The position numbers and the translations under genes were made by a program. From Bacteroidota bacterium (GTDB lineage Bacteria; Bacteroidota; Bacteroidia; NS11-12g; UBA9320): 64,000 nucleotides of DNA. The DNA lies in contig NVWV01000005.1 of the NCBI GenBank assembly GCA_002746305.1, positions 205,126 through 269,125 on the forward strand. The letters are read 5' to 3'. The notes under the pieces were generated by a model. The model was not told where the DNA came from. It worked only from the letters and a program-made list of their open reading frames with translations, and ran no database searches. Position 1 is the first letter of the stretch; each line of letters opens with the position of its first letter. Positions 1 through 64,000 of the stretch are shown in pieces.

Positions 1-155
1 AAACGAGAACACAATTGAACGCTAACCCCTTCTTTACCATCTATATAGAATTTTAGATTAGTTTCTGCTTGGTTAACATTTATGCCTACCAAAAAGCAAT
101 CAGAATCTTTCAATTCTTCTTCAATAATTCTCGATATAATTTGTTTTACGCTCAA
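1..155 (-). CDS. Possible 5' portion of a minus-strand gene, continuing beyond the window start. The N-terminal region is RimP-like (…LSVKQIISRIIEEELKDSDCFLVGINVNQAETNLKFYIDGKEGVSVQLCSR).
   Basis: Manual translation of the reverse complement of 1..167 gives an open frame with no stop. Its pattern (acidic helix, LVGI, YIDxxxG, C..SR) resembles ribosome maturation factor RimP N-termini. There is no in-frame ATG before the stop at 207-209 (minus strand); a candidate TTG start lies at 153-155. Confidence 0.25.
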   Translation of the reverse strand, partial: MSVKQIISRIIEEELKDSDCFLVGINVNQAETNLKFYIDGKEGVSVQLCSR

Positions 156-301
156 ATTTTTTTCTAAGAAAAAAGGGGCTTTTAACCCCTTCCTATTCTT
201 GTATATTTAGTGCAAACCTAAGGTAATTGTGAATAATTTACAAGGGATTGAGCAATTGGATTACTTTGAATCCTTAATTTTGGTGTTAAAATCACTAATA
301 A

Positions 302-1102
302 ATGAATAAAAGACTCACTAAATTTAAGGTAATCGTTTTATTAATTGGATCTACATTGCTGATGGCCAATAGGGGAGGAACTCCAGGAGGTAGAACAGGT
401 TCATCTACTGATGGAAGTACCTGTGCAACTAACGGAGGGTGCCACGGTAACAACAATTCAACTGCAACAGCTCAAGACTTTATTACAAGTGACATACCAA
501 GCACAGGTTATGAAATAGGAGAGACGTATACTATAACCGTGAGTCCATCTAAATCTGGGGTATCAATTTGGGGTTTTGAAATGATGGCTGAAGGGGCAGG
601 AGGAGATGGAGTGGGGAGTTTTACTGGCAATTCAGAGGTCAACACACTAGAAGGTGGAATAAGAGCAACTCATAAATTTGCAAGTTCTAGCAACAGTGAT
701 GGGCAAACATGGTCTGTTGAATGGACGGCACCAGAACAGTCTGAAGGTGAAATTAGTTTTTATGCCGCTTCTTTGGCAGCAAACGGAACGGGTAATACAA
801 ATGGCGACAATGTTTTATTTGATACTTTGAAAGTATCGAGTAATGGACTAACCAATATTCAAAAAGTGTTGTCAAAATCAGTTACAGTTTATCCGAATCC
901 AGTAATAAACGTACTTAATGTAAAGGGATTAGGACGTGAAGAAGTGCGTCTAACACTATTAGATGCTAAAGGAAATAAGGTTTTACAACAGTCTTTTGAA
1001 AGTGAAAGTGGGGTAGATATTTCACGATTATCATCAGGAACATATTTTGCAAGTTTTTTTATTAGGGATGAGACCATCTTTAAGACTATTATTAAAGAAT
1101 AA
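302..1102 (+). CDS. Secreted protein with a type 9 secretion system (T9SS) C-terminal sorting domain
   Basis: The N-terminal signal peptide is MNKRLTKFKVIVLLIGSTLLMA. The C-terminal ~80 aa (VTVYPNPVINVLNVKG…GTYFASFFIRDE…) has the YPNP-containing type-A Por/T9SS CTD pattern. The central part is Gly/Ser/Thr-rich. Confidence 0.6.
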   Translation: MNKRLTKFKVIVLLIGSTLLMANRGGTPGGRTGSSTDGSTCATNGGCHGNNNSTATAQDFITSDIPSTGYEIGETYTITVSPSKSGVSIWGFEMMAEGAGGDGVGSFTGNSEVNTLEGGIRATHKFASSSNSDGQTWSVEWTAPEQSEGEISFYAASLAANGTGNTNGDNVLFDTLKVSSNGLTNIQKVLSKSVTVYPNPVINVLNVKGLGREEVRLTLLDAKGNKVLQQSFESESGVDISRLSSGTYFASFFIRDETIFKTIIKE

Positions 1103-1358
1103 CAACTTTTTTAATCTTAACAGGCTGAGCGGACTGGAGTACAATATCATCTGTTCAGTTTTCTAAAGTACTTTTCTTTTGTATTAATGATTATCATAAG
1201 CTGGAGCGTTTAAGTGGTCTTATTTTTCGAGCTCTAGCATTCAAGTTTGGATCGAAATTCAAGCTCGAAAAAATCAATCAATAAATTTTCAGAAGTTAAA
1301 CCACGTAAAACTGTATTTTCGCCGTTATCTACAAAAAGAATAAAAATTTTAACTCGAT

Positions 1359-4300
1359 ATGAAGAATTTTAAACTTATAAATACTATACTAGGCTGGGTG
1401 ACTTTTACAATTGCAACCATTGTATATGTGCTTACCTTAGAGCCATCGGTAAGTTTATGGGATTGTGGGGAGTTTATCTCAGCTGCATATAAATTACAGG
1501 TTGTACATCCTCCAGGGGCACCTCTCTTTCTTATGATAGGTAGAATCTTTACCCTTTTTGCAACTGAAGGTACCAATGAAGTGGCTATAGCAATGAACAC
1601 ATTTAGTGCAATTTCGAGTGCTGCAACCGTTATGTTTACTTTTTGGATAACAACTCATTTTGCAAAGAAAATTCTAAAGGTAGATATTAATGCTAAGTCA
1701 GTAGATTTAGCTAATGGTCTTGCGATATTGGGTGCAGGTCTAGTAGGAGCTCTATCCCTAACATTTATGGATACATTCTGGTTTAGTGCAGTAGAAGCAG
1801 AGGTATATGCTACTTCGTCATGCTTTATGGCTATGTCTTTCTGGGCTATCATTAAATGGGAAAAGATTAAAGAGGAACCAACCTCTGATAGATGGATTGT
1901 ATTTATTGCTTATATAATTGGTTTGGGTATTGGTCTTCACCTTTTAAATATACTTGTGGTTCCATCTATATTCTTATACTACTATATTAATAAGTACGGA
2001 ACGAGTACAGTCAATGTAGTTAAGGCTGGAGTTATTGGCGTTGGATCTATTGCCTTGCTACAATGGGGAATCATACCAAAAATTCCGGAAGTATCAGCCA
2101 ATTTTGATTTACTTTTTGTTAATACTTTTGGAATGTCATACAATTCTGGAACACTAGTATTTTTAATACTCTTACTTGTAACTATTATAACAGCTTTAAG
2201 AGCTTGTCATACAAAAGACAAGGTGTCCAAAATGGTTGCGTTAGTTGGTTTTGTAATTATTCTATTGATGTCTGGATTTGACAGCCCTTTAAGAATTTTT
2301 ATAAGATTATTGTTAGGAGCTAGTGTTATTTATGGGTTTATATATGCTCAAAAGAAAGGTAAGTTGCAGGTAGCAAATCTGGTTCTTGTATGCTTTGCTT
2401 TTATTATGATTGGATTTTCATCTTATGCTATGGTTGTGATACGGTCTAGTGCAGAGCCTGCTATTGACATGAATGATCCGCAAGATGCTCAAAGTTTGTT
2501 GAGTTACATTAATCGTGAACAATACGGGGATAGACCTCTAGTTTATGGCCCATATTGGACAGTTCAGGACTATAGAAATGCTACAGGAAGAGGACTCGAA
2601 ATAGAGGATGGTGGACCCCGATATAGAAGGGGCGATACGGAATATGAGGAAATAGGAAGAAAGCAGGATTTAAAGTGGGATGATAGTTATTCCACCTTTT
2701 TACCACGTATGGGTGACATGTCTGAGAAAGCAAAGTATTACCCTATATGGTGTGGTATGGAAGACATGTTCCTTCGGATTAATGTCTTAGAGCAACAAAT
2801 CAAACGGAATCCAAAAGATCAAGACTTAAGGGAGCAGCTTGCTAATATCAAAATGAAAAAGCCAAGCTTTAAAAATAATTTGACATTCTTGTTTAAATAT
2901 CAAATCCGATGGATGTATGTACGTTACTTCATGTGGAATTTTGCCGGAAGACAAAATGATATGCAAAATGTTTCCGGAGATAGGCAGAATGGTAATTGGA
3001 TATCTGGTATACGTTGGGTGGATGATAAGGTATTAGATATACCTCAGGATGTACCTAAGCACTTGAGCTATAATAAAGCTCATAATACATATTATTTCCT
3101 GCCTCTGATTCTTGGTTTATTAGGAATGATTGTTATGTTTAAGAGAAGTAAAATGGATTTTTATACGGTCTTAATTATGTTCATATTTACAGGTCTTCTG
3201 GTAGTTTTATACCTAAACCAACCACCACTTGAGCCAAGAGAAAGAGATTATACTTTTGCTGGGTCGTTCCAAACATTTTGTATCTGGATAGGTCTTGGGG
3301 TATTGTTTATTTATGATTTATTGAAGAATAAAATTGGTGGAGTAGGTACTGCAGTTGGAGCTACAGCTATAGCATTGGTGGCAGCACCATTTTTAATGGG
3401 TTCTCAAAACTGGGATGACCACGATAGATCAGATAGATATTTGGGTATTTCATTTGCTAAGAATTACTTAAATAGTTGTGAGAAGAATGCAATACTCTTT
3501 ACTAATGGAGATAATGATACATACCCACTTTGGTATGCTCAGAATGTAGAAAATTATAGAACAGATGTTCGTGTAATTAACCTTAGTTTACTTCCAACGG
3601 AATGGTACAGTAGTGCTCTTCGAAGAAAGGTCTTTGAGTCCGAAGCATTGCCATTTGGAATACCCGCCGAGAAAATGGAGGCAGGAAAGCGTGACTATGT
3701 AAGATTCTATGACACCAAGAAGTTTAATCAGAAGCAGTTTTACCCACTAGGCGAGGTATTGAATTATATTACTTCAGATAAGAAAAGTAAAATGCAGGCT
3801 ACTGCTGATGGTGAATTTATTAATATAGTACCTGTTAAGAATTATAGTTTGGCAGTAGACAAGCAAGCTATAATTGATCAAAAAATGGTTCCAGAATCTG
3901 ATACTTCTAAAATAGTAGATAAGCTGTTCTGGAATATTGGAAGGAATGCCTTGAGCAAAGGAGATTTAATCGTACTAGACATTATTGCAACGAATGCAAA
4001 ACAAGGATGGAAGAGACCAATTTATTGGACCACCACAACAGGCCCTTCTGTATATCTGAATCTCGATAAATACCTTAGAAACAATGGGTTGACTTATCAA
4101 TTGATACCAGTAGAAGCAAATCAAGGTAGACGGGGAATGGATGATGTAGACATGTTGTATGACAAATTTATGAACGTCTATGTATGGGGTAATATGGATA
4201 AAGGAACTATGTTCCTAGATGAGAAGGCACAATTAGTTCCTCAAAACTTGAGATCATCTTTTGTTCAGCTAGCCTCTTTCTTAGAAAGTGATGGAAGAGG

Positions 4301-4646
4301 TGATTCTGCTGCCAATATTTTAGACAAGTGTTATGCATCTATGCCAGAGTCAATTCTGCCGTTTAGTCTTAGATTAAAGGCTGGAAGTGCTGATATTTAT
4401 TATAAAGTAGGTCAACCAGAAAAGGGAGATAAATTTTTGAAAGAAGTTGGAGATGATGCATTTGAGTTAGTCAACTACTATAGAAAGATTAAAGCCAAAG
4501 GCATCAGTGGATATAATATAGATAGTCAAAAAAATGAGAACCTAAGTGTGCTAAGGAATGTTGGGCTTATGGCTAAACAATATGGTAGAGATGACTTGGC
4601 AAAGAAATATACAGATCTCTTTGATCAGTTGAATACAACTTACTAG
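1359..4646 (+). CDS. DUF2723-family giant polytopic membrane protein (PMT-like putative glycosyltransferase fold at the N-terminus, large extracytoplasmic C-terminal region)
   Basis: The N-terminus (WVTFTIATIVYVLTLEPSVSLWDCGEFISAAYKLQVVHPPGAPLFLMIGRIF) matches the conserved DUF2723 signature. Many hydrophobic helices occupy the first ~650 aa, followed by a long soluble region. This family is typical of Bacteroidota. Confidence 0.6.
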   Translation: MKNFKLINTILGWVTFTIATIVYVLTLEPSVSLWDCGEFISAAYKLQVVHPPGAPLFLMIGRIFTLFATEGTNEVAIAMNTFSAISSAATVMFTFWITTHFAKKILKVDINAKSVDLANGLAILGAGLVGALSLTFMDTFWFSAVEAEVYATSSCFMAMSFWAIIKWEKIKEEPTSDRWIVFIAYIIGLGIGLHLLNILVVPSIFLYYYINKYGTSTVNVVKAGVIGVGSIALLQWGIIPKIPEVSANFDLLFVNTFGMSYNSGTLVFLILLLVTIITALRACHTKDKVSKMVALVGFVIILLMSGFDSPLRIFIRLLLGASVIYGFIYAQKKGKLQVANLVLVCFAFIMIGFSSYAMVVIRSSAEPAIDMNDPQDAQSLLSYINREQYGDRPLVYGPYWTVQDYRNATGRGLEIEDGGPRYRRGDTEYEEIGRKQDLKWDDSYSTFLPRMGDMSEKAKYYPIWCGMEDMFLRINVLEQQIKRNPKDQDLREQLANIKMKKPSFKNNLTFLFKYQIRWMYVRYFMWNFAGRQNDMQNVSGDRQNGNWISGIRWVDDKVLDIPQDVPKHLSYNKAHNTYYFLPLILGLLGMIVMFKRSKMDFYTVLIMFIFTGLLVVLYLNQPPLEPRERDYTFAGSFQTFCIWIGLGVLFIYDLLKNKIGGVGTAVGATAIALVAAPFLMGSQNWDDHDRSDRYLGISFAKNYLNSCEKNAILFTNGDNDTYPLWYAQNVENYRTDVRVINLSLLPTEWYSSALRRKVFESEALPFGIPAEKMEAGKRDYVRFYDTKKFNQKQFYPLGEVLNYITSDKKSKMQATADGEFINIVPVKNYSLAVDKQAIIDQKMVPESDTSKIVDKLFWNIGRNALSKGDLIVLDIIATNAKQGWKRPIYWTTTTGPSVYLNLDKYLRNNGLTYQLIPVEANQGRRGMDDVDMLYDKFMNVYVWGNMDKGTMFLDEKAQLVPQNLRSSFVQLASFLESDGRGDSAANILDKCYASMPESILPFSLRLKAGSADIYYKVGQPEKGDKFLKEVGDDAFELVNYYRKIKAKGISGYNIDSQKNENLSVLRNVGLMAKQYGRDDLAKKYTDLFDQLNTTY

Positions 4647-4656
4647 GTAAAGTATA

Positions 4657-5388
4657 ATGGCAAAAGAAGGGGTAGTTATAGGTTACCATGCGGTAGAAGA
4701 ATTGCTTCAAAGTGGTGAGACTATTGGTAAAGTGTATATCAATAGTCAAGCTGATCGACATAAAATTGGGACACTCCGGCAACTAGCAAAGGCGAATGAT
4801 ACTCCCTTTCAGATGGTGCCAGTTGAAAAACTAAATCGCATTAGTAGAGCCAATCATCAAGGAGTTATTGCCATAAAGAGTCCAATTGATTTTGTACCTT
4901 TAGAGGAGACAATTACTCGAATGTATGAGGAGGGGAAACCGCCGAAGATTTTGGTAGCTGATGGAATTCAAGATATAAGAAATATAGGAGCAATATCTAG
5001 GTCTTGCCTTGCCTTTGGTGTAGATCTAATGATTGTTGGGGTAAAAGCCAATGCCGAAATTGGTGAGGGAGCTATAAAGTCATCGGCTGGAGCATTGTTG
5101 AAGTTACCTGTAGCTCGTGTTAGCAGTTTGTCCAATACATTAACATATCTGAAGAGTTGGGGTTTGGATCAAATAGCTGCAAGTGAAAAGTCTGATGTGG
5201 TATTAAAGTCTGATACATTTAAGGAATTAGACTCCTGGGTGCTATGGATGGGTAATGAGGATAAGGGCCTTTCCAAAGAACGATTAGCACTAATGGACGC
5301 TACAGTATGCATAAATATGCCTGGAGATACAGACTCATTGAACGTTTCTGTTGCCGCTGGGATAGTGCTTCACTCACTAATTAGCTGA
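4657..5388 (+). CDS. rlmB: TrmH/SpoU-family RNA 2'-O-methyltransferase (RlmB-like)
   Basis: Length is 243 aa. A SpoU-type C-terminal knot region is present (MGNEDKGLSKERLALMDATVCINMPGDTDSLNVSVAAGIVLH), with an N-terminal SpoU substrate-binding-like domain. Confidence 0.6.
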   Translation: MAKEGVVIGYHAVEELLQSGETIGKVYINSQADRHKIGTLRQLAKANDTPFQMVPVEKLNRISRANHQGVIAIKSPIDFVPLEETITRMYEEGKPPKILVADGIQDIRNIGAISRSCLAFGVDLMIVGVKANAEIGEGAIKSSAGALLKLPVARVSSLSNTLTYLKSWGLDQIAASEKSDVVLKSDTFKELDSWVLWMGNEDKGLSKERLALMDATVCINMPGDTDSLNVSVAAGIVLHSLIS

Positions 5389-5518
5389 TTTGCAGCTGAT
5401 TGTATAATTTTGTACTAAGTATGCGGTTAATTGCATAAAAAAATTATTTTCGCAGCAAGTGAAAGGGCATATATTTTGCTATTCATGAATTAGTATAATT
5501 ATTTAAAAATTTAACTGA

Positions 5519-5740
5519 ATGTATTGGACTTTAGAACTAGCATCTTACTTAGATGACGCACCTTGGCCAGCAACCAAGGACGAGCTAATTGACTTTGCCA
5601 TTAGAACTGGAGCTCCTTTGGAGGTAGTAGAAAACCTGCAAGAGCTAGAGGACGATGGTGAGCCATTTGAAACAATTGAAGAGATTTGGTCAGAGTATCC
5701 GTCGACAGACGATTACTTTTTTAACCAAGACGAACTATAA
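5519..5740 (+). CDS. DUF2795 domain small acidic protein
   Basis: This 73-aa product has the PATKDELIDFAIRTGAP…VVENLQEL…FETIEEI pattern characteristic of DUF2795. It has its own terminator hairpin immediately downstream. Confidence 0.5.
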   Translation: MYWTLELASYLDDAPWPATKDELIDFAIRTGAPLEVVENLQELEDDGEPFETIEEIWSEYPSTDDYFFNQDEL

Positions 5741-5769
5741 TACTTAAGAAATAATTAAGATTACAAAGG

Positions 5770-5802
5770 GCCTCACTATTTATTTAGTGGGGCTTTTATT
5801 AT
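5770..5802 (+). terminator. Rho-independent terminator hairpin (GCCTCACTA-TTTATT-TAGTGGGGC then TTTTATTAT) between convergent genes
   Basis: Read directly: a 9-bp stem with one G·U pair, followed by a T-rich tract. It overlaps the stop codon of the minus-strand lytic transglycosylase gene. Confidence 0.5.
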
Positions 5803-6675
5803 ATATGGTTTATTGGTGATGATCAATTCATTGCCCTTTATCCAAGGATTAAGGCTTTTAAGAACGTGATAATTAGTGCCTAATGAAGCAGCATATTCAG
5901 ATATGTTTTGAATGGTGCTATCTGCATATATATCAATGGTTTCTATCGGACTATAAAAGTCCTTATCTTCAATATAAAATCCGTAAGAACTGGGATTTTC
6001 AATTATTGTTTTCAATGCAATTATTCTGAGGATATATCTAGAGGTTTCAGTGTTTAAGTGCATGTCAAAGTAATCTGAAACAAGCTGTTTGTTGAGGTCC
6101 TTGTTAATTCCATTTATACCCCTGTTATAAGAAGCTGCGGCAAGCGTCCAACTTCCAAATCTGTTATACGCTTTTTTCAGATATAGGCACGCTGCTTCTG
6201 TACTTTTTTCTAGATGATACCTCTCATCAACCATTCTATTAATTGATAGACCGTATGACTTACCAGATGAAGGCATAAATTGCCATATTCCTTTCGCACC
6301 AGCAGGTGAGGTTACATTTAATAAACCACTTTCTGCAACTGCAAGGTATTTGAAGTCATCTGGAATGCCATTTTTAGCAAGGATGGGTTCTATAACTGCA
6401 AAAGCTCTTTGGGTTCGTTTTAAAATTAGTAGTGTATTACTTTGCCAGTAGGAATTTACCAGTAGTTCTCTATCAAGTCTTTCTTTTATTTCAAATTTTT
6501 CTAGAGGGACAGCTTCTCCAGCAAATTGTAATTGACTAGGAATTGGTACAGGGTAAACCTTCATCCCATCGGACATCTTATTTTCCTGATCCATTTGTTC
6601 GGTTTGCTTACCTGATATGATCAGTACGGCGGTGAAGCCTAAGATTAATAGTGCTAAAAATTTGAATTTTTTCAT
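5776..6675 (-). CDS. Lytic transglycosylase (SLT/MltD-like domain) with signal peptide
   Basis: The signal peptide is MKKFKFLALLILGFTAVLI. The SLT catalytic region (LAVAESGLLNVTSPAGAKGIWQFMPSSGKSYGL) has the ES-GxWQFM motif of family 1 lytic transglycosylases. Confidence 0.65.
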   Translation of the reverse strand: MKKFKFLALLILGFTAVLIISGKQTEQMDQENKMSDGMKVYPVPIPSQLQFAGEAVPLEKFEIKERLDRELLVNSYWQSNTLLILKRTQRAFAVIEPILAKNGIPDDFKYLAVAESGLLNVTSPAGAKGIWQFMPSSGKSYGLSINRMVDERYHLEKSTEAACLYLKKAYNRFGSWTLAAASYNRGINGINKDLNKQLVSDYFDMHLNTETSRYILRIIALKTIIENPSSYGFYIEDKDFYSPIETIDIYADSTIQNISEYAASLGTNYHVLKSLNPWIKGNELIITNKPYIIKAPLNK

Positions 6676-6679
6676 TATG

Positions 6680-7288
6680 CTAAAACAACAATCCTATTTC
6701 AAAACTTAGATTTCTAATTTCTCCGCCTTTGCCAGTCTTTGGAAAGTATCCATCAAAATTAACTCCATTGTTTGCATTACTCAAGCCGACTTTTACACCA
6801 AACTGGAAACCTACAATTGGTCCATTAATGGTATAGTAACTTGCTAAACCGAAATCGAGGTCTTTAAAATTTAAATCGTTCAATTTTGATTTTTGATCAT
6901 TCCCAATATATAGGGATGAAAGGCCAAGATAAGATAAGTAAGGTCCAATGGAAATATTATTCTTATCAAGTAAATAAGATGGAAGAATAGCTGCTTCAAT
7001 GTAGAACAAAGCAATTTTAGTATATGCAGTATCTCCATTTTTAAAATTGGAACCTCTAAAACTTCCTAAAATTTCAGAGTGAAGAGACCATTTTTTGTCT
7101 AAAGGGGTCTCTAAGTATGCTCCAGCTGTATAGCCAAACTTGGGTCTTGGATTTTCAAACTCTGTTCCCGATAAAGTTGAAATATTTATGCTTGTCTTTA
7201 TACCAAGATCGAGTTCTGGTCGCTCTTTCTTTTGAGAAAACCCTAAGGTGTAAATAATAAGTCCTAGTATTAATGCAAATATTCTCAA
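6680..7288 (-). CDS. Small outer-membrane beta-barrel protein (porin/OmpA-like barrel family)
   Basis: It has a signal peptide, alternating hydrophobic/aromatic beta-strand pattern, and a C-terminal …FEIGLLF aromatic terminus typical of OM beta-barrels. Confidence 0.45.
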   Translation of the reverse strand: MRIFALILGLIIYTLGFSQKKERPELDLGIKTSINISTLSGTEFENPRPKFGYTAGAYLETPLDKKWSLHSEILGSFRGSNFKNGDTAYTKIALFYIEAAILPSYLLDKNNISIGPYLSYLGLSSLYIGNDQKSKLNDLNFKDLDFGLASYYTINGPIVGFQFGVKVGLSNANNGVNFDGYFPKTGKGGEIRNLSFEIGLLF

Positions 7289-7291
7289 TTC

Positions 7292-9145
7292 TTAATCTAT
7301 TTTTTTCCCTTGAAGAGCTTTTGCAATTTTTTCATCCATTGCCTTTTCCGCAAATTGACGCGAAAAATTATTCAATTCTTCTGTAGAGGTAACGATTAAA
7401 TTCCTGTCTTTAGCGTTTACAGCCTGTCTTAAAATTTGAACGTGCTTATTAATACCATCAATATCGGATGAAGTAAGAAGGTGAGCATTTTGATTTATAA
7501 ACTTGTCAGTAGCATAAATTAATTGATCTCCTTCTGCAATAGCTTCAGCTAGAGATCTTGTTTTCATATCTGATTCTGCATTATCTATGCTTGCTTTAAG
7601 CATGGATTTTATCTCGTCATCTGTAATGCCATATTGGGGCTTCATTTCTACTTGCTGTTGTACCCCAGATCTCTTTTCTTCGGCACTTACTTGAAGAATC
7701 CCATCTGCATTCAGCATAAAAGTCATTTCAATCTTTGGCATACCTGCAGGCATTGATGGAATATTTTGTAATATGAATTCTCCTAGTTTTCTGTTGTCAG
7801 CGACCATTTCTCGCTCCCCTTGATATACATTAATAGCTAAGTTCACTTGTCCATCCACTGACGTTGTATACTCTTTACGAAGTTTAGTGGGAATCTTGTT
7901 GTTCCTTGGAATAAGTACATCCATCATTCCTCCTAAGGTTTCTATTCCCAAAGATAAAGGAGTTACATCCAACAATAGCATGTCAGTTCTGTTTCCAGCT
8001 AGTATATCTGCTTCTATGGCAGCACCAAGAGCTACAACTTCATCAGGATTAATATTATTATTTACTTTAGCACTCATAAAGAGTTTTGATACTTTCTCTT
8101 TTACAAAAACAGTTTTAGTACTACCTCCAACCAAAACTATCTCATCAATGTCTTCAGCACGTAATTCAGCGTCTTTAAGAGCATTTTGAGAGCAAATCAA
8201 TGTCTTACATACAAGAGGATTAATTAATTCATTAAGTTGCTTAATATTTAGACTTAAAGGAATGTTTTTTCCACCCAAGAGTAAAACCGAATGAAATTCA
8301 CCACTTTCTCCGAGTATTTTTTTTGCGTTCTCAGCGGTTAGCCTAAGTGATTGTTTTTCGTTTTTAGATAGATTTTCGAGATTAAACAAGTCTTGCCAAA
8401 AATTGACAATCTGTTGGTCAAAATCATCCCCTCCAAGGCTGGTATCCCCATTCGTTGCAAGAACTTCAAAAATGCCATCTTGAATGGAGAGAATTGAGAT
8501 ATCAAAAGTTCCTCCTCCCAAGTCATATACTGCCACTGTACGGGGTTTTTCTGTGTCTTGACCAAGACCATAAGCTAAACTAGCAGCAGTTGGTTCATTA
8601 ATTATTCTAAGTACATCCAAACCAGCAAGCTTACCTGCATCACGTGTAGCTTGACGTTGAGAATCATTGAAATATGCAGGAACGGTAATTACTACTTTAG
8701 AGATTTGAGTATTTAGTTTTAATTCAGCTATGTTTTTTAATTCTTTAAGAATATACGATGATAGCTCGGTGGGAGAATATAATCGCCCTTCAATCCTCAC
8801 TTGAATCAACTTATCATCGTTGTCTACTATCTCATAGTTCAATTTGTGATTTCCTTTCATCACATCTTGATAGCTTTTACCCATTAATCTCTTAATAGAG
8901 TAGATGGTATTTTCAGGCTCATCAACCATTTTGTTTATTGCTGATTGACCAATGGATATTGCATCATTGCTAATGTGAAGGACACTTGGAACTATGCTTG
9001 CTTCATCTTTGGTAATGCAATATGGCATTCTGCTAGTTTCTTCTATACTAGCTATTAAGCTATTTGTTGTGCCTAAGTCTATACCTATGACTACAGAGCT
9101 TTTGGCAACTGTGCCCGAGGTAAGATTTATGGATATTTTAGCCAT
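7292..9145 (-). CDS. Hsp70-family chaperone paralog (HscA-like, not the canonical DnaK)
   Basis: The actin-like ATPase phosphate-1 motif IGIDLGTTNSLIA is present, along with DLGGGTFDIS, a substrate-binding domain and a helical lid. At 617 aa with a non-DnaK N-terminus and C-terminus, it matches the HscA-type second Hsp70 of Bacteroidota. Confidence 0.7.
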   Translation of the reverse strand: MAKISINLTSGTVAKSSVVIGIDLGTTNSLIASIEETSRMPYCITKDEASIVPSVLHISNDAISIGQSAINKMVDEPENTIYSIKRLMGKSYQDVMKGNHKLNYEIVDNDDKLIQVRIEGRLYSPTELSSYILKELKNIAELKLNTQISKVVITVPAYFNDSQRQATRDAGKLAGLDVLRIINEPTAASLAYGLGQDTEKPRTVAVYDLGGGTFDISILSIQDGIFEVLATNGDTSLGGDDFDQQIVNFWQDLFNLENLSKNEKQSLRLTAENAKKILGESGEFHSVLLLGGKNIPLSLNIKQLNELINPLVCKTLICSQNALKDAELRAEDIDEIVLVGGSTKTVFVKEKVSKLFMSAKVNNNINPDEVVALGAAIEADILAGNRTDMLLLDVTPLSLGIETLGGMMDVLIPRNNKIPTKLRKEYTTSVDGQVNLAINVYQGEREMVADNRKLGEFILQNIPSMPAGMPKIEMTFMLNADGILQVSAEEKRSGVQQQVEMKPQYGITDDEIKSMLKASIDNAESDMKTRSLAEAIAEGDQLIYATDKFINQNAHLLTSSDIDGINKHVQILRQAVNAKDRNLIVTSTEELNNFSRQFAEKAMDEKIAKALQGKKID

Positions 9146-9198
9146 GCTGCAAAGGTATTTATTCTATTCTCAGAGAATTAAGAAATGGATATATAAAT

Positions 9199-11151
9199 TT
9201 GTTTGCACCAAACATTGTGATTATCCGTAAAATCCTCACCATATCTATTTGTTTTTTACTTTTTGAAAGTAGAGCAGATATTAATTACGATAGTCTAATT
9301 CGAATTTCGGATTCTACTCATGTAAAGATGAAGTTGTATAGCGAATGGGTTAATTCAATCGCAGACTTAGATGCCGAACTCCAAGACCAAATAATCACAC
9401 AATTCATAATTGCTGCTGAACGTGAGGGAAGTGAATTTGATATTTACAATGCATATGCGTCAAAAGTATATCGGTATCGGTTGTTTGCTGAGTATGAAAA
9501 AAATCTTGTTTTAATTGAGCGAATAGAGGAAATGCCGTATTATCAAAAGCACATTGAAGCACAATTTTACATGCAAACCCAAAATGCTCTTACGCTTCAT
9601 AGAATGGGCAACTATGATGGAGCAATCGAATTATATACTCGTGTTCTAAAAAAGGTGAGAAATAGCAAGAAGGCCCAAAAGTGGAAGACCTTTAGATTAG
9701 GTAAAGTTTTAAGGATGATTGGTGAAGTATATGAAAGCCAGAAAAGGTATGATAAAGCTATAAACTATTTTAGAAAGTCTATTATATTAATGTCTCAAAT
9801 GGACTTTGACCCTGGGGTTTATAACAACTATAAAGAGCTTTCGTCGGTATATGCTAAGAAAGGGTGGTGTGATTCTGCATTGATATTTGCTAGGTTATCA
9901 GATAGCTTCTTTTACGCTAGAGGTAATTTGTTCTTTGCAGCTTCTTCAGAAAGAAATAAGGCAGCAGCGTATGGATGTCTTAATGATTTTGAGAATCAAT
10001 ATTTCAATTTAATATCAGCTCTTGATAAGGTGGAAAAAACGAAGTATAGAAGCCTTGAATTTTCTGTTTTACTAGATATAGCGATTTATTATTATGATCA
10101 AAAGCAATCTAGTAGTTCATTTAATTTTTTAGACTCGGCAGAAGCATTGTTAATTAGAGCTCCACAATCAGAGCGGTTACGTTTTTTTAATTTTTCGTAT
10201 CAAATTAATAAAGAAGAGCGGAGGTGGACTAAATCCTATGAAGCGAAGGCTAAGTATCAGGAGGTAAAAAATGAAATATATGATACGAGGACTTTAGCAA
10301 ATTTGGCCTTCTTGAGTATAAAATCAAATAACTTATTAGAAGACAAGGACTTAAGATTAATGCAAGATGCAAATCAACTAGAAATATTAAAAGTTGAAAA
10401 TTCTAAGTTTAATCAAAAAATACTCATAGTTAGCTTAATAGTTCTTGGTACATTAATAATAGCCTTGATTACTTTGTTTTTTATTATTAGAAATAACATA
10501 AAGAATAAAAAGGAGTACAATGAGCTTCTGGGTTTTACAAATGCAAAAACGTCTGAACTTCTGCAGCAGAAGGAGCAATTGCTAAGAGAGATACATCATC
10601 GAGTAAAGAACAATCTGCAGATAATAATTAGTGTCCTCAACCTGCACAAATCTGAGCAAACGGACAAAGCTAGGGTGTTGGAAAGTTGTAGGAGTCAGAT
10701 TCAAACGATGGCCTTAATTCATGAGGAAATATATAAATCTGAGGATTTAAAGAGCATTAGCTTTCATAAGTATATGAATGAAATGGTTAGATACTTTTTA
10801 AAGGCGAACTCAACAAACAAGGATTTGAAGATTAATCTTAAGCTGGATGAGTTCGAACTTGATTTGGATACTATAATTCCTACAGGGTTAATAGTCAATG
10901 AACTCTTTAGCCTCTTTATTAACGAGGATGGGCAATTTCAGAATATTGTATTGACAGCTAGGAAGAATGAGGATTTATACGTTTTTACAATTGAAGATTC
11001 AAATCCAAAGAAATTATCAAGTAAAGAAGATTTACGAGTAAGAATAGTAGAAAAGCTAGTAACAAAGCAACTCAGAGGTGATATCCATTTTGAGTACATC
11101 AATAGGATGATAAAAACTGTGAAGTTTAATTTTAGAATAACGTGCAAATGA
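9199..11151 (+). CDS. Sensor histidine kinase: signal/TM, extracytoplasmic TPR-repeat region, TM helix, HisKA_2 + HATPase_c
   Basis: TPR-like repeats are present (GNYDGAIELYTRVL, YDKAINYFRKSI). The TM segment is ILIVSLIVLGTLIIALITLFFII. The H-box EIHHRVKNNLQIIISVLNL is the HisKA_2 signature, followed by an ATPase region. The exact start codon is uncertain. Confidence 0.65.
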   Translation: MFAPNIVIIRKILTISICFLLFESRADINYDSLIRISDSTHVKMKLYSEWVNSIADLDAELQDQIITQFIIAAEREGSEFDIYNAYASKVYRYRLFAEYEKNLVLIERIEEMPYYQKHIEAQFYMQTQNALTLHRMGNYDGAIELYTRVLKKVRNSKKAQKWKTFRLGKVLRMIGEVYESQKRYDKAINYFRKSIILMSQMDFDPGVYNNYKELSSVYAKKGWCDSALIFARLSDSFFYARGNLFFAASSERNKAAAYGCLNDFENQYFNLISALDKVEKTKYRSLEFSVLLDIAIYYYDQKQSSSSFNFLDSAEALLIRAPQSERLRFFNFSYQINKEERRWTKSYEAKAKYQEVKNEIYDTRTLANLAFLSIKSNNLLEDKDLRLMQDANQLEILKVENSKFNQKILIVSLIVLGTLIIALITLFFIIRNNIKNKKEYNELLGFTNAKTSELLQQKEQLLREIHHRVKNNLQIIISVLNLHKSEQTDKARVLESCRSQIQTMALIHEEIYKSEDLKSISFHKYMNEMVRYFLKANSTNKDLKINLKLDEFELDLDTIIPTGLIVNELFSLFINEDGQFQNIVLTARKNEDLYVFTIEDSNPKKLSSKEDLRVRIVEKLVTKQLRGDIHFEYINRMIKTVKFNFRITCK

Positions 11152-13085
11152 GATTTTTAGCAATCATTTTACTTTTTACCGTGTCAGTATGCTATGCTGA
11201 TGAGGCTGATAAGTTATATGATTTGGCTCAGTCTGAGGTGGAAACTGCCGCAAAGATTGAATTACTCAAAAAGGCTTATAGGATTAAGAAATATAGCAAT
11301 TTGCAAACTGCATTGTCATGGAACAAAGAAGCTCTTGTACTTGCTCGAGAAAATGGTGTAGACTCGTTATTGGGATATGTTTTAAATGATATGGGAATTA
11401 TTTATGGAGTACTAGGAGAAGTGGATAGTACCTTGAAGTACTACAAAGAGTCTAGAGATGTTCATTCGTCGTATGGATCAAATATCATGGTGGCTGTCTG
11501 TAATTCGAATATTGGCTTGGTCTATTCTGCTAAGGGACAGTTTTCTTTGGCAATAGAAAGTTACGACAAGGCTATTGCTACTTTTAGGAAGCATAATGGT
11601 CAGAAATATCTTTCTGGGGCCTATAGAAGTCTAGGTAATCTGTACAAGAAGTACAAGTTGTTTGATAAAGCACAAGAAAGTTTAAATAGCTCTTTGGCTC
11701 TTGCTATACAAATGAATCTCAAAAAGGAAACGGCATTGGCTCATTATTCTTTGGCATCATTATATGAACAGACAAATGATTGTACAAGAAGTTTAAGTGA
11801 AGGACTTGCGGCAAATGCTATTTTTAAGGAGTTAAATCAGCCCCGAAGCATTGCTCGATGTGATAGAAATATTGGCCATTCTTATGTGTGTGCTTTTGAT
11901 TATAATAAAGCGTTGAGATACTATAACAAGGCATTGGATTATTTTAAAAAAGGAAGAAAAAGGCCATATTATCATCTGCTAATTGCAATTGGAGAGGTTC
12001 ATTTTAAACAGGAAAATTATAAGCTTGCTCAAGACTTTATTCACCGTGGTCTAGAACCATTAGATTCTTCAGTTCTTAATAATTCCAATCAGCAGCTAGC
12101 CAATTATATATTGGGTGAGATAGCTTTAAAGTTGGGAGACTATGAAGATGCATTAAAATATCAAAGCACTTACAATGAATTGAGGCAGCGAGAAAATGAG
12201 AAAAGAATGCAGAATGCAATTTTGACTAAGTCTCAGATGCTAGAGAGAGAAGAACAATTGGAAAATCTGCAAATTCTCAAAAAGGAAAGAGAAATTAGAA
12301 TTGAAGAACTCGATAAGCTAGATGGGAAGAACAAGGCTCTTAAAAGAACTGGACTGGGAGTTTTCTTTCTGTTGGTTATCTTTAGTGCTGTCTTATGGAT
12401 AAATAAACAAGGTTCAATTCGAGCAGAACGGTACGGCAAAGAGTTATTAGTTGTTAGTGATGACCTGAAAAAGTCATTAGACGAGAAGGATTCTCTACTA
12501 CGCGAAATACATCATAGGGTAAAGAACAACCTTCAATTGATATCTAGTATCCTGAGTTTAGAACAAGGATTAGGAAAGACTAAAACAGTTAATCAAATCA
12601 TTGAAGATAGTAGTGCTAAGATAAAATCAATGGCCCTAATTCATGAGCTTTTTTACAGCAACAAGAATGAAGAGGAGGTAAATATTGCTGAATACACAAA
12701 CAAATTAGCAATGTTAATACTTGATTCTTATGGTGACACTCGTTCAATTAAGATTCATCAGGATTGTGATAATGTTTTCATCTCAATTGAGAGAGTTACG
12801 ACTCTTGGGCTGGTAATTAATGAATGTTTGTCAAATTCTATAAAATATGCTTTTACTAAAGAGGGAATCATAAATTTGATGATACGAGAAGAAAACGGGA
12901 ATGTAAAGATTGTGATATCTGATAATGGTAGAGGCTTACCAATAGATTTTGATCTTACTACCGTTAAGTCTTTGGGATTAAAATTAATTAGACGACTAAC
13001 AGAAAAACAGTTGCAAGGAAAATATACTATTGAAAATATGGAGTCTGGAGGTGTAAGGAACATAATAATATTTAGTAAAACATGA
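11142..13085 (+). CDS. Second paralogous TPR-containing HisKA_2 sensor histidine kinase
   Basis: Signal peptide MQMRFLAIILLFTVSVCYA. Multiple TPR repeats, a coiled-coil, TM GLGVFFLLVIFSAVLWI, and H-box EIHHRVKNNLQLISSILSL. An HATPase_c region follows (ISDNGRGLP). It overlaps the upstream kinase gene by 10 nt and the downstream regulator by 4 nt (operon). Confidence 0.65.
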   Translation: MQMRFLAIILLFTVSVCYADEADKLYDLAQSEVETAAKIELLKKAYRIKKYSNLQTALSWNKEALVLARENGVDSLLGYVLNDMGIIYGVLGEVDSTLKYYKESRDVHSSYGSNIMVAVCNSNIGLVYSAKGQFSLAIESYDKAIATFRKHNGQKYLSGAYRSLGNLYKKYKLFDKAQESLNSSLALAIQMNLKKETALAHYSLASLYEQTNDCTRSLSEGLAANAIFKELNQPRSIARCDRNIGHSYVCAFDYNKALRYYNKALDYFKKGRKRPYYHLLIAIGEVHFKQENYKLAQDFIHRGLEPLDSSVLNNSNQQLANYILGEIALKLGDYEDALKYQSTYNELRQRENEKRMQNAILTKSQMLEREEQLENLQILKKEREIRIEELDKLDGKNKALKRTGLGVFFLLVIFSAVLWINKQGSIRAERYGKELLVVSDDLKKSLDEKDSLLREIHHRVKNNLQLISSILSLEQGLGKTKTVNQIIEDSSAKIKSMALIHELFYSNKNEEEVNIAEYTNKLAMLILDSYGDTRSIKIHQDCDNVFISIERVTTLGLVINECLSNSIKYAFTKEGIINLMIREENGNVKIVISDNGRGLPIDFDLTTVKSLGLKLIRRLTEKQLQGKYTIENMESGGVRNIIIFSKT

Positions 13086-14032
13086 GAAAAATCCAAATAG
13101 TTGAGGATGAGGTCGCAATTGCAATGGATTTAGAAATGAATCTGGATATGTTGGGTTATGAGGTGAGCGGTCATGCAGTATCTTATGAAGAGGCATTGGA
13201 ATTGTATCGAACCAATAAACCGGATTTGGTATTGATGGATATTAATCTTTTTGGAGATAAAACTGGAATTGATGTAGCCAATTGGATTAAGGAAAATGGG
13301 AATACCCCAGTGGTGTTTTTAACTGCATTTAATGATGCTACTACTTTTAATAATGCCATAAATACGGAACCATATGGATACATAATAAAGCCATTTACAG
13401 CTGATGATTTAAGAATTCATATTGAAATAGCTCTAAAGAGATCAGAAAGTTTACTAGATGCTAGAGCATACTTTCAAGCAATTTTTGCAAATGCTACACA
13501 GGGTATTGTAATTTTTGCAAATGGGAAGAAGGTGTATTCAAATACTGTTTTTGACAAGTTTGAATTTAATTTTCAGGAATTGGCCGGATTAGATGTCGGA
13601 GTACGTGATATTACCATAGAGGGAAACAATCATCTAGTCGAGGTTCTTGAAGCTAGGTTAGATAAGGTTTATTCTATTGTAAGCTTTGGAAGGCATAATG
13701 ACTCTGAGTGGTCTGAAAACATCGAAGAGAAATTTCTGTTCGTGAAAGATAGGGGTGAGTATCACAGAATTGTATTTTCAGACATATTTTGGTTAGAAGC
13801 TTTGGATAATTACACGAATATTTATACGTGTACTAGTAAGTTCACCATACATGGTTATTTAAGCGACTTTGAATCTCGGTTAGATGATTCTTTTGTAAGA
13901 GTTCACAGGTCACACATATTGGCTGTTAACAGGGTTGATAGAATAGAAGGGCATACAGCAATATGTGGTGATTTACAAATTCCCATAAGCCGAACAAGGA
14001 AGGAGGTCTTAGTGGGGCTTTTAAAGAGTTAA
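13082..14032 (+). CDS. Two-component response regulator, REC receiver + LytTR DNA-binding domain
   Basis: The N-terminal REC domain (VEDEVAIAMDLEMNL…DLVLMDINL…) has a conserved Asp pocket. The C-terminal LytTR pattern is FLFVKDRGEYHRIVFSDIFWLEALDNYTNIYT…FVRVHRSHILAVNRV. Confidence 0.7.
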   Translation: MRKIQIVEDEVAIAMDLEMNLDMLGYEVSGHAVSYEEALELYRTNKPDLVLMDINLFGDKTGIDVANWIKENGNTPVVFLTAFNDATTFNNAINTEPYGYIIKPFTADDLRIHIEIALKRSESLLDARAYFQAIFANATQGIVIFANGKKVYSNTVFDKFEFNFQELAGLDVGVRDITIEGNNHLVEVLEARLDKVYSIVSFGRHNDSEWSENIEEKFLFVKDRGEYHRIVFSDIFWLEALDNYTNIYTCTSKFTIHGYLSDFESRLDDSFVRVHRSHILAVNRVDRIEGHTAICGDLQIPISRTRKEVLVGLLKS

Positions 14033-14033
14033 A

Positions 14034-14441
14034 ATGGATTATAAAAGACTAAATAATGTGGTTCTTTTTGATGGTGTGTGTAATTTATGCAATCGGTCCG
14101 TGGACTTGCTTATTCGTAAGGAAAAGGGCAATGAACTGTTATTCGCGTCTTTACAATCAGAGGTAGGAAGAGTGTTAATAGAACAATCTGGTTTGAATGA
14201 TGTCCCAGATAGCATCTTGTTCTATAGTGATGGAGAATTATATGCCCGTTCGGAAGCGGTTATGAAGGCCGCTGTATTTTTAAGAAGACCCTATAAATGG
14301 ATTGGTATTTTCTCAATCGTACCAGTTCCAATACGTGACTACATCTATAATTTAATAGCAAGAAATAGGTACAGCTGGTTTGGTAAGAAAGAGACGTGTC
14401 GTGTGCCAACTGAGGCTGAAAGAAAGAAAATATTAGGCTAG
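14034..14441 (+). CDS. DCC-family thiol-disulfide oxidoreductase (DUF393)
   Basis: VVLFDGVCNLCNRSVDLLIRKEK is the DxxCxxC signature of the DCC1-like family. Size is ~135 aa. Confidence 0.6.
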   Translation: MDYKRLNNVVLFDGVCNLCNRSVDLLIRKEKGNELLFASLQSEVGRVLIEQSGLNDVPDSILFYSDGELYARSEAVMKAAVFLRRPYKWIGIFSIVPVPIRDYIYNLIARNRYSWFGKKETCRVPTEAERKKILG

Positions 14442-15464
14442 CTTATTAGCTAATTGACCACAAGCCGCGTCGATGTCTTTGCCTCTACTTTTACGTATAT
14501 TTACAATAACTCTGTTCTTTTCAAGATAGTCGGCAAACCGTTGTATTTTTTCTGCTGAACTGGATATGAATTCAGCTAAGTCAATTGGGTTATATTCTAT
14601 GAGATTTACTTTGCATTTTATCCTACGGCAAAAGGCTACTAATTCTTCGGCTTCGAATGGATTATCGTTTATATCATTTATTACACAGTATTCTAATGTC
14701 ACTCGTGTTCCCGTCTTTTCATAAAAGTAATTAAGTGCTTCTACCAAATCATCTAGCGAATTACTATCAGTAATAGGCATAATCTTACTTCTTTGTTCAT
14801 TGTTTGCAGAGTGCAATGAGAGAGCAAGGTTAAATCGTACCCCATCATCACCCAGTTTTTTGATCATTTTAGCAATCCCTGCTGTTGAAAGAGTAATTCT
14901 TTGTGGAGACATGGCTAATCCATCGGGAGCTGTAATTCGTTCAATTCCATTCAGCACATTGCTATAATTTAACAAAGGCTCACCCATTCCCATTAAGACA
15001 ATGTTACTAAGGTTTATACCATACTCTTTGGCTGCTTCTTCTCGAAGTATTGATACCTGATCGTATATTTCATCTGACCGTAGGTTTCTTTCTCTTTTGA
15101 GAAAACCAGTAGCACAAAAAGTGCAACTAAGACTACACCCAACTTGTGAAGAGATACAGGCGGTGACTCTGTCGCTAGTTGGAATCAGAACACCTTCTAC
15201 TAGAAATCCATCATCCAATCTAAAAGCGTATTTAATGGTACCATCAGAGCTCTTTTGAGAATTTGCAATGGTCATTGTAGGAAAGGAAAATTCAGAGGCT
15301 AGTGTGGCTCTAAAATCCTTTGAGAGGTTTGTCATATCATCAAAAGATCGAGCACCTTTTTGCCATAACCACTCCCAAAGCTGGTTAGCTCTGAACTTTT
15401 GTTGACCCAGTGCTTCGCATAAGGTTATCAGCTCATTTTTACTAAAAGACCGGATATTTTTCAC
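14433..15464 (-). CDS. rlmN: 23S rRNA (adenine2503-C2)/tRNA methyltransferase RlmN, radical SAM
   Basis: The Cx3Cx2C radical-SAM cluster is GCSLSCTFCATG. The conserved RlmN N-terminal region is FRANQLWEWLWQKGARSFDDMTNLSK, and MGMGEPLLN is present. Length is 343 aa. Confidence 0.8.
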   Translation of the reverse strand: MKNIRSFSKNELITLCEALGQQKFRANQLWEWLWQKGARSFDDMTNLSKDFRATLASEFSFPTMTIANSQKSSDGTIKYAFRLDDGFLVEGVLIPTSDRVTACISSQVGCSLSCTFCATGFLKRERNLRSDEIYDQVSILREEAAKEYGINLSNIVLMGMGEPLLNYSNVLNGIERITAPDGLAMSPQRITLSTAGIAKMIKKLGDDGVRFNLALSLHSANNEQRSKIMPITDSNSLDDLVEALNYFYEKTGTRVTLEYCVINDINDNPFEAEELVAFCRRIKCKVNLIEYNPIDLAEFISSSAEKIQRFADYLEKNRVIVNIRKSRGKDIDAACGQLANKLA

Positions 15465-15492
15465 AAATACAAAGGTAGGTCCTAATTATTTG

Positions 15493-15531
15493 GCAAAAAA
15501 AAGCCTCTCCCGATAATTATCAGGAGAGGCT
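15493..15531 (-). terminator. Rho-independent terminator for the lipoprotein gene (stem GCCTCTCC/GGAGAGGC, loop CGATAATTATCA, followed by U-run on minus strand)
   Basis: Read directly: an 8-9 bp GC-rich inverted repeat at 15503..15530, adjacent to A8 on the plus strand (T8 on minus). It lies just downstream of the minus-strand stop at 15558. Confidence 0.55.
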
Positions 15532-15557
15532 TTAATATTTTATTAGGTTACTAGAAA

Positions 15558-16391
15558 TTACTCTACCAAGTTACCTAAAGATGCGTTAACAAATTCGTAC
15601 TTAGTACCAACTTTGTTATACATTACTACACCAATGGTAAGGTGACTTTCGTCCCAGTCAGAGTCAATATCTAAAGTAGCTTCACCTGAAACAGTTGAAC
15701 CTACATTAAGACCATCAATAGAAGAACCGTATCCTTTACCACCAGTAGCTTCTGCTCTTAATACAAATTTGTGAAGAGCACCATTACCTTCAGAATGACC
15801 GGATTGGTATCCTTTAACTTTATTCTCTAGAACATATATAGCCAAGTATGGAGCATCTACAGCAGAATATGCTTGAGATAAATACTTCATGTTGATTTTA
15901 CCATCCACTATTTCGTAGTTAAGAGTAGTATTAGCTACAACATCTGCAGCTTTATGATCATTAACTCTTTGATAAATTTCATCCTTTTCTGCTGTAGTAT
16001 TTACACCAGAACCACGATCAATACTAGTTACACTACCATTAGCCCCAAAGTGAGGGTATCCCGTAGCACCCCAAGCATTTTGAAGTGTAGTTGCTTCAGA
16101 AATGATGTAGTTTTCGGCAACGAAATTCTGTCCATAAGCAGTCATAGCAACGGCTTCACCTTCAACAGCATCAACTAGTTCTGCCATCATAGCCCATCCC
16201 CAAGTTCCACAAGGAGGACAATTAGTACCACTATATTTTACTACGAGTGATTTGTTTTCTTTAGTTACAGCAGTAACCGCAAGTTTGTCTGTAGATCCAC
16301 CTCCATTATCTGGATCTGTAGTTGTGTCATCTGGTCCGCAACCAAATAGAAACATTGAAGCTACTAAGCTAAGTACAAAGATTTTTTTCAT
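15558..16391 (-). CDS. Lipoprotein of unknown function with a CPPC motif
   Basis: The likely true start is MKKIFVLSLVASMFLFGC (lipobox LFGC) at 16391, not the upstream Met of the track ORF. An internal NCPPCGTWGW motif is present. Glycine-rich; no confident family assignment. Confidence 0.45.
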   Translation of the reverse strand: MKKIFVLSLVASMFLFGCGPDDTTTDPDNGGGSTDKLAVTAVTKENKSLVVKYSGTNCPPCGTWGWAMMAELVDAVEGEAVAMTAYGQNFVAENYIISEATTLQNAWGATGYPHFGANGSVTSIDRGSGVNTTAEKDEIYQRVNDHKAADVVANTTLNYEIVDGKINMKYLSQAYSAVDAPYLAIYVLENKVKGYQSGHSEGNGALHKFVLRAEATGGKGYGSSIDGLNVGSTVSGEATLDIDSDWDESHLTIGVVMYNKVGTKYEFVNASLGNLVE

Positions 16392-16474
16392 TTTATTGTT
16401 AATTTTAAATATTTTTAGGAATCCAAAGATACTCAATTTTATCTATTGGATTTAAAATCATGAAATTATGACAA

Positions 16475-17629
16475 TTAGTAGTCAATATTACCTATACTAA
16501 GTTTTTTGGTAGTGCTTGCTTCGCACCTTCCTATGACCTTAGCATCAATATTGAATTGGGAAGCAATATCAATAAGTAAATCTGCCGAATTTCTATTACA
16601 GTAGATTTCTAAACGGTGTCCCATGTTAAAGACTTCGTACATTTCTTTCCACGATGTTTCCGTTGTTTCTTGGATGGTCTTGAACAATGGAGGAGTTTCT
16701 AGTAATGAGTCTTTGATAATGTGCAATGGCTTGTCTAAAAATTTCATTACCTTGGTTTGAGCACCTCCTGTGCAATGAATTATTCCGTGAATAGAGTCAA
16801 GCAGCTCTTTATTTCCTACAATCTTATTAAGTATTGGAGCGTAAGTACGTGTAGGGGATAAAAGTGCCTTTCCTATATCTAAGGGTGTCCCAACTAATTT
16901 ATCGGTGAGTTTAAATTTACCAGAGTAAATATATTCTTCATCTGTATTGATGTCATAGGTTTCGCTATACTTAGAGTGATAAATATGTGAAAGTAAATCA
17001 TGACGTCCAGAAGTGAGTCCATTAGAACCTATTCCTGAGTTGTATTCTGACTCATAGGTTGCTTGTCCGTATGAAGCGAAGCCTACAATAACATCATCCT
17101 CTTGAATATCCACTTCTTTAATCTCAGCTCTGGTTGGTCTACAAGCAACTGTACTGTCTACTATGAGTGTTTTTACCAAGTCTCCTACATCCGCAGTTTC
17201 ACCTCCAGTAAACTTAATTTTAACACCATAAGATGACATAGTATGAATGCATTCTTCAAAACCATCAATAATCTCCTTTATTACAGCACCTGGAATTAAG
17301 TGTTTATTTCTACCTATTGTATTCGAAAGTAGAAATGGACCAGTGGCACCAGTACATATAATGTCGTCAAGATTCATTACTAGGGCATCCTGAGCTATAC
17401 CTCTCCATACAGAAATATCTCCTGTTTCTTTCCAATAAAGGTATGCAAGCGAAGATTTAGTGCCTGCACCATCTGCATGAACAATGTTACAATAAGCATC
17501 ATCGCCAGCTATGTAATCTTCAACTACTTTACAAAAGGCATTCGGAAAAATTCCTTTGTCTATATTAGATATTGCTTTATGAACGTCCTCTTTTTGTGAC
17601 GAAACCCCTCTTTTCTCGTATCTACTCAA
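16475..17629 (-). CDS. AIR synthase-related (PurM-like fold) protein
   Basis: The N-terminal region (VHADGAGTKSSLAYLYW…DALVMNLDDIICTGA) resembles the PurM N-domain nucleotide-binding motif. At ~384 aa it is typical of AIR-synthase-related proteins in Bacteroidota. Confidence 0.45.
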   Translation of the reverse strand: MSRYEKRGVSSQKEDVHKAISNIDKGIFPNAFCKVVEDYIAGDDAYCNIVHADGAGTKSSLAYLYWKETGDISVWRGIAQDALVMNLDDIICTGATGPFLLSNTIGRNKHLIPGAVIKEIIDGFEECIHTMSSYGVKIKFTGGETADVGDLVKTLIVDSTVACRPTRAEIKEVDIQEDDVIVGFASYGQATYESEYNSGIGSNGLTSGRHDLLSHIYHSKYSETYDINTDEEYIYSGKFKLTDKLVGTPLDIGKALLSPTRTYAPILNKIVGNKELLDSIHGIIHCTGGAQTKVMKFLDKPLHIIKDSLLETPPLFKTIQETTETSWKEMYEVFNMGHRLEIYCNRNSADLLIDIASQFNIDAKVIGRCEASTTKKLSIGNIDY

Positions 17630-17647
17630 ACCTGATAATATTGTATT

Positions 17648-20245
17648 CTATTCGTCCTCGTCTTTTAGAAGCCAGATTTTATCATCTTTGATTTCAAAAT
17701 CCACGTACTCCCTATCAAATATATTGTACCCTAAGATAATATTCTTAGACTGAATCATTTTGCATTTTACTTTCTTATACACCTTATCGTTAATCTTTAA
17801 TTCTTTAAGAGTGAAAGAAGTCCCAAATATTTTGGTTCCATCAGAAAGCTTTATCTTATCTCCACTGTCTCTAAAATCCTTGGCACTTAGTTTATTTGAC
17901 TTCATGAGTTGTTCCACTAGTGATTGAGGTATAAGAGTTCTTCTTTCCTCACCATTGTAGATGAACTTGATTTTTTTACGACCAATGTATCCGTATAAAT
18001 TATACACACCACCTCTGCCTTTTGTTAAAGGAATAAAATCATATTTAGCTAATAATTCTTCTTCAGCTTCTTTAACGAGTGTTATACTATCTTTAAGAGC
18101 TACTGCTCTCATAAAACTATCTATGTCACCTTTGGTTTTAGTTAAAAATTCTCGTTGTTTTCCTAAAAGGTAAGGACTGTATACAGAACCTTTTCCGTTC
18201 AGTGCATCATCATTTCTTTGAGCATAGTCAACCCCGATAGAAAGTACGTCAAAATTACAGTTTACAACCTTTACAGTTGTACGTCTGTTCTTTTGGTGAT
18301 CTTCATCACTACAATCAGATTTTACAGGGCCTTCACAAGGGCAATCAGTTACTAACTGGGATTCACCATAGCCTCTAGCTTCGAGTCGGAATGGATTAAT
18401 GCCACCTTTTTCTACTAAGAATTTTATTGCTTGATTTGCTCTTCTTTGTGATAAATCTAAATTGTACTCATACGAAGCTCTACAATCTGTATGTGATCCT
18501 AGTTCTACTGCCATTCTAGGGTATTTTTTAAGCGTTTTAATTAAATCATTTAATACAGGTTCAGCATCAGTTCTGATATAATCTTCGTTTAGGTCATAGT
18601 AGATAGGAAGAACGAAGACATCATTACAAGTGTTCTTCATACAAAAATCTTTTATATGTTGGCAATCCAATGAGTTTTCAACGCCCTTCGTACTTACGTA
18701 TTGTGGCTTGGCATCATAGTAATATGCATTTCTCTTAGAAACTTCAATGGTGTAATCCTTATTGATTCCTAAATCTGTTTCATAGTATCCTTTGTCGTCT
18801 GTTCTAAGTCTAATCTTACTAGAATCCACATTATTGCTAACTACAACAAGTGCATTTACAATTGCGGTTCCACTATCACAATCTGTAACTTGACCTTTAA
18901 GCTTACACTCAATAGGCTCCATATGAAATGAGAATATATCGTCTTGACTCTTGTTTCTGTTAGAGGTAAGATATCCATTTTCTTTGGTATCATCCATAAT
19001 AATTCCAAAATCATCACCTGAAGAATTTATTGGACTTTTCATGTTAGTAGGTACGTCCCAATCTGTTGGCCCCTCACCGGTTTTTGTAGTTTCAAAAATA
19101 TCTAGTCCACCAATACCTGGATGTCCGTCAGAAGCAAAGTAAAGAGAGCCGTCAGGGTGTGCATATGGAAACATCTCATTGTCTTCAGTATTAACATTTG
19201 GTCCTAAGTTAATAGGGGTACTCCAAGTTCTTCCTCTTCTCACAAATGTTACCATCCAAATGTCTTTAGTTTTTTCCAACGCATTGGTGTCTCCGTATCC
19301 CCCAGGTCTATCAGATGAGAAATACATAACCTTGTCATTGTTAGCTAATATCGGGTGGCCGTAGTTCCAATTATTATTTTCATCACCAGAACAAAAACTT
19401 AAAGGGTCGAGTGACATTTGCCATCCCTTGCCAGATTTTCGTGCTTCGTAAATCTTACACTTAGGCTCCTTACCCGAAACCCCATTGCACTGAGTAACGT
19501 ACATTTTGGACAAACGTCGATTAAAGGATATTGTCCCATCATTGTACTTTGTATTTAACCCCTCAACAAGTTCTGCTTTCTTCCATTTTTCAGATTTACC
19601 TCTTCCTCCACCTTTTTTTACTTGCCATACATCACTATGGCTTCTTAAAGTTCTAGAATATTGGGTTTTGCTGATTCCTTCTTGGCGATCAGAAGTGAAC
19701 ATTATTGTTTTCTTCTTTCTGTCAGCCCACATAGGGGAGAAATCATCTGCTTTTTTATCATTGGCAGGTTTAAAAGATTCAACTTTATATCTTGATTTTT
19801 CTTCTTTCCATGTTAAAGCTTTTTCGCAACCTTTAATCATAACTCCGACACGCTCATCTCCGGGCATTTCTTTTTGGAATTTTTTAAATTCTACTATAGC
19901 TACTTCATACTCACCAAGCTGCTTTTGCATTTGACCAATTCGGTAAATTACCTCTGGGTCTTTTGCACCATACTTTATGGCTTTAGTATAAAGTTTGATT
20001 GCCTTCTTTGGCTGATGATTAAACCTATAGCTTTCGGCACCTCTATAAGAAGCGGTTTGACGATCTTCCTTGGAAATATCCGGGTTACTGGCCAATTGAT
20101 CGTACATATCAGCAGAAATTGCATAATCTTTTTTATTCATGGCTTCGTTGGCCTTTTTCATAGTGGGGCCGCCACAACTAGCTAAAAGAATAATAAGACT
20201 GAAAGCTAAGAAAGCCCTCATAGAGTGATTTAATTTCAGATTCAT
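17648..20245 (-). CDS. OmpA-family protein with N-terminal TPR, WD40-like (PD40/TolB-like) repeats, an OmpA peptidoglycan-binding domain and an additional ~220-aa C-terminal extension
   Basis: Lipoprotein-type signal (LLASCGG). TPR-like helices and PD40-like repeats are present (FSPMWADRKKKTIMFTSDR, YFSSDRPGGYG, YFASDGHPGIGGLDIF). The OmpA domain motif is NLDLSQRRANQAIKFLVEKGGI…ARGYGES. The OmpA domain is not at the very C-terminus. Confidence 0.6.
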   Translation of the reverse strand: MNLKLNHSMRAFLAFSLIILLASCGGPTMKKANEAMNKKDYAISADMYDQLASNPDISKEDRQTASYRGAESYRFNHQPKKAIKLYTKAIKYGAKDPEVIYRIGQMQKQLGEYEVAIVEFKKFQKEMPGDERVGVMIKGCEKALTWKEEKSRYKVESFKPANDKKADDFSPMWADRKKKTIMFTSDRQEGISKTQYSRTLRSHSDVWQVKKGGGRGKSEKWKKAELVEGLNTKYNDGTISFNRRLSKMYVTQCNGVSGKEPKCKIYEARKSGKGWQMSLDPLSFCSGDENNNWNYGHPILANNDKVMYFSSDRPGGYGDTNALEKTKDIWMVTFVRRGRTWSTPINLGPNVNTEDNEMFPYAHPDGSLYFASDGHPGIGGLDIFETTKTGEGPTDWDVPTNMKSPINSSGDDFGIIMDDTKENGYLTSNRNKSQDDIFSFHMEPIECKLKGQVTDCDSGTAIVNALVVVSNNVDSSKIRLRTDDKGYYETDLGINKDYTIEVSKRNAYYYDAKPQYVSTKGVENSLDCQHIKDFCMKNTCNDVFVLPIYYDLNEDYIRTDAEPVLNDLIKTLKKYPRMAVELGSHTDCRASYEYNLDLSQRRANQAIKFLVEKGGINPFRLEARGYGESQLVTDCPCEGPVKSDCSDEDHQKNRRTTVKVVNCNFDVLSIGVDYAQRNDDALNGKGSVYSPYLLGKQREFLTKTKGDIDSFMRAVALKDSITLVKEAEEELLAKYDFIPLTKGRGGVYNLYGYIGRKKIKFIYNGEERRTLIPQSLVEQLMKSNKLSAKDFRDSGDKIKLSDGTKIFGTSFTLKELKINDKVYKKVKCKMIQSKNIILGYNIFDREYVDFEIKDDKIWLLKDEDE

Positions 20246-20380
20246 CGTTTATTAAGAACGTCAAAAATCTAAAATTCTGCTACCAAAAACAAATTAATCA
20301 TCGGATATAACTAAAAACCTTTCTGATTTCAAGGTAAAGAAACTCAGAAGGTTTCAGAAATGAGGTGTTATTTTATGTTA

Positions 20381-22546
20381 TTATTTGATGAACAATAATT
20401 CTCTGTATTTTGGCAATTGCCACATTCTATCATCAATAAGTTGTTCAAGTTTGTCTACATGGTAGCGAATATCATCAAAAGTTTCCTTCACGTTTCTATG
20501 ATAAGCAAGGGCCATTTTTTGAGAGTCTGTCTCATTATTTGCTTTTCTTCTCGCCTCAATCATTTTATCCGTTTTGGCTTTAGTTTCGTCAATGTGATAA
20601 GAAATTTCTGAAATCAAATCTTGTTGAGCTTTCCCAACAGTTAATTTAGAGTCTTTAAGTATCTTCACATTTTGAGCAAGGGATGTAAGATACTCAATAG
20701 ATGGAGGCATAATATAGGTGTAGACCAAGTCAGCAAGGATACGTCCTTCTATTTGGATCTTTTTGATGTAATCTTCGAGCATAACTTCTAAACGAGCGTG
20801 TAATTCTTCTTTCGTAAAGATGCCGTTATCTACAAAAGTAGAAATAGCCTGTTTGCTGATATAAGCACTTAATGCTTCCGCTGTGTTTTTAATATTACTA
20901 AGGCCACGTTTCTTTGCTTCGTTGGCCCATTCTTCACTATAGTTGTTTCCTTCAAATAGAATGTTTTGGGCACTTTTTAGTACAGACTTAAGTTCTTTAA
21001 TAATTGCGACTTTTTGTTCTGCACCTTTTGAAATAGCTTCGTCTACAGCCTTTTTGAATTGAATTAATTGATTTGCCACTGCACTGTTTAGTGCTGTTAT
21101 TGGTTGTGCCGAGTTAGTGGAGGAACCTACAGCCCTAAGTTCAAATTTATTGCCTGTAAAAGCGAATGGTGAAGTCCTGTTTCTGTCAGTATTGTCACGC
21201 ATAATTTCAGGAATTTTTCCAATGGTTATGGATTTTTTATCATCCTTATCGGAGACTGTTGAGTCTTCTAAAAACGCATTTAAAACATCTGTCAGTTTGG
21301 ATCCAATAAAGGCAGAAATGATTGCAGGAGGAGCTTCGTTTGCTCCAAGTCGATGATCATTAGACGCAGTAGCAATACTGGCTCGAATAATATCAGCATT
21401 ATCATGTAGGGCTTTTATGGTATTAATAAAAATGGTCAGGAACAAAAGATTTGAATTAGGATCGGAACCTGGAGATAGAAGGTTGACTCCTGTATTGGTA
21501 ATCAATGACCAGTTATTATGTTTCCCTGAACCATTTATTCCTGCAAACGGTTTTTCATGGAAAAGAACTCTGAAGTGATGCTTATGGGCAACTTGATCCA
21601 TCAAGTCCATTAATAATTGGTTGTGGTCAATAGCTAAATTTACATCTTCAAACATTGGAGCACACTCATACTGACCAGGTGCCACTTCGTTGTGTCTAGT
21701 TTTCAATGGAATGCCAAGCTTAGCTGCTTCCATTTCTACTTCAAACATATAGTTAAACACTCTGTCAGGAATAGACCCAAAATAGTGATCATCCATTTGT
21801 TGTCCCTTAGCGGGAGCATGACCAACAACGGTACGGCCACACATAACCAAGTCTGGACGAGCATTATAAAGAGCTTCATCTACCAAGAAATATTCTTGCT
21901 CTATGCCAAGGGAGGCTGTACAGGAAGAAACTTTTTTTAGGAAATACTTACAAATATCTGTTGCTGCTTTATCTATAAGGCTTATTGATTTAAGCAGGGG
22001 TGCTTTATAATCTAGAGCTTCACCATTATAAGAAACAAATACCGTAGGGATGCATAGTGTTCTACCCGTTGTATTTTCATGGATAAAGGCTGGAGAAGAA
22101 GGGTCCCAAGCTGTGTACCCTCGGGCTTCAAATGTATTTCTCAATCCACCATTTGGTAGACTTGAAGCATCGGGTTCTTGTTGAACAAGTGAACCAGCAG
22201 AGAATTTTTCCACCGCTTTGCCGTTCTTTGGTTCCCAAAAAGAATCATGCTTTTCTGCAGTAGACCCAGTAAGTGGTTGGAACCAATGTGTATAATGAGA
22301 TGCACCCTTGCTAAGAGCCCATCTTTTCATACCTGCAGCTACATGTTCTGCCATTTTTCTATTGATGGTCTTTCCATCATTTATAGAGTTGCTTACAGAC
22401 TCGTAAGCTTCTTTACTAAGAAAGTCTCGCATGGCAGTATCATCAAAAACATTTGAATTATAAAGCTCTGTGAATGAAATGTTTCCTTTATAGGAAAACT
22501 TGTTTTTTCGGGATGTTGCCGTTTTTAGGGCTTGACTACGCATCAT
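20381..22546 (-). CDS. Glutamine synthetase type III (GSIII)
   Basis: Size is ~721 aa. The N-terminal region (FSYKGNISFTELYNSNVFDD) and catalytic core are characteristic of the GlnN/GSIII family used by Bacteroidota. Confidence 0.7.
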   Translation of the reverse strand: MMRSQALKTATSRKNKFSYKGNISFTELYNSNVFDDTAMRDFLSKEAYESVSNSINDGKTINRKMAEHVAAGMKRWALSKGASHYTHWFQPLTGSTAEKHDSFWEPKNGKAVEKFSAGSLVQQEPDASSLPNGGLRNTFEARGYTAWDPSSPAFIHENTTGRTLCIPTVFVSYNGEALDYKAPLLKSISLIDKAATDICKYFLKKVSSCTASLGIEQEYFLVDEALYNARPDLVMCGRTVVGHAPAKGQQMDDHYFGSIPDRVFNYMFEVEMEAAKLGIPLKTRHNEVAPGQYECAPMFEDVNLAIDHNQLLMDLMDQVAHKHHFRVLFHEKPFAGINGSGKHNNWSLITNTGVNLLSPGSDPNSNLLFLTIFINTIKALHDNADIIRASIATASNDHRLGANEAPPAIISAFIGSKLTDVLNAFLEDSTVSDKDDKKSITIGKIPEIMRDNTDRNRTSPFAFTGNKFELRAVGSSTNSAQPITALNSAVANQLIQFKKAVDEAISKGAEQKVAIIKELKSVLKSAQNILFEGNNYSEEWANEAKKRGLSNIKNTAEALSAYISKQAISTFVDNGIFTKEELHARLEVMLEDYIKKIQIEGRILADLVYTYIMPPSIEYLTSLAQNVKILKDSKLTVGKAQQDLISEISYHIDETKAKTDKMIEARRKANNETDSQKMALAYHRNVKETFDDIRYHVDKLEQLIDDRMWQLPKYRELLFIK

Positions 22547-22634
22547 TAGGTCGAATTTGAATGCAAAAATATTTTTTTGACCCGTTTTGACCTAAATAAG
22601 ATGGCTTTTTGTGAATAAAATCACAAAAAAGGAA

Positions 22635-23723
22635 TTATAAGCCTCCGGCTTTTAGTTTTTCGGCATTTTCAGCCATTTTTAAAGCGTCTATTAATTCAGA
22701 AATATCGCCGTTCATTACACCATTCAAGTTATACAGGGTTAAGTTAATACGGTGATCAGTAACTCTACCTTGTGGATAGTTGTAAGTTCTAATTTTTGCA
22801 GAACGGTCTCCTGTAGAGACCATAGTCTTACGCTGGGCAGCAATATCCCCATTTCTTTTAATTAATTCAATATCATAAAGCTTTGCTCGAATCATATCCA
22901 TGGCTATCTCTCTATTGGCCAATTGAGATCTAGCCTGAGAACAAACGACAACAATGCCAGATGGCTTATGAGTAAGTTGTACTTTGGTTTCTACTTTATT
23001 TACATTTTGACCCCCAGCTCCACCAGAACGCGAAGTTTGCATGTCAATATCAGCAGGGTTAATCTGTAAATCTATTTCTTCAACTTCGGGAAGAATAGCT
23101 ACCGTGGCTGCAGAAGTATGTACCCTCCCTTGCGTTTCTGTGTCAGGCACTCGCTGTACCCGGTGTACTCCTGCCTCAAATTTGAGAGTGCCAAAAATTT
23201 CTGCCCCTTCCACTTTAATGATGATTTCTTTAAAACCCCCAGCCGTGCCCTCAGTGACATCCATTATTTCATGTTTCCAGCCTTTAGTATCAAAGAATTT
23301 GGAGTACATACGGAACAAATCACCTGCGAAAAGGCTTGCTTCATCACCCCCAGCTCCTGCACGAATCTCTACCATCGCGTTCTTATCATCTTCAGGATCT
23401 TTTGGGATAAGGAGGAGTTTAATTTCTTCCTCTAATGGACCCTGTCGGGAGGTTAGTGTTTCAAACTCTTCTTTGGCAAGTTCCTTCATTTCTGGATCAT
23501 CGCTAATTTCGAGCATTTCTTTGGCTTCTTTCAGGTTGCCAATTAGGTTTTTGTATTCAAAGTAATGCTCAACTATTTGTTTGAGATCGCTATACTCTTT
23601 GTTAAGCTTCGTAAATTGCTTCATGTCCGAAGCTATCTCTGGGCTACTGAGTAAAAGTTCTACTTCTTTAAAACGTGCGTGTATTCCCTCTAATGTTTCG
23701 AGCATGATTTTATTAGACGACAA
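22635..23723 (-). CDS. prfA: Peptide chain release factor 1
   Basis: The GGQ motif is [17 protein letters not shown] PxT-type tripeptide region ([18 protein letters not shown]) fits RF1 rather than RF2 (SPF). Length is 362 aa. Confidence 0.8.
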
Positions 23724-23729
23724 AAATAT

Positions 23730-24521
23730 CTAATACTCTGTAGGGTAAGAAATTATTTTGTTCTTGGTGAAATATGTTAGCTTATTTTGATAAAAGCTAA
23801 AAGATGTGTTTTTGGGGAGATTTGAATGGATAGTTAATGGTTCTCTTAACAATTTGTTATAGCTAATAAGCTTTTCTTCCTGCTTGAAAAATAACATCCC
23901 TTTTGTACTGGACACCGCTTTGGTATTCTTGATATAGTATGTTTTGGAGTATGTTGCATAAATGTCGAACTGATATACCCCAACCAATGAATCTGCGATG
24001 TATACTGAATTGTTTATATCCCATATCTTATAGGTGTTTAGTTCTTGATTTAATACATTATTTAAGAATGGTGACTCTGCAATTATTTCTCCTTTCTTGT
24101 TGATTTTCAGTAATTTATATTGAGAAAGATCAACGATCCAAATATTGTTATCAAATGATCTAGAAATACAAGATACGTTGTTAAAGTAATAATCATTTAG
24201 ACGTAACTCACCACGTACATTGAGCATATTGTCATAAAATACAATGATATTTTGATCTTGATAGAAGGCATATATTTCAAATGGATTTGAACAGTCTATT
24301 GAAGTTAATTCACCATAAGACTTTATATTTACATTCGTAATGAGCTTACCTTTAACATCATATTTGAAAAGTGTAAATGCCTTGTCTGCAACGAAATAGT
24401 TTCCCTTTACGTCTACGTCAAAACAGGAAATAGCCTCAACTTCGGTTAGAATCAGAGTGTCCTGAGCAACTGCTTGTATAGCAGTAAACCAACTAATCGT
24501 TATAAGTATGTAGCGAAACAT
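23730..24521 (-). CDS. Hypothetical secreted protein
   Basis: The signal peptide is MFRYILITISWFTAIQAVAQ. No recognisable motif. It overlaps the lpxH-like gene by 29 nt (same strand). Confidence 0.35.
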   Translation of the reverse strand: MFRYILITISWFTAIQAVAQDTLILTEVEAISCFDVDVKGNYFVADKAFTLFKYDVKGKLITNVNIKSYGELTSIDCSNPFEIYAFYQDQNIIVFYDNMLNVRGELRLNDYYFNNVSCISRSFDNNIWIVDLSQYKLLKINKKGEIIAESPFLNNVLNQELNTYKIWDINNSVYIADSLVGVYQFDIYATYSKTYYIKNTKAVSSTKGMLFFKQEEKLISYNKLLREPLTIHSNLPKNTSFSFYQNKLTYFTKNKIISYPTEY

Positions 24522-25236
24522 TATTGTCTTCTAAAACAGCATACGTGAATTTAGTAATCCAATCACCTAGGTTTATTAAACGTGTATTATTATTTAATGG
24601 TATATCCATTGGTTTATGCCTGTGACCAAATATGTAAAAGTCAATTTCGTTGTTGCTAGCGTGGTCCATAGCAAACTGATATTGATATTCCTGTTCTAAT
24701 GGGATATCAATATCATCTTTCACACTGTTCTTTTTTCTGCTCGAAACTGACAAAAGTTTCGCAAGACCAATACCGAAATTTGGATGTAGCCTATGAAATA
24801 ACCAAATTGCCCATCTACTTCTAAACAATTTTCGGATAAATTTATAGCTGATTTCACCTTTCCAAAGTGCGTCACCGTGGTGCAAATAGAATCTAGTCTT
24901 GTCAATAGTGATAAGCAATTCCTCATCTATAACTTCTAGGCCAACTTCCTTATTTAAGTATTCAAAAGTCCACATATCATGGTTGCCTTTGAAAAAATAA
25001 ATTTTAATGCCCCTATCCGTCATGGTTGCTAGTTTACCTAACAAACGTGCGTAGTACTTGGGAATAACAGTATTGTATTCGTACCAAAAGTCAAAGATAT
25101 CCCCCATTAAAAATAAGGTATCGCAATCAGACTCAATTTGATTGAGCCACCGTACTACTTTTTTTTCACGCAAGAGAGACTCCTCATAATTAGGAACACC
25201 TAAGTGAAAATCCGATGCAAAGTATACCTTACCCAT
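24493..25236 (-). CDS. lpxH: UDP-2,3-diacylglucosamine diphosphatase-like calcineurin-type metallophosphoesterase (LpxH family)
   Basis: The DxH (FASDFHLG), GD (LFLMGDIFDFW) and GNHD (FFKGNHDMW) motifs are in LpxH order. Length is 247 aa. Confidence 0.55.
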   Translation of the reverse strand: MGKVYFASDFHLGVPNYEESLLREKKVVRWLNQIESDCDTLFLMGDIFDFWYEYNTVIPKYYARLLGKLATMTDRGIKIYFFKGNHDMWTFEYLNKEVGLEVIDEELLITIDKTRFYLHHGDALWKGEISYKFIRKLFRSRWAIWLFHRLHPNFGIGLAKLLSVSSRKKNSVKDDIDIPLEQEYQYQFAMDHASNNEIDFYIFGHRHKPMDIPLNNNTRLINLGDWITKFTYAVLEDNNVSLHTYND

Positions 25237-25260
25237 TATTCTTAATACGAAGTTACAAGT

Positions 25261-28056
25261 TTAATGAGCCTCAAGCCAATTGTCTCCATGTCCAGCTTCT
25301 GCAATTACTGGAACCTTAAGAGGCATAGCATTTTCCATTTCTTCCTTAATAACTGCTGTGATTTCCTCTAACTCAGCTTTTGGAACATCAAAAAGTAATT
25401 CATCATGGACTTGAAGTAGCATTCTTGTGCCAATGTCCATTTTGCTGAAGCGATTATGAATATTAATCATGGCTAATTTTATCATGTCTGCAGCACTGCC
25501 TTGGATAGGAGCATTTATTGCGTTTCGTTCTGCAAAACCCACAACCGTTTGATTACTAGAATTTATATCTGGGATAAACCGTTTTCTGCCCATTATTGTT
25601 TTTACAAAACCGTTGTCTCTACAAAACTTGATTGTATCGTCCATATATTGTTTAACTCCACCAAATTGCTCAAAATATGCATCAATTAGGTCCTTAGCCT
25701 CTCCTCTTTTTATACCTAGGTTTTGTGAAAGACCAAAAGCTCCTTGGCCATATATCAAACCAAAGTTTACACTTTTGGCTTTATACCGTTGCTCTTTAGT
25801 GACATCTTGTACTTCAATACCAAAAACCTTAGCGGCTGTAGCCACATGAATGTCAACACCTGCATGGAAAGCCTCCATCATTCCCTGGTCTTCGGCCACA
25901 GATGCGACTATTCTAAGCTCAATCTGTGAGTAATCTACTGCAAGCAGGGTGTGATTGTCATCTCTTGGTACAAATGCCTTTCGAATCTCCTTGCCCATAT
26001 CCGTTCGAATTGGAATGTTCTGTAGATTAGGGTTCGTACTACTTAATCTACCTGTTGCTGCTACAGCTTGAGCATAATTAGTATGCACTCTTCCCGTTTT
26101 AGGGTGTATCAATTTTGGCAATGCATCTACATATGTAGAACGAAGTTTATTGACTTTTCTATAGTCAACTATTTTGCTAACTATCTCGTGATCCCCAGCT
26201 AACTTTTGTAAGGTTGCTTCATCCGTTTTGTATTGTCCCGTTTTAGTCTTCTTTGCCTTGGAGTCGATTTTCATATGGTCAAAGAGTACCTCCCCCATCT
26301 GTTTAGGACTAGCAATATTGAAATTCGCTCCAGATATTTCAAAAATGGTTTTCTCGAGGTCTTTTGACATTCCCTCAAGTTCCTTCGAGTAGTCATTTAA
26401 AAAATCGGCATCAATGCGAATTCCTTCCATTTCCATTGCGGAAAGCACAGGTACAAGCGGCATTTCAAGACGTTGCATTAAGTGAGCTACTTGCTTGTCC
26501 ATAAGCTCTTTATGTAGCTTCCCTTTAAGTTGAAATGTAACATCTGCATCTTCAGATGCATATTCCGTAGCCTTGTCCAAGGGAACATCTCTAAAGTTAA
26601 GCTGGTTCTTACCTTTCTTACCAATTAATTCAGTAATAGAAACTGGTTTATAATTCAAATATTTCTCAGAAAGAATATCCATGCTATGCCTTCCATCTGG
26701 ATTTGTAAGATAGTGAGCTAACATAGTATCGAACTGTGGTCCAGCTATGTGAATATCATATTTCAAAAGTACTTTTAAGTCATACTTTAAATTCTGTGCT
26801 ATTTTTTCAATGTTTAAATCATTGAAAAGGTGTTTGAATTCTCCAAGAATTGCCTTGGTTTCTTCAAAGTTGTTAGGCATATTTACATAGTATGCTTTGC
26901 TATTTTCATACGAAATGGCAAGACCTAGAACTTCGGCATCCATTTCTTCCAAAGAAGTAGTTTCCGTATCAAAACAGAAAGACTTTTGTTTTTCTAATTC
27001 GCTGATTAAAAATTTTCTTTTGTCTTGGCTATCAATTAATTGATAGTCGTGTTTTGTGTTGGATATATCTTTTAGTTCGATTAGAGTTTCGTCTTTCTCT
27101 GCAATTAAAGGTGAGCTAGCAGTGGCTGAACTACTTGGGGCAAACAAATCCCCTTGAATTGAGACAGAAGCACTCATAGTTTCTTTGAAAACACGCTTAG
27201 TTAACGTCCTAAATTCAAGTTCTGTAAAGAGCTGATTAATTCTCTCTTTATTAGGTTCTTCTAGAATGAGAGACTCCTCATTAAACTCTACAGGAACGTC
27301 AGTTATAATTGTAGCCAAGTGTTTTGACAAGTATGCTTGCTCCTTATTATCTTCTATTCTCTCACGGAGTTTGCCCTTTAACTTATCTGTGTTTTCATAG
27401 ATAGCATCCATACTGCCAAATTCCTTTAAAAGCTTGGAGGCCGTTTTGGCTCCAACCCCTGGAACCCCTGGAATATTGTCTACTGCATCTCCCATTAGAC
27501 CAAGATAATCAATGATTTGTTCTGTTCTATCTAGACCAAACTTCTCACAGACTTCCGCAGGACCCATAATCTCAGGAGGATTACCCCCTCTAGCGGGTTT
27601 GAACATTAGAATTTTATCCGTTACAGCCTGACCAAAATCCTTATCAGGAGTCATCATATAGGTTATATAACCTTCTTTCTCAGCTCTGGTCGCAAGTGTT
27701 ACAATTACGTCATCCGCCTCGTAGCCTGCTTTTTCTATTATTGGGATATTGAATGCGTCTATTATTTGTCGAATAAAGGGTTCAGAACGTTTAATATCTT
27801 CTGGGGTCTCATCTCTATTTGCTTTGTACAGTGGATATTCCTTTTTTCTGATGTTTTCTGACTTATGGTCAAAACATACTGCAATATGAGTTGGATTATA
27901 CTTTTCTAATATTTCTAAAAGTGTGGTAGTAAAGCCAAATATAGCATTGGTATTCAGACCGTAAGAAGTGATTCTTGGGTTTTTTATAAAAGCATAATAC
28001 GAACGGAATATGAGTGCATAAGCATCAAGAAGGAATAGTTTTTTTTCGGATGACAT
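25261..28056 (-). CDS. polA: DNA polymerase I (5'-3' exonuclease, 3'-5' exo-like and polymerase domains)
   Basis: Length is 931 aa. The 5'-nuclease N-terminus (LFLLDAYALIFRSYYAF), and C-terminal family-A motifs (RRxxKxxNFGxxYG-like RYKAKSVNFGLIYG; motif C QVHDELLFDV). Confidence 0.9.
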   Translation of the reverse strand: MSSEKKLFLLDAYALIFRSYYAFIKNPRITSYGLNTNAIFGFTTTLLEILEKYNPTHIAVCFDHKSENIRKKEYPLYKANRDETPEDIKRSEPFIRQIIDAFNIPIIEKAGYEADDVIVTLATRAEKEGYITYMMTPDKDFGQAVTDKILMFKPARGGNPPEIMGPAEVCEKFGLDRTEQIIDYLGLMGDAVDNIPGVPGVGAKTASKLLKEFGSMDAIYENTDKLKGKLRERIEDNKEQAYLSKHLATIITDVPVEFNEESLILEEPNKERINQLFTELEFRTLTKRVFKETMSASVSIQGDLFAPSSSATASSPLIAEKDETLIELKDISNTKHDYQLIDSQDKRKFLISELEKQKSFCFDTETTSLEEMDAEVLGLAISYENSKAYYVNMPNNFEETKAILGEFKHLFNDLNIEKIAQNLKYDLKVLLKYDIHIAGPQFDTMLAHYLTNPDGRHSMDILSEKYLNYKPVSITELIGKKGKNQLNFRDVPLDKATEYASEDADVTFQLKGKLHKELMDKQVAHLMQRLEMPLVPVLSAMEMEGIRIDADFLNDYSKELEGMSKDLEKTIFEISGANFNIASPKQMGEVLFDHMKIDSKAKKTKTGQYKTDEATLQKLAGDHEIVSKIVDYRKVNKLRSTYVDALPKLIHPKTGRVHTNYAQAVAATGRLSSTNPNLQNIPIRTDMGKEIRKAFVPRDDNHTLLAVDYSQIELRIVASVAEDQGMMEAFHAGVDIHVATAAKVFGIEVQDVTKEQRYKAKSVNFGLIYGQGAFGLSQNLGIKRGEAKDLIDAYFEQFGGVKQYMDDTIKFCRDNGFVKTIMGRKRFIPDINSSNQTVVGFAERNAINAPIQGSAADMIKLAMINIHNRFSKMDIGTRMLLQVHDELLFDVPKAELEEITAVIKEEMENAMPLKVPVIAEAGHGDNWLEAH

Positions 28057-28147
28057 GGTTGTTCGGTCAAAAGTAAATTAAAATTGGGTTAATCATAATA
28101 GAACTACCTCACTCAAAATTTTACCTTTGTCCATATTTTGATTTGAA

Positions 28148-29434
28148 ATGACGTTTACACCGAAATACAACCTTATTGAAGAGCTTAAATGGCGTGGCTT
28201 ACATCATCAAGATATGCCGGGTACAGAAGAATTGCTGATGAAAGAATTGGTGAGTGGTTATGTAGGATTTGATCCCACAGCAGACTCTCTCCATATTGGA
28301 AATATGGTCCCTATTATTCTCTTGGTTCACTTGCAGCAAGCAGGACATAAACCCTATGCTCTTGTTGGAGGAGCTACAGGAATGGTTGGAGATCCGAGTG
28401 GTAAAAAAGCTGAACGGACATTGCTTGATTTGGATACTCTAAATCATAATCTTTCTTGTCAAAGAAAGCAATTGGAACAATTTTTAGATTTCGATTGTGG
28501 TGAAAATAGTGCGGAGTTGGTGAACAATTATGATTGGTTCAAGGATTTTAACTTCTTGGAGTTCATTCGTGATGTTGGGAAACATATTTCCGTAAATTAT
28601 ATGATGGCCAAAGATTCGGTAAAGAATAGACTGGAAGATGGCATGAGTTTTACAGAATTTAGCTATCAATTGGTCCAGGGGTATGATTTCTTTCACTTGT
28701 GGAATGAGAAGAATGTAAAACTTCAGATGGGAGGAAGCGACCAGTGGGGTAACATCGTAACTGGAACTGAGTTGATTAGAAGAAAAGGAGGAGAAAATAG
28801 TAAAGGCTATTCTCTTACTGCACCTCTGATTACTAAAGCTGATGGAAGTAAGTTTGGCAAAAGCGAAGGAGGAAATGTATGGTTGGATGCTGAAAAAACA
28901 AGTCCTTATGAGTTTTATCAGTTTTGGATGAATACCAGTGATGAAGATGCAGAACGGTATATTAAAATATTCACTTTATATGATAAGTCGTTCATATCTA
29001 ATATGATAACTGAACATAAGGGAGCCCCTCATTTACGTTTTTTACAGAAAGAATTAGCAAAATATGTTACCACTTGGGTTCATGGTGACGAAGGATTTAA
29101 AATAGCACTTACAGCATCTGAAATACTTTTTGGAAAAGGAACTTCAGAAAGTCTAAGAAGTTTATCTGAAAAGGACTTTCTTTCTATATTTGATGGAGTA
29201 AAAAAATCAGAAGTAGATGAAATTGAGGGAGTTAACATAATTGATATGTGCGGAGATACTGGTTTTTTAGCAAGTAAAAGCGAGGCAAGAAGAGCATTAA
29301 AGGAAAATTCTGTATCGGTAAATAGCGATAAAGTTTCCGAGGATTTTAATTTTTCGAATAGTGACCTTATCAATGGTAAGTATATACTGTTGCAGAGAGG
29401 AAGGAAAAACAAATTTTTGGTTATTAAAAAATAG
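28148..29434 (+). CDS. tyrS: Tyrosine--tRNA ligase
   Basis: Class I HIGH motif (SLHIGNMVPI) and KMSKS motif (KFGKSEG). A C-terminal S4-like domain is present. Length is 428 aa. Confidence 0.85.
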   Translation: MTFTPKYNLIEELKWRGLHHQDMPGTEELLMKELVSGYVGFDPTADSLHIGNMVPIILLVHLQQAGHKPYALVGGATGMVGDPSGKKAERTLLDLDTLNHNLSCQRKQLEQFLDFDCGENSAELVNNYDWFKDFNFLEFIRDVGKHISVNYMMAKDSVKNRLEDGMSFTEFSYQLVQGYDFFHLWNEKNVKLQMGGSDQWGNIVTGTELIRRKGGENSKGYSLTAPLITKADGSKFGKSEGGNVWLDAEKTSPYEFYQFWMNTSDEDAERYIKIFTLYDKSFISNMITEHKGAPHLRFLQKELAKYVTTWVHGDEGFKIALTASEILFGKGTSESLRSLSEKDFLSIFDGVKKSEVDEIEGVNIIDMCGDTGFLASKSEARRALKENSVSVNSDKVSEDFNFSNSDLINGKYILLQRGRKNKFLVIKK

Positions 29435-29436
29435 AC

Positions 29437-30285
29437 ATGTTAACATTAGATCCAAAAGAATTAGCAATACCTAAACTGCATCACTACTTGCTAGGTAGTA
29501 TTGGTCCTCGACCAATTGCTTTTGCAAGTACAATAGATACATCGGGTAACAGAAATTTGGCACCATTTAGTTTTTTTAATGTATTCAGTGCTAATCCTCC
29601 AATTCTAATATTTTCTCCCTCAAGAAGCGGTAGGACTAATGCTACCAAGAATACATACGATAATGTCAAGTCAGTTGCAGAAGTAGTTATTAATGTGGTT
29701 AATTACGATATGGTGCATCAAATGAGTCTAACAAGCTCACCCTTTGATGCAGGAATTGATGAGTTTGAAAAAGGGGGATTTACACCTATCCCATCTGAGA
29801 CTGTTGAGCCTTATAGGGTTAAAGAATCACCTATACAAATGGAGTGTAAAGTTTTAGAAGTAAAGGAGTTGGGTGTGAACGGTGGAGCTGGTAACCTAGT
29901 AATTTGTGAAGTACAAAGAATTCATATCAATGAAAAAGTACTTGACGAAAATAATATGGTGGATCAACAGAAAATAGACTTGGTGAGTCGCATGGGTGGT
30001 AATTGGTATTGTAGGACGAATTCAGGAAGTATGTTTGAGCTTGATAAGCCCCTTACAACAATTGGTATAGGAGTAGATGCCCTACCTGGGAAAATAAGAT
30101 TGAGTTCGGAGCTTACAGGAAATGATTTAGGCAGACTAGGTAATTTACAATACCTACCTTCAGAGGATGAATTGACTTCAGCTTTGAAGAATATTTCAAT
30201 TGAACTCTCTGTTTCAATTGCTAAAGAGTTTCTAAGAAAGAATGAACCGTTAATTGCCTATGCTGTATTAAATAAAATACTATAA
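29437..30285 (+). CDS. Flavin reductase-like (FMN-binding split-barrel) domain protein with C-terminal extension
   Basis: The N-terminal LGSIGPRPIAFASTIDTSGNRNLAPFSFFN matches the flavin-reductase-like domain signature. Confidence 0.5.
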   Translation: MLTLDPKELAIPKLHHYLLGSIGPRPIAFASTIDTSGNRNLAPFSFFNVFSANPPILIFSPSRSGRTNATKNTYDNVKSVAEVVINVVNYDMVHQMSLTSSPFDAGIDEFEKGGFTPIPSETVEPYRVKESPIQMECKVLEVKELGVNGGAGNLVICEVQRIHINEKVLDENNMVDQQKIDLVSRMGGNWYCRTNSGSMFELDKPLTTIGIGVDALPGKIRLSSELTGNDLGRLGNLQYLPSEDELTSALKNISIELSVSIAKEFLRKNEPLIAYAVLNKIL

Positions 30286-30819
30286 ATGAATATATCCAGA
30301 TTTTTTTTTAAACTTCTAATTATTACAACCTACATAGTCAGAGTGGCTTTGCTTGTATTTCCATTAGCTGCAATTATTGTCCTTGCAAAGGAGGGTGGTT
30401 GGAAATATGGATTTACATTTATTCAGAATAATATTGAGGTTGCGGCGTTTGTATCATTTGCAATTGGTTTTCTCTTGTCATTCTACCATGCCATGAGTTT
30501 TGAAGAGGTTGGAGGAGCTCCTATCAAAAATTATATGAGAACAAGACAATCAGTTCAAGTAAGAAGTAACAAGGGATTAGATGTTGTAGAAGAGTTTTTA
30601 TCCAATCATACAAAGTATAAGAACATTAGGCGAGTAGGGAATGTATTGACGGCTCGACGAAATGTGATATTCTTGAGTCCAGATAGGGTTAAGGTCACCG
30701 ACAATGGAGATACATTTACATTAGAAAGTGGGCCATTTATTTTTTTATGGTTTATTGATTTTGGGAGAAATTTCAAGAATGTAAAGGAGATAGCACGGTA
30801 CATTAAACTAGGTAAATGA
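30286..30819 (+). CDS. Hypothetical membrane protein
   Basis: There are two predicted TM helices (LLIITTYIVRVALLVFPLAAIIVLA; VAAFVSFAIGFLLSFY). No motif. The start is adjacent to the upstream stop and the end overlaps the next gene by 4 nt. Confidence 0.35.
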   Translation: MNISRFFFKLLIITTYIVRVALLVFPLAAIIVLAKEGGWKYGFTFIQNNIEVAAFVSFAIGFLLSFYHAMSFEEVGGAPIKNYMRTRQSVQVRSNKGLDVVEEFLSNHTKYKNIRRVGNVLTARRNVIFLSPDRVKVTDNGDTFTLESGPFIFLWFIDFGRNFKNVKEIARYIKLGK

Positions 30820-31385
30820 ATATAGGTATAATTTCAGGATCTGCTAGAAAAGATAACAATACCTTAAGAGTGGCAAAGGCAATTGGTTTAGAGTTAAACA
30901 ATTCAAATATCGTTGATTTTCAAGAGTATGATCTACCAAGCTTTGCAGATGGGTTTATCAGTCCTGATTCAGAAACACCTTTTCAATCACATCTTATAAA
31001 AATAATAAATGAATCTGATTTATTATTGGTTTTGACTCCAGAGTATAACTGGTTTCCAAGTGCTGAAATTATCAATACCATTCATCAGCTGGCAGGACCT
31101 ACATATAAACATATTTTTGATAATAAGGTCGTTGCCACAATTGGAGTAAGTGTGGGAAGAGGAGGGCGAATGCCTGCAGTCCAACTTGGGTATGTATTTA
31201 ATAAGATATTCAATGTTTTTGATTTAAACAGCATAACAAGTCCTCGTACGTTCGAAGCACAAGAAGTGACTAGATGTATTGATGATGAAGGCAATCTATT
31301 AGATAATGATATGTTTAACAAGGGTTTCAGATCATTCTTGGACTATTCACTTAAAGTTGCAAAAAGATGGCAGCTAAGTGATTGA
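30816..31385 (+). CDS. NAD(P)H-dependent FMN reductase family protein
   Basis: MNIGIISGSARKDNNTLRVAKAI is the flavodoxin-like NADPH-dependent FMN reductase N-terminal signature. Size is 189 aa. Confidence 0.6.
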   Translation: MNIGIISGSARKDNNTLRVAKAIGLELNNSNIVDFQEYDLPSFADGFISPDSETPFQSHLIKIINESDLLLVLTPEYNWFPSAEIINTIHQLAGPTYKHIFDNKVVATIGVSVGRGGRMPAVQLGYVFNKIFNVFDLNSITSPRTFEAQEVTRCIDDEGNLLDNDMFNKGFRSFLDYSLKVAKRWQLSD

Positions 31386-31421
31386 AAAAAATTATTTTGC
31401 GACCACGTAAAATAATATAAA

Positions 31422-34313
31422 ATGAAAAATCTTTTATTTCTTGGCTTATTACTATTCTCAGCCTTTGCAAAGGCACAAAATACAACCTTTACAAGGTTAA
31501 TTAATAATGACTCCGCAGATAATGTTCAAGCAGGGTTTCAAGTTTCAAATGGAGATTACTTTATTCTTTCGGTAACGGCAGAAGGAGGACAAGGAGGTAC
31601 CGATTTTCAGATAAGTCGTACAAATGGTCTAGGAAGTACGCTTTGGTCATATACCTACGGTACTTCTGGAGATGACTTTGGATCCGCTATGAAACCTACT
31701 TCTGATGGAGGTGTAATAGTCTGTGGTTATAGTGACGGTTTAATTGGTGGATCATTTGATCAGGCTTTTATATCTAAGATAAATTCTTCAGGAACAGTTC
31801 AATGGACTAAGTTATTGCAGACGGATAGTAATTCTAGGGCTTTGGATGTAATCCAAGCTCGGAACGGTGTTTATTATCTCACAGGGTACGTTGATTTAGA
31901 TACCATGGGAACAAATATGTTGGCTTCTCGAATAGATGGAACAGGTTCGGTAACTTGGATTAAGACTTTAGGAGGCGATGGTGATGATGTAGGTTATTCT
32001 CTTACTGAGGATGCTTTAAATAGAATAGTAATTGCTGGGAGTACTTCAAATGATTCTGTGAACATTGGAAGTTCTGGCGATGTTGATATTAGTTTCATAG
32101 CTCTTAATACTGGTGGATCAATCTTACTTTCAAAGAATTTTGGAACCACTTCTGATGACTATGCAACGGTAATTCGTTCGTATGTGGATGGTTTTTTATA
32201 TGTAGCAGGAAATACAATGGGAGGATCGTCGATTGATGAAGATGCCTTCATTCTAAAAATGGATACCAATTTTAATGTGTCAACATCAACTTGGTATGGG
32301 TTATTAGGAAATGATAGAGCAGAGGACCTCCTAGTAACAGGAAGTAACAATTTCTTATTGGCTACATCCTCAGCAGGAATGTTCTCTCCAAGAGATGCCT
32401 ATTTTACAGAAATTAATGCTTTCGTGGTTTCCGGAGGAACTGGAATTATTGGGGGAGTGAATGCAGATGCTAGTAATGGAGTATCTTTAATGGGTAATTC
32501 CGCATCAGGATATTCTGTGATTACATCTGGGACTTCCTTTGGAACAGGTACTTTGGAAGATGTGTATATTACAAAATTGGAATCAACTCTAAGTGCTGAT
32601 TGTGGTTACTTAATGGACATGATAGATTTTGGTTCAATGTCACTTAGTAGCAATACCTTTAGTAATTCTACTTCAACAGGTGCTAGCAATTCTGTAACGC
32701 TTACAAGATCAAGTGTAACGAATAGTGATTCAATTCTTTGCTGCAAACTTGAAGCAAGAACTGGTGCGACAGCTATCACAATATGTGAAGGAGATAATGT
32801 CAATATAGGTCGACAGAATATAACAGGTTATCAGTATTCTTGGACTACTTTAAGCGGGAATTCATTTACTAGTAACAGTTCAAATCCAAGTGTTTCTCCA
32901 ACGGTAACAACAGAATATAAGTTAGTGGTTTCATCTGCAGATGGAATATGTAGTCATGACTCCGCGACAGTATTGGTGACGGTTAATCAACGGCAAACTC
33001 AAGTGTTTTTAGGAGACACATTATTTTGTGATGGAGATAGTGTAATACTCGAAGCACAAAGTGGAATGAATTTTTACGAATGGGTTTACAATGGCAACAC
33101 AACAAATAATGCAAGTCTTAAAATTAAGGAAACAGGGACTATAAGATTATTTGCGATAGACAATAATTCGTGTATTTATAGAGATACCTTAGAGGCAGAA
33201 AAGAAGGCATTACCTGAATTCAACCTTGGGAATGATACAACCATTTGCGATAACTTATCGATAACATTAACAGGCCCTGCTGGTCTGCCAACATATGATT
33301 GGAATGGTACAATTGGAAGTTCAAATACATTAATTACAAATTCTTCACAGGATCATATCCTAATTGCCACAGATGCTTTTGGATGTCAATATTCTGATAC
33401 TGTTCGAATTTTAACGAACCCATCATCTTCTTTCTCTTTAGGAAATGATACAGCAATTTGTGCTGGGACTACTGTAGATATTTTTATAAATGCTGTATTA
33501 ACAGATTATAAATGGAATGGAGTTGCAAGCACTAGTTCTAGTTTTACCGTGAGCAGTGAAGGAACTTATTTTGCAGAGGCTCAAAATAGTTTTGATTGTC
33601 CTAGTTATGATACTATAGTAATTTCCGAGTTGGCTGCTCCTATTTTCTCATTAGGTGCAGATACTGGTTTTTGTGATGAAATAATTTACACCTTACAAGG
33701 CCCATCTGCAATGAAAAGTTACACATGGTCTGATAATACTGACTTAAGTACACTGGATATTTCTGCTATTGGTTTGTATTATTTGGACGTTGTCGGAGGA
33801 AATGATTGTGTATATTCAGATAGTATAAATATTGAGCTTTACACCAGCCCAACTATTAGTTTAGGAAATGATACAATCATACCTTCAAGTGGTTCATTAG
33901 CACTTACTCCAGGTTCAGACTTTGACGTATATGATTGGAGTACGGGTGAGTCATCAGAGTCAATAACAGTTTCAGATACTGGTCTCTATTCGGTAATTGT
34001 AACCGATACAAACGGATGTTCGGCAACTGATACTATTTGGATTCCAAGTACAGCAAGTATTGGATTTATTGACGGGGTAAAATATTCAATATTCCCAAAT
34101 CCAGTTTCTGAAAAAATTCAGATAATTACAGAAGGTGAAATGTCTAATGCCAAGTTTATATTGATTGATGTTACAGGAAAAGAAGTGTTTAAGGACACTC
34201 TAAAAGGAAATAGTAGTTCAATTAATGTTTCTTCCTTGGAGAATGGCATATATAAATTAATTCTTTACTCGGATGTTAAGTCACTAACTTTTAGCGTTGT
34301 AGTATCACACTAA
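31422..34313 (+). CDS. Large secreted repeat protein (beta-propeller-like N-terminal repeats, tandem Cys-containing Ig-like modules) with T9SS C-terminal sorting domain; adhesin-like
   Basis: Signal peptide MKNLLFLGLLLFSAFAKAQ. Repeated ~80-aa modules carry a C.GD.V.L….Y.W pattern. The C-terminus (YSIFPNPVSEKIQI…GIYKLILYSD…) is a type-A T9SS CTD. Confidence 0.6.
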   Translation: MKNLLFLGLLLFSAFAKAQNTTFTRLINNDSADNVQAGFQVSNGDYFILSVTAEGGQGGTDFQISRTNGLGSTLWSYTYGTSGDDFGSAMKPTSDGGVIVCGYSDGLIGGSFDQAFISKINSSGTVQWTKLLQTDSNSRALDVIQARNGVYYLTGYVDLDTMGTNMLASRIDGTGSVTWIKTLGGDGDDVGYSLTEDALNRIVIAGSTSNDSVNIGSSGDVDISFIALNTGGSILLSKNFGTTSDDYATVIRSYVDGFLYVAGNTMGGSSIDEDAFILKMDTNFNVSTSTWYGLLGNDRAEDLLVTGSNNFLLATSSAGMFSPRDAYFTEINAFVVSGGTGIIGGVNADASNGVSLMGNSASGYSVITSGTSFGTGTLEDVYITKLESTLSADCGYLMDMIDFGSMSLSSNTFSNSTSTGASNSVTLTRSSVTNSDSILCCKLEARTGATAITICEGDNVNIGRQNITGYQYSWTTLSGNSFTSNSSNPSVSPTVTTEYKLVVSSADGICSHDSATVLVTVNQRQTQVFLGDTLFCDGDSVILEAQSGMNFYEWVYNGNTTNNASLKIKETGTIRLFAIDNNSCIYRDTLEAEKKALPEFNLGNDTTICDNLSITLTGPAGLPTYDWNGTIGSSNTLITNSSQDHILIATDAFGCQYSDTVRILTNPSSSFSLGNDTAICAGTTVDIFINAVLTDYKWNGVASTSSSFTVSSEGTYFAEAQNSFDCPSYDTIVISELAAPIFSLGADTGFCDEIIYTLQGPSAMKSYTWSDNTDLSTLDISAIGLYYLDVVGGNDCVYSDSINIELYTSPTISLGNDTIIPSSGSLALTPGSDFDVYDWSTGESSESITVSDTGLYSVIVTDTNGCSATDTIWIPSTASIGFIDGVKYSIFPNPVSEKIQIITEGEMSNAKFILIDVTGKEVFKDTLKGNSSSINVSSLENGIYKLILYSDVKSLTFSVVVSH

Positions 34314-34316
34314 AGA

Positions 34317-35231
34317 ATGTCAATAGTTATTAAAAATCTTTCAAAACAGTATGGTAGACAAAAAGCAATCGACAATATCTCATTTACTATAGATTCTGGA
34401 GAGATTGTTGGTTTTCTAGGTCCAAATGGAGCTGGAAAAAGTACTACAATGAAAATTCTAAGTGGGTTTATCCCACAGACTTCAGGAAGTGCAGAGGTTT
34501 TAGGAATGGATATAGTTAATGATTCTTTGAAAATTAAAAAGAGGATTGGTTATTTAGCAGAACTTAATCCTTTATATACAGAAATGTATATAACTGAATA
34601 TCTCAAATTCAATGCTGATATTTATAAAATAAAAGATGCAAAAGGGGCAATTGAACGAGTGATAAAAGCTACAGGCCTTTCTTTGGAGAGGAAGAAAAAA
34701 ATTGGACAATTGTCAAAAGGCTATAAGCAAAGAGTTGGACTAGCCCAAGCATTGCTTAATGATCCAGATGTGCTAATATTGGATGAACCCACCTCAGGTT
34801 TGGATCCTAACCAAATGAGTGAAATTAGAAAGCTCATTTTGTCTTTAGGTAAGAATAAAACAATTCTATTGTCATCACATATAATGCAGGAAGTAGAGGC
34901 TATGTGCAGTAGAGTCATCATTATTAATAAAGGTAAGATTGTTGCGGATGATAAGGTAGATGCTGTAAAGAGTTTACTCTCAAAAGGTAGTCATACGATT
35001 GTAGTTAAATTTAGAAATGCAATAGATACCACAAAGCTGAAAGAGAATAGTGGAATTACGAAGATAGAAGGGCTGTCCGTTAATACATATAAAGTAACAT
35101 CTAGCAGCAAGGTCGATTTGGCAGGATTGCTTTTTAAATTTGCTATAGATTCAGAAACCATAATAATAGAGCAACGCGAAGAGGTTGAGACGTTAGAGTC
35201 TGTTTTTCAACAATTAACAGGTAATGTTTAG
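34317..35231 (+). CDS. gldA: Gliding-motility ABC transporter ATP-binding protein GldA-like
   Basis: Walker A GPNGAGKST, the ABC signature LSKGYKQRVGLA, and Walker B ILILDEP. It is followed directly by ABC-2 permease and GldG-like genes, the architecture of the gldA/gldF/gldG transporter. Confidence 0.6.
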   Translation: MSIVIKNLSKQYGRQKAIDNISFTIDSGEIVGFLGPNGAGKSTTMKILSGFIPQTSGSAEVLGMDIVNDSLKIKKRIGYLAELNPLYTEMYITEYLKFNADIYKIKDAKGAIERVIKATGLSLERKKKIGQLSKGYKQRVGLAQALLNDPDVLILDEPTSGLDPNQMSEIRKLILSLGKNKTILLSSHIMQEVEAMCSRVIIINKGKIVADDKVDAVKSLLSKGSHTIVVKFRNAIDTTKLKENSGITKIEGLSVNTYKVTSSSKVDLAGLLFKFAIDSETIIIEQREEVETLESVFQQLTGNV

Positions 35232-35952
35232 TATATTCAAGAAGGAAATACGAGGATTTTTAAGTTCACTAATTGCCTATGTGGTGATCATAGTATTTCT
35301 ATTGATAATAGGACTGTTTACTTGGGTTTTTGCTGATGGAAATGTTCTAGCCTTAGGCCATGCAAATCTTGATGTTTTATTTTTTATGGCACCTTGGGTG
35401 TTTATATTTTTGATATCAGCTATAACGATGCGTTCCTTTTCAGAAGAGATTAATCAGGGGACCTTTGAAATTTTAAGTACTAAACCCATAACAGATATAG
35501 ATATAATATTAGGAAAGTTCTTTGCAGCTATTTCTCTTGTTCTTTTTGCAATCTTACCAACTTTACTTTACTTCTTTTCTGTTTATCAATTGGGATTACC
35601 AAAAGGGAACATTGATGTAGGAGCAACCTTTGGTTCATACATTGGCTTATTACTTTTAGGTGCTAGCTATGCAGCCATCGGAATATTTTCTTCTGCTGTT
35701 ACACCTAACCAGATTGTTGCATTCATTTTAGGAATGTTCTTGTGCTTCTTTTTTTATGTAGGCTTTCAGCAATTAAGTAATTTGAACTTATTTGGGACAT
35801 TTGATAGTATTGTACAAGCTCTCGGGATTCAATTCCACTATGATTCCATAAGTCGTGGGGTTGTAGATACAAGAGACTTAATGTATTTTGGGTCATTAAT
35901 TACAGTTTTTTTAGGTTTAACTTATATCGTTCTTAACAGCAGAAAATGGTAA
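35224..35952 (+). CDS. gldF: Gliding-motility ABC-2 type permease GldF-like
   Basis: It is 242 aa with six hydrophobic helices, in the ABC-2 family. It overlaps gldA-like by 8 nt and the gldG-like gene by 7 nt. Confidence 0.55.
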   Translation: MFSIFKKEIRGFLSSLIAYVVIIVFLLIIGLFTWVFADGNVLALGHANLDVLFFMAPWVFIFLISAITMRSFSEEINQGTFEILSTKPITDIDIILGKFFAAISLVLFAILPTLLYFFSVYQLGLPKGNIDVGATFGSYIGLLLLGASYAAIGIFSSAVTPNQIVAFILGMFLCFFFYVGFQQLSNLNLFGTFDSIVQALGIQFHYDSISRGVVDTRDLMYFGSLITVFLGLTYIVLNSRKW

Positions 35953-37730
35953 AACTTAATAAGAAAAGGACTAAGAGAAATGGTGTTATTAAGAAGGCAA
36001 TAATTGTCTTTTTTGCAATTATCTTTTTGAATGTACTAGCAGATAAGTTCTATCAGCGTTTAGATTTAACAAAGGAAAAGAGATATACGCTTTCAGAGTC
36101 CACAAAGAGATTGATAGATAAAGTAGACGATGACATATATATAACTATTTTCCTTGATGGAGACCTGCCATTAGAGTACAAGAGGTTGAAATCTGCTACT
36201 AGAGATATGCTTAACGAGTTCAAGTTGGCATCCTCTGGCAATATTTCATTTGATTTTGATGATGTTCTAAGTGATAAAGAAATAAAAGAGAAAGAGTCGA
36301 TACTAAAAGATATTTACAAAAGAGGTTTGCGTATTGAAAGACCAGAAACCAGACCTGATGAGGCTCCATCTGAAAAATTTATAATACCAGCAGGGGTAGT
36401 TTATTATAAAGGGAAGGAATACCCTCTTAACCTCATGAAGAGGCAATTTGGTAAGCCATTGGAAGAAGAGATCAATGGTTCTATTGAGTTATTAGAATAT
36501 GAAATTGGAAATGTAATCAGAAAAGGAGTTGTTGGGCAAGAACTTAAACTTGCGTTCACAGTAGGCCATGGGGAATTGGATGAAGTTGAAACTGCAGATA
36601 TTACCAATGAACTGTTAGGATTCTATGACGTTAATAGAATTAACTTGAATCTTACAGATTCGAATTGTTATAAGCTTTTTTCAAAGGAAGTAGCCAATAA
36701 TCCAGAGAAAGAGGTTTTTACCATATTAGTAGAAGGCTTAATAAAAAAACTCAATGAGTATCAAGGAATAGTAATTGCCAAGCCAACTAAACCATTTTCT
36801 GAGCCTGAGAAGTTTATCATTGATCAGTATGTAATGAACGGTGGGAAGGTCATTTTTTTAGTTGAGAATTTAGTTGCTGAAATGGATTCAGTGGCCAAGT
36901 ATGGTCAGATGGTTACAACGAACCACAATCATAATTTAGGGGACATGCTTTTTCATTATGGTGTGAAGATAAAGCCTTCACTAATTCAGGATTTACAAAG
37001 TCATGGTATCCCTGCAATAAATCAGCAAACAAATAGGCCGGGCTTTTGGCCTTGGATGTTTTATCCTTTGTTCAATGCTATTGATGATAATCCAGTGTCA
37101 AAGAATTTAGAAAATGTATGGGGGAGGTATTGTAGTTCTTTAGATACGACTAAGAGTAAATCTTTGCGTAAAACGGTATTGCTAAGGTCGTCACCCCAGT
37201 CCAGATTGGCACACAGCCCAGTTCTTATATCATTGGACTTGCTAAAGGTGAAACCAGACCCTGTAAATTTTAGAAAGGGAAACCAGATTGCAGCAGTCTT
37301 AGTTAATGGAACTTTTACCAGTCCGTTTAGATACAGGTCTGGTGTTAAAAAAGCCTTTGATATTTCATTTATAGATTCTGTTGAATCCAATGCTATGATT
37401 GTCATAGGAGATGGTGATTTGATACGAAATCAGGTGTCGTCTGATGGGCAAGTATATCCTTTGGGGTACGACAAATATGGGTCTAAGCAATTTGGAACTC
37501 CAGTTGAGTTTGCTAATAAGAAATTCTTCCTCAATTGTGTAGATTATCTTTGTGATGATTCTAACTTAATAGAAGTACGAAGTAGGGAGATTATTTTGAG
37601 ATTGCTCAATAAAGGGAAAGTCAAATCAGAGAAATTATTTTGGCAGAGTTTAAATATGATACTACCCATAATTTCTATTATTATATTTGGGTTGGTAAAT
37701 GCTTTCATCCGAAAGAGGCGTTGGACATAA
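35946..37730 (+). CDS. gldG: Gliding-motility-associated ABC transporter auxiliary/substrate-binding protein GldG-like
   Basis: N-terminal and C-terminal TM anchors are present (AIIVFFAIIFLNVLA; ILPIISIIIFGLVNAF) with a large periplasmic region. The N-proximal DLTKEKRYTLS motif is typical of GldG. Length is 594 aa. Confidence 0.6.
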   Translation: MVKLNKKRTKRNGVIKKAIIVFFAIIFLNVLADKFYQRLDLTKEKRYTLSESTKRLIDKVDDDIYITIFLDGDLPLEYKRLKSATRDMLNEFKLASSGNISFDFDDVLSDKEIKEKESILKDIYKRGLRIERPETRPDEAPSEKFIIPAGVVYYKGKEYPLNLMKRQFGKPLEEEINGSIELLEYEIGNVIRKGVVGQELKLAFTVGHGELDEVETADITNELLGFYDVNRINLNLTDSNCYKLFSKEVANNPEKEVFTILVEGLIKKLNEYQGIVIAKPTKPFSEPEKFIIDQYVMNGGKVIFLVENLVAEMDSVAKYGQMVTTNHNHNLGDMLFHYGVKIKPSLIQDLQSHGIPAINQQTNRPGFWPWMFYPLFNAIDDNPVSKNLENVWGRYCSSLDTTKSKSLRKTVLLRSSPQSRLAHSPVLISLDLLKVKPDPVNFRKGNQIAAVLVNGTFTSPFRYRSGVKKAFDISFIDSVESNAMIVIGDGDLIRNQVSSDGQVYPLGYDKYGSKQFGTPVEFANKKFFLNCVDYLCDDSNLIEVRSREIILRLLNKGKVKSEKLFWQSLNMILPIISIIIFGLVNAFIRKRRWT

Positions 37731-37739
37731 TTATGAGGT

Positions 37740-38804
37740 ATGCGGTTAACTTTATTACATATCATTTTATTCTCAAGCCTAGTAGGGTTTTGTCAGGATA
37801 ACAAGTTTATTGCGACTAGTTATACGCCCGGTTTCCTTTTGGCTCATAGAGCAGATATAAAAAACTTGGCAGCTCACAATTTTGGATTAGAAGTGGCTTT
37901 TGAGAAAGAAGTTTCAAATTCTAGTTGGGGAGACTTCTATAATAAACCATCTATCGGATATGGGCTTTTGTATTATAATCTGGGTAAAGAAGAGACAGGG
38001 CATGCATTTGGGATTCTTACTCATGTGAAACTAAATCTTGTCACGTTAGGAAGCAGTGATATCAAATTTAGAATGGGAGCTGGTTTAGCCTACTTGACAA
38101 AGAAATTTGATGTTTATGACAACAGAAGGAATCAGGCGATAGGGAGTCATTTCAATGGTAGTATGCAGTTTGGTCTAATAGCTCACACTCCTATAAGAGA
38201 TAATCTAGATTATATAGACTATGGGATATCTATCTCGCATTACTCCAATGCTGCTTTTAAGGTGCCTAATCTTGGATATAATATCCCTTCGGTTACCATT
38301 AGGTATGGATTTAATATTGGGACAAGTGAGGGGCCTAAAAATGTTGATTCTACTGTTTTGAATAAATTTGACTGGAGAGCGACACTGTTTTATGCTAAAA
38401 AACAAAGAAATTTTGCAGACCCTACAGATTTTTACAATTTTGGAATACAGTTGAGAGGACTGAAAAACGTGAATAAAGCAAAGGCTTGGCGATTTGGTTT
38501 GGATTATACATTGGATAAAACCTACAAATTTTCAGAAGATAAGACTGTAGCTTTGGATTCTATTTCATTGATTGACAAGTCTGAAGTTGCAATTGCTGCA
38601 GGGTTTCAATGGAGTTTTGGAAAAACAGATGTTATAGCGGAAATGGGCGTTTATATTTTTAAGCCAGCAGTACTTAAAAATCAACTGAGCCAGAGGATGG
38701 GAATAGCCTATAGATTTACAGATAGATTATCAGGACTAGGAACATTGAGGTTTCATAGAGGGGTCGCTGATTTTTTTGAAATGGGAATTGGATATACGTT
38801 ATGA
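37740..38804 (+). CDS. Outer-membrane acyloxyacyl hydrolase / lipid A deacylase (PagL-like) candidate
   Basis: Signal peptide. ISISHYSNAAF contains the H-x-S-N catalytic motif of PagL-like deacylases. The C-terminal …GIGYTL is beta-barrel-like. Confidence 0.4.
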   Translation: MRLTLLHIILFSSLVGFCQDNKFIATSYTPGFLLAHRADIKNLAAHNFGLEVAFEKEVSNSSWGDFYNKPSIGYGLLYYNLGKEETGHAFGILTHVKLNLVTLGSSDIKFRMGAGLAYLTKKFDVYDNRRNQAIGSHFNGSMQFGLIAHTPIRDNLDYIDYGISISHYSNAAFKVPNLGYNIPSVTIRYGFNIGTSEGPKNVDSTVLNKFDWRATLFYAKKQRNFADPTDFYNFGIQLRGLKNVNKAKAWRFGLDYTLDKTYKFSEDKTVALDSISLIDKSEVAIAAGFQWSFGKTDVIAEMGVYIFKPAVLKNQLSQRMGIAYRFTDRLSGLGTLRFHRGVADFFEMGIGYTL

Positions 38805-39535
38805 AGTGGTTGGTTTACATATCATCTTTATTGCTTGTACTAGGATGTGGAGAGAATAGGAATGATGACTGCATAACATCTTTGGGAAACGATGGCAGCA
38901 ATACACGTCTGGTAGATAAATTTACTAAAATTTATGTAGAAGATAGAATTAAACTGCTACTGGTTCAAGATAGTGCGAATGCTGGAATTATAGAATTAAG
39001 GGGTCCTGAAAATTTATTGGAACAGGTAACTACAATAGTTGAGGATGGTGAGTTAAAACTAAAGAATCGGAATACGTGTAATTTTGTTAGGAGCTTTAAT
39101 TACGAACTAGCAGTAAAAGTATACTTTGCTGATTTGGATAAACTAACGGTGGAGTCCATTGCTGAAGTAAAAAGTCAAGACACTATAAAAATAGATAGAC
39201 TTGAAATATACCACAATGCCTTGTCGGATATTAGCTTATCACTATTTGGAAATGAAGTGTTCGTACAATCTAAGAATTCGGCTCAAACCACATTAAATGG
39301 TGTTGTGAGGGTCTTAAAAGGGACTATTGAGGAAATATCTAATCTAGATGCGTATAGCTTGCGATGTGAAGAGGTATTGCTGGATAGTCATACTCCATTG
39401 GCTTGTGAAGTGAATGCAACGAATGGTCTGTATATCAAGATCTATAACTCTGGTGATGTTTTATATAAGGATGAGCCTAGTGATTATAAGATACTTGAAG
39501 TAAACACTGGAAGTGGAAAGTTGAAAAAAAAATAA
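38801..39535 (+). CDS. DUF2807-like (GIN domain, adhesin-head-like beta-solenoid) lipoprotein
   Basis: Lipobox LLVLGCG. A repeated short beta-strand pattern (IELRGPENLL…VEDGELKLKN…, LTVESIAEV…IKIDRLEI) is typical of DUF2807 proteins. Confidence 0.35.
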   Translation: MKWLVYISSLLLVLGCGENRNDDCITSLGNDGSNTRLVDKFTKIYVEDRIKLLLVQDSANAGIIELRGPENLLEQVTTIVEDGELKLKNRNTCNFVRSFNYELAVKVYFADLDKLTVESIAEVKSQDTIKIDRLEIYHNALSDISLSLFGNEVFVQSKNSAQTTLNGVVRVLKGTIEEISNLDAYSLRCEEVLLDSHTPLACEVNATNGLYIKIYNSGDVLYKDEPSDYKILEVNTGSGKLKKK

Positions 39536-39587
39536 AGGACCTAAGATAAGGCCCTCTATTCTAACTAACCAATTATGAAAAACTAAC

Positions 39588-40007
39588 TTACTTTATTCTA
39601 ATTTCTTTTGGTTTAACCTCTTCCTGTTTTGCAATGGTGATGTTAAGAATACCATTCTCGTAGCTGGCCACTATGCCATCATGGGTCGCATTTTTTGGGA
39701 GTCTTACAGATCGACTGAAATTACCATAGTTAAATTCGTTTATCAATCTCTTTCCGGCTGTTTCAACAATTTTCCGTTCTCCTGTTATTCTCAATAAGTT
39801 CCCTTCTTGTTTTATAGATATCTCTTCTTTTTTGATACCAGGAAGAGCCAAGTTGAGTTGATAGTCTATATCATTTTCAATAAGTTCCAGTCTTGGTCTA
39901 AAGGAAGTTGGATTGGCACCTTCCTCTTTAAAAATGTCATTTACAATGCTTCCAAAGTTGCTTACGAGCATATCTGATAATAGTGTTGGATGTGTTTTAA
40001 CGTTCAT
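39588..40007 (-). CDS. Small heat-shock protein (Hsp20/alpha-crystallin family)
   Basis: The alpha-crystallin domain pattern is YQLNLALPGIKKEEISIKQEGNLLRITGER…FSRSVRLP…ASYENGILNITI. The probable start is MNVKTHP at 40007 rather than the upstream track start. Confidence 0.7.
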   Translation of the reverse strand: MNVKTHPTLLSDMLVSNFGSIVNDIFKEEGANPTSFRPRLELIENDIDYQLNLALPGIKKEEISIKQEGNLLRITGERKIVETAGKRLINEFNYGNFSRSVRLPKNATHDGIVASYENGILNITIAKQEEVKPKEIRIK

Positions 40008-40113
40008 AATAATTTTCTTTGGAATATGAAGGTCAATTCTTATTCCTAAGCGGAATAAACGCCATATTGGCACGTATTAATTTTTTGCATGATAAAATGC
40101 CGACATATTGGCG

Positions 40114-40773
40114 TTATTTTGCAATTATTATCTGATTTAAGTCTTGGAAACTGGCAGAGGATACGTTTTTATAGTGCCTGCTCAATTTTAGAATTAATTC
40201 CGAAATATTTTTATGGTCTAGTTCAGTTCTTTTGATTGTATTGAAGACAAGAATTGTATTTGTATTGGAAATGCTTTTTAAGCTAGAAATGAATGGTTTT
40301 GTAAAGATAAAATCTACGTTATCTAGTTCCTTAAAAAGATCAATAAATATTAAGTCGTATTGGTCCTTACACTGGTTTAGAAAGTCGAAAGCATCAATAG
40401 CAATAAGTTCGGGCTTAAGTGAATAATTGGGTTCAAAATGTTTTTTGAATAGTGAGATGATTATGGGGTCGTATTCAATTCCAGTAATTTCCCCGTTATA
40501 GGAATGTTTTTTTTCTAATAAATGGAGTATGCTTCCACAGCCAAAACCGAGTATTAGTGTATTTTGTACAGAAGAAATATCCTTTTCAATTAGACCAATT
40601 GCTTTTTCAAAAACACCATAACCATTGCCGAAGGAGAAATTTGCATCCTTTGTATTGAGCATTTTTTTTCCTTGACTCCAGACAACTTCCAAGTAGTCAT
40701 TATGCTCAGATGAGGTTTTTTCTATGGGGATGTCCCATAGAAAGGAAGCTATTTTTATAAGTATTTCTTTCAT
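40114..40773 (-). CDS. Spermidine-synthase-like (class I SAM-dependent methyltransferase/aminopropyltransferase fold) protein
   Basis: LILGFGCGSILHLL is the Gly-rich SAM loop. GIEYDPIII resembles the acidic loop, and DLIFIDLF resembles the third PABS-like motif. Confidence 0.35.
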   Translation of the reverse strand: MKEILIKIASFLWDIPIEKTSSEHNDYLEVVWSQGKKMLNTKDANFSFGNGYGVFEKAIGLIEKDISSVQNTLILGFGCGSILHLLEKKHSYNGEITGIEYDPIIISLFKKHFEPNYSLKPELIAIDAFDFLNQCKDQYDLIFIDLFKELDNVDFIFTKPFISSLKSISNTNTILVFNTIKRTELDHKNISELILKLSRHYKNVSSASFQDLNQIIIAK

Positions 40774-40829
40774 AAAAAAAGCCCTCTACAAATGGTAGAA
40801 GGCTTAGGATTATTTTTTGTGATTACAAC

Positions 40830-43541
40830 TTAATGTTGAACTATTATTTTAGAAACAGCCTTTGTACCATCACCAATAACTTCCACGAAGTAATTTCCGT
40901 TGTTAAATCTATCTGTAGCAATTTTAATTAAGCCAATGTTAGTACCCTCTTGAGAGTGAATTATCTGACCATTTATACCATAGACTTTTAGCATATATTT
41001 ACCTTTTACGTCGGTATCAATATTTACAAAGTTGTTAGCTGGGTTAGGATATGCACTGATATAAACTGTAGTTTCATTCTTTGTGAGTTTTGGTACACCA
41101 GTTAATAAAGACTTGCTTTCCCAAACACCCATTCCGTGAGTACCAGCATATATTCTTGGACCACTCCACGTCTTATTTTCAACCTGAGTAATATCAAATA
41201 CGGGTACTCGTGGCATTGGTCTATCTGTATCAATGCCGTCTAGAGCTTCTCCCCATGTAGGGTTAGTGCTTGTTCCATTATTGGTAGCCCATACGCCAAA
41301 CTCTGTTCCTAGTATTATAATATCTGGATCATCAACACTAATTAAAGCATGATAAACAGGAAAATCAGGAAGTGTTCCGTGTATACTATTCCATGTAGGG
41401 CTTGCCACTAAGGCGTCATTAGTTGTATAAACATAATTAGTATTTCCATAGTTACCCAAGGAGATAACAAGTCTACTTGCATTTGACTCGTCTATTGCAA
41501 TAGAGGTAACCACTCGGCCACTTATACTCATATTACCTGTGATATTTGTTTGATTTAAGTTGGCAGCAATTTGATTGTAGGCAGGTAAGGAAATAGTATC
41601 AAATTGAGTGGTTAATAAGCTGTCAATTCTATAAACTCGACCACTATTCGTTCCTATGAATAGTGAACTACCGTCAACAGTAGTTTCAATATAGTGAACA
41701 TTGGTTAAACTAGAAATTCTAAACCATCGAATTGAACCATCCTTGTTTACGTTAGGTTCGAATGGAGCAGAAAGTGCATTTTGACACATCCAAATACCAT
41801 CATCCATGGCATAGTATAATCTAGAATCAATTAAAGTATCTTCTCCTTCTACTGGTCCTCTTAGCTTAACAGAATCTACAATCAAAGGATCTTCCCATAG
41901 GCAAAGAGGGTTGTTAAAATAGCCAGTTGGCCTAGAATTAGATTGAAACGAAGCTGTTATTCTATTGTCCCATATACTGCCCATACTTGAGCCACTAGTA
42001 ACAGATCTTCTTAAGTTACCATATTGACTTTCTCCAAATAAGATGTCAGTATTAAACTCAGAAAATGCACATTCAAAACCATCTCCTCCTAAAATATCAA
42101 TACCAGGATTTCTTGGATAAGATTCGCCAGTTATGAGAATTGTATTATTATCTTGAGTACCTCCAATAATTCTGCCATTAAGATCGGCATCTACTGCGAA
42201 AAATTGAGTGCTAATAAGGCCAGTACTTAAATCTTTATATCTAGACAAATCTTCATCGGTAGTTCTTGCAACTCCCCCATCAGAACACACATACATTATT
42301 GGATCAGTGCCACTGTTATCAAATGTAATGTAATGTTTATCAGAATGTAGTCCGAATGGATTCTGAGGAGAATTGAATGTATTTCCAACCATTCTAGGTC
42401 CATTTTCAAGTGTCCATTCTGCAAATCCAACTCCACCAATGAATACTCTATTTTCATTTCTTGGGTGAACAGCAATTGCCATATCATATTCTCCTTGACC
42501 TTGGATTCCTATATTGGTAAAGGGTGCGAAGAACTGGCTAATTTGTCCTACTTCTTTAATAAATGTAATTCCGGCATCGTCCGATTTATATAAGCCAGTT
42601 AAAGATCCAGAGTAGGCTTGACCATCTAGACTGGCACTACCGACAGTTACAATATAGCAGAAGTTTGGGTCTGATTCAGACCATGCAGTTGCAGCTCTTG
42701 AGCTCGTTGGTATATCCGTTACTCTTTCGTAAGAAGTACTGGTTGTTGGGTCAGTAGATCGATATACGCTATTTCCGACATAAGCCATTACTGTACCTGT
42801 CTTGCTAATTGCAATATCTCTACAACTACCACCTCTTAATACTGTCCAAGAGTCTCCTCCATCATCTGAATATCTAAGTCCTGTTGTAGATCCTGCAAAA
42901 AGAATGTTTTGTGAAGGATGAGCTCTAAGTACTAGGATATTTCCAAATGAGGCTGTACCAGCTACTGAAGTAAAAGTCTCCCCATCTGTAGATTTATATA
43001 TTCCCATTCCGTCGAAACCACTGTTCTCTCTACCACTAGAGTTAATAAGCAAAAGGCCATTCTCACCCGTTCCGTAATAAAGATCTCCATCTGTGGTTTG
43101 GGCCATACTAACTACACCGAAATTGTCATCCCCTAAGTTTATTGGATACCAACTTCCTCCGCCGTTTTCAGACTTAAATACCGAGCCTGAAACACCCCCA
43201 GTGTATAGAAGTGAAGGGTTATCTTTATCAATTACTAAACATCTAGTTCTACCACCAACGTTATCAGGGCCTCTAAATTCCCAATTGATTGGCCAGTTAG
43301 CTTTAAACTTGTTATTGCTTTGACCTTTAATTTGGGCTACTGCATTTACAACATCATCATGTGCAATAACGCCAGTGATTTGGTTTGCTTTTAATGACTG
43401 TAAGTAGTCTGCATAACCGTTAATGGCCTGAGTCAGCTTTACTCTAGGTGAGTATGACTTATCATTATGCGATAGATTAAGAACTATGGTTCCTGTGATC
43501 AGGCACAATGTAAAAATGGATAGTAATGTCTTTTTATTCAT
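40830..43541 (-). CDS. Large secreted BNR/Asp-box repeat (sortilin/Vps10-like or glycosidase-like beta-propeller) protein with T9SS C-terminal sorting domain
   Basis: There are multiple S-x-D-x-G-x-T/S-W/F Asp-box repeats (SENGGGSWY, SDDGGDSWT, SDDAGITF, STDGETFT). A signal peptide is present. The C-terminus (…YPNPANNFVNIDTD…GNYFVEVIGDG…) is a T9SS CTD. Confidence 0.55.
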   Translation of the reverse strand: MNKKTLLSIFTLCLITGTIVLNLSHNDKSYSPRVKLTQAINGYADYLQSLKANQITGVIAHDDVVNAVAQIKGQSNNKFKANWPINWEFRGPDNVGGRTRCLVIDKDNPSLLYTGGVSGSVFKSENGGGSWYPINLGDDNFGVVSMAQTTDGDLYYGTGENGLLLINSSGRENSGFDGMGIYKSTDGETFTSVAGTASFGNILVLRAHPSQNILFAGSTTGLRYSDDGGDSWTVLRGGSCRDIAISKTGTVMAYVGNSVYRSTDPTTSTSYERVTDIPTSSRAATAWSESDPNFCYIVTVGSASLDGQAYSGSLTGLYKSDDAGITFIKEVGQISQFFAPFTNIGIQGQGEYDMAIAVHPRNENRVFIGGVGFAEWTLENGPRMVGNTFNSPQNPFGLHSDKHYITFDNSGTDPIMYVCSDGGVARTTDEDLSRYKDLSTGLISTQFFAVDADLNGRIIGGTQDNNTILITGESYPRNPGIDILGGDGFECAFSEFNTDILFGESQYGNLRRSVTSGSSMGSIWDNRITASFQSNSRPTGYFNNPLCLWEDPLIVDSVKLRGPVEGEDTLIDSRLYYAMDDGIWMCQNALSAPFEPNVNKDGSIRWFRISSLTNVHYIETTVDGSSLFIGTNSGRVYRIDSLLTTQFDTISLPAYNQIAANLNQTNITGNMSISGRVVTSIAIDESNASRLVISLGNYGNTNYVYTTNDALVASPTWNSIHGTLPDFPVYHALISVDDPDIIILGTEFGVWATNNGTSTNPTWGEALDGIDTDRPMPRVPVFDITQVENKTWSGPRIYAGTHGMGVWESKSLLTGVPKLTKNETTVYISAYPNPANNFVNIDTDVKGKYMLKVYGINGQIIHSQEGTNIGLIKIATDRFNNGNYFVEVIGDGTKAVSKIIVQH

Positions 43542-43653
43542 ATTAACCGTATAATTTTAAAAGATTGAACACACAAATTTAGTTTTTGATTTTACACTAT
43601 CAAGTATAAGTTAAGCAAGAAGCAGTTTTGATTAACAAACGTTTAGACTGGTC

Positions 43654-44400
43654 TCAATATCTGCCAATGGAATATGCAGTATATATTGATGTAAATACCT
43701 TTTGATTAGAGTTATATAAGATTTTGAAGTCCTTAGGAAAGTAGTCAATACGGATACCACTCTTCCATTCTTTAAAATGAAAGGAATTATTCCAGTTAAC
43801 TGTGAAATGGGCGTCAAAATTTAAACCCAATTTTGGTTCAATTTCAGAGAACCCTCTGGTCCAACTAGCTGGTCCATATATATAATCCTGATTTTCGTTT
43901 GTATATTCATTTTGTTGAATCAATTGTGGTTGATCAACCAAAGACTCAGGGTCTTGAAAACCAATGTAATAGGGTTTCAAAATACCTAGAGTTGGTCCTG
44001 CTGAGAACCCATAGGATAATTTTGGCAAGCTCAGTTTAGAAGCTCCTATATTCTTGTTAAATCCGTAGTTAAACCGGATAGTTCCTGCAGAATTTAACTT
44101 GCCAAATACATATGGCTTTGGATTACTCCGATTTGGATTTTGAACTTTTGTTTCATTAGGATGTGAAAAAGTGCTTATTGAGATTCTGAACTTAGAGAAG
44201 TCGCTTTTTAAAATTGCCTTTGTACCAAATGCTAGGTCTAACCCAACTCCATTTGTACTAATTTGACCTCCAATGGAATAATTATTCAGGACCTTGTTTT
44301 GTGCCATTGTACTGATTTGAAGAAATACTAATATAATCAAGAAGCTAAAGCACATAAAGTCTTTAAAATCTCTATTTTCTGTATTAATACCTCTCTTCAC
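43654..44400 (-). CDS. Hypothetical outer-membrane protein
   Basis: A hydrophobic signal segment (FLIILVFLQISTMAQN) and an aromatic C-terminus (…YSIGRY). The start codon is uncertain (alternative Met at MCFSF…). Confidence 0.35.
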   Translation of the reverse strand: MKRGINTENRDFKDFMCFSFLIILVFLQISTMAQNKVLNNYSIGGQISTNGVGLDLAFGTKAILKSDFSKFRISISTFSHPNETKVQNPNRSNPKPYVFGKLNSAGTIRFNYGFNKNIGASKLSLPKLSYGFSAGPTLGILKPYYIGFQDPESLVDQPQLIQQNEYTNENQDYIYGPASWTRGFSEIEPKLGLNFDAHFTVNWNNSFHFKEWKSGIRIDYFPKDFKILYNSNQKVFTSIYTAYSIGRY

Positions 44401-44451
44401 ATCGTAAAAATAGTAAATAATTATATTATTTGCTTTAACTAAAGTGAAAAT

Positions 44452-44853
44452 ATGACATCAAAGGTAATTTACGAAGGAAATTTAAGAGTGGTTTGTGAGC
44501 ATGTTAAATCAGGGTCTCAGATTGTTACGGATGCTCCTACTGATAATAATGGGAAGGGCGAGCGATTTTCTCCAACTGATCTAGTCGCTACTGCATTGGC
44601 TTCTTGTATGATAACTGTAATGGGTATCAAGGCAAATGAGTCAGGGATTCCTTTTAGTATGGTTAGTGCTGAAATAATCAAAGTAATGGCAGCAGGTCCT
44701 AGAAGGATTACAGAAGTTAAAATTCTTATAGAGGTTGCAGATAAATGGAATGAAAAGCAGCGAGAATTAATGGAGAATACAGGTCGTAGTTGTCCAGTTG
44801 CTAAGAGCTTACATTCAGATTTAATACAAAATATTTCGTTTGTCTATAAATGA
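44452..44853 (+). CDS. OsmC/Ohr-family peroxiredoxin-like protein
   Basis: GERFSPTDLVATALASCMITVMGI contains the conserved OsmC Cys region, and a second Cys is present in …GRSCPVAKSL. Length is 133 aa. Confidence 0.65.
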   Translation: MTSKVIYEGNLRVVCEHVKSGSQIVTDAPTDNNGKGERFSPTDLVATALASCMITVMGIKANESGIPFSMVSAEIIKVMAAGPRRITEVKILIEVADKWNEKQRELMENTGRSCPVAKSLHSDLIQNISFVYK

Positions 44854-45164
44854 GATAGGATAACGGAAGGACGAATATTCATGTGAGATGCGGTATGCAC
44901 GACCTTGCCATTTTTTAGTACGATTACTTGAGGGGATTCATGTGGAACATCTAGTTCCTCTGCAATCTGTAAGGATATAGACCTATTTGCAACTACGTCA
45001 ATGAGAGTGAATTTAGCAGAAGAGTTGAGCTCTTGTCGAGCATCTTTAATTCTTCTAAAAGCTATATCACTTATAGAACACCGATTGCTATGTTTGAAAA
45101 TAATAACAGGTGAATCACTGCTCAGCAAGGAGGCTATATCTATTGATGTAGAATACTCCCACAT
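44844..45164 (-). CDS. ytxJ: YtxJ-family (DUF2847) thioredoxin-like monothiol protein associated with bacillithiol systems
   Basis: VIIFKHSNRCSISDIAF matches the conserved K-H-S-x-x-C-S-I-S motif of YtxJ. Length is 106 aa. Its 3' end overlaps the convergent osmC-like gene by 10 nt. Confidence 0.6.
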   Translation of the reverse strand: MWEYSTSIDIASLLSSDSPVIIFKHSNRCSISDIAFRRIKDARQELNSSAKFTLIDVVANRSISLQIAEELDVPHESPQVIVLKNGKVVHTASHMNIRPSVILSHL

Positions 45165-45168
45165 AAAA

Positions 45169-45303
45169 TTAACCGATGTTGTTTACCTGTACAGTGGATA
45201 CATAGCCAACTCCTGGGCAGGCATCTCTAGATCTACAAGAAGAGAATAATGCAGAGATGAATAGAGCAATAGCAAATATGGATAAGATTTTTTTTACGTT
45301 CAT
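45169..45303 (-). CDS. Unlisted 44-aa small lipoprotein-like ORF (MNVKKILSIFAIALFISALFSSCRSRDACPGVGYVSTVQVNNIG), immediately upstream of ytxJ
   Basis: Found by manual translation. ATG at 45303, TAA at 45169-45171. It has a signal peptide plus an FSSC lipobox-like site and two further Cys. Only 4 nt separate it from the ytxJ start. It falls below the 60-aa cutoff of the track. Confidence 0.3.
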   Translation of the reverse strand: MNVKKILSIFAIALFISALFSSCRSRDACPGVGYVSTVQVNNIG

Positions 45304-45360
45304 GATTGTAATTTAATATTGTGATACTTATTTAATTTAACGATAAATATCACTTTAATA

Positions 45361-46551
45361 GTGCAAAGTAAAGACATTATAGATGTATTAGAAAGTAAAG
45401 AAGCGGTAAGCTTTATACGTGCTCATATCAATGATAACGTTAGTAAGCTGTCACTTAGGTTCTCTGGCAATGTAAATTTTAATATTACTGTATGCTTACA
45501 ATTGATGTCACTTTATAAAAAGGTTCAAAAGAAGATTCCTTTTTTTTATGATAATCTTTTGGCGTTGGATCAACGTTCATATGAACAATGCACTTCTTCT
45601 GAAGTTGCGAAGTATAAAAGTAGTTTCATTAGTGGTTCAAGCATTTTAGATATAACAGGTGGTTTAGGTATTGATAGTATTTTTTTGGCAAATGGATTTA
45701 GTGATACTACAGTGGTAGAACGAAATAAGGAGCTTCATGATTTAGCTTGTTATAATGTAAAAAAGCTTGGTTTTACTACAATACATAGAGTCCACGGCAA
45801 TGGATTGGATTACCTAAACGATTATTATGATTGGATTTATATAGATCCCGATAGAAGAAAGGAGTCAAAAAGAAATGTAGTACTGGAAAATTTGGAACCC
45901 AATATACTTGAGTTGATTCCAAAATTAAGAAAGGCCTGTAATTTTACCTATCTTAAACTGTCCCCTTTATATGATTTGTCAGAGGTCTGGAGATGCTTTG
46001 AGGATGTTAAAGAAATTCATATAGTAGCAGAGAAGGGAGAGATTAAGGAGGTTGGTGTTTTGCTAGATTTTAAGAATAAATGGTTGAATCCCTCCATTAT
46101 TTTAAAAGAGGTTACCACGAACTTTCTAGAAGTTATTTCAAGGAGCAATTGTGATTCGAAATTGTTAGAATATTATGATTCAGATGACACTCGGAATGTA
46201 TTAATTCCAACAGCATTGATTGCAAAAAGTAGATCTGAGAAATATTTCTTGAGAGCTATTAACGTCAAAAAACACTATGCTTTTAATCTTTACTTTAGCA
46301 ATGAAGATGAAGTTAAAGGGTTTAGAAGTTTTCGGATTCTTGAACGAACCACTAATTTGTCAGTGAAAAGAATCAAGGAGATTCTTCGGGTCAAGGGCAT
46401 TTCACAAGTAAACCTAGTTGTAAAAGGTCTTAGGGATAATCCAGAAATTTGGCATAAAAAACTAAAGACTAGAGATGGAGGTTGCTACTATCTGTTTATT
46501 TTAAAATCAAAAAAGAGCGAATCTTATCTCTGTGAGTTTATTTCTTCTTAG
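45361..46551 (+). CDS. Class I SAM-dependent methyltransferase with THUMP-like N-terminal region
   Basis: LDITGGLGIDSIFLA is the SAM Gly-rich motif I. It is followed by VVERNKELHDLA (acidic motif II region) and WIYIDPDRR. Length is ~396 aa. Confidence 0.35.
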   Translation: MQSKDIIDVLESKEAVSFIRAHINDNVSKLSLRFSGNVNFNITVCLQLMSLYKKVQKKIPFFYDNLLALDQRSYEQCTSSEVAKYKSSFISGSSILDITGGLGIDSIFLANGFSDTTVVERNKELHDLACYNVKKLGFTTIHRVHGNGLDYLNDYYDWIYIDPDRRKESKRNVVLENLEPNILELIPKLRKACNFTYLKLSPLYDLSEVWRCFEDVKEIHIVAEKGEIKEVGVLLDFKNKWLNPSIILKEVTTNFLEVISRSNCDSKLLEYYDSDDTRNVLIPTALIAKSRSEKYFLRAINVKKHYAFNLYFSNEDEVKGFRSFRILERTTNLSVKRIKEILRVKGISQVNLVVKGLRDNPEIWHKKLKTRDGGCYYLFILKSKKSESYLCEFISS

Positions 46552-47281
46552 AAATAATAAATGCATTTAATGCGGCCACCATACTAGGATGTTCAGAAGT
46601 CGGAGCATAAATGGTATTGTCAAGTCCTGCTTCTTCCAAGGCTGCGTTTGTTGTTTTCCCCCAGCCGGCTATAGCCCTATCTTCTTGAATAAAATCTGGG
46701 AAGTTTGCAAATAATGAAGAAATCCCCTGCGGACTAAAGAAAACTAAGATGTCATAGTAAACACTTGCAAGATCTGATAAATCAGAATTAACAGTATTGT
46801 ACATAATAGCCTCAGTATAGGTAATATTCATCTCATTGAGATAATTTGGGATACTTTCCTTTCTGATATTAGAGCAAGGAAATAGGTAATTAAGGGCTTT
46901 GTGCTTTTTTAGCAGCTCAAAGAACGATGCTTCAGTCCCTTTGCCAACAAACATTTTACGCTTTCTAAGTTGGGTATACTTTTGAATGTATAGTGAAACA
47001 CCTTCATTTGTACAGAAATACTTCATAGTAGGAGGTATTTCTACCTTCATTTCTTCTACTATTCTAAAGAAATGGTCTATTGCATTCCGAGAATTAAAGA
47101 TGATTGCATCGTGATTGAGAATACGTAGTTTTTGTTTTCGTAATTCTCTAGCTGGTACACCAACAACTTCTATAAAAGGGTGAAAATCAACTTTTACACC
47201 GTGTTTTTCGGCAAGAGTGTCATACACCGTTTTTTTGCCACCAGGATGTGGCTGGGATATTAATATACTTTTAACGCTCAA
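46538..47281 (-). CDS. hemD: Uroporphyrinogen-III synthase
   Basis: The N-terminus ILISQPHPGGKKTVYDTLAEKHGVKVDFHPFIEVVGV…ILNHDAIIFNSRNAIDHFFR closely matches the Bacteroidota HemD family. Length is 247 aa. Confidence 0.6.
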   Translation of the reverse strand: MSVKSILISQPHPGGKKTVYDTLAEKHGVKVDFHPFIEVVGVPARELRKQKLRILNHDAIIFNSRNAIDHFFRIVEEMKVEIPPTMKYFCTNEGVSLYIQKYTQLRKRKMFVGKGTEASFFELLKKHKALNYLFPCSNIRKESIPNYLNEMNITYTEAIMYNTVNSDLSDLASVYYDILVFFSPQGISSLFANFPDFIQEDRAIAGWGKTTNAALEEAGLDNTIYAPTSEHPSMVAALNAFIISKKK

Positions 47282-47291
47282 TATTACCTCC

Positions 47292-47972
47292 TTAGCTATT
47301 TACGAAAAGCACCTTTGCCGCAACTAGTGCAGGTACTATTTCGAACGTGCAAAGGTAAACAAAAACTGTAAGGATAGGGTACTTAAAGTGATTCTGTAGC
47401 ATTAGTATGGTGCCAAAAAGCCGTAATAGAAAGTAGATTACAGCTATAATTATTATCAAAATAAAAATGTCACTATCTAGTTTTAAATAGAAAATATCGA
47501 TAATTAGTAAAATGCCGATGATCAAGGTGAGCCATTGGTTTAAACTATATTGGAAGTCGATTATTTGGTCACCTAAAACAGGGGACTTGTGTAGTGAGAA
47601 GTACAATTTATTGGCGATAAATTTGATAAAAAATAGAAGTCCAACAACGCCTAAAATGATTAGAAAATTTGAAAAATTTATCGATCCAGATTTGTACTTT
47701 TCACCTATTTGATAGGTATAAATGAGCAAAGTTATGGTGAAAAGGGTCGTCACCAAAGAGCTTATTCTAAACAGATAGTTGGACGTATGTTTCTCACTTC
47801 GCCAATTAAATCGTTGTATAGGAATGATAGAAAGTAACTTCATTGATTGAAACCACTTATTATTGGCCGTATAGAGAAATGCTACTAAAATTAATAGAAA
47901 GAGCACTACAGCCTTAATTATTAAAGGTGTTTCATTCCTAAGGATTAAATCAAATAAAACGTGCAAAATCAC
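47292..47972 (-). CDS. DUF4271-like polytopic membrane protein
   Basis: About six TM helices, 226 aa. Its position directly upstream of hemD matches the conserved DUF4271-HemD pairing in Bacteroidota (from memory of the family, not searched). Confidence 0.4.
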   Translation of the reverse strand: MILHVLFDLILRNETPLIIKAVVLFLLILVAFLYTANNKWFQSMKLLSIIPIQRFNWRSEKHTSNYLFRISSLVTTLFTITLLIYTYQIGEKYKSGSINFSNFLIILGVVGLLFFIKFIANKLYFSLHKSPVLGDQIIDFQYSLNQWLTLIIGILLIIDIFYLKLDSDIFILIIIIAVIYFLLRLFGTILMLQNHFKYPILTVFVYLCTFEIVPALVAAKVLFVNS

Positions 47973-47995
47973 TTGTGCAAAGGTTGTCTTTTTAA

Positions 47996-49732
47996 TTAGA
48001 AATAATTAATCACTCCAAAGTGAAATTTTGCGGTATTTAGTTGTATTGGATTTCCTTGCTGACTTCCTAAGGCGTAGGCGAGGTTGAGAATCCCATTACC
48101 TATTTGAATATTGGCTACTGCACCAAAACCGTAAGGTATATCATAGATGAGTACGGTGCTTTGCAATGTGTTTTCAATTGCAGCAGCGTTTACAAACAGG
48201 CCAACATTACTATTTTCACCTAACAGATATCTATATTCTAGGGTGTAACTAAGAGCCTTACTTGCAAATATTTCATTTTCATCAAAGCCTCTAAGAGTTG
48301 AAAATCCACCAAAATTATAAAGCTCATTAAAAAATATTTGATTGGCAAATAGTGCTTTGAAATTGAACCTTTGATAAATGGTACTTCTCTTTTTTATAGG
48401 AATATAGAGTGATGTACTCACTGAGAAATCAAGCCGTAAACTTTTTGTATTCAAGGTGTCATATAGTGATATGAGCGTATTGTTGGTACTGTTAACAAAC
48501 TTTACGTTAGCAATCTCAGTATTTCTAAGGATTGTTTTTTGTCCTACCGCAAGATCTGCAAGAATAGAATAGCCTTTGCGGGGGTTGGGTAAATAGTCAA
48601 TATCTCTTTGGAAAATTGCCAAACCATAATTGTCAATTTTATAAGGGTTGTTATCTGGAATTCGTTTCTGAATTCTTACGGCATTAGTATCTGCAGTTAT
48701 TAAATTGCTATTTATATTTTGATAGTAGAACTGGTAATAATTATTCCCTTTTTGTTGGTATCTGAAAGAGATTTTGCTTTTTAGATTTACGAAAATACTA
48801 TCGTACTTATTGAGATTAAATTCTCCATTAATTCCTAGTTTAGTTTTAAATAAATAGGGGTATGTAAAGCCTAAATCTAACTTTTGTGAATTTTGAAGAT
48901 AGTTCCTCCAATGCATTTCAAGTTGTTTTCCACTTTTAAAAAGATTGTTTAGTTCTACATTGACTTCTCCCGTAATCAGCAGGCTATTTTCTTTACTGTT
49001 AGAACTGTTTGGTGCCAATCCAACTATTCCATCCACCCGGTCAGTGACTACATCATCCATATTGAGGATTATCTGAACTTTACCTTGAAAAAACACTATT
49101 TGAGAGTTCCCTTTCAGTTTTATCAACGGTAGATTCCGTAGTTTTTTATCAATGGTTTTTGCAACCCGTTCATTGTAAGGTTTACCTTTTTCTATGCCAA
49201 GATACTTGGTAATATATGCTTTGGATATTTTACTACTTCCAATATAGACTATAGTGTCATAAACAAACTTTACGTAAGGGTAAAACTTCAGGTTACTACT
49301 TAAAGTATCTTGAATAACTTGAGGATGAGTCAGTACAATATTTGCAAATGGATAACCAGCCCGTTCATACGAAGAAAGAACACTATTTTGAAGTCTGTCA
49401 AAGGCTTCTAATGAGAGAGTCGCATTTTTTTCAAGGAGGTACCCTTCAGTTAGATTGTGGTTTCTTATGTGGATGTGAGTGTATTTATCTCCTTTGCTTA
49501 AAAAGACAATGGTAGTGTCATTTTTATAAAAATTACTGTCTATCGAAGCAGCAAAAAAACCTTCGGATCTTAATTGTAAAATTTTTTCATTAATTGAAAG
49601 CTGAGCACTTAGACTATCAGCCATAGCCAGATGCCTAATACCGACATCTGAATGTATACTAAGTGTGTAGTTTTGTGCATTTGTAAACACACAAATAAGC
49701 ATTAAGCTCCAAATTGAAATAACTTTGTACAC
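47996..49732 (-). CDS. Outer-membrane beta-barrel protein of the POTRA-containing BamA/TpsB (ShlB/FhaC-like) superfamily
   Basis: Signal peptide. POTRA-like segments (SKISKAYITKYLGIEKGKPYNERVAKTIDKKLRNLP…). A long beta-strand-rich C-terminal half ends in …HFGVINYF. Confidence 0.4.
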   Translation of the reverse strand: MYKVISIWSLMLICVFTNAQNYTLSIHSDVGIRHLAMADSLSAQLSINEKILQLRSEGFFAASIDSNFYKNDTTIVFLSKGDKYTHIHIRNHNLTEGYLLEKNATLSLEAFDRLQNSVLSSYERAGYPFANIVLTHPQVIQDTLSSNLKFYPYVKFVYDTIVYIGSSKISKAYITKYLGIEKGKPYNERVAKTIDKKLRNLPLIKLKGNSQIVFFQGKVQIILNMDDVVTDRVDGIVGLAPNSSNSKENSLLITGEVNVELNNLFKSGKQLEMHWRNYLQNSQKLDLGFTYPYLFKTKLGINGEFNLNKYDSIFVNLKSKISFRYQQKGNNYYQFYYQNINSNLITADTNAVRIQKRIPDNNPYKIDNYGLAIFQRDIDYLPNPRKGYSILADLAVGQKTILRNTEIANVKFVNSTNNTLISLYDTLNTKSLRLDFSVSTSLYIPIKKRSTIYQRFNFKALFANQIFFNELYNFGGFSTLRGFDENEIFASKALSYTLEYRYLLGENSNVGLFVNAAAIENTLQSTVLIYDIPYGFGAVANIQIGNGILNLAYALGSQQGNPIQLNTAKFHFGVINYF

Positions 49733-49777
49733 GTCTACTCACAAAGGTAAACGATTAACAAGTAGCAGTATTATATC

Positions 49778-50908
49778 TTGGCAGGAATCTATATTCATAT
49801 CCCCTTTTGTAAGAAGGCTTGTTTTTACTGTGATTTTCATTTTTCAGTGTCTTTCAAACAAAAAGACAAAATTGTAAAAGCAATAAAGCAGGAGATTCTT
49901 TTACGCAAGGATTTCATAAATGAGGGTGAAATTATTGAAAGCATTTATTTTGGAGGAGGTACACCAAGTGTTCTTTCCGAAAGTGAATTGCAGGGGATTA
50001 TTAAGGTAGTTTACAAGACTTTTTCTGTTTCGAGTAATGCTGAGGTTACATTGGAGTGCAATCCAGATGACTTGAGTTTACAGTACCTTTATGACTTAAA
50101 GAAAAGTGGTATTAACAGATTGAGTATTGGGGTACAAAGTTTCAATGATGAACATCTTACTTGGATGAATAGAAGTCACTCAAAGGATCAATCTTTCTCT
50201 GCAATAGAGAATGCTGCTAAGGTAGGCTTCTCTGATATTACTATAGACCTGATCTATGGACTGCCACAATTATCTATACAGGAATGGACCCAAACTGTTA
50301 TTAGAGCTCTTGAATTGCCGATAAACCACCTTTCTGCTTATAGCCTTACTCTTGAAGAAAACACACCTTATACAAAGCTTGTATCTCAAAAAAAATACAA
50401 GAAACCAGATGATGATTTAGCCTCACAGCACTTTAAGATTTTAGTTGATAGAATCAATGAGAAGGGCTGGAATCATTATGAAGTGTCCAGCTTCTGTAAG
50501 GATAAAAATTACTCTAGACACAATACTTCCTATTGGCAGAATAAAAAGTATCTTGGAATCGGACCATCGGCTCATGGTTTTGATGGTGACAATCGATTTT
50601 GGAATGTAAGCAGTAATGCAAAGTATCTGGATTTGATAGATACAGGAAATGTTACTTATGAGATGGAAAATTTATCTCAAAGGGATAAGTTAAATGAAAC
50701 TATTCTAACAGGTCTTCGAACTAAATGGGGTATAAATTTGGCCTCGATTAGTTCATTGTATGGCTACGATATTGAAGCTCTTTTTTCTAATGAGTTAGAG
50801 CAATGGATGAATAAAAACTGGATAGTGAAGGACAAGGATAACTTAAGATTGAACTCAGAAGGTTTTCTGTTCGCAGATTTTATTGCAAGTGAACTGTTTC
50901 TACTTTAG
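49778..50908 (+). CDS. hemW: Radical SAM heme chaperone HemW (oxygen-independent coproporphyrinogen-III oxidase-like)
   Basis: YIHIPFCKKACFYCDFHFS gives the Cx3Cx2C radical-SAM motif at the N-terminus. GGGTPS is present. Length is 376 aa. The C-terminal HemN_C-like region is …YEVSSFCKDKNYSRHNTSYW. Confidence 0.7.
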   Translation: MAGIYIHIPFCKKACFYCDFHFSVSFKQKDKIVKAIKQEILLRKDFINEGEIIESIYFGGGTPSVLSESELQGIIKVVYKTFSVSSNAEVTLECNPDDLSLQYLYDLKKSGINRLSIGVQSFNDEHLTWMNRSHSKDQSFSAIENAAKVGFSDITIDLIYGLPQLSIQEWTQTVIRALELPINHLSAYSLTLEENTPYTKLVSQKKYKKPDDDLASQHFKILVDRINEKGWNHYEVSSFCKDKNYSRHNTSYWQNKKYLGIGPSAHGFDGDNRFWNVSSNAKYLDLIDTGNVTYEMENLSQRDKLNETILTGLRTKWGINLASISSLYGYDIEALFSNELEQWMNKNWIVKDKDNLRLNSEGFLFADFIASELFLL

Positions 50909-50914
50909 TTAGAA

Positions 50915-53398
50915 CTATTCATCCCATACATTATCGTAATCTTTGGTCTCTGCCGTTTCTTCTTCCAAAGTTCCTTCCCCTTTTAGTGCCTGTATAAACT
51001 TCTTTTTTTCAGCTGTTATTTCCTTCTTCACGTTTTCTTTTACAGCAGCTCTATCATAACGAATTGTTAAGTCATCAGGAGTACCCTCCATAATAATATA
51101 GGCAGTGAGACCACCAGAGGAATTGTTTTCAATTCGTTTTTCTTTCTTTTTAGCAATCCAGTTGGCTTTTGTAGCAAGTAGTTCTGCAACACTTAGACTC
51201 ATGTTATACTTCATATAGTTATCAAAAGTATGAGTGCCGGATATCTGGAGGTTTAAAGCATTGTTTTCAATTCTCATTTTTGGGATAAAAATGGTCTCGT
51301 CAAAAATCTCAATTGTGTTTTTAAGGGTATTAAATTTTACATTTTTCAAGTCATCAATATGAGCAAATGATGAAAGTTCTTTTAGAGGTTCATAACCAAT
51401 CAATGCCCCATTATTGATCGTTATATTAGCTTTTGCATACAGCTTTGATAAAATAGGTTCAAAATTTTGATCAAGAATAACCTTGGCTAAAATGGAACCA
51501 GAGATTTCTCCACTGATATGTTTATCCGTTATTTCATTTTGCTCAAAGTTGTTGAACTGCTTAAACAGTTTGCTAATATTGACCTTTTTAATGTCGGTAT
51601 TAATATCGAGGAGGTAGTTTTCACCCCATTTTTTAACGTTTATCGAGGCAATGGTTTTTCCATCAAGTGCAGTAATTTCACATTTAGGCATACCTATTTG
51701 TGTTCTGTTAGAAATTAGATTTCCTGTGATTAATGATGCATTGAAATCGTTGTACTTGAAATTAGTTAGCTCGGTTTTTAGTTTTAGATTAATAGGTACA
51801 ATTTCATTGTTGGTTAAGACTTCCGAGTTTTCCTCTTTTACAGCCGAAGAGCTTTGCAGTTCATTAATGTCCAAGTTATCTACGTACAGTTCACCTGCCA
51901 ACGTAGCTGAGGAGTTTTCGTTGAAAATTGACTGATATTTTTCAATGTAACCTTTGATAGATCCCGTTGTGTTATTGTAGTGGAAATCGGCAGAATTAAC
52001 GACTATTCTGTCGTTGTCTGCACTGAGGTCCACATTCATCTTTTTTAGTGTTAATTTTGGTTCAATAACATCGCCACTAAGATTTTTAATTTTTATCGTA
52101 CCCGTGTATCTCAAAGAGTTTGGTTCCAGACTCTCCTTCTTGGTATTGTAAGTCAAGCTTAGTTTACCTGTAGTTTCAATTCTGCCTGTTTTTGCTTTAA
52201 ATCCTTCAACTTTGGCAAATGCGAAAATGAATGGTGCATCCAATGAGGCATTCCCGTTCCACGTTATTCTTGGTTTTACGAAATTGAGAACCGATATCTT
52301 TCCAGAAAGGCTATTGGATCCAGATTTTGCTTTGGCCAATTTACAATTAGCCTTGGCGGTGTTTAGATTAGAGATATCGGGAATATTTAGACTTCCAGAT
52401 GCATTTATACCTGATAACCTAATGTCTTGATTGCTGAAGCCCAACGAAGTGTTATTGAGATTAAAGTCAAAACCAAAGGAGGGATTATGATTTTTATCAA
52501 TTCGACCTTTAAAAAATCCATTTAAGACCACTTCTCCTTTTAAATCCAAATTTTCTAGAGATCTTGAAATACTAGTAGGAAGTATACTCAGCAAGGATTG
52601 TGTTGTTGTATTGTCATTTGCAAAGGTGATATCTACTTCAGGTGTTTCACCATATCCAACAAAACCTCTTGTTTTTAAGCTAACTTCCTCGATAATTAAG
52701 TCACTAGGTGATATTTCTACTTTTTCTTCATTCACTACAATGTGAGTATTGAGTTTAAGATTCTTATTGGCTACATAAACCTCCTGTCCTTTTTGGATTA
52801 AAGCCTCGTTCAAAGTTGTTTGGATGACTAAATCAGTCGATTCTCCAATATATTTGAGCTTTAGTATCGAGGATGGAGTATACGCCTTACTCTTAAATTT
52901 ACTAGGAGTGTGTTCATATCTTATATGGCAATCAATTAAGGAGAGGTTCTTAATTTCAAAACTAAGGTTGGAAGAAGTTGTATCGGAAGTTTTTTTAATA
53001 ATGTCGTAGTTAGTTCTGTTTTTCAAGTCAACTACATTGAGGGTGCCGTTTCGTAGTGTTACTCCGTCTATGACATATTCTCCTTTGTAAAGTTTTAAGA
53101 CATCAATGAATAGGTTTAATTCTTTTGCTTGAAGAAGCTTCTTGTTATAATGAACTGTGCTTTCGTTGATGCTGACATCTGAGAATTTGATCCCAAGATT
53201 TGGGAAGTCTTTTATGCCTGAAATACTAATTTCTCCAACCTCTACTTTTACCGCTAAGGTTTTGTTGATTTCTGATACAAGAATGGGTTTTATGTTCTTA
53301 TAAAAATAAAACACCGTTCCACTTGCTGCCAGTATTAGCAGAAATAGTATGAATGACGTTATTTTTAGAAATCTTTTCACCTTAAAGTAACTGAGCAA
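50915..53398 (-). CDS. AsmA-family inner-membrane-anchored envelope protein
   Basis: A single N-terminal TM is ITSFILFLLILAASGTVFYFY. A long beta-rich periplasmic region follows, with the AsmA-like start LAVKVEVGEISISG and a C-terminal AsmA_2-like segment. Length is 827 aa. Confidence 0.5.
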   Translation of the reverse strand: MLSYFKVKRFLKITSFILFLLILAASGTVFYFYKNIKPILVSEINKTLAVKVEVGEISISGIKDFPNLGIKFSDVSINESTVHYNKKLLQAKELNLFIDVLKLYKGEYVIDGVTLRNGTLNVVDLKNRTNYDIIKKTSDTTSSNLSFEIKNLSLIDCHIRYEHTPSKFKSKAYTPSSILKLKYIGESTDLVIQTTLNEALIQKGQEVYVANKNLKLNTHIVVNEEKVEISPSDLIIEEVSLKTRGFVGYGETPEVDITFANDNTTTQSLLSILPTSISRSLENLDLKGEVVLNGFFKGRIDKNHNPSFGFDFNLNNTSLGFSNQDIRLSGINASGSLNIPDISNLNTAKANCKLAKAKSGSNSLSGKISVLNFVKPRITWNGNASLDAPFIFAFAKVEGFKAKTGRIETTGKLSLTYNTKKESLEPNSLRYTGTIKIKNLSGDVIEPKLTLKKMNVDLSADNDRIVVNSADFHYNNTTGSIKGYIEKYQSIFNENSSATLAGELYVDNLDINELQSSSAVKEENSEVLTNNEIVPINLKLKTELTNFKYNDFNASLITGNLISNRTQIGMPKCEITALDGKTIASINVKKWGENYLLDINTDIKKVNISKLFKQFNNFEQNEITDKHISGEISGSILAKVILDQNFEPILSKLYAKANITINNGALIGYEPLKELSSFAHIDDLKNVKFNTLKNTIEIFDETIFIPKMRIENNALNLQISGTHTFDNYMKYNMSLSVAELLATKANWIAKKKEKRIENNSSGGLTAYIIMEGTPDDLTIRYDRAAVKENVKKEITAEKKKFIQALKGEGTLEEETAETKDYDNVWDE

Positions 53399-53519
53399 AT
53401 GAAGACATAAAGTGGGTTAGATAGAAGTACAACGAATCAACAATGCACATTTATGTGTCCAGTAAAAAAAATAATTTTGCTAATATGAAATGGCTCCTAT
53501 ATTTGCAGCCCTTTTGAAA

Positions 53520-53594
53520 GGGAGCTTAGCTCAGTTGGTTTAGAGCATCTGCCTTACAAGCAGAGGGTCGCTGGTTCGAATCCAGCAGTTCCCA
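53520..53594 (+). tRNA. tRNA-Val (anticodon TAC)
   Basis: Folded by hand. The acceptor stem is GGGAGCT/AGTTCCC (one G·U). The D-arm is GCTCAGTTGGTTTAGAGC. The anticodon stem TCTGC/GCAGA has loop CTTACAA (anticodon TAC). The T-arm is GCTGGTTCGAATCCAGC with the GTTCGAATC box. Discriminator A; CCA is not encoded. 75 nt. Confidence 0.85.
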
Positions 53595-53616
53595 CATTGA
53601 ATATCAATCATTTACA

Positions 53617-53646
53617 GAGTCTCGCTTCGGCGGGACTTTTTTTATT
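53617..53646 (+). terminator. Rho-independent terminator after tRNA-Val (GTCTCGC-TTCG-GCGGGAC followed by T7)
   Basis: Read directly: a 7-bp stem with a GNRA-like tetraloop, immediately followed by TTTTTTTATTT. Confidence 0.7.
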
Positions 53647-53907
53647 TGCACACGATTTGCATAAAATTCTGTAAGTAAGTAGTAAGTATTCTTCATAGCT
53701 TTGTTTTACTATTTTTAGTGCAAAATGATTTGTAAGTTGATATATCTGTAGGTAAGGCCAAAAAAAATAGAAGCGCTAAGGTCTGTAATTGCTGTTTTTA
53801 CTGCATTAAGGGTGATGTTATCCCCTTTTGGGGATAGATGGTATACTCTTTTGGGGATGTCTTTATAATTAAAAAAGATAGTCTTTTGCATCTTTTAGAT
53901 TCTCAAT

Positions 53908-54864
53908 TTGTTTATTAAAGAAAAAACTATCGATGATTTATTGCTGTCTCTCTATACCAGTATTGAATTACAACCTAAATCAACAATTACAACATCTCGA
54001 GGAGAGTGTATCGAGGAGCTTGGTGTTTATCTTAAGTTAACTAATCCATTGTCCAGGGTTAGTTGGTCAGTTTCACGAGGTAAAGCTTTCAGCGCTCTTG
54101 GAGAATTTCTTTGGTATGTTTCAGGGAGTGATAAATTGGACTTTATTGAGTACTATATACCGAAGTACATTGATGAATCTACAAATGGTGAATCAGTTCA
54201 TGGCGCATATGGTAAAAGAATTTATTGTCAAGAATATTGTCAAATAGAGCAAGTAATTTCTTTATTATCCCAGAAACCAAATACAAGAAGAGCAGTTATA
54301 CAGCTATTTAAGGTCGAAGATCTAAATGTAGAACTAAAAAATATCCCTTGTACTCTTAGCCTTCAGTTTTTCATACGACATTCAAAATTGGATATGCATG
54401 TTTTTATGAGGTCAAATGATGCCTACAAAGGACTTCCTCATGATATTTTTTCATTTACTCTATTGCAAGAATATATTGCTCGAAGGTTAAATGTTGAGTT
54501 AGGTACATACAATCATTTCGTTTCGAGTATGCATGTATACAAATCAGATATTTCTAAAGTTAAAAAATACATTAGTGATGGATATCAATCTAGCTCAAGT
54601 ACTATGACTAAAATGCCTTTTGAAAAGCCTAAAGAAAATTTAGATATATTACTTTTATATGAGAGTAAAATCAGAAAAAAGGGCATTGCTAGCGCTAAGG
54701 GTATTAATGATTATTGGGCCGACTTAATAACTCTGTTAAACATGTATCGATGTTTTAAGGATAAGGATTCTGTTGAATTTGAAAGGCAAATGTCTCTTCT
54801 TAATAATACAGGTTATAGGCAGTTAGCAAAAGAAAAATTTTCACAATTGGTGGGTAAAATATGA
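53908..54864 (+). CDS. Divergent thymidylate-synthase-fold enzyme (pyrimidine-nucleotide C5 hydroxymethylase/methylase-like; not a canonical ThyA) with ~90-aa C-terminal extension
   Basis: Motif alignment to ThyA is clear. NIPCTLSLQFFI corresponds to LPPCHxxxQFYV (catalytic Cys conserved). RSNDAYKGLPHDIFSFTLLQ corresponds to RSCDVFLGLPFNIASYALL. SSMHVYKSD corresponds to GDAHIYSNH, so the ThyA Asn177/His region is altered and an Asp appears as in dCMP hydroxymethylases. It is far more divergent than housekeeping ThyA, which is nearly invariant in these motifs. Confidence 0.6.
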   Translation: MFIKEKTIDDLLLSLYTSIELQPKSTITTSRGECIEELGVYLKLTNPLSRVSWSVSRGKAFSALGEFLWYVSGSDKLDFIEYYIPKYIDESTNGESVHGAYGKRIYCQEYCQIEQVISLLSQKPNTRRAVIQLFKVEDLNVELKNIPCTLSLQFFIRHSKLDMHVFMRSNDAYKGLPHDIFSFTLLQEYIARRLNVELGTYNHFVSSMHVYKSDISKVKKYISDGYQSSSSTMTKMPFEKPKENLDILLLYESKIRKKGIASAKGINDYWADLITLLNMYRCFKDKDSVEFERQMSLLNNTGYRQLAKEKFSQLVGKI

Positions 54865-55778
54865 CAAAGAAATATGTAGAAATGTATGCTGAGGTTGACA
54901 AAGCAATACAGAAATGTAGCTCTGAAAGGCAAATGCCAGGACTAAATGATGAGGTTCGGAAAACTTTGAATTTACAGTTTGTAGATAGTATAAAGAGAAT
55001 AAAAATAATTGAAGTAATAGATAAAAAGGGAGTTGATGATACTTGTTTAAAACTGAATAGTGACACATTTAACCCTATAAAAGCCATTGCGTGGTATAAA
55101 AGTATTGGAAATTATAATGAGGCTATATGGTTGATTTTTCTGGTTACGCATTTTGGTAAGAACATAAATACAAATTGGAATTTGTTAGTTGATACGTATT
55201 CAGGAGCACGTGTAGATTCTATTTGGAATTGGGAAAGCACATCGACGGAGTTGGGAGATTTTTTGGATTGGTTGAATCTAAATGAAGGTAACCTTAAGAA
55301 AGTCGGAAAATTTGGAAATCATCGTAAATATCAGAGTATTAGTGCAGTCTGTAAAAATGGTACTGGTGACGCTTTTACGAGTTATATTAATTGGATTGGA
55401 GAAGATCGAGACCAACTGGCTAAATTACTCGAAGTAACTAATTCAGCTGGAAATTCGTTTGAAAGATTTGATATGCTTTATTCTGCAATAAAAAGAAATG
55501 TAAATTCGTTCGGTAGAATGGCCACTTTCGACTTTTGCACCATGCTTGGAAAGTTTCGACTTTTAGATATTGAACCGGGACACACCTATCTTGCTGGGGC
55601 TACTGGTCCAGTTTCAGGTTTGAAAACATTGTTCGGAAATAAAACATTAAAGGAATTGGATGAAGATGTTATGGTTCTATACCGAAACCTTAATCAGTTT
55701 TACGGTATGCAAATAATAGAAGATGCTATTTGTAATTGGCAAAAATCAACAGCAAAGTATAGATATTTTGGAGGTTAA
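54861..55778 (+). CDS. Unknown 305-aa Trp/aromatic-rich protein, translationally coupled partner of the thymidylate-synthase-like gene (candidate nucleotide/base-processing enzyme)
   Basis: An ATGA start/stop overlap at 54861-54864 indicates co-translation. No motif I can place. It is rich in W/F/Y and has conserved-looking segments (FGNHRKYQS, SFGRMATFDFCTMLGKF). It has no P-loop, HEXXH or Rossmann Gly-rich loop. Confidence 0.45.
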   Translation: MTKKYVEMYAEVDKAIQKCSSERQMPGLNDEVRKTLNLQFVDSIKRIKIIEVIDKKGVDDTCLKLNSDTFNPIKAIAWYKSIGNYNEAIWLIFLVTHFGKNINTNWNLLVDTYSGARVDSIWNWESTSTELGDFLDWLNLNEGNLKKVGKFGNHRKYQSISAVCKNGTGDAFTSYINWIGEDRDQLAKLLEVTNSAGNSFERFDMLYSAIKRNVNSFGRMATFDFCTMLGKFRLLDIEPGHTYLAGATGPVSGLKTLFGNKTLKELDEDVMVLYRNLNQFYGMQIIEDAICNWQKSTAKYRYFGG

Positions 55779-55784
55779 TCGTGA

Positions 55785-56855
55785 TTAAGAATCCAAAGAG
55801 AAAAAACGTTTGTAGCTATTGAGGTAACCTGGCTTTATTATCCCAAAATATTGCATTTGACCTACAACAATTCCCGGAGATATTCCTAGTTTACTTGCAA
55901 ACGCAATGATTTTTCGTTTGTTACTATTTAGTGTTCTTAATTCTTTGTGAAACTCATTTGGAATCAATACTTCCTGCGCAAATAGGTTAGCCTCATCTTC
56001 TTGTTCATTTATCGATTGCTCGATCTTTCGCTCAATTATGAAGTTGTCTTTTTTATGAAGAAAAATATGGCCTGCTTCATGAAAAAAAGTGAACCAAAAT
56101 TGATCATCGGATTTATATCTAAAACTTAATAAGATCATTGCTTTATCTGGTTTTATAAATCTTGTAGCCCCACTTTCAGTACATCCTTTAGGTGTCGGAA
56201 CTACGGCGACAGCAACTCCACATTCAGAACATATTTTTTTTAGTTCAGATATAAAAACACTTGGATTTTTTTTACGAGTAAGCTTTTTAATTTCTTGTAA
56301 TGCTAATTCAAATAATTCTTTATTAAAGGGCTTACAACTTAGTGCCTCACATTCTTTTTCACCTTGCCTTAACCATGTTGAAAGTGAAAATTCATTTGTC
56401 TGATAGGCTTGAGACGTCCTAAATGATATATTGGAGGTGTTAAGCACATAATGTTTTGACCATTCATGGATATTCTTAACGTTAAAAAAGTCTAAACATT
56501 CTTGAAAGGGATTATTTGACTCCCTTATCCAATTGTGCTTAAACATGTCTTTTAAAGGTAACTTCTTTAACCATTCAATTTGAGTAAGCCTATCAATACC
56601 ACTAATCTTATTTCTGTAATTAGCTTCTCTTTCAAGCCAAAAATTGGTAGATCCTCCAAGATGAATGGCTAAATGTTTTGATACTTCATTGTCTATGGTT
56701 ACTTCACTTCTCAATAATCTGCTTGTAAACTCAAACGTCCAGCCAGTTTTATGTGACAAGATTTGTGTAGATATTGATTTAAGTCTCATTAAATCAATAA
56801 TTGTACTCCCTGGACTTGAAGTCCAGTTTGGCTTAAAATTAACTTGATCTTTCAT
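55785..56855 (-). CDS. Fusion protein: N-terminal HigA-like XRE-family HTH domain + C-terminal ImmA/IrrE-family (DUF955, COG2856-like) HEXXH zinc metallopeptidase
   Basis: The HTH segment LKSISTQILSHKTGWTFEFTSRLLRSEVTIDNEVSKHLAIHLGGSTNFWLERE ends in the HigA-characteristic …FWL. The C-terminal FFHEAGHIFLH is the HEXXH motif of ImmA/IrrE peptidases, with the downstream Glu-rich region NEQEDEANLFAQEVLIP typical of the family. Confidence 0.6.
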   Translation of the reverse strand: MKDQVNFKPNWTSSPGSTIIDLMRLKSISTQILSHKTGWTFEFTSRLLRSEVTIDNEVSKHLAIHLGGSTNFWLEREANYRNKISGIDRLTQIEWLKKLPLKDMFKHNWIRESNNPFQECLDFFNVKNIHEWSKHYVLNTSNISFRTSQAYQTNEFSLSTWLRQGEKECEALSCKPFNKELFELALQEIKKLTRKKNPSVFISELKKICSECGVAVAVVPTPKGCTESGATRFIKPDKAMILLSFRYKSDDQFWFTFFHEAGHIFLHKKDNFIIERKIEQSINEQEDEANLFAQEVLIPNEFHKELRTLNSNKRKIIAFASKLGISPGIVVGQMQYFGIIKPGYLNSYKRFFSLDS

Positions 56856-57144
56856 TGGCTTTATTTATAGCTACTACTTTTATTCTACTTTCTTCGTATT
56901 CTTTGTTTAAGTCTTCTCTTAGAATCTCTACTGTTAAACTATATTCTAAATCTAGTTTAATTTCTATTAGTGTCTTGCTTAAACGGTTGATAGGAAATGG
57001 GAATTCATTAAAAGTGTTGACACTCAATAAATCAGATATTCTATTTTTTATTTGGGTGGCAATAGTAATACCAAACATTTGTTCTGCAATATCGGTGTTT
57101 TCACAAACATCTCTAATTTTTTTGTCCCCAAATGACAATATCAA
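56839..57144 (-). CDS. HigB-like toxin candidate (RelE/ParE superfamily) upstream of the HigA-like HTH-peptidase gene
   Basis: The size is small (≤101 aa; alternative start MFGIT… gives 78 aa). The toxin-first order and 17-nt overlap with the HTH gene are typical of higBA. The N-terminal ILSFGDKKIRDVCEN resembles the HigB opening (I-K-S-F-x-x-K-x-L). This is a weak, by-eye similarity only. Confidence 0.3.
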   Translation of the reverse strand: MILSFGDKKIRDVCENTDIAEQMFGITIATQIKNRISDLLSVNTFNEFPFPINRLSKTLIEIKLDLEYSLTVEILREDLNKEYEESRIKVVAINKANERSS

Positions 57145-57382
57145 ATCTCTGTTTATTAATGTTTATTCCTATGCGAATCTAAGTTTTGTAATGATAAAAG
57201 GTGAGTTCAGCTTCAAATAACTTGCATGAAACAATTTGTGTAAATAACAGTTATTGTGCATTTAAAGAAACAGAGACGCGTAAGCGCTTGAAAATGTGGC
57301 ATGTACGTTATTAATAATTTTAGCTGACCAATTTTTGCCCCCTCATACTATCTGGAGTTCAACGGATGATACTTAAAGTCAT

Positions 57383-59536
57383 TTATCTAAGCACTTCTAT
57401 TTTTTGACTTCCTGTATTCCCATCTTCATCTGTGAGACTAAGAATGTAATTTCCTGCTGTCAGTGTGGTGTGAATTGTAATAAGTGAAGAGTTCTTGGAT
57501 TTCTGAGTATATGCTAGCTTACCATTCATGTCAAGTATCTTAATGTTTACATTCAGTTGTTCATTGCCCAGTTCAATAGAGATGTTCCCATCACTTGGAT
57601 TTGGATAGATTTTGAATGGTAGACTATTGATTTTAGGAATTGAAGCAAAATCTACCAATAGACTATCGCTCAATTCACTTTCACAACCATACTCGCTCAC
57701 CAGTTGAACTTGCCAGTAACCATTGCTATCTGGGTCTAATCTTCTTTCTGTTGTTTCAAACTTAGCTACACCATCTCTGTACCATCTGTAGGTATGGGCC
57801 AGAGTGTTACTCACTACACTGTCTTTAAAGCGACTTATAAGGGACTTATTGGGATTTGGATATTCTGCAATGGTAAGTGTATCCCATGCTTGGCAAAAGG
57901 TCTTATTGGTAACCTTAATCCTATATACTCCTGCTGTATCTGCAATTAGAGTATCTGCATTAACCCCCTGAAAATGGTCGTAGTCTATTATAGGTCCGAG
58001 GGCATTATCTAGGTTAGGCTCTTCTATAGGTCCTTTGTCACCCCAATGCACACAATGCATATTGGCAGGAGCTTGGAGAACGAGATTGATAGAATCACCA
58101 GTACAGTAAAAAGTATCAGTACCGAGCATATTCAAATCCCACTTGGGATGAATGGTTAAAGTTTTAGTTACGGTATCTGTTCTGCTTCCAATAGTAGCAA
58201 AATGGCTCACTTGCCACTTTCCCGTGTCGGGGAAGGAGTAATTACAATGCTTAGTTAAACTACTGTCTTTGAAGTTACTAACCCCCACTTTTTGAAAACA
58301 CCATTTCCATGAAGTGGCTTGTAATGTATCTCTTCCTTCAAAACTGTAAGAATGACCCCAACAATCTTCGGTGTATGCAAAGTCTATGCTGGGTGTATAG
58401 AAGTAAGAAGCATTGAAGTTAGGAAGGCCGTAAGAAACTATTCTGTTGGGTATTTTATAATGTCTTAAATCTAGACCTGAATTGTTTCCTTGTAAGTTTG
58501 GATATTTAATAACCGATAAATATGAAGAATCTGGGATTGCACCATATATAAAACCATTACTGTAATTCTGAAGTGCCATGTTGGAAAAGGTGTTTTGAGC
58601 GGTCCACAAGATTGTTTTAGAATTATGAACGGAATCAATATTCAAGTTGGATAAGTCGTATTGAATTAGATGTCGACCTCTTTCAGAAGAATAAAGTTTT
58701 GTTTCATCAGGTGAAAAAACACTGTGTATCGGCAACCATAATTTTTGGGAACTCAGTATATAATCAATTTCACCAGTAGAATTATTAAACTTATATAACT
58801 CCACTATTCCATCAGCATTAAACTCATTGAGAGAATATATGGTCAATGCAAGCATTTTGCTTGACGCAGAAAAGGTTAGACTTCCTGCAGCATTTGAGCC
58901 TTTATTTCCAATGTAGTTTTGCGATTCGAAATTTTTTGGACAAATAGGGTCTTGATTGTCACGAATAAGAAAAATATAGCCCTTCTCAGACTTAAACTTA
59001 TGTAAGACTAACCAATTATCTTTTTGATTAGCATGTTTAACTATGCTTTGCATTTCGCAAACTGGGCTCAATATTTTTTTATCTCCTATTTTTACTCCAT
59101 CCTTAAAAGTATAAACATTTGCACCATTTGTTCCTCCAATATCGGTTGTAGTAATTACATTAATAATAGAGTCATTTCCTGAAATTAATACCCCTTGCAC
59201 AGAAGATTTATCTCCCTTGAGTGTTGAAATAATATTGAAATTACTATCATATAAGTTTGCTGCATCAGAGTAGTAAAGCAATTTTCCAGTTTTACTTGAA
59301 AAGGAGGAATATGCTTCAGACGTGTGTACATTCGAGGTGCTGACTATTATCGAATCATCAAAATTTAATAGAATGCTGTCGCCAAAAGTCCAATGCTTGG
59401 TTCTCAAAAAATCGGGATTAGTTTCAGGAATTTGGGCAAATGAGCTTATGTTCAATAGTAAAATTAAACTGAGCAATGTGGATTTCATCAACTGAGGCAT
59501 GTTATAAAGATATGTAACCTGAATCTTATGTTGCAT
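57383..59536 (-). CDS. Secreted protein with T9SS C-terminal sorting domain (beta-propeller/Ig-like cargo)
   Basis: The C-terminus (FKIYPNPSDGNISIELG…GNYILSLTDEDGNTGSQKIEVLR) is a type-A T9SS CTD. The signal peptide is likely at the internal start MKSTLLSLILLLNISSFAQ (about 59488), which would remove the 11-nt overlap with the upstream HTH gene. Confidence 0.55.
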   Translation of the reverse strand: MQHKIQVTYLYNMPQLMKSTLLSLILLLNISSFAQIPETNPDFLRTKHWTFGDSILLNFDDSIIVSTSNVHTSEAYSSFSSKTGKLLYYSDAANLYDSNFNIISTLKGDKSSVQGVLISGNDSIINVITTTDIGGTNGANVYTFKDGVKIGDKKILSPVCEMQSIVKHANQKDNWLVLHKFKSEKGYIFLIRDNQDPICPKNFESQNYIGNKGSNAAGSLTFSASSKMLALTIYSLNEFNADGIVELYKFNNSTGEIDYILSSQKLWLPIHSVFSPDETKLYSSERGRHLIQYDLSNLNIDSVHNSKTILWTAQNTFSNMALQNYSNGFIYGAIPDSSYLSVIKYPNLQGNNSGLDLRHYKIPNRIVSYGLPNFNASYFYTPSIDFAYTEDCWGHSYSFEGRDTLQATSWKWCFQKVGVSNFKDSSLTKHCNYSFPDTGKWQVSHFATIGSRTDTVTKTLTIHPKWDLNMLGTDTFYCTGDSINLVLQAPANMHCVHWGDKGPIEEPNLDNALGPIIDYDHFQGVNADTLIADTAGVYRIKVTNKTFCQAWDTLTIAEYPNPNKSLISRFKDSVVSNTLAHTYRWYRDGVAKFETTERRLDPDSNGYWQVQLVSEYGCESELSDSLLVDFASIPKINSLPFKIYPNPSDGNISIELGNEQLNVNIKILDMNGKLAYTQKSKNSSLITIHTTLTAGNYILSLTDEDGNTGSQKIEVLR

Positions 59537-59759
59537 TCAGTTGATTAAAAAAAACATCAATCTGACATTTATGTATGTTTAAAATTTTCATTAAATACAT
59601 CAAACTTATTTGCTTACCTGCTTCGGCAGCCCAGTAATGCCTTCTGCTTAGGTCATGGTCCACAGCAAATGTTTCATAGCTTGTATACCCTGATTCCAAC
59701 CTCATTTGTTTCAACTTCTTTCCAATTATACCGAATACTATTTCAGGGTTATTTACCAC
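59526..59759 (-). CDS. XRE-family helix-turn-helix transcriptional regulator (77 aa)
   Basis: IGKKLKQMRLESGYTSYETFAVDHDLSRRHYWAAEAGKQISLMYLMKIL has the HTH_3/XRE pattern (hydrophobic core, Q/R DNA-contact positions). Confidence 0.5.
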   Translation of the reverse strand: MVNNPEIVFGIIGKKLKQMRLESGYTSYETFAVDHDLSRRHYWAAEAGKQISLMYLMKILNIHKCQIDVFFNQLNAT

Positions 59760-59793
59760 GCCCGAAATGACATATCAAAAGTACAATTAATTT

Positions 59794-59809
59794 ACGCAAT
59801 TATTTGCGT
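59794..59809. promoter_or_regulatory. Perfect 16-bp palindrome ACGCAATTATTTGCGT in the divergent promoter region between the XRE-HTH gene and the M43 protease gene; candidate operator
   Basis: Read directly. The 6-bp arms ACGCAA/TTGCGT have a 4-nt AT spacer. It sits 35 bp upstream of the HTH gene start and 84 bp upstream of the protease gene start. Confidence 0.35.
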
Positions 59810-59892
59810 GTTGTATTTTTTCATATATTCGCTGCAACAAAATACCCCCTCAATTAATCTATATAGATAGAATACAACCTTTATTAAAACTT

Positions 59893-62800
59893 ATGATGAA
59901 AAAATTATCTTATTTTTCGATTGTACTATTTCTTTTTCTAAGTAGTCTTTCCCATGCACAAAACACGTCTTGTTCCTTTGATGAACAACTCGCTCGGTAT
60001 CAACAAGCAGACCCAATCGGCTATACAATGAGCAGAGCTGCTCATGTAGCTGCGGTAAAACAGTACCGAGCTAGCCACCCAAACACTAACCATCTTCTCA
60101 ACTCGAACCAAACGGGCAATAGCAATGCACTATTGGGCGGTTCGTGTGACAGTGCCAAATATATTCTCCCTGTAGTGATTCATGTCATTCACGATCCATT
60201 GGATACATTGGGAAGCGGGAGTAACATCAGTCACGCACAAATACAAAATCAGTTGGAAGAATTGAATCACGCCTTTGGCAACTACTATATGCCGCATGGT
60301 CCTAGTTCTGTAAACACTGGAATCAAATTTTGTTTGGCACAAACTCGACCTGATGGTTCTAGTTTCAACGGCGTGAACCGTATCGCTAGTAGCCGCAGTA
60401 CACATCCCCGTTGGGAAGAAGATAGCTTACTAGCATTAATACACTATCCAACGGATAAGTACATCAACATCTTTGTGGTAGATAAAATAATAGATAGCAC
60501 AGGAAACAATGGAGGGGTGCTAGCTTATGGTAGCTACCCGTATTGGGGCAGTAGAGCAAGTGACCTCATTGTCATCCGTCATGATTGGTTTGGAAAATAT
60601 ACCTCCTCACTACCTGCATTGGATGGTTTAGCAGAAGGCAAAGTATTGGCCCATGAAATGGGACATTATTTGGGTTTGTTTCATCCCTTTGAGGGTGGTT
60701 GTACTGGTACAAATGCTAACGATTGTATGAGTAAGGGAGATATGTGTTGTGATGTGCCTGCCGTTGCTGCTGATGTAAATGGAGGGTGTAACAGTGTAAA
60801 CACCTGTTTTGAGAGCTATAGCAGTAATCCACCCGACCAAAAAGAAAACTACATGGACTATAGCTACCCCAGTTGTAAAAACACCTTCACCGCCGACCAA
60901 GCAGATGTAATGTACACCACATTGGAAGGTATACGAAGTAGTTTGTGGAATCCGACCAGTATCAATTCGCTCAATCTGTCGTGCTGCATTAACTCAGCCC
61001 AGTTTATAGGGCATACCGATGGGTGTAACATAGATAGTTTGAACTTACAGGCTTATGCCTATTCGGGTGGAGCTTCATACACATGGAATTTTTATAAAAA
61101 CGGAAGTTTATTTAAAACAGAAACCGTCACTACATCTGTCTATCAAGTGTTACTGGACTCAGGCAACTACGATGTACAACTGACCATTACCACAGGAAGT
61201 CAAAGTTTTAGTAAACTGGTAGAGAATGCAATGACTATTTACAAATGCGATAGCTTATTACCCAGTACACAAGGTTCATGGTATTTCGGGCATAATGCAG
61301 GAATGCGGTTTTATGATAATGGCTTGGTATTAAAGGATATTGAACCTTGGAAAAATCAAGTCCCTACTCAAATCAATTCAGGAGGTGCAACCCTGAGTAT
61401 GAGTGATAGTATGGGTGATTTATTGTTTTATGGTGGAGCAGAGTATATCAATAGTAACCTAAGAATCTTTGATTCAGACTATAAACAAATGAAGGGTAGC
61501 CCGATACTGGGAGACTTTAATGCAACCCAAGGAGCAGTTACCATTCCAGTACCCACTAGTGATAGTTTATACTACATCATTCATACGGACAAAGCGGGTA
61601 GAAGTCCGTTTTATTCGATTATTGATATATCCATAGGTATAGATAGTATTATCTCAAAGAATGTATCCATAACAGGACCTGTAGGTGCAGGGGGCTCTAC
61701 AACTATTGGGCAACTAAAAGAAGGTCTTACCTGTATCCCAAAATGCGGGAATGAAGACTACTGGGTCTTGTTGAGTAGGTACGATACCAGTACAGGTAAT
61801 TCATCCATTGTGAAACTCATTGCTGCAAGTGATACGATTACCTATCATTCGGCACAGAACGTTCCTAACATGGAAGTAAGTGCTAGTATGGTAGTTTCTC
61901 CAGACGGTAAGCTAGTGACTATCGGTAATCATTTGTATTCTTTTTGTAACTCTGATGGTAATCTTACGCTCATAGAAACAGATAGTAGTGATTTTTTAAT
62001 ATACTCGTTAGCTGCATCCTTTTCTCCCAATAGCAAACTTCTTTATCGTCTAGAGTACTATTTTGATCCAGGCTTTGCGTTCTATCCCAAAGAACATAAT
62101 TATCTACTCCATCAAATAGATCCTTATGCGGTATCTCCTGTTAACACTAAAATACTTATTAAAGAAACAGAATACCACCGCTATATGCAGTTAGCTCCCA
62201 ACAACAAGATTTATATGTCCGTTCTAAACGGAGCTTTACCCTATGTTTCATCCATTAATGATCCCAATGCTCGAATTCAGGATAGTTCGCAGTTTGATTA
62301 TACCGAAGAATCCGTATTTACTATAAAGAATGGTATTGGAGGGATGTCACAAGGAATAACCAATCATATCAATGCCAAAGCCTTGGTAGACTTAGATACC
62401 AATTTTGTGATTCGAGAAATGAGTTGCTTTACCAAACGATTTTTACCAAGCACCTGTTGTGCATCTAGTTATTACTGGAATTTCGGAGATGGGACTACCA
62501 GTACCAGTATGGAAATAGAACATACATATGCCGACACGGGTTGGTATGATGTAAGTCTAGTAATGAATGGTTCAGATACAATCACCAAAAGAATCCGAGT
62601 GGGTATTTCACCTGAGAGTTTAGAAATACAAGGAACAGATGTATTCTGTACTTCTAACTCCCCCATCTTGTATTCTGTCCTCTTTGATGCAGATTACAGC
62701 TATTCTTGGACCGCTACAGGTGCTTTAGGTCAAAGCAGTACCGATGAGCGACAAACTGAGGTTACATGGCAAGATTCGGGAATACTCAAAGTAGTAGTCA

Positions 62801-64000
62801 CCGATAAAATTACCGAGTGTACGGATTCCAATGAAATAAAAGTGTACCGACAGGATTTTGTACCTGTAGACTTTGAATACAGTTCTGAGAACTGTGCAAC
62901 ATTTGTCTTTGAAACCTCACATCATTGCGATAGTTCCTATTACTGGAATTTTGGAGATGGAACGCTAGACTCTACCCAAAACACACTGCACACCTATTCA
63001 GATACAGGGTACTACCAAGTACAATTAATCTCAGGTGGAGATACGGTTAATAAATCCATCTATGTAGGTATGCTTGCAAGTGATTTGGTACTGACTGGTG
63101 CAGCTACCAATTGCGACGATACAGCATTCTATAATTATGCTGTTCCTTTTAATCCTAACCATACCTATACGTGGAGTAGTACAGGAACAGATTTGTTCTC
63201 ATCTACGGATAATAGTGCTGTTACCAAGTGGCTCAGTACTGGAACAATTGAAGTCATTATTTATAACACTATCAATTCTTGTACGGATACTATAGGAATG
63301 GATGTTACTAAAAACTTACCTGAATTAGATTTTGCGTTTAGCTCTTCCAATTGCAAGGATGTTCAGTTTACAACCGATTACTATTGCGGACTACCCATAA
63401 AATGGATTTTTGGTGATAGTACTATTTGGGATATTCCTAAAACAAGCTCCATTCAAAACCCTATCAACACATACGCAACTGGGAGAACATACTATGCCAG
63501 TTTAGTGGTAAATGGAGATACGATAACTAAGAAAATAGTAGTAGGATCAGAGTCCATTAGCGTATCAGGATTGCCCAATCCAATCTGTGATACCAGTCAA
63601 TTTTATGAAATGACAATAGATAATTACAACCCTGCGACGACCTATACATGGGGCTCTTTTGGAGATTCCGTTTCAGTAGTTAATGATTCCACCTATTCCA
63701 TAAAGGTGTCGGGGAACTTTACCAGTAAAGGCTTTTTTGCACAAAGCGTAAATTCATGTGTTAGTAGCTATGATTTGACCTACACGGTATATACAGGCTT
63801 GCCTTTTATGAATCCTCAAATAACGGGGACAACTATCTTTTGTGACACATCGAAGGTTAATCCATATAGTGTTCCTAACGATCCCTATCAATATGCATGG
63901 TCGGTAAACAACAACAGTATACTAATTGCTGGAGCATCGGATAATGAGGTTTCGGTAAAATGGAGAGCAAATGGACAACTTAAAGTGGTTATTTCAGATC
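59893..64000 (+). CDS. Giant secreted M43-family (pappalysin/cytophagalysin-type) zinc metalloprotease followed by tandem PKD-like repeat modules; 3'-partial (runs off window end); absent from the ORF track
   Basis: Translated manually with no stop through 64000 (>1369 aa). Signal peptide MMKKLSYFSIVLFLFLSSLSHAQ. The metzincin motif is HEMGHYLGLFHPFEGGC (HEXXHXXGXXH). There are repeated ~140-aa units each containing SYYWNFGDGT (PKD WxFGDG motif) plus a second Cys-containing module (TYTWSSTGTD…). G+C is visibly higher than the surroundings across about 60.0-61.2 kb. Confidence 0.75.
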   Translation, partial: MMKKLSYFSIVLFLFLSSLSHAQNTSCSFDEQLARYQQADPIGYTMSRAAHVAAVKQYRASHPNTNHLLNSNQTGNSNALLGGSCDSAKYILPVVIHVIHDPLDTLGSGSNISHAQIQNQLEELNHAFGNYYMPHGPSSVNTGIKFCLAQTRPDGSSFNGVNRIASSRSTHPRWEEDSLLALIHYPTDKYINIFVVDKIIDSTGNNGGVLAYGSYPYWGSRASDLIVIRHDWFGKYTSSLPALDGLAEGKVLAHEMGHYLGLFHPFEGGCTGTNANDCMSKGDMCCDVPAVAADVNGGCNSVNTCFESYSSNPPDQKENYMDYSYPSCKNTFTADQADVMYTTLEGIRSSLWNPTSINSLNLSCCINSAQFIGHTDGCNIDSLNLQAYAYSGGASYTWNFYKNGSLFKTETVTTSVYQVLLDSGNYDVQLTITTGSQSFSKLVENAMTIYKCDSLLPSTQGSWYFGHNAGMRFYDNGLVLKDIEPWKNQVPTQINSGGATLSMSDSMGDLLFYGGAEYINSNLRIFDSDYKQMKGSPILGDFNATQGAVTIPVPTSDSLYYIIHTDKAGRSPFYSIIDISIGIDSIISKNVSITGPVGAGGSTTIGQLKEGLTCIPKCGNEDYWVLLSRYDTSTGNSSIVKLIAASDTITYHSAQNVPNMEVSASMVVSPDGKLVTIGNHLYSFCNSDGNLTLIETDSSDFLIYSLAASFSPNSKLLYRLEYYFDPGFAFYPKEHNYLLHQIDPYAVSPVNTKILIKETEYHRYMQLAPNNKIYMSVLNGALPYVSSINDPNARIQDSSQFDYTEESVFTIKNGIGGMSQGITNHINAKALVDLDTNFVIREMSCFTKRFLPSTCCASSYYWNFGDGTTSTSMEIEHTYADTGWYDVSLVMNGSDTITKRIRVGISPESLEIQGTDVFCTSNSPILYSVLFDADYSYSWTATGALGQSSTDERQTEVTWQDSGILKVVVTDKITECTDSNEIKVYRQDFVPVDFEYSSENCATFVFETSHHCDSSYYWNFGDGTLDSTQNTLHTYSDTGYYQVQLISGGDTVNKSIYVGMLASDLVLTGAATNCDDTAFYNYAVPFNPNHTYTWSSTGTDLFSSTDNSAVTKWLSTGTIEVIIYNTINSCTDTIGMDVTKNLPELDFAFSSSNCKDVQFTTDYYCGLPIKWIFGDSTIWDIPKTSSIQNPINTYATGRTYYASLVVNGDTITKKIVVGSESISVSGLPNPICDTSQFYEMTIDNYNPATTYTWGSFGDSVSVVNDSTYSIKVSGNFTSKGFFAQSVNSCVSSYDLTYTVYTGLPFMNPQITGTTIFCDTSKVNPYSVPNDPYQYAWSVNNNSILIAGASDNEVSVKWRANGQLKVVISD

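Follow-up and report, generated by a model that had tools for sequence, protein, structure and literature searches.

The two overlapping genes described here, a small open reading frame (ORF) and a gene for a helix-turn-helix protein fused to an M78 peptidase (HTH-M78), are best read as the constant half of a cassette of four genes that moves horizontally and whose other half encodes a ThyA-like enzyme and an aGPT-Pplase3 enzyme (aGPT). In our best reading, the pair derives from HigBA and is a control module of the kind formed by PD-lambda-2 A and B, not a stand-alone higBA addiction pair, and the cassette as a whole, which has five genes in some genomes, is probably an uncharacterised anti-phage system. 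The pair was studied in a window of 64,000 nucleotides, which is the whole stretch of DNA that was analysed and which contains the following features:

56839..57144, minus strand: small ORF of 101 amino acids with a TTG start, encoding a HigB-family protein with a predicted RelE/ParE fold that has lost the HigB catalytic residues (“pseudo-HigB”)
55785..56855, minus strand: HTH-M78 ORF of 356 amino acids with an ATG start, encoding a zinc peptidase of the M78 family (ImmA/IrrE/CapP-type) fused to a HigA-type HTH
56613..56819, minus strand: HigA-type helix-turn-helix domain, residues ~13-81, from phmmer and Foldseek matches to P. vulgaris HigA
55866..56177, minus strand: Peptidase_M78 domain, residues 227-330, Pfam PF06114
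56067..56081, minus strand: HEAGH (HEXXH) sequence motif of the HTH-M78 protein, residues 259-263
54861..55778, plus strand: gene for an aGPT-Pplase3/ADDT-family base-hypermodification enzyme, PF18746 and PF18724
53908..54864, plus strand: gene for a ThyA-like pyrimidine C5-alkylating enzyme, PF00303, in which ThyA N177 is replaced by Asp (dCMP-type)
57243..57255, no strand: palindrome AATAACAGTTATT, a perfect 6-1-6, weak candidate for a HigA-type operator
53520..53595, plus strand: tRNA-Val beside the cassette, a possible former integration site

Both ORFs of the pair are located on the minus strand, and their toxin-first order and their overlap of 17 nt (56839-56855) are as described in the initial annotation. 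The ThyA-like and aGPT genes overlap by 4 nt, and the aGPT gene is convergent to the HTH-M78 gene, with 6 nt between the two stop codons.

The C-terminal part of the HTH-M78 protein matches Pfam Peptidase_M78 (E=2.6e-12, 47.1 bits vs a cutoff of 22), which bears out its earlier assignment to the HEXXH peptidases of the ImmA/IrrE family. The HEXXH motif is contained in FWFTFFHEAGHIFLH. In 30/30 homologs, H259, E260, and H263 are unchanged, as is E286, which is putatively the third ligand of the zinc. The second histidine and the glutamate are spaced by 27 residues, which we take to equal the spacing between H86 and E113 in IrrE. Judged from these residues, the peptidase site is intact. More than 3100 homologs of the HTH-M78 protein were found, and the best Foldseek matches of its AF2 model (pLDDT 85.8) are CapP (7t5t, peptidase part, E=1.2e-4) and P. 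vulgaris HigA. The sole Pfam match of the HTH is a weak one (HTH_26, E=0.0078). In a phmmer search against the PDB, P. vulgaris HigA is the sole match (E=0.003, residues 13-81), and Foldseek aligns the HTH to HigA 6chv_B with 30% identity over 71 residues, an rmsd of about 1.1 Å, and a TMt of 0.75. The HTH, which ends at GGSTNFWLEREANYR, is thus of the HigA type, as initially proposed. Compared to P. vulgaris HigA, the protein carries about 270 extra residues, including the M78 peptidase. The combination of an M78 HEXXH peptidase and an Xre-type HTH is also found in CapH/CapP, ImmR/ImmA, and DdrO/IrrE. By analogy with such systems, the M78 domain may cleave an Xre-type repressor after a signal of DNA damage or infection. 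However, the window protein differs from these systems in that the HTH is fused in cis to the peptidase as one polypeptide, in that the HTH is HigA-type, and in that the partner is predicted to have a RelE fold.

The small ORF has no direct match in Pfam, NCBIfam, PADLOC, or PHROGs, a word-indexed protein search returned only the self-match, and an exhaustive phmmer search gave 19 weak matches. The profile-HMM check suggested in the initial annotation hence assigned the M78 domain, placed the HTH only weakly (HTH_26), and gave no direct family for the small ORF, which could be assigned to a family only by combining neighbor-derived alignments with a profile-profile comparison and a predicted structure. 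The small ORF of the window belongs to a clade here called A2, which has a sister clade of small ORFs, A3. The A2 profile has no match among the PDB sequences. The A2 and A3 profiles align to each other with a probability of 99.9% (hhalign, E=1.4e-33), and the A3 profile matches P. vulgaris HigB (4mct_B, E=1.8e-6). The AF2 model of the small protein (pLDDT 88.2) has a β-α-α-α-β4 topology, and its Foldseek matches in the PDB are only to members of the RelE/ParE superfamily, namely ParE2, HigB, YoeB, and YafQ (probability 1.0, TMq ≤0.65). The TMq to HigB of the P. vulgaris HigB-HigA system (Rts1), which also has the toxin-first order, is 0.60-0.65. Profile comparison and modeling thus identify the small protein as a HigB homolog with a predicted RelE/ParE fold, consistent with the initial description. 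In 136/136 cassette loci and another 66 sister loci, the HTH-M78 gene is directly preceded by a homologous small ORF, which is far above chance, and the small ORF is therefore a real conserved gene.

The residues that are important for catalysis in P. vulgaris HigB, H54, R73, D90, Y91, and H92, correspond to F, S, K, A, and N in the small protein of the window, which diverges more than any other protein of its clade (19-31% identity). These positions are also not conserved in 64 members of the degenerate clade. In the sister clade, H54, R73, D90, and H92 are kept in 19/19 small proteins. Since all five active-site positions are substituted, the small ORF is unlikely to encode an active HigB RNase, and the initial reading of it as an active toxin is not supported.

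The association of the pair with the two enzymes was surveyed in 84 loci, 4 of which were obtained from contig look-ups and 80 from species-representative genomes. An aGPT gene is convergent to the HTH-M78 gene in 51 of these loci, and a ThyA-like gene is present in 45. In a neighbor-joining (NJ) tree, 59 aGPT-linked HTH-M78 proteins form one clade, the sole extra member of which is contig-truncated, while all 47 unlinked HTH-M78 proteins fall outside this clade. The search was also started from aGPT, for which at least 566 relatives were present in the metagenome scan. Among the sampled loci whose flanks were long enough, an HTH-M78 gene was found in 53/53 metagenome loci, and likewise in 25/25 viral loci (78/78), always convergent and mostly with a gap of 8-77 nt to the aGPT gene. 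A ThyA-like gene was present in 49/50 metagenome and 23/23 viral loci. Searches of genomes and viral contigs with HTH-M78 yielded 63 cassette loci, and the cassette is spread over many phyla. The linkage between the pair and the enzymes is thus obligate in both directions, and the counts and the NJ tree strongly support the functional connection with the ThyA-like pair that had been suggested from gene placement in the initial annotation.

The type of small ORF follows the same division. The degenerate HigB type is located upstream of the HTH-M78 gene in all 136 aGPT-linked loci, while the 66 unlinked loci contain the HigB type with catalytic residues, with one exception that is contig-truncated. 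The degenerate clade is monophyletic, confined to the cassette loci, and always present in them. The two-gene modules of the sister clade, which consist of a catalytic HigB and a HigA::M78 protein (e.g. L044, L051, and L061-L084), have the same gene order as the window. Their HTH-M78 proteins are homologous to the window protein over the full length, with 34-40% identity, and their small ORFs, although homologous to that of the window, show sub-threshold matches to PF05015. No conserved third gene or neighbor was found in the sister loci, four of which are located inside type I R-M operons. It could be argued that the window pair is also an ordinary stand-alone higBA locus, with the small ORF encoding an mRNA-cleaving toxin and the HTH-peptidase serving as the antitoxin of an addiction module that stabilizes the islet. 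The toxin-first order, the gene overlap, the HigB fold, and the HigA HTH are as expected for such a module, and the sister loci with intact HigB residues do resemble one. However, the substituted active site, which is also unconserved across the clade, argues against a toxin in the window, and neither a two-way linkage of 100% nor monophyly is expected of a freely shuffling toxin-antitoxin (TA) system, which makes this explanation very improbable. New here are the degenerate HigB, its fixed tie to the ThyA-like and aGPT enzymes, and the contrast with the sister loci.

The ThyA-like protein, best read as a pyrimidine C5-(hydroxy)methylase, matches PF00303 (E=2.7e-25) and retains C146, E58, Y94, R166, S167, D169, H207, and Y209. 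The position of ThyA N177 is occupied by an aspartate in the window protein and in 44/44 cassette homologs. Presumably, an aspartate at this position indicates dCMP specificity, as in ThyA N177D and at D179 of T4 gp42, and from this residue the enzyme looks dCMP-specific. The aGPT protein matches PF18746 (E=7.3e-73) and PF18724 (E=2.3e-53), and contains a weak similarity to HMUDK_hel (E=0.016). The cassette shares a transferase of the aGPT-Pplase/AADT family with the phage thymidine-hypermodification pathway (5-hmdU to 5-PPmdU to aGPT/AADT), but the hydroxymethylase in that pathway is dUMP-specific and has an asparagine at the N177 position, whereas the cassette enzyme has an aspartate. The known aGPT/AADT pathways also need a 5-hmdU DNA kinase, a gene for which was not found in the four-gene cassette, and neither were genes that shape the dNTP pool. 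Furthermore, the aGPT subfamily of the window has no PHROG match and is thus not a typical phage enzyme. The conservation of the catalytic residues in the ThyA-like protein and the obligate retention of both enzymes suggest a catalytic role for both, beyond mere sensing.

One explanation for these enzymes is that they modify the DNA of the cell or of the element itself by installing a modified pyrimidine, either as an epigenetic mark or as a shield against restriction, and that the pair times or limits their expression in the manner of the C-proteins of R-M systems, without abortive infection. Enzymes of the aGPT-Pplase/ADDT type have a known role in phage DNA hypermodification (PMC8989533), the cassettes are carried by plasmids, prophages, and integrative elements, and some of them have a gene of the Mrr type, a “restriction endonuclease” gene, or a type III res-like gene as a neighbor. 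However, neither a conserved partner nuclease beside the cassettes nor an operator shared by the two operons was found. The four-gene form also lacks the kinase and the pool-shaping genes, and the missing PHROG match sets the window aGPT subfamily apart. On balance, we consider this explanation unlikely.

The fusion of an HTH to a peptidase next to a RelE-like gene is a known architecture (PMC2701414; PD-lambda-2, PMC9519451; RosmerTA). Xre-COG2856 fusions adjoining RelE-family genes were reported already in 2009, and such fusions pair with RelE or PIN toxins (Makarova 2009, PMC2701414). The closest characterized relative is PD-lambda-2 of E. coli, an abortive-infection defense system in which B is toxic, A neutralizes it, and a third gene, C, is required (Vassallo et al. 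2022, PMC9519451). In PD-lambda-2, as in the window, a small HigB-like gene is followed by a gene for a HigA-type HTH with a C-terminal ImmA/IrrE peptidase. The window HTH-M78 protein matches the PADLOC profile PD-Lambda-2_B over residues 60-335 (profile positions 104-374 of 402, E=7.3e-31), and relatives do so at E-values of 1e-26 to 1e-40. The matches to capP (1e-9) and RmrA (3e-9) are weaker. PD-lambda-2A belongs to the HigB_toxin family PF09907, while the small ORF of the window is related to PF05015 and P. vulgaris HigB and belongs only to the same superfamily; neither it nor its relatives match PD-Lambda-2_A or PF09907. The third component of PD-lambda-2 is the P4-antitoxin-like C, in place of which the cassette contains the convergent ThyA-like and aGPT-Pplase3 operon, and none of the four cassette proteins matches PD-Lambda-2_C. 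The results obtained for PD-lambda-2 may thus be carried over to the window pair by analogy only.

This precedent affects the initial “toxin then antitoxin” reading, of which the gene order stands but the labels may be reversed, since it is the HTH-peptidase that is toxic in PD-lambda-2 and the HigB-like protein that neutralizes it. With reversed roles, the HTH-M78 protein would be the toxic effector, acting by proteolysis or DNA binding, and the pseudo-HigB its antitoxin, while the ThyA-like and aGPT proteins would not be effectors but accessory factors for phage sensing or specificity, comparable to PD-lambda-2C. The nearly full-length match to PD-Lambda-2_B (E=7e-31) and the toxicity of B alone, its neutralization by A, and the need for C in defense all point in this direction, and a small protein that lacks the RNase residues would suit the role of a pure neutralizer. 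However, the A partners come from different RelE-like families (PF09907 vs PF05015-related), and the strict conservation of the catalytic residues in the ThyA-like protein, together with the obligate retention of both enzymes, speaks against a mere sensing role. We therefore regard the reversed system as rather unlikely.

In RosmerTA (RmrT/RmrA), an HTH and M78 “antitoxin” is encoded together with a small toxin-like gene and has been linked to defense (Ernits 2023, PMC10440598). The RmrA profiles match only the peptidase region of the window protein (about residues 200-320, best E=3.3e-9), and the small ORF of the window has no RmrT match. The window pair differs from RosmerTA in that the partner is a degenerate HigB and in the fixed association of the pair with two nucleotide-modifying enzymes.

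The cassette is horizontally mobile, with copies that adjoin integrases and copies that are carried on plasmids, including ones of Pantoea and Leptospira. In the window, it is flanked by a HemN-like gene, the gene for tRNA-Val, and genes for T9SS-sorted proteins. No phage, integrase, conjugation, or ICE genes are present in the window flanks, no integrase and no direct (att-like) repeat of the tRNA-Val end were identified in the window, and an rRNA/ncRNA scan of 53-64 kb gave tRNA only. The initial annotation named as a refuting case that the HTH-peptidase belongs to a prophage repressor-antirepressor pair with phage genes just outside the window. An ImmR/ImmA-like switch for lysogeny or excision of a prophage or an ICE would agree with the M78 and HTH logic of ImmA/ImmR and with the presence of some copies on prophage-like contigs. 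However, the flanks contain no such genes, and adjacent phage or ICE genes that co-vary with the cassette were not seen at most copies. The copy in the Mu-like prophage L091 is cargo among structural genes, located between the virion-morphogenesis and capsid genes and outside the immunity region, and the same cassette is also found on plasmids and unrelated types of elements. Such a switch is therefore hardly credible. Genes flanking the cassette copies include GajAB, SduA, AbiEii, MkoA, DrmD, and Mrr, as identified in a PADLOC survey of the flanks that had no background control.

Promoter and terminator consensus scans gave background levels of hits. The palindrome AATAACAGTTATT, which precedes the small ORF by about 100 nt, is a weak candidate for an operator, but no operator or motif shared between the promoter of the pair and that of the thyA-like gene was detected in the window. 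Across 42 loci, the longest common substring of the two promoter regions within the same locus averages ~8.6 nt vs 8.0 ± 1.1 nt in the cross-locus null, which is no excess, although degenerate sites would escape this comparison. These comparisons thus lend no support to the HTH as a transcriptional regulator of the enzyme operon.

On the whole, we find it reasonably likely that the pair is the HigBA-derived sensor and regulator half of a four-gene mobile cassette that probably serves in defense against phages. In this model, the pseudo-HigB would bind the HigA domain via its conserved N-terminal helices, with a predicted interface that includes F5, R11, C14, E15, and D38, as HigB does HigA, and keep the HTH-peptidase quiescent, DNA-bound, and autorepressing. 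A cue from phage infection or DNA damage would activate the M78 peptidase, as for ImmA, IrrE, and CapP, and the activated peptidase might then cut the HTH linker or the pseudo-HigB. This switch could free the nucleotide- or DNA-modifying enzymes, at the level of expression or activity, or unleash the toxicity of the peptidase protein itself as in PD-lambda-2B, with the outcome that phage replication is blocked or the infection is aborted. The model overlaps with the reversed TA system discussed above, and both could hold together.

It is possible, but in our view doubtful, that the cassette represents a new class of inducible anti-phage or DNA-marking system, in which a switch made of a dead HigB and a HigA::M78 protease controls phage-type base-hypermodification chemistry on cytosine nucleotides or DNA, carried out by a dCMP-type ThyA and an aGPT-Pplase3/ADDT enzyme without the known 5-hmdU kinase. 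If this were true, bacteria would have turned the viral DNA-hypermodification toolkit on phages, and a HigB toxin would have been exapted as a non-catalytic regulatory subunit. The comparison shows that one branch of the HigB-HigA::M78 modules was captured as a fixed partner of two nucleotide- or DNA-modifying enzymes and that the HigB RNase residues were lost at this step, which may provide a clean natural example of how a toxin becomes a regulatory subunit. The cassette is widespread, mobile, and unstudied, and it can be cloned and tested for phage defense and for a possibly new cytosine-based modification of DNA or nucleotides. It also offers a handle on how HTH-M78 fusions, which are mechanistically opaque in PD-lambda-2 and RosmerTA, are coupled to effectors.

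Two systems described with DefensePredictor (Science 2026, PMC13092281) resemble parts of the cassette and serve as precedents for a role in defense. DS-4 is a validated E. coli system with a thymidylate-synthase homolog and a 5-hmdU-kinase-family protein. Its thymidylate-synthase homolog is 29% identical to the ThyA-like protein of the window (E=1e-23). However, it has an asparagine at the N177 position, and DS-4 comprises an HMUDK_hel protein and a TIR in addition to a dNMP kinase, but not the HigB/HigA-M78 pair. The “hypermodification protein” of DS-4 was considered as a homolog of the window aGPT and rejected, as the two show no BLAST-level homology and the former belongs to HMUDK_hel. In the same article, an unvalidated predicted system is described as an aGPT-Pplase domain together with an HTH and a homolog of a known defense protein, and this system resembles the cassette by its description (PMC13092281).

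The two ORFs of the pair, together with the ThyA-like and aGPT-Pplase3/ADDT genes next to them, are located as follows in the window:

53908..54864, plus strand, ThyA-like gene, neighbour of the pair and likewise convergent to it
54861..55778, plus strand, aGPT-Pplase3/ADDT gene, neighbour of the pair and convergent to it
55785..56855, minus strand, large ORF of 356 aa, HTH and M78 (ORF call)
56839..57144, minus strand, small ORF of 101 aa with a TTG start (ORF call)

The two-ORF arrangement described in the initial annotation is confirmed, including the coordinates, the overlap of 17 nt and the motifs GGSTNFWLEREANYR and FWFTFFHEAGHIFLH, both of which are found in the large ORF. In the deposited annotation, both proteins are hypothetical, and the source contig belongs to a Bacteroidetes MAG. 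The domain assignments proposed earlier were recovered in part by profile HMMs: Peptidase_M78 (PF06114, Pfam) was assigned to residues 227-330 of the large protein (E=2.6e-12), the sole Pfam match to its N-terminal HTH was weak, and the small ORF had no match in Pfam, NCBIfam, PADLOC or PHROGs.

Homologues of the large protein number more than 3100, and many are full-length matches with 43-52% identity. The residues H259, E260, H263 and E286 are invariant among 30 diverse homologues, and the zinc site is therefore intact. In the AF2 model (pLDDT 85.8), the N-terminal part superimposes on HigA from P. vulgaris (30% identity, rmsd about 1.1 Å, TMt 0.75-0.79), which was also the only match in a sequence-only PDB search, and the best match to the C-terminal part is CapP (7t5t). 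PADLOC matched the large protein to PD-Lambda-2_B over residues 60-335 (E=7.3e-31), whereas the matches to capP and RmrA were weaker and confined to the peptidase part. The HTH-M78 fusion architecture is already known. RelE or PIN genes located beside Xre-COG2856 fusion genes were described in 2009 as putative three-component TA systems (PMC2701414), and RosmerTA uses HTH-M78 antitoxins (PMC10440598). The abortive-infection defence system PD-lambda-2 consists of a HigB-like protein A, a HigA-HTH-peptidase B and a third gene C, and its toxicity unexpectedly comes from B and is neutralised by A (PMC9519451).

For 82 of 84 related loci, the ORF directly preceding the HTH-M78 gene was extracted, and the proteins formed two groups. 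Those in the sister group contain the motif H..L.GDR.GQ and a C-terminal DYH, with sub-threshold matches to PF05015. Their profile matches HigB from P. vulgaris (4mct_B, E=1.8e-6), and H54 and R73 fall in register in this match. The group that includes the window protein lacks these motifs, but is clearly homologous to the sister group (hhalign 99.9%, E=1.4e-33). In a joint alignment, the sister proteins share the HigB residues H54, R73, D90 and H92 without exception (19/19), whereas these positions show no conservation across 64 proteins from the window's group; in the window protein itself, positions 54/73/90/91/92 are F/S/K/A/N. The AF2 model of the window protein (pLDDT 88.2), for which 35 family members were used, had PDB matches solely to toxins of the RelE/ParE superfamily (ParE2, HigB, YoeB and YafQ). 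The homology, the substituted catalytic positions and the model matches thus identify the predicted product as a RelE-fold protein derived from HigB, the RNase activity of which has most likely been lost. The interpretation in the initial annotation is therefore supported in part: its HigB-like and HigA-M78 identities hold, and an active RNase toxin is unlikely. The conserved residues (F5, R11, C14, E15 and D38) are located in the N-terminal helical part, the side that touches HigA in the P. vulgaris HigBA structure.

The main result of the analysis is the genomic context. The conservation of the gene arrangement was borne out by several independent tests. Among the 84 loci, 80 of which came from species-representative genomes and the rest from contig look-ups, the aGPT gene is convergent to the HTH-M78 gene in 51 and the ThyA-like gene is present in 45. 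The contigs of two large-protein homologues, from Maribacter and a Bacteroidota MAG, have this arrangement as in the window. Taken together, the loci represent Bacteroidota, Alpha-, Beta- and Gammaproteobacteria, Acidobacteriota, Actinomycetota, Chloroflexota, Planctomycetota, Verrucomicrobiota and others. In a neighbor-joining tree of 107 HTH-M78 proteins, all 59 aGPT-linked proteins fell into a single clade, the sole further member of which came from a contig-truncated locus, and 47/47 unlinked proteins were placed outside. A reverse search from the aGPT alignment, counting loci with enough flanking sequence, recovered HTH-M78 in 53/53 metagenome and 25/25 viral loci, in every case convergent to aGPT and mostly 8-77 nt away, and the ThyA-like gene in 49/50 and 23/23 loci, respectively. 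When the upstream region was tested with HMMs, the degenerate HigB type was present in all aGPT-linked loci (136/136) and the catalytic type in 66 loci without this linkage, with one contig-truncated exception; some loci are present twice because they occur in more than one collection. The proposed tie to the ThyA-like pair is strongly supported. The new element is a degenerate-HigB clade locked to aGPT-Pplase3 and an apparently dCMP-type ThyA homolog.

No conserved third gene was found among the unlinked sister loci. A few of these lie within type I restriction-modification operons, and catalytic HigB-HigA::M78 pairs were seen beside or within HsdR/HsdM-like ORFs at five loci (L061, L063, L065, L076 and L084).

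The ThyA-like protein retains the catalytic cysteine and other core residues. The position of E. coli ThyA N177 is occupied by Asp and that of H147 by Thr, both in the window protein and in its cassette homologs (44/44). Asp at the N177 position is the dCMP-specific state, as in ThyA N177D and T4 dCMP hydroxymethylase (D179). The sequence points to a cytosine nucleotide as the substrate (dCMP hydroxymethylase or methylase type) rather than dUMP, which is at odds with a "thymidine" hypermodification pathway. A 5-hmdU DNA kinase is absent from the window cassette, and because of this and the Asp at N177, its chemistry differs from the described pathway (PMC8989533). The DefensePredictor study reports the validated system DS-4, with a thymidylate-synthase homolog and a 5-hmdU-kinase-family protein, and an unvalidated prediction that combines aGPT-Pplase, an HTH protein and a homolog of a known defence gene (PMC13092281). 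The DS-4 homolog is 29% identical to the ThyA-like protein in the window. Pfam describes the aGPT-Pplase3/ADDT family from phages; the window protein (54861-55778, plus strand) matched no PHROG family at E<=0.001, and seems to belong to a bacterial cassette subfamily separate from those enzymes. A palindrome, TATCCCCTTTTGGGGATA, is located at 53819-53836, followed by a second copy of CTTTTGGGGAT at 53845-53860. Both precede the start of the ThyA-like gene by about 50-90 nt and may represent a regulatory site, which has no relation to the palindrome that precedes the small ORF.

The four-gene form seen in the window accounts for 33/57 cassette copies. The other 24/57 contain an additional gene between those for the ThyA-like and aGPT proteins, which encodes about 265 aa and is absent from the window. 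Searches against Pfam, PADLOC and PHROG gave no match for it, and it lacks a Walker motif. Two of these loci are listed here:

L001 7021-7818, minus strand, additional gene of ~265 aa
L003 7953-8753, minus strand, additional gene of ~265 aa

Some copies adjoin tyrosine integrases, which recur at 11 loci, and rolling-circle Rep genes, and plasmid-borne copies occur in Leptospira and Pantoea. In a Mu-like prophage (L091, IMG/VR UViG_2899834825_000006), the whole cassette (7655-11057) lies inside the structural gene block, with Phage_tail_S, Mu F and portal genes to one side and capsid and sheath genes to the other. This is the position of moron-like cargo, outside the immunity region. The window cassette sits between tRNA-Val and a gene for a T9SS-sorted protein, and no phage genes, integrase or att-like repeat were found around it; the prophage repressor-antirepressor pair with nearby phage genes, considered in the initial annotation, is very unlikely in this context. 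A NUDIX/MutT-like gene recurs beside the cassette at 11 loci, including L001 (4196-4579, plus strand); a possible function of its product is to sanitise a modified dNTP. A ~110-aa protein, which we guess from its sequence to be DUF4031, recurs at 7 loci. A sample of 127 random flanking proteins from 41 loci, taken without a background control, included GajA/GajB, SduA, AbiEii, MkoA, DrmD and others at E<=1e-10.

The most plausible reading makes the pair the sensor or regulator half of a mobile four-gene cassette, derived from a HigB-HigA::M78 module, and a role of the cassette in defence is likely. On this reading, the RNase function of HigB became dispensable, and then decayed, once the module was coupled to the two enzymes, with the binding role retained. 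By analogy with ImmA, IrrE, CapP and PD-lambda-2, the pseudo-HigB would restrain the HTH-peptidase until infection or DNA damage provides a cue that activates the peptidase, which would then release the effector. A shared-operator search gave no support for direct transcriptional control of the enzyme operon. Transcriptional interference at the convergent junction is a possible alternative link. Only 6 nt (55779-55784) separate the two stop codons, and the gap is 8-77 nt in 99/101 related loci. Since the 6-nt junction leaves no space for terminators, the aGPT and HTH-M78 transcripts should overlap, which could cause interference or antisense coupling. The degenerate-HigB clade is a good target for experiments.

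Toward the right end of the window (~60900-64000), we found no closed ORF of at least 90 aa and no rRNA or ncRNA. At 62470 and again at 62938 there is a 26-nt stretch that encodes YYWNFGDG, and the sequence suggests a long PKD-repeat protein gene that runs past the end of the window.
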